Source: Coxiellaceae bacterium
GTDB lineage: Bacteria; Pseudomonadota; Gammaproteobacteria; Coxiellales; Coxiellaceae
Assembly: GCA_029212885.1 (NCBI GenBank)
Contig: JARGPC010000007.1
Span: 4,652 to 68,651 of the forward strand
Direction of reading: 5' to 3'
DNA: 64,000 nucleotides
Shown here: positions 1-64,000 of the stretch, piece by piece
Layout of the letters: every line of letters starts with the position of its first letter
How positions within the stretch are numbered: position 1 is the stretch's first letter
Notes under the pieces: model-generated
Seen by the model: the letters and a program-made list of their open reading frames with translations, nothing else
Databases searched by the model: none
What the model was told of the DNA's origin: nothing
Made by a program: the position numbers and the translations under genes

Positions 1-18811: not shown

Positions 18812-21790
18812 ATGAGAACACATATAGAACAACACCTAACCACGCATTTTAGACACAATAGCCTGTCTGAATATTTAAAACTTAAAAGCGACCAATTGCA
18901 GATTGCCAATGCAATAAATCACCCCCGCATGCACATGGCGAAAAATAGCTTAATGGCTATCAACTTAGCTGAAAAAACTGCGGCAAGCTTGCAGTGGCTA
19001 TGGCAGTATAAAACTACCATCATGCTCGCATCTGCCAGTGCGATGCTGACAGACTCGCTGTATTTCGGCATAGCACCCTGGATGATCACATCACTTGCCA
19101 GCGTCGCTGCCTCATATATCTATCCAGCAACAGCTGTAGCAACACTGGCCGTTGCCTCCTATAAAATCTATAAAGACGTTCTTTGTTTCGATGATTTACA
19201 TATTGGCCTTGAACCTGAGCCCACTCAACTTTCATATGTACAGCAAATAAAAAGGCTTGAAGTGAAAGCCGTACGCCATGCAACCAACGCATGGCTATCA
19301 TTAAGCACCGGTTGCGATCAAGCCGCGCTGAAAACAGCCGCAATCATAGCCTCATCATTCGCACCTGAATCTCCCGGCTTATGGCCTGGATGGGTAAGCT
19401 GGATATTGTCACTGCTGGGTGGCAGTCATCCGAGTGCTGATATCATGAACTCAAAAACACGCTTGCTACTCGATCATATTGAGAAAAAAATCACTGTGGA
19501 TGGCATCGGCATAGGAACACTTATCCACTGCTTAAAGCTAATTAAACAAAACAAAGAAGAAATTCGATACCACACCAATGGCACTGTCAATCAATTTTCC
19601 AGCCGTCTTTATGCTCTATTGAGTAAACTATCGCAACAAATGCAACAAGTGAATCAAGTCATCAAAACGATCTTTATCCACCTGGATACCATTGAAGAGC
19701 AATTACTATTAAAGCCAGGTCTGTTAACGCAACCCTTTCAACAGTTGGTCACTGAACTCTATGACCATTGCTATTTTATGGGATATACCTTTGCTACCCT
19801 GCCTTCTGAAAACGGGCAGCGCATTTATCGTGAAACACCACCGTTTACTGAATCCCGCCAACAGCATGCCTTAACACGGCAACAGCAGCTCAAACCGGAA
19901 GAACGTGTTGCAGCATACAATGAAGACAGTAGATTCAGCACCAGCAACATATCCCGCGCGAGACGGATGCTAGTTATTCTAAATGGTGAATCAATCAGTT
20001 ACTGCCGCATGATGGCAACACGCTTCAATAGCAAAGTAAGCATATATAAGCTCATTCGTGTAGCTGCATTAATTAATGGTGAACATGAATCAGAATACTT
20101 ATGGCTTTATAAGCGAGGCGAAAATACCCTCTCTTTTTATATTGACCGCATTCAAGCAACAATGCCACAGGTAATAGCGACCCCTTCGTATGACGCAGCA
20201 AAAAACCCTGCCTTTGATACTGAACAGGATTTATCGCTTGAAGCATATTTTTTGCGATCAAGCACTCAGCGAAAAATGGATACCGCTTCGCTGGATGAAA
20301 CAGGCGCACTAACAAAACTGTATACTTTGCAAAAAGAGTCAACTGACTTTTATTACAACATCTACCAACGATTTTTTGATTTATTTGGTGATGGTGGCAA
20401 ACTCGACAAACTGGGCAACGACCTTAGCAATCAAGGACGCAGGCAGTTAGCCTTATTGCGCGGGGAAGCTGACCGCATATTTAATAATCACCAGCTGCAT
20501 CCGCTAGAACGAATCACTTTAATATTAAGCTTAACTAAGCGTTATTTCCCACTGGGTGCTGTTGATGAATACCTAGAAGACTCAAATGCAAGTAATAGGC
20601 GACAATTATCATCGGATTTACAGTTTCTATACATAATCTTAAGCGACCCAATATTTTATAAAAATACTTATGACCTATTTAGCAGTGGAGGCTCATTAGC
20701 AAATCACAGCCATGTCGACATAAAGCACCGCGCTGATATTGTCCGAGACGTGATGAGTTATATTATGCAAGATAACACACTAGAATATGATCAGAAAACC
20801 GCGCAGATATCACATGTTATTCAAAGCAACTTCCCTATTGAACTGGCTGGATTCGTAGCTGAAAATGGCTTAAGCGATTATCTAAATCAATTGCAATACT
20901 ATCGTCAACCCCGAGCATCACTTACCAACAGCATTCCTCAGGGTGACGTACTCAACCCCTTACCCATTACCGAAAGTTTACGCGCACGTTCAGATCACAA
21001 CATTCCAGACTCCATCGCCATCTATCATTTTTTGCGCAACCATATTCAACATGAACACGGCTTTCTCGGGCAATTACTTTATGAACATAACCCTGCAGTA
21101 AATATGTCATTACAAACAATGCTGAATAACGTGAGAGACATGGCGTTTAGCACAAAATTTGATGAAGCTGAAAAACAAAAAGCAATCTGCCAACTGTTAT
21201 TTGCTTGTCATCGGCAACTGTCTGGCTTCCCCTATATTCAAGCGCATATAATGCATACGCAACATGCTTTTTTCGAACAAGCCTTAATAACTAGCTGCCA
21301 AGCTGAGGGTAATACCATTAGAGAACGCGTCTTTCGACGCCAGCAATTATTAAAAACAATTTTGCACCACCCAGCTGTAACATCACGCTCAAGAGCCACT
21401 CGCTCTAGTCGCCCCTCAAAAACCCGGTTAAGAAGGCGTAATAAACATACAGATCGTTATTTATTTTACGGCAACACACTACCTTGCGGCCTGTTAAGCT
21501 CAAAAGCAAAACTTGATGAACTTTTTACGCAAACCATCGATCTATACTGCACAATACATCGCCGTCGTAATGAAAGTCGCATGCTAGAAAATCTATTAGA
21601 TATCAGAGACAGTTTTTTCCCTACTGTGCCCAGTAGCGCGCATCCTGCCTGGGATTTAATCGCCTGCGTGGTTAACGAAATACGCGATAATCATTTGCGC
21701 TCTGATATCGTGGTAGCTTTCAAAGAGACCTGCAATGCAATATCACATGCCAATACGAGCGAACCCGGCATTGCACCGAGTCTTGCTTAA
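18812..21790 (+). CDS. Large orphan protein (992 aa), candidate effector
   Basis: Uninterrupted ORF with hydrophobic N-terminal segments. No recognisable domain. Confidence 0.5.
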   Translation: MRTHIEQHLTTHFRHNSLSEYLKLKSDQLQIANAINHPRMHMAKNSLMAINLAEKTAASLQWLWQYKTTIMLASASAMLTDSLYFGIAPWMITSLASVAASYIYPATAVATLAVASYKIYKDVLCFDDLHIGLEPEPTQLSYVQQIKRLEVKAVRHATNAWLSLSTGCDQAALKTAAIIASSFAPESPGLWPGWVSWILSLLGGSHPSADIMNSKTRLLLDHIEKKITVDGIGIGTLIHCLKLIKQNKEEIRYHTNGTVNQFSSRLYALLSKLSQQMQQVNQVIKTIFIHLDTIEEQLLLKPGLLTQPFQQLVTELYDHCYFMGYTFATLPSENGQRIYRETPPFTESRQQHALTRQQQLKPEERVAAYNEDSRFSTSNISRARRMLVILNGESISYCRMMATRFNSKVSIYKLIRVAALINGEHESEYLWLYKRGENTLSFYIDRIQATMPQVIATPSYDAAKNPAFDTEQDLSLEAYFLRSSTQRKMDTASLDETGALTKLYTLQKESTDFYYNIYQRFFDLFGDGGKLDKLGNDLSNQGRRQLALLRGEADRIFNNHQLHPLERITLILSLTKRYFPLGAVDEYLEDSNASNRRQLSSDLQFLYIILSDPIFYKNTYDLFSSGGSLANHSHVDIKHRADIVRDVMSYIMQDNTLEYDQKTAQISHVIQSNFPIELAGFVAENGLSDYLNQLQYYRQPRASLTNSIPQGDVLNPLPITESLRARSDHNIPDSIAIYHFLRNHIQHEHGFLGQLLYEHNPAVNMSLQTMLNNVRDMAFSTKFDEAEKQKAICQLLFACHRQLSGFPYIQAHIMHTQHAFFEQALITSCQAEGNTIRERVFRRQQLLKTILHHPAVTSRSRATRSSRPSKTRLRRRNKHTDRYLFYGNTLPCGLLSSKAKLDELFTQTIDLYCTIHRRRNESRMLENLLDIRDSFFPTVPSSAHPAWDLIACVVNEIRDNHLRSDIVVAFKETCNAISHANTSEPGIAPSLA

Positions 21791-21846
21791 ACACATTTGA
21801 ATAAGGTACACTCATAGCAATCAAACTAAAGATACGCCTTAACAAT

Positions 21847-22731
21847 ATGGCAACGAATCATCCACCAAAAACTGTTGGCACCGCCGTCCAAATACTAACT
21901 TTTTCTACCATTATATTTATTCTTTTTGTCATAACCAGAGTAACTAGCAGCCTACTCACCGAGCAAGCTACCTCATACCATAGCATAAGCACCAACTTAC
22001 TAGCACTTGGCGATGCTATCACTTACTTAATCATTGCAATCGTTTGCCTCGTAGGCATACACCGCGGAAAAAACTGGGCGCGCTACCTTTATCTCGCCTA
22101 CATTTGTGCGCGGTTTGCTGTACTCTATCTGAGCCATTCGTTTTCTCTTACCACTGTCACTCCAGTGATAACGCTAATAGTAATATCCTATTGGCTGCTG
22201 ATTGTTATTGGTATCACTTTACTTTTTTGCCCTGAAAGTCAATGTTACTTTAAAGGCGTTCCACCGCCTACATTTCAAGACACATTAAAGCGCCCGCAAA
22301 CAGTCAACACCGCTCTGCGAATCCAACTCTATAATTTAGCTGTTTTTATTGCCGGAGCCATTGCTGCAATTTTATATTATCGCGCGATTGGACAACCGCT
22401 ATGGCACCTTTCTCTCAACAGCACAATTGAAGTATTAATCGACACCCCGATCCACCTCATCATTATGGGCGGATTATTATTTGCGATGTACAGACAAAAA
22501 GCGTGGGCGCGTATCGTCTTTACTATTTATGTCATTTATCGACTGCTATTTCATTTCTACACCATTCACTACTTAGCCTATACAGTAAGGCTCGAGGTTC
22601 TTGTCTATGTTTTTCATGCCTTAAACTTCATAAGCTTAACACTGCTGTTTTGCCCAAGCAGTAACCGTTGGTTTTCCAGCGAAACAAAAACACCAAGATC
22701 TAACAACCAGCCCTGGAAAAACAAACCCTAA
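21847..22731 (+). CDS. Polytopic membrane protein with an internal two-fold duplication
   Basis: Two halves share HRGKNWARYLYLAYICARF / YRQKAWARIVFTIYVIYRL and LLFCPESQCYF / LLFCPSSNRWF. Confidence 0.5.
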   Translation: MATNHPPKTVGTAVQILTFSTIIFILFVITRVTSSLLTEQATSYHSISTNLLALGDAITYLIIAIVCLVGIHRGKNWARYLYLAYICARFAVLYLSHSFSLTTVTPVITLIVISYWLLIVIGITLLFCPESQCYFKGVPPPTFQDTLKRPQTVNTALRIQLYNLAVFIAGAIAAILYYRAIGQPLWHLSLNSTIEVLIDTPIHLIIMGGLLFAMYRQKAWARIVFTIYVIYRLLFHFYTIHYLAYTVRLEVLVYVFHALNFISLTLLFCPSSNRWFSSETKTPRSNNQPWKNKP

Positions 22732-22736
22732 AGCTT

Positions 22737-22805
22737 GAACAATAAGGTTGCACGCTCCTTCCGGCCTAAAGACCGGGGTCTCAGACCAACAAGGAATTAT
22801 GATGA
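22737..22805. repeat. Family 2 dispersed intergenic repeat (short form)
   Basis: GAACAATAAGGTTGCACGCTCCTTCCGGCCTAAAGACCGGGGTCTCAGACCAACAAGGAATTATGATGAAT. Its second copy at 36426-36585 carries a ~80-bp internal insertion. Confidence 0.8.
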
Positions 22806-22807
22806 AT

Positions 22808-23785
22808 TTAAATTTTTAAAATGATTTTTCCAGTATTTTTATTGTCTTCCATGTATTGATGCGCCTCAGCAACCTGCTCGATAGAAAACACACTATCCAC
22901 CACTGGCTGCAACAGCTGATCATCAAACAACGGTAAAAATTCCTGAGTGAATCGTTGTGTCATTAAACGCTTAGCAACAATTTCACGGCTACGCATAATC
23001 AAACCTTTAATCTGTAAACGATATCGAATCAAACGTCGCAAATCCAACTCTGCTTGCCAACCTTGCATCATAGCAATATTCACTAAGCGACCACCTTTAG
23101 CTAAGCAATGCAAGTTATCACTGAAATATCCTGCACCAATGAAATCTAAAATGATATCCACGCCCTTTTTATTACTATACTGCTCGACTATTTCACGAAA
23201 TGATTGCTGCTTATAATTAATACCTACATCACCACCGAGCGCCTTTACTTTTTCTAATTTTTGATCTGAACCTGCAGTATAAAATACCGTGGAACCTTTC
23301 AATTTTGCTAATTGCACTGCAGCTGTACCAACGCCACTAGCACCCGCATGAATTAATACGTCCTCGTTGTCGCCAAGCTCTCCTAAAATAAATAATGCCT
23401 GCATCGCCGTTAAGAATGCTTCCGGTATTGCTGCGGCCTGCTCATACGATAATACCTCAGGAGCACTCATCAACATACCCGCATCAACTAAGCAATATTC
23501 CGCATAAGCTCCGCTTCCCACTAACGCACAGACCCTATCACCAACCATCCAATCAGTGACATCATCCGCAACTGAACTGATCTCGCCACTGACCTCTAAA
23601 CCTAAAATATCAGACTCACCCGGCGGTGGTGGATACTTACCTTTACGTTGTAATACATCCGCTCGGTTAATGCCTATGGCTTTAACCTTTACCAATACTT
23701 TACCTGCAGTGACTTCAGGAAAAGGCACTTCCGTTAACTGCATCACTTCAGGCCCGCCAAATTCAGGCAGCGTTACCGCTCGCAT
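22808..23785 (-). CDS. qor: NADPH:quinone oxidoreductase / zinc-type alcohol dehydrogenase superfamily (Qor-like)
   Basis: MRAVTLPEFGGPEVMQLTEVPFPE...GINRADVLQRKGKYPPPPG and a GAGYFS-type NAD(P)-binding Rossmann motif. The start is taken at MRAV rather than the upstream ATG. Confidence 0.85.
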   Translation of the reverse strand: MRAVTLPEFGGPEVMQLTEVPFPEVTAGKVLVKVKAIGINRADVLQRKGKYPPPPGESDILGLEVSGEISSVADDVTDWMVGDRVCALVGSGAYAEYCLVDAGMLMSAPEVLSYEQAAAIPEAFLTAMQALFILGELGDNEDVLIHAGASGVGTAAVQLAKLKGSTVFYTAGSDQKLEKVKALGGDVGINYKQQSFREIVEQYSNKKGVDIILDFIGAGYFSDNLHCLAKGGRLVNIAMMQGWQAELDLRRLIRYRLQIKGLIMRSREIVAKRLMTQRFTQEFLPLFDDQLLQPVVDSVFSIEQVAEAHQYMEDNKNTGKIILKI

Positions 23786-24977
23786 GCTTACCTCCTCGTG
23801 AAACAAAATATATACATAACACCAAACAGGCTAGCGCTATAAACAAAAATAACATAGACATTGCACGCTGATTCTGAGCATGCGGAATTGATACCAGCGC
23901 ACTCATAATCGATGCAATTAATATTTGCGTAAAACCATAAGTTGCACCTGCTGTGCCTGCCATTTTGGGGTAAGGCGATAAAGCGGTACTGGTAGCATTT
24001 TCAAATAGCAAGCCAACACCAAAAATAAACAATCCACCGGGCAATACAACTACCCATGCATTGATGTACCCCATGGAATACGTGATCAAAAAAACCAATG
24101 CAGCAACTAACATTACCGTTACTCCGCTCAGCAACATCGCATATGTACCTACGCGCGAAACAATAACACTATTCAAAATATTAGCTACACCTAAACAACC
24201 TGCAATCGCAAACGCCGTCCATCCGTATTGCACCGGCGACAAACCCACCACATGCTGCAATATAAATGGACTCTCAATAAGATAAATTAAAATACTGCTA
24301 TAACTCAATCCCGCCATTAATGCCGCACCCATAAACTGTGCATCACTAAACAACGACCAATAACGCGACACCAATACACGCGGCTTAAGCGGCACCTCAT
24401 TTAAATAGCGATTAGTTTCAGGCAACCATATAAACATCACAATAAGAAAAAATAAAATATACCCCAGCATAAATAAAAAATTAGCACGCCAACCAAAATA
24501 TTGCTGCAGATAGCCACCTAGCGCTAACGATGCCATTAATATTAACGCAATCGCAATCATGATATAGGACGCAAAGCGCGATAGCCGTGCCCACTTACCA
24601 TACACATCACGCATCATCGCTCGGTAAATCACCACCCCCGCCGACATTCCCAAACCTTGCACCGCGCGCCCCACCATCAATAAGGCTATATGCGTAGACA
24701 TATAACAAATCAACGTACCTAACCACGCAATCGAAAAGCCAATCATCACCATTCGTCGTCGACCAAAGCGATCCGATAGCGGACCATAAAATAATTGCGC
24801 AATACAAAATGCAAACATATAACAGCTGACTGTTAATTGCACTAATGATTTGTTGGTGACCAATGCCATCGGGATAGAAGGCATCGCAGGGCTAAAAATA
24901 TCATTGGCAATTACACCAATCGTGCCCATGACAACGATTAAGCCAAACAATAAAACCGGGTGTAATTTCGTGCTCAT
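23763..24977 (-). CDS. MFS transporter, Bcr/CflA drug-resistance subfamily
   Basis: 12 TM segments with GPLSDRFGRRRMVMIGFS (MFS motif A). Confidence 0.85.
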   Translation of the reverse strand: MSTKLHPVLLFGLIVVMGTIGVIANDIFSPAMPSIPMALVTNKSLVQLTVSCYMFAFCIAQLFYGPLSDRFGRRRMVMIGFSIAWLGTLICYMSTHIALLMVGRAVQGLGMSAGVVIYRAMMRDVYGKWARLSRFASYIMIAIALILMASLALGGYLQQYFGWRANFLFMLGYILFFLIVMFIWLPETNRYLNEVPLKPRVLVSRYWSLFSDAQFMGAALMAGLSYSSILIYLIESPFILQHVVGLSPVQYGWTAFAIAGCLGVANILNSVIVSRVGTYAMLLSGVTVMLVAALVFLITYSMGYINAWVVVLPGGLFIFGVGLLFENATSTALSPYPKMAGTAGATYGFTQILIASIMSALVSIPHAQNQRAMSMLFLFIALACLVLCIYFVSRGGKHASGNAA

Positions 24978-25004
24978 ACTGTAATAGTATCAGCCACACT
25001 GCCC

Positions 25005-25697
25005 TTAAGCCATTAACGATTGCAACTGCGGCTGATCCAATAAAGTAATATGGCGACGCCTAACACTAATGACTTGCTGCTTTTCTAATTGCGTCAACAA
25101 GCGGCTAACCGTCTCGCTAGCCAAGCCCAAATAATTGCCAACATCCTCACGTGACATCGGCAAATTGAATTGCGTCGATGAACAACCTCGGCGCTTATAG
25201 CGTGATGATAGGTTTGCTAGAAATCCGACCAGACTTTGCATCGCTGTTGCTTGCCGGCTGGAAAATTGCTCACGCGTCATTTGACCACTCATCATACAAA
25301 ACATTTGTTTTTGTAATATCGGCAATTCAGAGGCCACCTTTAATAATTGTTCAAATGGAATCTTGCATACTGTGCTGGTTTCAAGCGCTTTAACTGTTGT
25401 AATATAACGCTGATCAGAGATTGCATCAAATCCAAACAGCTCTCCAGGCAAGTGAAAGGCGAGTAATTTTTCACTACCATCACTGCTCAATTGCGTGCAT
25501 TTAAATGCACCCGATTGCACTGCATATAATGCTGTAAACTCATCACCAGCTCGACACAACACCTCGCCACGCTCAACCATAATGCTGCGATCAATCAACG
25601 ACGATACCGTCTGCATGTGTTGGTCACTTAACCCCATCGGCAAACAAACCGGATGTAAACAACAATCACCACACCTTACTCTATGCATATCATTCAT
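25005..25697 (-). CDS. fnr: FNR/ANR oxygen-sensing transcriptional regulator (Crp/Fnr family)
   Basis: N-terminal Cys cluster C-x2-C-x5-C (RCGDCCLHPVC) plus a central Cys (ETSTVCKIPFEQL, cf. E. coli ETSMVCEIPFETL). HTH REDVGNYLGLASETVSRLL (cf. REDIGNYLGLTVETISRLL). Confidence 0.9.
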   Translation of the reverse strand: MNDMHRVRCGDCCLHPVCLPMGLSDQHMQTVSSLIDRSIMVERGEVLCRAGDEFTALYAVQSGAFKCTQLSSDGSEKLLAFHLPGELFGFDAISDQRYITTVKALETSTVCKIPFEQLLKVASELPILQKQMFCMMSGQMTREQFSSRQATAMQSLVGFLANLSSRYKRRGCSSTQFNLPMSREDVGNYLGLASETVSRLLTQLEKQQVISVRRRHITLLDQPQLQSLMA

Positions 25698-26965
25698 TTT
25701 ATAATCTCACCCGCTAAACATAACTCATTAACACCCGTCGTATATGGCCCACTGGCCGGCAATCGCAATAAACGCCTCACGGCTAAATAAGCAAAAATTT
25801 CAGCTTCAATGGCTTGCGACTGCCAATTGACTTGATCACACAATAACGCTTCTGCTTTTGGCAAATGCTGCTTTACCAGCTGCTTAAATATGTTAAGTAA
25901 CACCGGATTGTTCCAGCCACCACCCGCAAGAATTAAACGCTGGATCCCGGCTCGGGGGCCGGGATGACAAGTGCGGGGGCCGGAGTCAACCTCTGTCATC
26001 CCCGAGTCAACCTCTGTCATCCCGGACTTGATCCGGGATCCAGCCAACAAGCCTTGCACCAACATATCCGCAGTAAAATACGTCACAGTATAACAAGCAT
26101 CATAAAAAGCCTGCCCCTGTAAAGCGATACCTTCAGGTAAAACCAGGTCATGAATATCTAACGACTTCGGCCATGGCCGATCAGCAAACAACTGCGCATC
26201 ACCGCACACAGCTGTTTGCCACAACTGTTGCAGCAATGCTGTATCAAGCTGGCCTTGAGACGCAAAAAAACCGTCCTTATCATAATGCTGCTTACCCTCA
26301 GTCGCCAGCATCACCAAACGATCAATCAAACCATTACCCGGCCCAATATCACTGGCTTGCACTTGCTCCCAACCTTCACCTGCAACACAGGTGGCATTGC
26401 AAATGCCGCCACAATTTATCACTACCGCCGGCGCTAATTGATCACGCAATACCAATGCCTGATGATAAGCCGGCGCCAACGGTGCGCCCTGCCCACCCTG
26501 CAATACATCATGCAAACGAAATTGGTGCACCAATGGCACCGCTAAAGTATCCGCTAAAGTATCCGCTAAATAATCAGCATCACCCACTTGAATGGTCACC
26601 CCATCTTGTGGTGCGTGATATAACGTCTGCCCATGAAAACCAATCACATCCACCGGTTGATCAACTTGTTGCATTAATTGTTGAATCGCCTGCGCATGAT
26701 ATTGCGTTAATTGCTGCAAACTGCTTACCCAATGATCGCAACGCTGCTGAACAATTGACAGATTACCTTTTGCTTCTGAACACAGCTGCGCCAATTTTTT
26801 TAAGTCGCCTTGCAATGCCGAGGGATAATTAACCGACACATACCCTAACGATTCAATTTCATCCACACCATTAGTGCGGATCATCGCCACATCAACACCA
26901 TCCATTGAGGTGCCGGACATCGTGCCAATTGCTGTATATAAAGTCTGCTGATTCATGCTGCGCAT
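25694..26965 (-). CDS. anmK: Anhydro-N-acetylmuramic acid kinase carrying an in-frame ~105-bp repeat-element insertion
   Basis: N-terminus MRSMNQQTLYTAIGTMSGTSMDGVD matches the AnmK start (MSGTSLDGVD). The C-terminal LILAGGGWNNP corresponds to the conserved GGG(A/V)xN block. The segment SGMTEVDSGMTEVDSGPRTCHPGPRAGIQ is encoded by the family 1 repeat at 25940-26045. The start is chosen at the AnmK-like Met, since the upstream ORF extension to 27187 overlaps the sodC promoter region. Confidence 0.85.
   Translation of the reverse strand: MRSMNQQTLYTAIGTMSGTSMDGVDVAMIRTNGVDEIESLGYVSVNYPSALQGDLKKLAQLCSEAKGNLSIVQQRCDHWVSSLQQLTQYHAQAIQQLMQQVDQPVDVIGFHGQTLYHAPQDGVTIQVGDADYLADTLADTLAVPLVHQFRLHDVLQGGQGAPLAPAYHQALVLRDQLAPAVVINCGGICNATCVAGEGWEQVQASDIGPGNGLIDRLVMLATEGKQHYDKDGFFASQGQLDTALLQQLWQTAVCGDAQLFADRPWPKSLDIHDLVLPEGIALQGQAFYDACYTVTYFTADMLVQGLLAGSRIKSGMTEVDSGMTEVDSGPRTCHPGPRAGIQRLILAGGGWNNPVLLNIFKQLVKQHLPKAEALLCDQVNWQSQAIEAEIFAYLAVRRLLRLPASGPYTTGVNELCLAGEIIK
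25940..26045. repeat. Family 1 hairpin repeat copy inside the anmK coding sequence
   Basis: CTGGATCCCGGCTCGGGGGCCGGGATGACAAG...CCTCTGTCATCCCGGACTTGATCCGGGATCCAG. It has the same termini as the copies at 375-478, 1085-1186 and 33430-33568. Confidence 0.85.
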
Positions 26966-27026
26966 GATAGCACACCCCCCTTTTGATTTGTTACAATCAT
27001 GCCGAACACATCTACAGGAATGTATT

Positions 27027-27518
27027 ATGAAATTTTTAGCCACCCTAGCCCTGTCATTGATCACCGCCACCGCTTTTGCGGATAGCAAAACATTGGTGAT
27101 TAACATGCACCTTTTGAATGGTAAAAATACATCCATTGGCACCATCACCGCCACCGATACTGAAAAAGGTCTCAAGCTAACACCCAATCTGCATGGCTTA
27201 CCGCCAGGTGATCATGGCTTTCATGTACATGTAAAACCCGATTGCAGCAATAAAGGTATGGCAGCCGGTGGACACTACGACCCACTCGATACTAAGCAAC
27301 ACCTAGGCCCTTATAAATATGGCCACCGCGGTGACTTGCCCCGCTTAGAAGCAAACAAAAAAGGCGATGCCGATACGGCCGTTGTTGCACGACACCTCAC
27401 ACTGGAAAAAATCAAAGGCCACAGCTTAATGATTCATGTGCATGGCGATAACTACTCTGACATCCCAAAACCTTTAGGTGGTGGCGGCCCGCGCTTGGCC
27501 TGCGGTGTGATCCAGTAG
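27027..27518 (+). CDS. sodC: Periplasmic Cu/Zn superoxide dismutase
   Basis: Signal peptide MKFLATLALSLITATAFA followed by GFHVHVKPDC, GGHYDP and HGDNYSDIPKPLGGGGPRLACGVIQ. Confidence 0.9.
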   Translation: MKFLATLALSLITATAFADSKTLVINMHLLNGKNTSIGTITATDTEKGLKLTPNLHGLPPGDHGFHVHVKPDCSNKGMAAGGHYDPLDTKQHLGPYKYGHRGDLPRLEANKKGDADTAVVARHLTLEKIKGHSLMIHVHGDNYSDIPKPLGGGGPRLACGVIQ

Positions 27519-27643
27519 CAATACTACAAACCCAGCAACGCCCACGGCAGCGGATATACAGGAACGTGCTGCACAATAAAGTGACAACCGCCTTATGGCC
27601 AGATATAATCTCCTGCTGGGAGACATAACATAAGGCTATCACC

Positions 27644-28777
27644 GTGAGAAAATTCACCAAATGCTGTGCTGGACTCAGCGGACTTTTCAGCAGAAAAAAA
27701 ACAAAGAGCATCGCCCAACAATTTATTGACTTTAACCTGAATGAAACACCAATCGCCGCAGGCTCGGCGCTGGATGACTTCAATAAATCTATTGTAACGC
27801 GTGATACACGTGTATTACACGATTGGAGTCTTCGCTACGCCTATGAGCTTGATAGCTTTCAGCTCAACATACTGACTGAACATCACGCATATCTTGACAC
27901 CTTGCAGCACCGTGACGGCTTTACACTACCTGCCGACATGTCGCTGACGAAACACCTCAGCAGGACGGTAACCACCCTTGAACAAGCGCTTACTTTATTG
28001 GACCAATCAACTCAAATCCTAGAGCGACTAGGCGCTAGTGCGACTGCAGAAGATAAGCGTCAAAATGACAACCTATCCAGCCTTGCCTATCAAGCCCGGC
28101 GCAGCATGTACCATGAGATGGCCATAAAAGATCCAGCCTATTTTAGTGCTGTTGTTGATATTAGCAATCTCAATAAAGGTGCCACTAGCGAGCCCTTTAC
28201 CACAGCAATTAAAGATCTAGTTGATGCTAATGAAGGGTGTAGCATCATGCCCGCCCCTGATCGTTATCAAATTCGCATCCATCCAAGATTTCATGGCAAT
28301 GTACAATACGAGATTATGGCAACGATATTAAAAAATGACTCTGCAACTGAAGAGCCTATGCATGCAGCCTATTTAATTAGCGCGCATGGCGCGCTTGATT
28401 TAGACCGCAAGTTAGAAGACAGCAATATCCATACTATCGACTTCGCTGAAGAAATATGGGATACATTTAACCGCGTCTCAACAGAATTCGCCAATATGCA
28501 AAGACGTGTAGGCATCATCCCCAGCCGCCTCTCAGCTGATGCCCGCAATGCCATACTGTGTCGCTGCCTAGCGGAGCACAATGAAGCCATGGCAGAAAGT
28601 AAAGTAGGTCACGGTGAAGAAAAAGCCACGCCCACTACTGGACCAATAGAACCCCTCGCTGATACCAGTCGGTTCTGGCAAAACCCATTAGCAGCAAGCC
28701 GAACTGGCAGGCTGCAAAGAATTACCAGTGGAACAGCAACCGTGAAACGAGATGAGCGCCGTCCCAGCTTTTTATGA
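27644..28777 (+). CDS. Hypothetical orphan protein (377 aa), candidate effector
   Basis: GTG start with TAAGG upstream. No domain recognised. Confidence 0.45.
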   Translation: MRKFTKCCAGLSGLFSRKKTKSIAQQFIDFNLNETPIAAGSALDDFNKSIVTRDTRVLHDWSLRYAYELDSFQLNILTEHHAYLDTLQHRDGFTLPADMSLTKHLSRTVTTLEQALTLLDQSTQILERLGASATAEDKRQNDNLSSLAYQARRSMYHEMAIKDPAYFSAVVDISNLNKGATSEPFTTAIKDLVDANEGCSIMPAPDRYQIRIHPRFHGNVQYEIMATILKNDSATEEPMHAAYLISAHGALDLDRKLEDSNIHTIDFAEEIWDTFNRVSTEFANMQRRVGIIPSRLSADARNAILCRCLAEHNEAMAESKVGHGEEKATPTTGPIEPLADTSRFWQNPLAASRTGRLQRITSGTATVKRDERRPSFL

Positions 28778-28838
28778 AATAAAACAAAACCTGTCTATAC
28801 TTTAGCCACTTAAGGATAAAATATGGACAGGTGATTTC

Positions 28839-29729
28839 ATGTTGCAGCGCGCTTATCGAATGACACTCGTTATTTTATTGTTTTTTTTCAGTAGCTTAGC
28901 TATACCCTCATGCGCCTTAGCCTTTCAAAAAGGTATTTATGTCACCCAGTGGACTGCTATGAATGACAAGAAGTTCAAGAAGCTGATTCAGCGTGCAAAA
29001 GCGGTAGGCATTAACACTTTTGTGATCGACTATTCACGTTATAGCAAGCGCTATCACCGCAACTTACAACTGCTCGATAAGCATGGCATTCATCATGTAG
29101 CTCGAATCGTTATGTTCCCTGGCGGCGCCACCGGGAACCAGATGACAAACCCAAAAATTTGGCAGAAAAAATATAAATTAGTACAACAAATCGCAAAAAT
29201 GGGTGCCGATGAAATTCAGCTCGACTATATCCGCTATAAAGTCGGCAAGCGAGCCTCCAAACAAAACGCCCGCGATGTGCATAAAGTGATTCACTGGTAT
29301 AAGCAACGCGTTAATAAACTAGGCCTACCATTACAAATCGATGTGTTTGGTGTCGCTGCACACAAACCCTCACAGAGCATTGGCCAAAATCTAAAATTAT
29401 TTGCTAACTCTGTCGATGTGGTTTGCCCAATGGTCTACCCCTCGCATTACGAACCGCAGCCTTTCCACTCGCGCCGCCCCTATGAAACGATTGCCAATTC
29501 CCTGCAACTACTGAAAGATCAATTTGGCGGCAAACCGCCATTTAAAGTGATTGCATATATCGAGACTTCCAATTATCGTTATCGCATGGGGTATGGTCCA
29601 CGGATGAACTATATCAAAGCGCAAATTAAAGCAGCGAAAGACTCAGGTGCTGACGGCTGGTATGCCTGGAGCGCCAACAACAAGTACTATACGTTGTTTA
29701 AGTTACTCGAGAGCACTCCATCACTATGA
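28839..29729 (+). CDS. Secreted putative glycoside-hydrolase-like protein (GHL10/DUF4015-like)
   Basis: Signal peptide (MTLVILLFFFSSLAIPSCALA). The TIM-barrel-like family assignment is tentative. Confidence 0.45.
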   Translation: MLQRAYRMTLVILLFFFSSLAIPSCALAFQKGIYVTQWTAMNDKKFKKLIQRAKAVGINTFVIDYSRYSKRYHRNLQLLDKHGIHHVARIVMFPGGATGNQMTNPKIWQKKYKLVQQIAKMGADEIQLDYIRYKVGKRASKQNARDVHKVIHWYKQRVNKLGLPLQIDVFGVAAHKPSQSIGQNLKLFANSVDVVCPMVYPSHYEPQPFHSRRPYETIANSLQLLKDQFGGKPPFKVIAYIETSNYRYRMGYGPRMNYIKAQIKAAKDSGADGWYAWSANNKYYTLFKLLESTPSL

Positions 29730-30376
29730 GCACCCAACAACCTTTTGATGCCGTGATATTTGACTGCGACGGCACCTTGTCGTCAATTGAAGGCATCGTT
29801 GAACTAGCACGCTGGAACGGCGTTGAAGAAACCGTTGCCACCCTCACCGAGCGGGCGATGACTGAAACAGGTATAACACCTGACATATATCGTCAACGCA
29901 TCGAAAGCGCCCGCCCAACACGCCAGCAATGCGAGCAACTGGCAGAAGATTATTATCAACAGCGCACCCCCGCTATTGATCAAGTCATAGAACAATGCCA
30001 ACAACAAGGCATTGCAGTATTTGTAATTTCAGCTGGTGTTAATCCATCCGTGCAACTGTTTGCTGCAAAACTCAATATTGATGAAGACAATGTATTCGCT
30101 GTCGATTTGGATTTCGACGATAAAGGCAACTACCTCGATTACGATCATACCAGCCCGATGACTACCGGTGGCGGTAAACGCATCGTCGTCAAACAAATCA
30201 AACAAGCCTTTGCCAATATCTTATATGTCGGTGACGGCAAGAATGATTTAGATGTATACGATGATGTAAAACGCTTCGTCGGTTACGGCGGCGCTTATTA
30301 TCGCCCCAATATCGAACAGCTGTGTGAACACTACATCAAAGAAAAAAGCATGCAACCGTTGTTGGCGTTTTTGTGA
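29726..30376 (+). CDS. HAD-superfamily hydrolase (phosphoserine-phosphatase-like)
   Basis: Motif I DAVIFDCDGTLS and motif IV GDGKNDLD. Its ATGA overlap with the upstream gene indicates co-transcription. Confidence 0.7.
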   Translation: MSTQQPFDAVIFDCDGTLSSIEGIVELARWNGVEETVATLTERAMTETGITPDIYRQRIESARPTRQQCEQLAEDYYQQRTPAIDQVIEQCQQQGIAVFVISAGVNPSVQLFAAKLNIDEDNVFAVDLDFDDKGNYLDYDHTSPMTTGGGKRIVVKQIKQAFANILYVGDGKNDLDVYDDVKRFVGYGGAYYRPNIEQLCEHYIKEKSMQPLLAFL

Positions 30377-30565
30377 TTTCTCCAAATAACCATTAGAAAT
30401 GATAAAAATAAATAGAAATAATTTATATTAATATCTTGAATCAACACACCCATAAACGCCATTGTCTCTAAACAGGAAACACTGTTATTCCTTTAGCCTA
30501 CTCTTTCTAAGATAAAAATTCCCCTACGCTGTACTGGTTTCTAAAATGTAGTGGGAGTAAAAAAT

Positions 30566-33436
30566 ATGAGCAGAAAGAAACCTGCAGGTAATGAATATCA
30601 TTTAATGGATGAACACGAACCAGTTATGGTGGGTCGACCAGCACCATCAGCACCGCATGCTGGGGTTGGAGACCTCGAATCCAAACATGGTGACGGCATC
30701 GTCCGTGAACAGATCGGCGACACTTGGCCTGCCGACCTAATCAAACCAAGCGCGGCCTTATTATCCAAACCACAATACCAAGGCGGTGATGGCTTTAGAT
30801 CCATGTACCAACAACTCTATAGTCATGCCGGTAATAAATCAGGCGGCACTTCAATGACCTATGACGTGATGATCAATGAAGGCGAATTAGGTTATCACAC
30901 AACACGTGATGGTAAATTAAAATTACTCGGCCTTGGTCGTCACTGGACAGCAGGGCCATTCTCAACTGACAGTAAATGTAAAAAAGTATCATTAAATCAG
31001 GATGAAGTTCATTTACCGCCCGCCACACGTAGTTCACACAGCCGCTTTCACATCGTACGCGTCAACCCCGGCGAAGTAGTCGCCTATCGATCCAACGGTG
31101 TCGATGGCTTTTTAACTGCCGGCAGTGATGAAGATGGCCGATCGGTACCTGGTTATCATGTGATTGAAAACGACCAAACGTTTCGTGTAACGCAACGTCA
31201 CAACATGAATCAACAGCGCGTCCTAGCACATGCTGGCCCTAACTGGATTTTGAAAGTACCGCCAGGTGAAGTATGCAAAGCATTTGTAGGTTCGAAGCCA
31301 GTTTTATTATCGGAAGGCACACATATTTTTAATAATGCTAATTTTCGTGTATCTGATGCACCATTTGTTAAAACCTCATCGAGCCATATTCAACACAATA
31401 ACTTACACATTATACGTTTAGCACGTGGACAAATGATGGCAGTCAAAGAAGGCACCAATTATCATTTGCTCGGCTCACATCAACTACTCGATGAAGATGC
31501 ACTAGAAGCAAGCCATGCAGATATGCTTGATAAACGCGACCCGTCTGAACCACTAGTATATAACATCAATTCACCCTTATTTCAGGTGTTGAAATTAAGC
31601 GGTGCGGGTGATCGCCCAGCGATTTTTCGCACCAGTGATCCATTAATCCAAGCAGGCTCATTAACCGTGGCTTATGTGCGCGAAGGCACACTTTTGCGTA
31701 TTTGGAATAAAGGGAAACCTGAATTTCTCGAGGCCAGAGATAAACCGTATGTCATCAACAACCCAGCCATTCGTCTCGCCAGTGAAACAGACCCTAACCC
31801 TGCATACCGCTACCCAGCATTAGTGAGCAAAGGCGCGAACGTGATACGTCATGGCGCCAAATGCCGCATCTTTGTGCCCGATGGCCAAGTGTTTTTAGGC
31901 CACCTCCGCGGACAAGCCGTGATACTTGGCGCACGCAAATTAATGAAAGAACGCGAAGACTTAGCCGACGTGCTCGACCATATCGATCCAACGGATTTAA
32001 TGAGCGAAGATGGTAGCTATGTTATTGATGATCCTTCATTCCGCTTAGTCGACGAAACAGCTGCACCCACGCTTGGCATACCGCGCTACCAACACGATGC
32101 ATTGGCTAGCGACCGAGACATTCATCATGGTAACGTCACCATCATGCAAGTAAAACCAGGTGAAGTAGCCGTCGTCAAAGACCTTAAAACCGATAGTAAT
32201 ATCACCTACCCAACTGGTACGCATTTAATCGTGTCACCACAACAAACATTAATCGGCAAGTTACCCTGCAGTGAACAACAACAAGTAATGGATCTAGACG
32301 AGCTGGATGCACAAACCAGTGACTTTCATAAACTGATGATCAAAGCATCGATCACTTACCAAATCACTAACCCTAAATTAGCCGCTCAACAAACTGATCT
32401 CATGAACACACTGCAAAAACAATGCCATGCTGCACTCGGCAACTGCATTAGTAGCACTAAACTGGAGAGCATGGGTCGAGGCAATGTACTACACCACTTA
32501 GCCGAAGACGAAACAAAAGTAAGCGAAGAAAAGGATGAAGAAAACGAGCAACCAGCAGATGAATTTCATCGGGCATTCGATAGCGCCAAAGCTATCTTGT
32601 CCGAATCATTGGAATCAATTGGCGTACACCTAGTGGGTATCAATATCCAACAATGGCATCCCGTCAATGAACACGTCAGTGCTAGTTTGGAGGAAGCAAA
32701 CCTAACCACGCTAACCGCAATGCGTGATGTCACCACCACTGAAGCAGCCGCTTTAAAGCAAGCCGCACAAGCCAAAGGTGATGCCGCCACGTTGGTAGCG
32801 GCTGCCAAAGGTGAAGCGGAAGCGCGCCTCGCGGCTTCCGGTGCCGACAACGAATCGCGAATTCAAGCAGCAAAAACCGCTCAAAGCGAACGTCAAATTG
32901 AAGCCGACGGCGTATTAAAATTAGCTAAAGCCAGAGCAAAAGCCACCAGGGTTGAAGCTAAAGCCCAGGCCGCCGCCGCTAAACTCATAGCTAAAGGAAC
33001 GTTAGCTCAAGCAAAGGCCGAAGCCGAAGGTATCAAGCTAAAGGCCTTAGCAGAGGCCGAAGGTAGCAGAAAACAAATGGAAGCTTTAGCACATGCACCG
33101 CCAGGTCACTGGGCGGTTGAAGCAGAAAAAGCCCGAAGCCAATTATTTACGCACGCATCACTAAACATCACTTCAGCTGAATTCCAAAAACTGTGGATGA
33201 TGACAGCGATGAACCCGATACTGCCTGCGATGCAACAAGCAATGGCCGGTGCGCCAAGTATGGCTAGCATGCCTGGTGTACCTGGTCGAATGCCAACAGG
33301 TATGGCGGTTACCGCGCCACCTACTTTGTTTAGACCAGCATCACCTGTCGCAGCACCGAGCGTACCTGTCGCAACTGCGACAGAAGCTCAAGCGGATGCC
33401 GGTGAGTCTAAGACTGCGACAGCAACTAGGGGATGA
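30566..33436 (+). CDS. Large protein with a flotillin/SPFH-like C-terminal region (Ala/Glu/Lys coiled-coil, band-7-like) and a ~600-aa N-terminal extension of unknown function
   Basis: C-terminal AAQAKGDAATLVAAAKGEAEARLAASGADNESRIQAAKTAQSERQIEADGVLKLAKARAKATRVEAKAQAAAAKLIAKGTLAQAKAEAEGIKLKALAEAEGSRKQMEALA resembles the flotillin (YqiK) tail. The ATG at 30566 is preferred over the GTG at 30551 because of the GGGAG 8 bp upstream. The stop codon TGA lies inside the repeat (GGATGACAA). Confidence 0.5.
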   Translation: MSRKKPAGNEYHLMDEHEPVMVGRPAPSAPHAGVGDLESKHGDGIVREQIGDTWPADLIKPSAALLSKPQYQGGDGFRSMYQQLYSHAGNKSGGTSMTYDVMINEGELGYHTTRDGKLKLLGLGRHWTAGPFSTDSKCKKVSLNQDEVHLPPATRSSHSRFHIVRVNPGEVVAYRSNGVDGFLTAGSDEDGRSVPGYHVIENDQTFRVTQRHNMNQQRVLAHAGPNWILKVPPGEVCKAFVGSKPVLLSEGTHIFNNANFRVSDAPFVKTSSSHIQHNNLHIIRLARGQMMAVKEGTNYHLLGSHQLLDEDALEASHADMLDKRDPSEPLVYNINSPLFQVLKLSGAGDRPAIFRTSDPLIQAGSLTVAYVREGTLLRIWNKGKPEFLEARDKPYVINNPAIRLASETDPNPAYRYPALVSKGANVIRHGAKCRIFVPDGQVFLGHLRGQAVILGARKLMKEREDLADVLDHIDPTDLMSEDGSYVIDDPSFRLVDETAAPTLGIPRYQHDALASDRDIHHGNVTIMQVKPGEVAVVKDLKTDSNITYPTGTHLIVSPQQTLIGKLPCSEQQQVMDLDELDAQTSDFHKLMIKASITYQITNPKLAAQQTDLMNTLQKQCHAALGNCISSTKLESMGRGNVLHHLAEDETKVSEEKDEENEQPADEFHRAFDSAKAILSESLESIGVHLVGINIQQWHPVNEHVSASLEEANLTTLTAMRDVTTTEAAALKQAAQAKGDAATLVAAAKGEAEARLAASGADNESRIQAAKTAQSERQIEADGVLKLAKARAKATRVEAKAQAAAAKLIAKGTLAQAKAEAEGIKLKALAEAEGSRKQMEALAHAPPGHWAVEAEKARSQLFTHASLNITSAEFQKLWMMTAMNPILPAMQQAMAGAPSMASMPGVPGRMPTGMAVTAPPTLFRPASPVAAPSVPVATATEAQADAGESKTATATRG

Positions 33437-33568
33437 CAAACCTTGTCATCCCTGGTAAGACTTGTCATCCCTGGCCCCGACCAGGGATCCACATATTACC
33501 CTGGATCCCGGATCACGCCAGCTTCGCTGGCTGTCCGGGATGACAAGCCAAAGTCCGGGATGACAAAT
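33430..33568. repeat. Family 1 hairpin repeat cluster (GTCATCCCTGG / CCAGGGATCC and GTCCGGGATGACAAG variants) between convergent genes
   Basis: At least four half-units are visible. The cluster supplies the stop codon of the + strand gene and the last ~19 codons plus the stop of the minus-strand DAHP synthase. Confidence 0.85.
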
Positions 33569-34739
33569 CACATTCACACAAATGCGACACCAATAACTTC
33601 GACTGCTCCGGATTCAGGCGCGGATCCACAGGCGAATCATAAGCGCGATCAAGATGATGCTCCTCCATCACCGCACCGCCGCCAATGCATTCAGTAACTG
33701 ACTTGTGTGTCATCTCTAAATGCACGCCATGTAAACGACAATTTTTGCGCTGATGAATATCAAGCGCTTGTGTTAACTCATCCATCATTTCTGCACAATG
33801 GCGTGTTTTCACACCTGTCGCCGTGGTAATGGTGTTGCCATGCATAGGATCGCATAACCATAACACCGGCACCTCTGTGGCTAACGCCGCATCAATTAAC
33901 TTAGGTAAACGCTCAGCAATACGCGACTGACCTAAACGATAAATCAAACTCAACTTGCCAGGAATTTTATCAGGATTTAAACGCACTATCATATCCTGCA
34001 AAACTCGATCGGTTAATGTCGGCCCCACTTTAATCGCCACCGGATTTGCAATGCCACTCGCATATTCAATATGAGCGGAATCCGGTTGTGCCGTGCGCAT
34101 ACCAATCCACGGAAAATGTGTCGACACATTATAGTAATGCCCATCATCGGCTTGGCGCGTTAACGCTTGTTCAAAATCTAAATGCAGTGCTTCATGGCTA
34201 GTGATCAATGACGGCCAATGCGAGTCTTGAATCAAACGCAAACAACGCGTTGCCATATCGTAAGCGGTGAGTAATCGCATCGGATCCAATTGCCGTGCCG
34301 TCGCACTCGGCGCCGCATCATTAATCATGTCACCACGATAGCGTGGAATCGCCGCTTCGTTTACACGCTCCAATAGCTCACTGCGTGGCTTTGCAAACTG
34401 GCCAGCAATGCGCCCTACCGGTAACACATCACAACCCAACTGCTCAGACAAATAGTCACTCAAGTCAGTTAATAATTGCAACTGTGCACTAACATGATGA
34501 CTGCTAATATCCAAAAAGCATTCAGCACAATCACCACCCTGTAAAATAAAACCATCGCCAGCGTAAATTTGCTGTAATCGACTATTCAGCGCTTGAATGG
34601 AAGAGATAGATATCAAACCCTGATATTCAGCTAACTGTTTTAATACTACCTGCAATTCAAGCAGCGCCATTTCACTGTATTGGATCGGTTGGAAATTTTC
34701 ATACTGCCGCCATGAAGACGGCGACCATTGCTTTTTCAT
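33513..34739 (-). CDS. 3-deoxy-7-phosphoheptulonate (DAHP) synthase, class II (AroA-II, plant-like)
   Basis: N-terminal WSPSSWRQYENFQPIQY...FILQGGDCAECF with further conserved class II blocks. The C-terminal tail ...CDLSSRTLACHPGQPAKLA is read from the repeat element. Confidence 0.85.
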   Translation of the reverse strand: MKKQWSPSSWRQYENFQPIQYSEMALLELQVVLKQLAEYQGLISISSIQALNSRLQQIYAGDGFILQGGDCAECFLDISSHHVSAQLQLLTDLSDYLSEQLGCDVLPVGRIAGQFAKPRSELLERVNEAAIPRYRGDMINDAAPSATARQLDPMRLLTAYDMATRCLRLIQDSHWPSLITSHEALHLDFEQALTRQADDGHYYNVSTHFPWIGMRTAQPDSAHIEYASGIANPVAIKVGPTLTDRVLQDMIVRLNPDKIPGKLSLIYRLGQSRIAERLPKLIDAALATEVPVLWLCDPMHGNTITTATGVKTRHCAEMMDELTQALDIHQRKNCRLHGVHLEMTHKSVTECIGGGAVMEEHHLDRAYDSPVDPRLNPEQSKLLVSHLCECDLSSRTLACHPGQPAKLA

Positions 34740-34747
34740 GGCAGCAA

Positions 34748-35326
34748 TTATGCGACGCGATCAGCCTGGACGTCAAGCAGGTTGCGGCCTTGTTGTTGCA
34801 GCAATTGTTTAAAATTAAGCACTAAAGAGGTGAAGCGATCAGCATGTACGTGCTGCTGATGACGCAAGAGCTTAAGGTAACGCTGACAAGTAGCTAATTC
34901 GGCATATTTAGCAATGATAATGTTACATTGCTGTAAGCGCGTAACCATTTCATCAGTCACCTCTTCATGCTCAACAGACAGTAGCTGCACCGCATAGAGG
35001 AAACTATTTGAACTGAATTGCGATATATGTACCACGCGGCCATTATCCACCGCATATTGATCAACGAAATCTTTTAGGCATTTGCAGAATTGGTCGACAC
35101 CCGAGTAGCTATAATAACTGCCATCCCGCAGATTTCGCTGAGTCGTCTCTTCCTTAATGATGCCTTGTGCAATTTGAAAGAACTCAAACTCAGTGGTCGA
35201 ATCGAGCTTAACTTTTAGCTTGAGATTCTCGAGTTTTTTCATACGCTCAAATTGCGGCAGAGTCTTACGCAAAATCGTGCGGTACTCACCGATCATCTGA
35301 TATACTTTTCTTGAAAATTCACTCAT
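34748..35326 (-). CDS. Hypothetical protein (192 aa) upstream of, and likely co-transcribed with, the class II DAHP synthase
   Basis: 9-bp gap to the DAHP synthase gene. No domain recognised. Confidence 0.45.
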   Translation of the reverse strand: MSEFSRKVYQMIGEYRTILRKTLPQFERMKKLENLKLKVKLDSTTEFEFFQIAQGIIKEETTQRNLRDGSYYSYSGVDQFCKCLKDFVDQYAVDNGRVVHISQFSSNSFLYAVQLLSVEHEEVTDEMVTRLQQCNIIIAKYAELATCQRYLKLLRHQQHVHADRFTSLVLNFKQLLQQQGRNLLDVQADRVA

Positions 35327-35566
35327 AAATCAATAACTTCAGTTTAATTGCCTAATTAACAGTATCTAATCTAATACCTAATTCTAAGCGATAATACTTA
35401 ACGGAGTATTAAATACACAAATAAAAATTGATCTTATTAATATCTACGTATCAATCTCACCAATAGTTTAGTAGTCACTTGTTTTTGAATGTTTGCTTAC
35501 TATAATGCAGTGTAATTGGATTATTATTGAACTAATCACAGGTCTAGCAACACAAAGGAACGTAAA

Positions 35567-36286
35567 ATGAAGCGAATAACCCCCATTTTGACCTCCGCCT
35601 TAGCCGTATTAGCACTGGCTGCTGTCAGCAGCCTACAAGCCAAGCCGGTTAATACCGATACCCGACACTATGGCAAGCACTTATGCCCAGAGAAAGGCTA
35701 TGACTGCATCCGCGTTAAACGTGGTGATACATGGCGCAAGCTATTCCCCAACCCCAGAGAACGGGATTTAGTGATGCGCTTAAACCGCACCAACCAAGGA
35801 ATACATAACCGTCCATGGATTGTTGTTCCTGCTGATGTAGCCTCTGTCGACATCATGGATGTCAGTCCATTCCCAGACCACATCAAAAATACTGGCGAAC
35901 GAACCATTGTAGTTAGCCTTAAAAAACAAGCATTTGGCGCTTATAACAAGCATGGCTACTTGGTGCATTGGGGGCCCATTTCAGGCGCTAAGGGTTATTG
36001 CCCCGATATCGGTAAAAAATGCGAAACCATGACGGGTACCTTTAAGTTTGTACGCAAAGACGGCCCACGCTGTTATTCCAAGAAATTTCCAGTCGGCAAA
36101 GGTGGCTCACCGATGCCTTATTGCATGTTCTTCTACCGCGGCTTTGCCATGCATGGCTCAACCTTGCCAGGCTATCATGCTAGCCACGGCTGCGTACGCA
36201 TGTTCTTTGAAGATGCGGAGTGGCTGAACAAAGGCTTTATCCGTACCGGTGAACATGGTACACGGATTGTTGTTACCAAAACCTAA
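35567..36286 (+). CDS. L,D-transpeptidase (YkuD domain), secreted
   Basis: Signal peptide and catalytic motif HGSTLPGYHASHGCVRM. Confidence 0.85.
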   Translation: MKRITPILTSALAVLALAAVSSLQAKPVNTDTRHYGKHLCPEKGYDCIRVKRGDTWRKLFPNPRERDLVMRLNRTNQGIHNRPWIVVPADVASVDIMDVSPFPDHIKNTGERTIVVSLKKQAFGAYNKHGYLVHWGPISGAKGYCPDIGKKCETMTGTFKFVRKDGPRCYSKKFPVGKGGSPMPYCMFFYRGFAMHGSTLPGYHASHGCVRMFFEDAEWLNKGFIRTGEHGTRIVVTKT

Positions 36287-36425
36287 GCTGCACCTCTTAC
36301 ACCATTAATCCCGGCATCTTAGCCGGGATTTTTATTTGTAGATACAAGTTCATTGTCCGCCTATCCACCTTGATACCACCCTTAGTCAGAATCGCACGCT
36401 AAAATTGCTAGCTGTGATACAATCA

Positions 36426-36585
36426 CCCCCGAACAATAAGGTTGCACGCTCTGCGTGCACTCAGGTTTGGAAGGTGTTTGAATCACCTCCCAAACCCGCG
36501 CGAATGAAAGCTGACAGTCTCTGTCAGCACGCGCTCCTTCCGGCCTAATGGCCGGGGTCTCAGGCCAACAAGGAATTTTGATGAA
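36426..36585. repeat. Family 2 dispersed intergenic repeat (long form, with internal palindromic insertion)
   Basis: It shares GAACAATAAGGTTGCACGCTC ... CTTCCGGCCTAATGGCCGGGGTCTCAGGCCAACAAGGAATTTTGATGAAT with 22737-22805. The extra segment contains GCTGACAGTCTCTGTCAGC palindromes. Confidence 0.8.
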
Positions 36586-37438
36586 TGCAACTAAATCAAC
36601 TATTCGAGCCATTGGGCAACTGATACGATTCGACAAGCCCATTGGCAGCTTATTATTACTGTGGCCCACGATGTGGGCATTATGGCTCGCCGCCGATGGC
36701 ATGCCGCCATGGCCAATTCTACTGATCTTTATTGCCGGCGTGTTTGTCACTCGCTCAGCAGGTTGCGTGATCAATGACTTATGGGATCGCAGGTTTGATG
36801 GTCGCGTAAAACGCACCGCCACACGACCACTCGCCAGCGGCGCCCTATCGGTTCGAGCCGCATTGGCAGTGCTATTCATCCTAGCTGCCACCGCTTTAGC
36901 ACTGGTGTTATGCCTGAATGCTTTAACGATTAAACTGGCTTTTGTCGGCGTGGTACTCACCGCGTCGTACCCGGCCTGCAAACGATTTTTTAAATTACCG
37001 CAACTGGTGTTGGGCTTAACATTTAATTGGGGCGTGATCATGGCGTTTGCCGCCATACAAAATCATGTGCCAATGATCGCTTGGTGGCTATATGCCATCG
37101 TGAATGTATGGACAATGGTTTACGACACCCAATATGCCATGGTTGATCGTGATGATGATATCAAGCTCGGCCTGCATTCCAGTGCGATTCTATTTGCAAG
37201 CTATGATCGCGTGATCATTGCCAGCTTACAAACCGTAGTCATTGCAGGGTTGTTATTACTGGCCGTAGCGCGCGCCACGCACTGGCCATTTTATTTATCT
37301 TTAGTCATTGCGAGCGGATTATTTGTATATCAGCAACGACTGACATGGCAACAACAACGCGAACCATGCTTTAAAGCGTTTCTAAACAATCAATGGGTAG
37401 GGCTAGTGATTTGGCTTGGCTGGGTATTAGGCAGCTAA
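36584..37438 (+). CDS. ubiA: 4-hydroxybenzoate octaprenyltransferase
   Basis: NDLWDRRFDGRVKRTATRPLASG and a second Asp-rich motif YDTQYAMVDRDDDIKLG. The start is set at MNATKSTIRA. Confidence 0.9.
   Translation, partial: NATKSTIRAIGQLIRFDKPIGSLLLLWPTMWALWLAADGMPPWPILLIFIAGVFVTRSAGCVINDLWDRRFDGRVKRTATRPLASGALSVRAALAVLFILAATALALVLCLNALTIKLAFVGVVLTASYPACKRFFKLPQLVLGLTFNWGVIMAFAAIQNHVPMIAWWLYAIVNVWTMVYDTQYAMVDRDDDIKLGLHSSAILFASYDRVIIASLQTVVIAGLLLLAVARATHWPFYLSLVIASGLFVYQQRLTWQQQREPCFKAFLNNQWVGLVIWLGWVLGS

Positions 37439-64000: not shown

Follow-up and report, generated by a model that had tools for sequence, protein, structure and literature searches.

Ogata and colleagues are said, in 2000, to have described Rickettsia palindromic elements (RPEs) as palindromic repeats that lie in frame within genes that stay functional. 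RPE inserts sit in a loop compatible with the protein fold, and orthologous RPE insertions are common to several species. The classic case, RPE-1, is longer (~100-150 bp), and its sequence is unrelated to that of the element described here, which lies in the gene anmK. Arrays of the Neisseria repeat dRS3 are best known from intergenic regions and as integration targets of the phage or IS110 type; to our knowledge they do not occur as coding inserts. The dRS3/NIME arrays share with the anmK element the same hairpin design (CGTC-ATTCCCGC-loop-GCGGGAAT-CCA) and a clustered arrangement, but the dRS3 stem is the ATTCCCGC variant, unlike that of the anmK element.

The superfamily of CGTC-tagged REPs (CGTC-1 to CGTC-4; Di Nocera, De Gregorio and Rocco 2013) includes Neisseria dRS3 (= CGTC-1) and, from R. 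conorii, RPE-6 (= CGTC-1) and RPE-4 (= CGTC-4) (PMC3733652). By definition a CGTC REP has an unpaired CGTC tag, often TGTC or CCTC, a stem of 8-9 bp with complementary A and T at the first two positions, a loop of 4-5 nt, with exceptions noted, and a short unpaired tail that fits CCA (PMC3733652). The repeats occur mostly as tag-to-tag dimers, usually near the 3' ends of convergent or co-directional genes; grouped elements are called rare, and no associated dedicated transposase is known (PMC3733652). Occasional intragenic copies encoding ~20-30 aa in frame (...AGMT, CHPG... and GSR... peptides) have been tabulated, among them CBU_0453 (VIPACAGMT) and CBU_1766 (GSRLRGND) of C. burnetii, as well as dimers such as ...IPASAGMT in tRNA synthetases (PMC3733652). 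C. burnetii, which belongs to the same bacterial family as the genome studied here, also carries QMITE1 (300-400 bp) and QMITE2 (150-190 bp, carrying direct repeats of 7-11 nt and a REP of the GTAG rather than the CGTC type), small non-autonomous repeats of which some overlap ORFs; the overlaps with functional genes are C-terminal and span a few bp (Wachter et al. 2018, PMC5896051). The described sizes, direct repeats and GTAG REP led us to reject QMITE1 and QMITE2 as the family of the anmK element.

We define "the window" as the whole 64-kb (64,000-nucleotide) stretch analysed here, part of a metagenome-assembled genome (MAG) from an uncultured Coxiellaceae lineage. The gene and the parts of the element within it are:

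25694..26965, minus strand: anmK (anhydro-N-acetylmuramic acid kinase), 423 codons plus stop, intact
25940..26043, unstranded: whole palindromic element in anmK, 104 nt from CTGG to CCAG, coding for AnmK residues ~309-342
25940..25969, minus strand: REP unit A, TGTC-ATCCCGGC-CCCCGA-GCCGGGAT-CCAG, coding for ...CHPGPRAGIQ
25983..26023, unstranded: 21-nt half-unit tandem, 2.0 copies, 100% identical (TRF), coding for SGMTEVD x 2
26013..26043, plus strand: REP unit B, TCTGTC-ATCCCGGA-CTTGA-TCCGGGAT-CCAG, the gene strand coding for GSRIKSGMT

The minus-strand ORF that contains anmK is open from 27187 to 25694. As the initial annotation had stated, the frame stays open across the element, which it reads as ...LLA-GSRIKSGMTEVDSGMTEVDSGPRTCHPGPRAGIQ-RLILAGGGWNNP. 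GSRIKSGMTEVDSGMTEVDSGPRTCHPGPRAGIQ directly precedes the GGG motif, in keeping with the earlier placement of the element between conserved AnmK blocks and just before that motif. The element is open in only two of six frames, one of which is the anmK frame, and the predicted elongated AnmK includes the peptide stretch SGMTEVDSGMTEVD. The anmK product is 100% identical to P0001, a 423-aa protein annotated as AnmK from a Coxiellaceae MAG, and it matches Pfam AnmK PF03702 with E = 1e-58 (199.6 bits, against a gathering cut-off of 24) and the AnmK entries of the PDB with E = 1e-34. All 41 invariant columns of the AnmK alignment, which include catalytic and nucleotide-binding residues, are kept (41/41), and dN/dS outside the insert, relative to orthologues, is 0.065-0.09. 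Purifying selection acts on anmK apart from the insert. The view that the gene is not broken, its kinase function apparently retained, is supported by its sequence.

The element is a tag-to-tag dimer in which two inverted hairpin units flank a 2 x 21-nt tandem of half-units; the palindrome measures 106 nt if one more complementary G/C pair is counted. Its hairpin units are built of a TGTC tag, an 8-bp stem starting with AT, a loop of 5-6 nt and a CCAG tail, and its half-units consist of a REP arm, a tag and a 9-nt spacer. The ends form an 11-bp perfect TIR (CTGGATCCCGG...CCGGGATCCAG), with arms that, taken as whole REP units, reach ~30 nt. No target-site duplication is present at the element, the flanks (...AAACG/CTGG...CCAG/CCAAC, slashes at the junctions) being free of direct repeats, and a classical MITE with target-site duplication was rejected on this ground; in an old insertion, a short duplication could have decayed. 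The element is predicted to fold as one long hairpin as RNA (-60.1 kcal/mol, z = -3.45), and its predicted DNA fold has an energy of -33.7 kcal/mol (z = -4.95). An Rfam scan of the whole window found no family at the element, its sole match being a 6S RNA elsewhere. A terminator/promoter scan of 25600-27200 called nothing there, which leaves an internal terminator unsupported.

The initial annotation assigned the sequence at 25940-26045 to a dispersed repeat family, and copies are indeed found elsewhere in the window. A 28-nt arm of the element has three matches in the window at no more than two mismatches (0.00 expected), and its 11-mer core, CCGGGATGACA, occurs 15 times at no more than one mismatch (0.45 expected). 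The family forms five clusters within the 64-kb window. Outside anmK it is located at:

361..476, plus strand: array of 4.9 x 21-nt half-units, then a full REP unit, just upstream of a minus-strand gene starting near 345
620..669, plus strand: degenerate half-unit and full REP unit, spanned by no substantial ORF
1085..1185, minus strand: intergenic tandem of three full REP units of 35 nt, the third degenerate
33430..33565, unstranded: cluster of REP units and half-units, flanked by two convergent genes

Unit A is 88-93% complementary to the copies at 447-476, 640-669 and 33460-33491, and unit B (26013-26043) is complementary at 31 of 31 positions to the intergenic copies at 1085-1115 and 1120-1150. 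Family D1 connects the tandem at 25983..26023 with the 21-nt array at 361-462. The pair at 33460-33545 and the anmK copy are tag-to-tag or tail-to-tail dimers, and the REP unit at 33463-33491 carries a fully compensated stem variant, ATCCCTGG/CCAGGGAT.

The anmK element is a dimer of CGTC/TGTC-tagged REPs, a type that is spread through many bacterial phyla and already catalogued. In every full unit of the window TGTC adjoins the stem and CCAG follows it, and the stems of the anmK units are 8 bp each (ATCCCGGA/TCCGGGAT and ATCCCGGC/GCCGGGAT). Dispersal, dimers and positions at 3' ends of genes are all seen within the 64-kb window. A search with the exact hairpin pattern, its arms, tail and tag fixed and its loop free, matched at least 119 stretches, from Alpha-, Beta- and Gammaproteobacteria, CPR, Rickettsiales and Coxiellaceae. 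In-frame copies of this REP type also occur in an amine oxidase, in an N6 DNA methylase and in IleS of a Rickettsia endosymbiont, and the IleS copy has the same stem as the anmK element. A 42-aa peptide query of an index of 5.8 billion proteins, made for other decorated proteins, returned no candidate. The window repeats differ from published CGTC REPs in their stem, a CCCGG variant, and in their loops, which are 5 nt (CTTGA), 6 nt (CCCCGA, CTACGA) and once, in the REP unit at 33501-33545, 23 nt, against a published 4-5 nt with exceptions. They also differ in the amplification, as tandems of 19-21 nt, of half-units that have an arm and a tag but lack the partner arm, and both the host gene anmK and the uncultured Coxiellaceae lineage are absent from the published CGTC REP tables (PMC3733652).

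Compared with the Rickettsia RPEs, the anmK element is likewise an in-frame palindromic insert in a fold-compatible loop, with an insertion shared by orthologues: the frame is open, dN/dS is 0.07-0.09, and the insert is a low-pLDDT loop in an otherwise confident model. The hosts differ, the anmK element being in a gammaproteobacterium, and we know of no RPE counterpart to its internal 21-nt tandem expansion. At the level of sequence families, the likeness rests on the published equivalences of RPE-6 with CGTC-1 and of RPE-4 with CGTC-4 (PMC3733652). The RPE-like behaviour that the initial annotation proposed is upheld, and the likeness extends beyond what it had supposed: in tag, stem, tail and tag-to-tag pairing the unit fits the definition of CGTC REPs, the superfamily to which RPE-4 and RPE-6 belong. 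Its further suggestion, that such behaviour had not been described for this repeat type, fails because in-frame intragenic CGTC REPs, C. burnetii examples included, had already been tabulated (PMC3733652). The anmK insert clearly adds an example to a phenomenon already known and does not represent a novel kind of element.

The segment F297..G348 is 52 aa long in the window AnmK, versus 21-28 aa (mostly 25) in 74 other AnmKs, and 74 of 79 homologues have nothing like the insert. Of the 105-bp insertion said to add ~35 residues, the 35 element-derived codons are confirmed, but the net gain is ~27 residues, so that native loop residues have been replaced or lost. The AF2 model of the window AnmK has a pLDDT of 92.3 and an intact AnmK fold, with a Foldseek TM-score (target-normalised) of 0.87-0.90 against P. 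aeruginosa AnmK 3QBW/3QBX. For most of residues 313-338 the model has a pLDDT below 50 (means of 46-50 for the 10-residue blocks of 311-340), and this stretch lies between helix 284-309 and strand 343-347. The insert is predicted to be a disordered loop and, from pLDDT and secondary structure, a surface loop. In P. aeruginosa AnmK, the functional loops that have been named are L8-14, the 96-110 hairpin and L229-241 (PMC10570956). By alignment, the insertion site is just before residue 290 of 8BRE (285 of 3QBW), outside these loops.

The orthologues P0002 and P0003, whose AnmKs are ~80% identical to that of the window, carry the element at the identical site. The left and right junctions are the same in all three genes, and the element is found at this site in three sources: the window, GCA_029210045.1 and the P0002 contigs (GCA_022599615.1, ENA ERZ23491157). 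The P0002 and P0003 inserts hold 3-4 lineage-specific 21-nt units, and the heptapeptide repeats are SGMTEVD x2 in the window and SGMTSAK x3 and SGMTSDE/SGE x4 in the other lineages; all genomes compared are metagenome assemblies, in which repeat copy numbers could be mis-assembled. A more distant orthologue, P0005, keeps a decayed single unit at the same site, its loop being significantly similar to one unit in shuffle tests (0/2000 shuffles against the P0002/P0003 elements, 0.003 against the window element). The 16-aa loop of P0004 has no detectable similarity to the element, and we dropped the idea that it is a decayed copy because local alignment scores were no better than those of shuffles. 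With a dS of 0.67, P0002 and P0004 are more closely related than any other pair, but the element is present in the former and absent from the latter, a phylogenetic position that points to secondary loss in P0004. Among the orthologues compared, no close outgroup has an empty site that defines the insertion at the nucleotide level, and a metagenome contig scan with P0001 returned distant AnmKs only (31-36% identity), with no further insert carriers. In place of the simple insertion first pictured, the comparison suggests an old element, common to two orthologues, with a remnant in a third and a loss in a fourth, that changes in 21-nt steps.

The explanation that we regard as probable is that an old in-frame CGTC/TGTC REP dimer in anmK has been inherited and is evolving in place. 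A REP dimer would have entered anmK in an ancestor of this Coxiellaceae clade, at the link between the last long helix and the beta-strand that bears the GGG nucleotide-binding motif, and would have landed, or been trimmed, with the reading frame open; we infer that this ancestral insertion occurred once. Because the added peptide would form a flexible loop lying clear of the named catalytic and gating loops, the kinase could have kept working and the insertion could have been inherited. The insert peptide is probably neutral, and the elongated AnmK is presumably expressed. Slipped-strand events between CCGGGATGACA cores, the likely mechanism of length change in the 21-nt units, would add or remove half-units, and lineage-specific heptapeptide repeats would arise because only multiples of three should survive in a coding region. 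Later, one lineage would have kept only a single decayed unit, and another would have lost the element.

Unit B is identical to the P0003 anmK copy at 29/29 nt and to the P0002 copy at 28/29, whereas four-fold degenerate sites between those anmK lineages are only 42-47% identical, near saturation. Passive neutral inheritance therefore does not explain unit B; its identity requires selection on a DNA/RNA hairpin, gene conversion from other copies, or re-insertion. We consider it unlikely that the unit B hairpin sequence is actively maintained, with the half-units acting as a built-in 21-nt coding VNTR that has a DNA/RNA function or forms a selected surface loop of AnmK that varies rapidly. It also seems improbable that, lineage by lineage, a MITE-like element inserted recently, or repeatedly and independently, into a hot spot in anmK. 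Such insertions would fit a dispersed family of ~104-nt elements with an 11-bp perfect TIR, hairpin units as alike between lineages as young copies would be despite saturated synonymous sites, and the lack of the element in P0004, the closest relative of P0002. However, three genomes share both the left and the right junction exactly, the decayed unit that the more distant P0005 has at this site implies age, the element has no target-site duplication, and CGTC REPs have no known transposase (PMC3733652). The anmK copies of all three genomes also keep one loop type (ATCAAGT/ATCGAGT), while other loops occur elsewhere in those genomes, including the other copies of the P0003 genome, which argues for orthology.

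Co-option is less probable still: the conserved hairpin would act in anmK mRNA or DNA, or the variable heptad loop would give AnmK a new property. Candidate roles for such a hairpin are stability, translational pausing, or a protein-binding or recombination site. The near-complete conservation of unit B, far above the four-fold identity, the strong predicted hairpin and the retention of the element across lineages with dS >1.2 are in its favour. But the element appears to have been lost in P0004 without a similar replacement and reduced to a remnant in P0005, with the constraint on anmK unchanged. The spacer and heptad sequences are not conserved between lineages, disorder is predicted for the insert peptide, neither a terminator-like site nor an Rfam family was called at the element, and gene conversion by identical intergenic copies could account for unit B instead. 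An artefact or a dead gene that is still open is very improbable: short repeats can mislead assemblers in a MAG, and tandem copy number is hard to assemble, but both flanks are contiguous anmK in the correct frame and the element occurs at this site in three separate sources, while the low dN/dS and the complete set of invariant residues argue against a pseudogene. A native low-complexity AnmK loop resembling the repeat by chance is refuted, since, despite some variation in AnmK loops here (21-28 aa), the 31/31 nt identity to intergenic copies, the zero matches expected by chance and the 74/79 homologues lacking anything similar leave it practically no probability.

The locus is a clean example, open to dating, of how a conserved enzyme has taken up a selfish palindromic repeat, with four states visible in related genomes: full dimer, expanded arrays, remnant and probable loss. 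With it, the RPE-type phenomenon reaches uncultured Coxiellaceae and a gene of peptidoglycan recycling, and the locus suggests that length steps of 21 nt can make a REP into a variable heptad repeat; existing knowledge of how CGTC REPs work is unchanged. If the hairpin were indeed maintained and the half-units a coding VNTR, CGTC REPs would generate evolvable protein segments, beyond tolerated junk. For annotation, REP-derived peptides (…SGMT…, …CHPG…, …AGIQ) are to be weighed when judging gene boundaries and C-terminal extensions in genomes of this kind. The cluster at 33430..33565 provides the stop codon of a 961-aa gene (30551..33436) and the last ~13-17 codons and the stop of a DAHP-synthase-like gene (33513..34739, minus strand). 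The array period is 21 in genes, and 19, 20, 21 and 35 in the intergenic arrays of the window.

The anmK gene of the uncultured Coxiellaceae bacterium (25694..26965, minus strand) is crossed by a palindromic element of 104 nt, a dimer of CGTC-type REP units, through which the reading frame remains open. The encoded protein (P0001) is 100% identical to 'MAG: anhydro-N-acetylmuramic acid kinase [Coxiellaceae bacterium]', has a Pfam AnmK match of 199.6 bits, and matches the Pseudomonas and Shewanella AnmK structures with E about 1e-34; the gene order sodC-anmK-crp/fnr is kept in four related assemblies.

Parts of the element in anmK (25940-26043), read on the gene strand
Part 1: hairpin unit, CTGG-ATCCCGGA-TCAAG-TCCGGGAT-GACA
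Part 2: two perfect 21-nt repeats, each an arm-plus-tag TC(G/C)GGGATGACA and a 9-nt spacer
Part 3: short linker
Part 4: second hairpin unit, opposite orientation, TGTC-ATCCCGGC-CCCCGA-GCCGGGAT-CCAG

TRF places the 21-nt tandem at 25983-26023 (period 21, 2.0 copies, 100%). Folding predictions give a single long hairpin for the entire element, at -60.1 kcal/mol as RNA (z = -3.45) and -33.7 kcal/mol as DNA (z = -4.95). Its translation, GSRIKSGMTEVDSGMTEVDSGPRTCHPGPRAGIQ, runs directly into RLILAGGGWNNP, bearing out the in-frame insertion proposed in the initial annotation. The element is open in only 2 of 6 frames, the anmK frame among them, and a single REP unit in 4 of 6. A target-site duplication was sought in the flanks, and none was visible.

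The element belongs to a dispersed family, as had been proposed. One arm is complementary at 31/31 positions to two intergenic copies (1085-1115 and 1120-1150), and the other pairs with the copies at 447-476, 640-669 and 33460-33491 at 88-93% complementarity. Chance does not account for these matches: within the window the 28-nt arm has 3 (0.00 expected) and the 11-nt core 15 (0.45 expected), and the family forms five clusters.

Clusters of the repeat family in the window
361-476: array of 4.9 x 21 nt, plus a unit
620-669: one unit
1085-1185: three full REP units of 35 nt in tandem (98% identical), the last of them degenerate
25940-26043: the anmK copy
33430-33565: REP units and half-units (REP arm plus tag) between two convergent genes

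Array periods are 21 within genes and 19, 20, 21 and 35 in the intergenic arrays of the window, a small sample that fits a filter for multiples of three.

Every full unit in the window carries TGTC as its unpaired tag, a stem of 8 bp starting with AT and a CCAG tail, with loops of 5-6 nt (once 23 nt), and in the anmK copy the two tags face each other. Tag, stem and tail are those of the published CGTC-tagged REP superfamily (2013, PMC3733652), for which loops of 4-5 nt, with exceptions, are given. The paper equates CGTC-1 with dRS3 of Neisseria and RPE-6 of R. conorii, and CGTC-4 with RPE-4; the earlier comparison with Rickettsia palindromic elements (RPE) was therefore apt. The same paper tabulates in-frame intragenic copies in CBU_0453 (VIPACAGMT) and CBU_1766 (GSRLRGND), and dimers in tRNA synthetases (e.g. 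VVPAKAGTS...IPASAGMT). When one genome per species was scanned for the hairpin pattern GGATCCCGG-N(4-30)-CCGGGATGACA, at least 119 stretches matched, and the true spread of the hairpin is wider. Among the matches listed, the sources include Alpha-, Beta- and Gammaproteobacteria, candidate-phyla-radiation bacteria, Rickettsiales and Coxiellaceae; a 27-nt hairpin letter-identical to the anmK unit, GGATCCCGGATCAAGTCCGGGATGACA, recurs at L008, L011, L033, L039, L040 and other loci, in carriers as unrelated as a betaproteobacterium, Sphingopyxis, Omnitrophota, Ramlibacter and an Olavius symbiont; and the base pair that closes the TCAAG loop shows covariation (A..T, G..C, C..G). Three genes among the low-GC matches listed carry the same REP type in frame, encoding an isoleucyl-tRNA synthetase (Rickettsia endosymbiont), a flavin amine oxidase and an N6 DNA methylase. 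Because the published definition and in-frame copies, together with these three genes, already describe both the repeat type and its behaviour, the novelty first claimed for the repeat type does not hold. The observation itself is confirmed and its interpretation partly supported: the anmK copy, in frame and RPE-like, adds one more case to a known phenomenon, from a gene and a lineage that are both new to it.

We compared the loop segment from F297 to G348 (window protein numbering), which spans 21-28 residues, mostly 25, in 74 AnmK homologues; in this alignment the inserted residues are not native AnmK sequence.

Length of the F297-G348 segment in the window protein and related orthologues
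P0001 (window): 52 aa
P0002: 49 aa
P0003: 56 aa
P0004: 31 aa
P0005: 28 aa

The figure of about 35 added residues stands as the number of element-derived codons (35) but not as the net gain, which is about 27. P0002 and P0003, both ~80% identical to the window protein, have the element at exactly the same position in their DNA, and share with the window its first unit (CT GGA TCC CGG ATC RAG TCC GGG ATG ACA) and its end (GGG ATC CAG). Beyond the first hairpin unit each has three more 21-nt units with their own spacers, AGCGATGAG or AGTGCGAAG, encoding SGMTSDE/SGMTSGE and SGMTSAK repeats; SGMT-type heptads number four in P0003 and three in P0002 in all. In P0005 (66% identity over its full length) the loop is of normal length, and its DNA, GAG TCC CGG ATG ACG GGT GAT GAG, resembles one unit significantly: the score was reached by 0/2000 shuffles against the P0002/P0003 elements and by 0.3% against the window element. 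We read this loop as a probable decayed remnant. Alignment against shuffles detected no similarity between the 16-aa loop of P0004 and the element, and no two of these proteins are closer than P0002 and P0004, with a dS of 0.67 and, outside the insert, 90% identity. Judged from these sequences, the simplest history would be that an ancestral anmK received a single insertion, which then grew and shrank locally by 21 nt at a time, decayed in P0005 and was lost from P0004. This series is unusually legible, and the 21-nt coding tandem is a minor twist.

The host protein appears intact around the insert. Outside it, dN/dS between carriers and non-carriers is 0.065-0.09 (dS above 1.2), and the window protein retains 41/41 columns invariant across 79 AnmKs. 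An AlphaFold2 model built from a 79-sequence alignment has a mean pLDDT of 92.3 and a pTM of 0.91; besides the N-terminus, the only low-confidence stretch is 311-341 (10-residue block means 46-50; runs <50 within 313-338). The insert falls in this loop, flanked by helix 284-309 on one side and on the other by strand 343-347, the latter leading to G348-G350. The model matches P. aeruginosa AnmK with a TM-score (normalised to target) of 0.87-0.90, and the alignment with the solved AnmKs puts the insertion site just N-terminal to residue 290 of 8BRE (285 of 3QBW), outside the functional mobile elements of that enzyme, L8-14, the 96-110 hairpin and L229-241 (PMC10570956). Judged from pLDDT and secondary structure, the surface position raised in the initial annotation is likely: the loop is probably solvent-exposed and clear of the dimer interface.

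Co-option of the element for a function is possible but unsupported, since P0004 and P0005 can dispense with it, its spacers lack conservation, and neither an Rfam scan of the whole window nor a terminator search of 25600-27200 called a family or terminator at it. Identical junctions, a common loop subtype and the remnant in P0005 speak against independent insertions into an anmK hot spot. An assembly artefact or pseudogene is likewise disfavoured, given strong purifying selection and an element that three separate sources (the window, GCA_029210045.1 and the P0002 contigs) place at one and the same site. A native AnmK loop is excluded by the repeat matches, the arm complementarity to other copies and the homologue loop lengths.

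The window, P0003 and P0002 genes are only 42-47% identical at four-fold degenerate sites, whereas their first hairpin units are identical at 29/29 and 28/29 nt and the terminal GGGATCCAG at 9/9. The probability of such identity under neutrality is about 1e-10, and six four-fold sites in the hairpin peptide would be expected to differ even with the peptide conserved. The hairpin may be under DNA- or RNA-level selection, kept uniform through conversion by copies identical to it (1085-1150, for example), or put back by re-insertion. Other REP copies in the P0003 genome carry different loops among the matches listed, which makes it unlikely that just any member of the family served as the conversion donor.

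The 361-476 cluster, five tandem 21-nt half-REP units and one full unit, lies directly upstream of a minus-strand gene starting near 345 (MPVITHRYDG...), in whose frame each unit holds a stop (AGMTEL*); the array spacer has GTAG at the place of GTTGAC in the anmK units. The 1085-1185 array, two units of which are letter-identical to the anmK unit, sits between the start of a 121-aa gene (683..1048, minus) and the end of a 400-aa ORF (1321..2523, minus). At 33430-33565, the stop codon of a 961-aa gene (30551..33436, ...ATRG*) is within the half-unit GGGGATGACA, and the last ~13-17 residues and stop of a DAHP-synthase-like gene (33513..34739, minus, ...SSRTLACHPGQPAKLA*) come from REP sequence; its orthologue at L005 ends otherwise (...LRHLRVEQHLD*). 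A separate 55-nt repeat, CGCTCCTTCCGGCCTAAWGRCCGGGGTCTCAGRCCAACAAGGAATTWTGATGAAT, with its own small hairpin, has copies at 22753-22807 and 36532-36586 (93% identical), one between convergent genes and the other overlapping the start of a 296-aa ORF (36548..37438, plus). Of all Rfam families, 6S RNA alone (RF00013; 60189-60368, minus, 53.6 bits, full length) exceeds its gathering score in the window.

In relatives, a protein with a WipA-type phosphatase domain (PF21663, named from a Legionella effector) is encoded at L001 6847-9078 and L002 6804-9137, two genes from anmK and past sodC, which fits an intracellular lifestyle. Within anmK, a perfect 12-nt tandem at 26539-26570 (minus; period 12, 2.7 copies, 100%) encodes DYLA-DTLA-DTLA, in or beside helix 130-138 of the model. 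Because the orthologues have one 12-nt unit fewer, the window protein has a second in-frame insertion here, of 4 residues and unrelated to the REP element.

Follow-up and report, generated by a model that had tools for sequence, protein, structure and literature searches.

A TGTC-tagged REP mosaic between convergent genes appears to have rewritten the tail of a class II DAHP synthase and left its SPFH-domain neighbour unchanged

The 64,000-nucleotide stretch of Coxiellaceae DNA analysed here (the window) contains two convergent genes, one for an SPFH/Band-7 domain protein and one for a class II DAHP synthase (DAHPS), whose 3′ ends both run into the same cluster of short inverted repeats. This arrangement raises the question of what the repeat is, what it has done to the two proteins, and whether its overlap with both stop codons reflects a function. 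An earlier note had proposed that a single element inserted at or into the 3′ ends of both genes, supplied and remodelled the C-terminal tail of each, and may act as a bidirectional terminator. The overlap itself is borne out, with the TGA of the SPFH gene located in the first repeat copy and both the tail and the stop codon of DAHPS drawn from the cluster. We consider it very probable that the cluster is a TGTC-REP mosaic lying between the two genes, that the DAHPS tail was rewritten by it and the SPFH protein left unchanged, and that the repeats themselves represent what is likely selfish or neutral DNA.

With respect to anatomy, the cluster consists of two inverted units arranged as a head-to-head dimer and surrounded by three additional half-units (Table 1). 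Five copies of the 10-mer GGGATGACAA are present, at 33430-33439 (+), 33443-33452 (-), 33462-33471 (-), 33537-33546 (+), and 33557-33566 (+). Allowing up to one mismatch, this 10-mer occurs 18 times in the window as compared with 2.8 ± 1.7 times in shuffled sequences, none of which (0 of 100) reached 18. At the SPFH end, the inverted half-unit-like segment pairs with 33443-33452 in a 10-bp stem with a 3-nt loop and 100% complementarity, and the half-unit that follows is a tandem copy of the U1 tag-side arm with a 19-nt period. At the DAHPS end, the outermost half-unit is a tandem copy of the U2 tag-side arm with a 20-nt period, and it occupies the ancestral DAHPS stop region. The long loop of U2 contains an inner hairpin (GCCAGC 33517-33522 / GCTGGC 33526-33531), and a unit of this long-loop type was also found at 8340-8395 of the related locus L081, where the inner hairpin shows a compensatory change. 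A CRISPR-like array was ruled out, as both spacing and anatomy match REP half-units, and two small ORFs (33249-33458 and 33443-33697) were rejected as by-products of the repeat.

Table 1. Features of the convergent gene junction (positions in the window)
Feature	Coordinates	Strand	Basis
961-aa SPFH/Band-7 domain gene	30551..33436	+	ORF and translation; Pfam Band_7 E = 1.2e-8
Inverted half-unit-like GGGAT-GACA-A, holding the SPFH stop codon	33430..33439	-	Inverted repeat I6
Half-unit (C)TTGTC-ATCCCTGG	33442..33455	+	Direct repeat family D3, two identical 14-nt copies
Complete REP unit U1: tag TGTC 33463-33466, stem ATCCCTGG 33467-33474, loop CCCCGA 33475-33480, stem CCAGGGAT 33481-33488, tail CCA 33489-33491	33461..33491	+	8/8 stem pairs
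A+T-rich spacer of the head-to-head dimer, CATATTACCC	33492..33501	.	Homologous L090 spacer CATAATATTGC
Complete REP unit U2, opposite orientation to U1: tail 33502-33504, stem 33505-33512, loop 33513-33533 (21 nt), stem 33534-33541, tag 33542-33545	33502..33546	-	Sequence and unit analysis
Half-unit TCCGGGAT-GACA-A	33554..33566	-	Direct repeat family D2; junction alignment
Class II DAHP synthase, 408 aa; stop TGA at 33513-33515	33513..34739	-	Pfam PF01474 E = 6.5e-129
17 REP-encoded DAHPS codons, L392-A408 (LSSRTLACHPGQPAKLA)	33516..33566	-	Absent from relatives' tails

In terms of family assignment, the sequence features of the repeat place it among the TGTC-tagged REPs of the CGTC superfamily described in the literature. 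REPs of this superfamily have a CGTC or TGTC tag, a stem of 8–9 bp beginning with AT, a loop of 4–5 nt (with exceptions of other lengths noted), and a CCA tail; the terminal tetranucleotide may be CGTC, TGTC, or CCTC at one palindrome end, copies are numerous and dispersed, for the most part in intergenic DNA 3′ of ORFs, and head-to-head dimers predominate (PMC3733652). The unit observed here has a TGTC tag, an 8-bp stem (ATCCCGGN), a short loop, and a CCA tail. Specifically, the 12 complete tagged units from the window and its relatives follow the pattern (C/T)TGTC, A[T/C]CCC[G/T]GN, loop, complementary stem, CCA, with TGTC immediately 5′ of the stem and 8/8 stem pairing in each of the 12, and CCA 3′ of the stem in 11, the exception (L081 8349) being tagged on both sides. 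In an 11-row alignment of the short-loop units the stem is 100% paired, with A:T always at position 1 and T:A (7/11) or C:G (4/11) at position 2; three pairs vary on both sides (14 cells), and the observed covariation score was reached by none of 500 shuffles. A vestigial CGTC-ATCC is retained in the related locus L088.

Other classes of element fit less well. The GTAG motif is absent from the stem foot, occurring only within some loops or spacers at 367-472, and neither a RAYT (Y1_Tnp) nor an IS110-type transposase gave a Pfam match among the three ORFs and the forty ORFs of at least 121 aa that were scanned; a GTAG REP/REPIN with its RAYT was set aside on the basis of the missing foot GTAG and Y1_Tnp. 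A MITE was likewise rejected, since no direct repeats or target-site duplications flanking 33430-33566 and no terminal inverted repeats apart from these REP arms are visible, and the boundaries are half-units of variable number. Searching Rfam at gathering thresholds placed no RNA family on the cluster, the single match in the window being a 6S RNA elsewhere.

The CGTC-1 type REPs include Neisseria dRS3 and Rickettsia RPE-4/RPE-6 and have been reported in Coxiella burnetii (Di Nocera et al. 2013, PMC3733652). In addition to tag, AT-first stem, short loop, and tail, the cluster shares with the CGTC REPs of that study the head-to-head dimer, a position between convergent ORFs, the existence of intragenic and C-terminal copies, and similar peptide signatures (VIPA.., CHSR.., and RHPGLDPGS in PMC3733652; VIPE, CHPG, SSR, and CHPGLDPGS here). 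It differs in its loops, which are 5 nt (CTTGA, CATGA, CTCGA) or 6 nt (CTACGA, CCCCGA), or 18–21 nt with an inner hairpin in three units, as opposed to 4–5 nt; in the prominence of half-unit tandem arrays (19–21 nt period), grouped CGTC elements being rare according to PMC3733652; and in its host, an uncultured Coxiellaceae MAG. QMITE1 and QMITE2 of C. burnetii (PMC5896051) resemble the cluster in being dispersed palindromes, in belonging to the same bacterial family, and in overlapping the C-terminal ends of functional genes by 1–50 bp. These elements span 150–400 bp, have both terminal inverted repeats and direct repeats, and in the case of QMITE2 include a GTAG REP, whereas the element described here is built from 33–35-nt TGTC units with no visible direct repeats and is set apart from the QMITEs by this description. 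The REP/BIME elements of E. coli are similarly mosaics of inverted imperfect palindromes 3′ of genes; they are, however, GTAG-tagged and RAYT-associated, and neither a stem-foot GTAG nor, among the scanned ORFs, a RAYT was found here.

The family is dispersed, and its sites differ among related genomes. Further sites in the window lie at 367-479, 619-672, 1082-1175, 25937-26046, and 55232-55243, and the six sites in these 64 kb together comprise ~10 half-units and 8 complete tagged units, of which 7 have 5–6-nt loops. At 25937-26046, a tail-to-tail dimer is inserted in frame within AnmK, which is reminiscent of Rickettsia RPEs in that a palindromic repeat occupies coding sequence and the gene is not destroyed. 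Classic RPE-1 elements are ~100–150 bp and internal to ORFs, whereas the DAHPS case is a 3′-terminal read-through. At least 120 metagenome contigs, ranging in G+C content from 32 to 70%, also contain the exact unit.

On the minus strand, the window DAHPS matches at 100% a Coxiellaceae MAG protein that bears the name 3-deoxy-7-phosphoheptulonate synthase. It has an invariant core common to 13 homologues, and its PF01474 match (430.7 bits) places residue 380 at profile position 430/438. Its C-terminus reads ...CECD-LSSRTLACHPGQPAKLA*, the repeat-coded part beginning at residue 392. This tail comprises two TGTC-ATCCCGGA arms, translated in different frames (SSR, CHPG), and then the long loop of U2, whose first three bases form the stop codon. 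The repeat origin proposed earlier for this tail stands, and its length of ~19 codons is corrected to 17 codons plus the stop. For comparison, a scan of a genome collection gave only DAHPS relatives of ≤43% identity, and close relatives were obtained by protein cluster look-up and exact-protein contig look-ups. The junction was compared in four syntenic relatives (L081, L088, L090, and L091); two additional loci, those of P0003 and P0004 (L084, L085), contain DAHPS next to a different downstream gene and lack the SPFH partner, and so both were unusable for the junction. The DAHPS proteins of L088, L090, and L091 are 87–88% identical to that of the window and that of L081 is 82% identical, and their tails read VGRHVVA* (L088, L091), CERASSSDAVIPENDKVVYPGST* (L090), and MAGLLRHLRVEQHLD* (L081). 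None of the four has a counterpart of the 17-residue tail, and the L090 tail is likewise REP-encoded, in a different frame from that of the window.

These observations support an origin of the 17 C-terminal DAHPS residues in the REP arms, and the claim that this C-terminus was remodelled is upheld by the comparison with the 87–88% identical relatives. In the junction alignment (columns 40-83), the window half-unit at the DAHPS end is aligned with the stop region in L088 and in L090. A duplicated half-unit would have taken the place of ~20 nt that included the ancestral stop codon, and translation would therefore continue for 17 codons into the REPs until it met the TGA in the long loop of U2. 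The product would be a non-homologous extension immediately beyond the end of the enzyme fold, which the protein presumably tolerates.

The plus-strand side presents a different picture. The SPFH ORF ends ...ACT AGG GGA TGA, with the last Gly codon (33431-33433) and the stop (33434-33436) both within the first repeat copy. The overlap is limited to 7 nt, running from the final base of an Arg codon through one Gly codon to the stop, and there is therefore no repeat-encoded tail on this strand, so that the proposal of a shared tail source holds for DAHPS and fails for SPFH. A five-way alignment gives C-termini of TATRG* in the window, TATLG* in L090 and in L081 (the latter a syntenic orthologue of 60% identity with the same terminal residue), and TAAIG* in L088 and L091; the terminal residue is homologous in all four syntenic orthologues (…TA[T/A]xG*). 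The junctions of L088 and L091 contain no REP unit and yet have GGA TAA C at the SPFH stop, one transition apart from the GGA TGA C of the window. Because repeat-free relatives share this end, the outcome that the earlier note had named as refuting its proposal, remodelling of the SPFH C-terminus by the repeat is not supported. The orthologue comparison suggested in the earlier note thus separates the two genes, with DAHPS tails differing by lineage and the SPFH end conserved in five loci. The native GGA-TAA-C context would have become GGA-TGA-C, now paired with the adjoining REP arm, leaving the protein unaltered and the stop at its ancestral position.

The history of the junction can be outlined from the same relatives. 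The head-to-head dimer is also present at this junction in L090, where the SPFH stop lies outside the repeat. Insertion of one element into both genes appears too simple an account; the dimer common to the window and L090 would later have grown at each end as tag-side half-units were duplicated in tandem. This order of duplication and deletion events is inferred from an unrooted comparison of four relatives.

As to function, the element most likely represents selfish or neutral DNA that builds up 3′ of genes, and its overlap with gene ends is a documented, ordinary side effect of REPs. REP termini are a frequent source of stop codons, REPs between convergent genes lie ≤20 bp from both ORFs, and many REP-encoded C-terminal peptides have been listed (e.g., VIPAKAGI and CHSRESGNP); in C. 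burnetii CBU_0453, residues 176-184 of 186 are REP-encoded. MITE/REP copies in C. burnetii extend as far as 50 bp into the 3′ ends of genes (PMC5896051). Any function of the cluster would be a generic REP one, in which a stable 3′ stem-loop on both convergent transcripts would protect mRNA or attenuate read-through. Such a 3′-end hairpin role is possible, any effect at the RNA level being predicted from sequence.

In E. coli, REP/BIME elements have been proposed to serve as mRNA stabilisers or transcription attenuators, and REPs near stop codons are reported to influence translation. A rival explanation is that the cluster is a selected bidirectional terminator or mRNA-stabilising element whose overlap with both stops is functional, for example by coupling translation termination to the formation of RNA structure. 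On either strand the predicted fold is indeed far more stable than those of shuffled sequence (-74.3 kcal/mol, z = -6.9; -79.0 kcal/mol, z = -6.2), REPs are enriched 3′ of convergent ORFs, and a hairpin of some kind occurs in the spacer of every relative, that of L081 (54 bp) containing a 13-bp stem. We nonetheless consider this explanation unlikely. No U/T tract follows the hairpins and a terminator scan made no calls in 33430-33570 on either strand, and the classical bidirectional terminator suggested earlier is therefore not supported; the hairpin at 36305-36338, whose stem is the same, does have a T-run, which indicates that ordinary terminators exist in this genome. Moreover, the convergent-gene spacers of close relatives vary in length (42, 54, 76, and 190 bp across loci) and differ greatly in content, unlike a conserved regulatory element.

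A second proposal, which we regard as quite improbable, is that half-unit duplication and deletion act as a recurrent generator of C-terminal tails in this lineage. Across DAHPS orthologues, all three reading frames of the TGTC-ATCCCGG arm are used (VIP in L090, SSR and CHPG in the window). As both stop codons are sequestered within stems, expression of the two convergent genes might in addition be modulated by the cluster, with ribosome pausing at a structured stop or altered protein turnover through the hydrophobic ...KLA C-terminus as conceivable routes.

It is very improbable that the extended DAHPS tail is an artefact of assembly collapse, a repeat indel, or a 3′ pseudogene. The source is a single MAG contig, records of the exact DAHPS protein come from just one contig, and assembly errors arise easily in short tandem half-units. 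Against this, the independent genome L090 also reads DAHPS into REP at this site, and the catalytic-core residues are all conserved up to Q379. The extension moreover begins at the natural end of the DAHPS fold, solved class II enzymes ending at about the position corresponding to residue 393-396 of the window protein. Finally, a single MITE-like transposon that remodelled both C-termini in one insertion, although in keeping with a cluster that touches both ORFs and a dispersed family at different sites in related genomes, is scarcely credible given the SPFH C-terminus and stop position shared with repeat-free relatives, the SPFH stop outside the homologous L090 dimer, the lack of visible terminal inverted repeats beyond the REP arms or target-site duplications, and the absence of a transposase among the ORFs scanned.

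Taken together, the window and its relatives provide a junction series of repeat-free, dimer, and expanded-dimer states, in which a REP cluster would have grown by half-unit duplication with loss of a stop codon. Gene-end variation among these MAGs would accordingly reflect REP turnover as opposed to selection on the proteins. The finding opens no new biological question, and its main importance is for annotation: the ~35-residue AnmK segment and the last 17 residues of DAHPS are repeat-derived and should not be taken as functional motifs.

Of the two convergent genes whose C-termini an earlier note had proposed to be remodelled by the repeat cluster, only the minus-strand class II DAHP synthase (DAHPS; ORF 33513-34739; PF01474, E = 6.5e-129) has acquired an end of repeat origin. 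Its stop codon (33513-33515) and last 17 codons (33516-33566, LSSRTLACHPGQPAKLA) are read from the cluster, as the note had held, although it put the number at about 19. The protein is identical to an annotated protein of a Coxiellaceae MAG, and the members of its protein cluster are 87-88% identical and unequal in length. Taken with the same junction in four syntenic relatives (loci L081, L088, L090 and L091), all of which keep the order of a 192-aa gene, DAHPS and the convergent SPFH gene, the sequence shows that the tail is repeat-derived and lineage-specific. The C-termini of the solved class II enzymes 5uxm and 2b7o align at approximately residues 393-396 of the window DAHPS and its repeat-coded part begins at residue 392, so that the 17 residues are essentially an appendage past the last barrel helix, which makes their toleration plausible. 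The window enzyme is near in length to the solved chain 6bmc_A (405 aa), and DAHPS of this clade lacks the ~50-residue insertion of Legionella class II enzymes (alignment gap at protein residues ~172-175).

With respect to the plus-strand gene (ORF 30551-33436, whose 961-aa product carries an SPFH/Band_7 domain), the 3′ end reads ...ACT AGG GGA TGA, and the TGA (33434-33436) does lie within the first copy of GGGATGACAA. Nonetheless, the overlap is limited to one Gly codon and the stop, and the repeat cannot be said to supply the SPFH tail. In a five-way alignment the SPFH proteins end at a common homologous residue (pattern TA[T/A]xG*), and C-terminus and stop position are shared with orthologues whose genomes lack the repeat at this site, the very finding that the note had named as refuting its proposal. 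The repeat therefore overlaps the stop and made no new end. The SPFH C-terminus was not remodelled, and a single transition separates the native GGATAAC from GGATGAC in the window.

The cluster itself consists of repetitive extragenic palindromes (REPs). Five copies of GGGATGACAA lie within 33430-33566, three on the plus strand (two at the right end and one at the left) and two inverted; when one mismatch is allowed, the 64-kb window has 18 occurrences of the 10-mer, compared with 2.8 expected from shuffles, and 0 of 100 shuffles matched that number. Complete units, in the window and in related genomes, share a common plan of a (C/T)TGTC tag, an 8-bp stem (A[T/C]CCC[G/T]GN), a loop that is 5-6 nt long except in three units, where it is 18-21 nt, the pairing arm of the stem and a CCA tail; half-units correspond to the tag-side arm. 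Stem pairing is 8/8 in every tagged unit. In an alignment of 11 short-loop rows, 100% of stem cells are paired, double-sided changes occupy 14 cells at three stem positions, and the covariation score was reached by 0 of 500 shuffles; as a control, shifting the partner by one column left only 47-57% paired. The tags of the two complete units, U1 and U2, point outward, which defines a head-to-head dimer. On both strands the cluster folds far more stably than shuffled sequences, at -74.3 kcal/mol (z = -6.9) and -79.0 kcal/mol (z = -6.2), and 76 nt separate the DAHPS and SPFH stops.

Plus-strand layout of the focal REP cluster, other REP elements of the window, and the DAHPS/SPFH junction in syntenic relatives
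Feature	Position	Remark
Inverted half-unit	33430-33439	Focal cluster
Half-unit	33442-33455	Focal cluster
Complete unit U1	33461-33491	Focal cluster
A+T-rich spacer between U1 and U2	33492-33501	Focal cluster
Complete unit U2	33502-33546	Orientation opposite to U1; 21-nt loop with its own hairpin
Outermost half-unit, DAHPS side	33554-33566	Focal cluster
REP mosaic	367-479	Four 21-bp tandem half-units and one complete unit
REP mosaic	619-672	Half-unit and complete unit
REP mosaic	1082-1175	35-bp tandem complete units
Tail-to-tail REP cluster	25937-26046	In frame within AnmK gene (ORF 25694-27187, minus strand)
Half-unit CTGTCATCCC	55232-55245	Adjoins TAG stop of MetI/NlpA-fusion ABC transporter gene (55243-56688, minus strand)
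REP units in relatives	L081 8340-8395; L088 8398-8433; L090 8003-8037	Tagged; spacers orthologous to 36305-36338
L088 / L091 gene ends		DAHPS ...SHLVGRHVVA*; SPFH ...TAAIG*, then GGA TAA C
L088 / L091 spacer	L088 11186-11375; L091 1767-1956	190 bp; no REP unit; vestigial CGTCATCC
L090 gene ends		DAHPS ...SHLCERASSSDAVIPENDKVVYPGST*; SPFH ...TATLG* (GGA TAA)
L090 spacer		REP dimer homologous to U2-spacer-U1; SPFH stop 6 nt outside dimer
L081 gene ends		DAHPS (82% identical) ...NHFMAGLLRHLRVEQHLD*; SPFH ...TATLG* (GGT TAG)
L081 spacer		54 bp; single 13-bp-stem hairpin, aligns with U1

In terms of history, we infer that the dimer came first and the duplications later, as the most economical order of events. 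The common ancestor of the window and L090 would already have had the REP dimer in this spacer; duplication of half-units would have come later, in the window lineage, with one duplication deleting the ancestral DAHPS stop. For the L090 DAHPS, a change of frame upstream of the arm would have had the same outcome. In the junction alignment (columns 40-83), the window's outermost DAHPS-side half-unit faces the stop region of L088 and L090, and the L090 DAHPS gene translates its REP arm as V-I-P and terminates within the dimer spacer, at a TAA. Apart from the vestigial motif and a few aligned patches, the L088/L091 spacer is unrelated to the dimer.

The note had also put the palindromes forward as a possible bidirectional terminator. 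T-runs are absent after the hairpins of the cluster and the terminator scan has no call within it, so that a classical intrinsic terminator of this kind is not supported. The cluster may have a generic REP role, with a stem-loop at the 3′ end of each convergent mRNA. The DAHPS/SPFH spacer varies strongly between close relatives, measuring 42, 54, 76 and 190 bp, which speaks against a conserved regulatory element. At 36305-36338, downstream of the YkuD gene, a hairpin with a REP stem (AATCCCGGC/GCCGGGATT), lacking both TGTC tag and CCA tail, looks like a terminator by virtue of the TTTTTATTT that follows it. In three relatives the orthologous spacers hold tagged REP units, and that of L081 is of the long-loop type seen in U2, with a compensatory change in its inner hairpin.

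The TGTC-tagged family is dispersed well beyond this junction. A 121-aa gene that lies downstream of tyrS is bordered by REP mosaics, and the half-unit at 55232-55245 is a further REP arm in contact with a stop codon. Within the gene for anhydro-MurNAc kinase (AnmK), in-frame REPs encode ~35 residues (AGSRIKSGMTEVDSGMTEVDSGPRTCHPGPRAGIQ), and the corresponding stretch of the 66%-identical L081 orthologue is the short ESRMTGDEPM, ~10 residues; the Pfam AnmK match of the window protein is broken into two stretches. A scan of metagenome contigs found the exact unit TGTCATCCCGG-N7-8-CCGGGATCCA in at least 120 of them. Among the matches listed, the contigs span 32-70% G+C, covariation is seen at the eighth stem pair, and A-CTTGA-T, also present in three window units, is the most frequent inner sequence. 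A Pfam scan of window ORFs (three, plus forty of at least 121 aa) identified no transposase. Elsewhere in the window, a full-length 6S (SsrS) RNA gene (60189-60368, minus strand; RF00013, 53.6 bits) adjoins the 5-formyltetrahydrofolate cyclo-ligase gene, and at 13653-17404 a LysR regulator gene divergent from PvcA/DIT1-like, TauD-family dioxygenase and cytochrome P450 genes gives a layout that resembles isonitrile (Pvc-type) biosynthesis clusters. At E <= 1e-5 no Pfam domain is recognised in the 3455-aa ORF 37435-47802 (minus strand), which has syntenic giant counterparts of 3193-3425 aa in all four relatives.

The focal repeat agrees feature by feature with the anatomy of the CGTC-tagged REP superfamily, which takes in Neisseria dRS3 and Rickettsia RPE-4/RPE-6 and occurs in C. 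burnetii (PMC3733652). Differences from the published elements are slightly longer loops, long structured loops in some units and the prominence of tandem half-unit arrays. Where such REPs lie between convergent ORFs, the distance to either ORF is usually no more than 20 bp, and REP termini often supply stop codons (PMC3733652). Many REP-encoded C-terminal peptides are listed in the supplement of that study, including residues 232-240 of 242 in R. conorii RC0483, 447-454 of 455 in R. conorii RC1048, 454-473 of 473 in S. wittichii Swit_3211 and 176-184 of 186 (VIPACAGMT) in C. burnetii CBU_0453 (PMC3733652); the published signatures VIPA.., CHSR.. and RHPGLDPGS are the same arm translations as at this locus. 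Copies of the C. burnetii QMITE1 and QMITE2 likewise extend 1-50 bp into the 3′ ends of functional genes (PMC5896051). Remodelling of gene ends in this way is a well-documented by-product of REP proliferation, and the locus matters for clean annotation and as a neat illustration of REP cluster growth, and for little beyond.

Follow-up and report, generated by a model that had tools for sequence, protein, structure and literature searches.

A two-copy, lineage-specific repeat between promoter and start codon of ubiA in a Coxiellaceae bacterium and its candidate Shine-Dalgarno sequence

The ubiA locus and the two copies of the repeat

The window analyzed here, by which we mean the whole 64-kb stretch of DNA, contains a ubiA gene whose 285-aa product belongs to the 4-hydroxybenzoate polyprenyltransferases (Pfam UbiA, E 1.7e-61) and whose best database matches are named 4-hydroxybenzoate octaprenyltransferase. 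The start codon at 36581 agrees with the 285-aa database protein P0001 and with an N-terminal alignment, in which homologues from the same clade, Aeromonas and Photobacterium begin within 1-3 residues of one another, and the in-frame ATG at 36548 was rejected as the start because it would add 11 residues that are present in no homologue. The gene upstream, of the ykuD type, is followed by an intrinsic terminator that ends its transcription unit, and hence ubiA needs a promoter of its own. The putative promoter is an extended -10 element that ends 7 nt before the repeat described below and 157 nt before the ubiA ATG. At its other end ubiA overlaps a convergent giant gene (3455 aa) by 4 bp (37435-37438). 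This overlap is shared by relatives, as in the related locus L001 (10843-10846), where the giant gene encodes 3244 aa and has no Pfam domain on record, and since no terminator can fit between the two genes, transcripts of each are expected to continue into the other in antisense. Elsewhere in the window there is a 6S RNA (SsrS) gene on the minus strand (60189-60368; Rfam RF00013, 53.6 bits, above the gathering score).

The features of the ubiA start region and of the second copy of the repeat are as follows.

36307-36336, plus strand: intrinsic terminator of the upstream ykuD-type gene, a 9-bp stem (AATCCCGGC/GCCGGGATT) with a T-run, found by terminator scan
36415-36423, plus strand: extended -10 element TGaTACAAT, a putative promoter, conserved with relatives (TGtTACAAT)
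36431-36451, plus strand: left arm of the repeat, GAACAATAAGGTTGCACGCTC, 21/21 nt identical to 22737-22757, beginning at the expected transcription start
36447-36451, plus strand: left CGCTC of the 5-bp direct repeat that flanks the extra segment, seen as the overlap of the arm matches in the short copy
36452-36531, plus strand: 80-bp extra segment, in the ubiA copy only, without a second copy in the window or elsewhere in the data searched
36532-36536, plus strand: right CGCTC of the 5-bp direct repeat, read from the sequence
36532-36586, plus strand: right arm of the repeat, 51/55 nt identical to 22753-22807, holding the anti-SD, the hairpins, the SD and the ubiA ATG
36535-36539, plus strand: anti-SD TCCTT, complementary to the AAGGA and 30 nt upstream of it
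36540-36555, plus strand: right-arm hairpin CCGGCC/GGCCGG
36556-36566, plus strand: right-arm hairpin GGTC/GGCC
36570-36574, plus strand: candidate Shine-Dalgarno (SD) sequence AAGGA, inside the repeat and 6 nt upstream of the ubiA ATG
36581-37438, plus strand: ubiA
22737-22807, plus strand: short copy of the repeat, 71 bp, filling most of a 76-bp spacer between two gene stops

The first-pass annotation had placed a repeat at 36426-36585, directly upstream of ubiA, and had given it the same termini as a shorter copy at 22737-22805. Both observations hold with small adjustments, as the ubiA start is confirmed by the alignment and the database protein, and a long copy of 156 bases at 36431-36586, within 5 nt of the earlier limits, matches a short copy that ends at 22807. 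The left arms are identical and the right arms are 93% identical (BLAST E 7e-17). In the short copy the last 5 nt of the left-arm match are also the first 5 nt of the right-arm match, so the extra segment of the long copy is exactly 80 bp, and once this segment is taken out the copies agree at 67 of 71 positions. With up to 3 mismatches allowed, patterns made from the arms match only these two sites in the window, against 0-0.02 matches expected in shuffled sequence, and this together with the BLAST result excludes a chance origin of the similarity. The edges of the repeat are sharp, the flanks of the two copies being without similarity, and the first two codons of ubiA, ATG AAT, lie within the shared segment. 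Nor is the short copy an assembly artefact, since an independent Logan assembly contig, L012 (SRR23604822), is 100% identical to window positions 13442-25314 and reads through it unbroken.

The pair had previously been called repeat family 2. The two copies are genuine, but they are the only members in the 64-kb window, where the 80-bp segment is moreover unique. No further copies were detected in the window by blastn-short or by an nhmmer profile of the 71-nt unit, and the repeat is absent from ~90 kb of syntenic DNA of relatives. The blastn-short searches covered the window and the first five related loci, and the nhmmer searches, with both the 71-nt unit and the 80-bp segment, covered the window and all 15 loci and returned nothing beyond the window's own copies. 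Exact 20-22-mers from both arms had 0 matches in GTDB species-representative genomes, the exact right-arm pattern had 0 matches in JGI metagenomes, and concatenated six-frame peptides of both copies had no match at E <= 10 among 5.8 billion proteins. A second copy of the 80-bp segment was likewise found neither in the window nor in the 15 related loci, and its hairpin pattern had 0 matches in JGI metagenomes. A candidate third, partial copy upstream of the gene for a 294-aa protein (~21805-21846) scored at background level and was dropped.

The Logan assembly is taken to use k = 31, and with this k the unbroken passage of L012 through the short copy argues against many identical copies. A second contig of the same organism, L015, ends at window position 1121 inside a 35-nt tandem array of a different repeat, referred to here as family 1, which fits a high copy number of family 1 in the genome. 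Considered together, the contig that crosses the short copy and the contig that stops in family 1 provide a weak hint that the repeat at ubiA does not exist in many identical copies.

The spacer occupied by the short copy lies between the stop of the 294-aa membrane-protein gene (22731, plus strand) and the stop of the NAD(P)H-quinone oxidoreductase (QOR) gene (22808, minus strand), and between these convergent genes the short copy precedes only a 6-codon ORF. A 1-kb segment (21791-22807) that includes the 294-aa gene (21847-22731) is missing at the orthologous site in the related loci L006 and L009, which there lies between a 992/1011-aa gene and QOR. In L009 the spacer (3586-3695) that separates QOR from the 1011-aa gene holds, in inverted orientation, the 11-mer TTGCACGCTCC, which in the window repeat spans the exact site of the 80-bp segment; its local score is 22 compared with a maximum of 21 in 300 shuffles, and the spacer is otherwise unlike the repeat. 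The 294-aa protein has no Pfam match, its best homologue is 55% identical, and it looks internally duplicated, with residues 3-136 and 145-278 each matching separate ~135-aa proteins. The short copy is also bracketed by a perfect 9-nt inverted repeat (CTGGAAAAA at 22713-22721 and TTTTTCCAG at 22825-22833) whose halves fall within the final codons of the convergent genes and which may be due to chance (~0.04 pairs expected). The position of the short copy after the 294-aa gene also raised the possibility of an integron attC site, which was rejected as the core and inverse-core motifs, judged by eye, did not fit.

The start region of ubiA in relatives and in the window

The gene order ykuD-ubiA-giant gene is kept in three relatives (L001, L003, and L004; UbiA 84-88% identical) and the ykuD-ubiA pair is kept in the outgroup L013 (64% identical). 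The repeat is absent from all four of these ubiA loci, as it is from both related QOR loci (L006 and L009), and the spacer between ykuD and ubiA is 70-160 bp in the relatives compared with 294 bp in the window. Even in the relatives with UbiA at 84-88% identity the spacers are too diverged for base-exact empty-site junctions, and this is one point against the account that we propose below. The distance from the -10 element to the ATG was read by anchored extraction around the ATG in the five genomes. In L001, L003, and L004 the element TGtTACAAT ends 10 nt before the ATG and in L013 the sequence TATACT ends 7 nt before it. None of the motifs AGGA, GGAG, GAGG, and AAGG occurs within 20 nt of the ATG in these four relatives, whereas the window has AAGG/AGGA. 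A -10 element so close to the start codon, combined with the lack of an SD motif, suggests that the ubiA mRNA of the relatives is probably leaderless, or nearly so, and transcribed from an extended -10 promoter. The regions concerned, with the -10 box and the start, are 9975-10003 in L001, 10044-10072 in L003, 1028-1056 in L004, and 1065-1086 in L013. Gene callers gave discordant upstream starts for ubiA in two of the relatives (proteins of 306 and 293 aa), as would be expected from a true start that has no SD sequence.

We propose, with moderate confidence, that a low-copy, lineage-specific interspersed sequence of 71 bp was copied into the interval between the promoter and the start codon of ubiA, and that a gene of leaderless appearance in the relatives is now leadered and SD-dependent. 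The repeat begins just past the conserved extended -10 box, at the position where we infer that transcription starts, and it would therefore make up the whole of the ubiA 5' leader, which would be ~150 nt. Short 5' extensions are known to strongly depress leaderless initiation (PMC8459731), so a leader of this length would be expected to abolish it, and translation of ubiA must then use an SD sequence. The only one available is the repeat's own AAGGA, which would take over initiation at ubiA. No promoter was detected in 36100-36800 by a scan that depends on the presence of a -35 box, and this counts against the proposed account.

The repeat would also bring with it a means of partly hiding the ribosome site, in the form of the TCCTT and the two small hairpins of the right arm. 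In the minimum-free-energy fold TCCTT pairs with AAGGA around the two hairpins, and the unpaired probability of the G-G-A of the SD is 0.03-0.16 in three of four sequence contexts, while the first G of the SD is unpaired with a probability of 0.55-0.67 in the two longest contexts. The ribosome site of ubiA is thus predicted to be partly occluded, from which a regulatory effect might follow.

It had also been suggested that the repeat can donate translation-initiation signals, and this survives for the SD sequence but not for the start codon. That the repeat supplies the SD of ubiA is well supported by comparison of sequences, as an SD is absent at the orthologous site of the four relatives. 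The ATGAA, on the other hand, is native-like. The relatives also start ubiA with ATGAA(A), and in L009 a GATGAAT adjoins the stop codon of QOR, and hence the (G)ATGAAT with which the shared segment closes (5-7 nt) may be native target sequence at both sites and the start codon itself may be ancestral. These few nucleotides may then not belong to the copied unit and may instead point to a preferred target or to a duplication, and the uncertain right boundary that results is a further point against our account. If the account is nevertheless true, a small repeat that lands at a transcription start gives an apparently leaderless housekeeping gene a long, structured leader that depends on an SD, and selfish or neutral repeats can bring signals for translation as well as promoters or terminators. 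The window and its relatives would then represent a natural allele pair for leaderless versus leadered expression of ubiA.

Rival accounts of the repeat and of its extra segment

The internal extra segment with inverted repeats of its own, as described in the first-pass annotation, is borne out as a segment of 80 bp with which three inverted repeats are associated. Two strong hairpins are found at 36464-36496 (arms 36464-36479/36481-36496, 16 nt, 88%) and at 36510-36528 (arms 36510-36517/36521-36528, 8 nt, 100%), and the third inverted repeat (36443-36449/36453-36459, 7 nt) straddles the left junction. The ends of the segment are complementary, GCGTGC (36453-36458) to GCACGC (36527-36532), the latter taking in the first base of the right CGCTC. 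The fold of the long copy has an energy of -69.3 kcal/mol (z -4.96 compared with shuffles) and that of the short copy is no better than shuffles (z -0.32). The minus strand of the segment also offers two terminator-like hairpins (36528-36510 and 36459-36443).

The 80-bp difference between the copies could have come about through insertion of a second small element at ubiA, or through loss of the segment from the other copy. We give a slight preference to insertion, and loss is only a little less probable. In the latter case there would be no nested element, the 156-bp form would be the original, and the 71-bp copy would have arisen by replication slippage between the CGCTC repeats. Slippage is favored by the exact 5-bp direct repeat that flanks the segment and can be extended to GCACGC(GC)TC, by the strong hairpins of which the segment is made, a classic substrate for slippage deletion, and by the result that no other copy of the segment was found in the window, in the 15 related loci or, by its hairpin pattern, in JGI metagenomes. 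However, an exact 5-bp duplication together with complementary ends (GCGTGC...GCACGC) is equally expected of a small transposed element. The CGCTC repeat itself fits target duplication and slippage deletion equally, and each of the two histories needs one event.

Among the alternatives to our account of the repeat as a whole, the one that survives best is a segmental duplication or an ectopic conversion in place of a mobile family. In this case ~70 bp would have been copied just once from one site to the other, the two being the 5' region of ubiA and the junction of the 294-aa gene and QOR, perhaps when a rearrangement brought the 294-aa gene to its position. We consider this possible, if distinctly short of probable. 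Only two copies are known, which also counts against our own account, as mobility would have to be read from these two. The unit has no terminal inverted repeats, and neither its exact patterns in GTDB genomes and JGI metagenomes nor its six-frame peptides in the protein database gave a match. The short copy is, moreover, at the edge of the 1-kb segment that is missing from the relatives' site, and it is crossed by an unbroken Logan contig while another contig breaks in family-1 repeats. A single copying event is less easily reconciled with a shared segment that is sharply bounded by flanks without homology, and with a core that resembles abundant CCGG-hairpin repeats, as the cores of mobile small repeats often do. 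The copying of an interspersed repeat that we prefer must for its part accommodate a short copy that has neither a significant fold nor a gene to serve.

A functional link between the two loci was also considered. The QOR gene (22808-23806, minus strand) has no predicted terminator before the short copy, against which it ends, and hence the 3' UTR of QOR should hold the reverse complement of the repeat. The QOR mRNA strand reads the short copy as the complement of the ubiA leader, with 51 of 55 nt complementary across the anti-SD, the SD and the AUG, and the predicted gain on cofolding the two is ~ -72 kcal/mol compared with -7 for shuffles. QOR transcripts might thus block or destabilize ubiA mRNA in trans and so couple quinone reduction to ubiquinone synthesis. 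We regard this as very unlikely, since transcripts of any repeat pair so oriented are bound to be complementary.

Marginally less likely still is that the leader represents a dedicated cis-regulatory RNA, such as a riboswitch, thermometer or attenuator, selected to control ubiA. This would agree with the predicted pairing of anti-SD and SD, with the very stable predicted fold, and with the fact that two of the four substitutions between the copies are in stems where pairing is kept or improved. Nevertheless, Rfam gave no match at gathering or relaxed thresholds (the best relaxed score was 23.6 bits for che1, for which the gathering score is 54.1), none of the four related ubiA loci has it, the second copy precedes nothing but the 6-codon ORF between convergent genes, and the fold owes most of its stability to the 80-bp segment, which is missing from the second copy. 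The weakest alternative, in which the copies are the attL and attR of a 13.8-kb integrated island with a replacement ubiA 5' end, takes account of direct repeats 13.8 kb apart, one of which includes the first codons of a gene, but it is effectively refuted by synteny, as the order QOR, MFS, Crp, AnmK, SodC ... DAHP synthase, YkuD is the same in repeat-free relatives, so that the chromosome between the copies is ancestral, and there is no compositional break and no integrase or tRNA gene between the copies or elsewhere in the window.

Comparison with known classes of small repeats

Of the two readings suggested from the sequence, one MITE within another or a long/short pair of forms, the MITE reading finds no support in the structure of the repeat. 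An inverted-repeat search of both copies revealed no terminal inverted repeats of the 71-bp unit, the only end-to-end pair being a 6-mer (36441-36446/36586-36591) that lies partly beyond the shared segment. Both copies begin with GAA and end with GAA-T, and thus a 3-bp duplication is inseparable from the element. The 80-bp segment does have an exact 5-bp duplication, CGCTC, in a single instance that deletion explains equally. With no terminal inverted repeats, no separable target duplication and two known copies, the term MITE is not warranted.

Several classes of small bacterial repeats have properties in common with the one described here. Correia elements exist in long and short forms that differ by an internal segment, and the window repeat resembles them in this respect, as well as in its position upstream of a gene and in the structured leader that it would form. 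The Correia or NEMIS elements of Neisseria are small intergenic repeats located just upstream of genes, and they are co-transcribed to give structured leaders that alter expression (PMC10969869). On the other hand, Correia elements have 26-bp terminal inverted repeats, a TA target duplication and more than 100 copies, and they contribute an IHF site or promoters, whereas the window repeat has no terminal inverted repeats and two known copies, and its contribution would be an SD sequence and not a promoter. The ERIC or IRU elements of enterobacteria and Yersinia are ~127 bp in length and are transcribed, and they have variants with insertions of ~70 bp at fixed sites or with internal deletions, which is reminiscent of an intergenic repeat with an internal-segment variant in the window. 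According to work cited in PMC10969869, Yersinia ERIC elements located in mRNAs change the fate of the transcript. An ERIC element is, however, one long imperfect palindrome present in many copies, whereas the window unit is not palindromic overall and has two copies. Closest in terms of the host are QMITE1 and QMITE2, from the same bacterial family, the Coxiellaceae. QMITE2 of Coxiella burnetii is found in full-size versions of 150-190 bp and in small REP-like versions, in UTRs and intergenic regions, and it is transcribed (PMC5896051). It has terminal inverted repeats, direct repeats of 7-11 nt, a GTAG REP and ~50 copies per genome, none of which is seen in the window repeat, and it is by this published description, and not by sequence, that the window repeat is set apart from QMITE1 and QMITE2.

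The remaining likeness is to REP/BIME sequences and to family 1. Family 1 is an abundant short palindromic repeat with a unit of approximately TCTGTCATCCCGGCCTACGAGCCGGGATCCAG, arranged in tandem arrays of 21 nt and 35 nt, and it is found in the window at 339-480, 638-675, 1085-1189, 25940-26043, and 33461-33498 and in relatives at L001 9918-9949, L003 9961-10030, L006 1745-1774, and L009 1615-1644. One or two family-1 units are in frame inside the coding sequence of anmK (peptide ...SGMTEVDSGMTEVDSGPRTCHPGPRAGIQ...), and the AnmK genes of L006 and L009 carry family-1 matches at the corresponding place, which suggests that an in-frame insertion of the Rickettsia-palindromic-element type took place long ago and has been tolerated. 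The family-1 units of L001 and L003 sit in the spacer between ykuD and ubiA, which in relatives is a hotspot for short palindromic repeats of this kind. At its core the 71-bp unit has CCGG-N8-CCGGGGTCTCAG, which is similar to the CCGG-N8-CCGGGATGACAG of family 1, and it may represent a family-1 hairpin to which flanks were added. Unlike family 1, it has ~20 nt of non-palindromic sequence on each side, and the similarity between the two is weak (nhmmer E 0.8-2).

In function the repeat at ubiA resembles the Correia, ERIC and QMITE elements, but it is not a demonstrated member of any of these groups, as it has no terminal inverted repeats and its sequence gave no match in the data searched. It reveals no new kind of element or mechanism, and its one notable effect, the apparent change of ubiA from leaderless to leadered, represents a fairly ordinary rewiring of a gene start by a small repeat. 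We class it among the small interspersed bacterial repeats in general, as a new member specific to its lineage.
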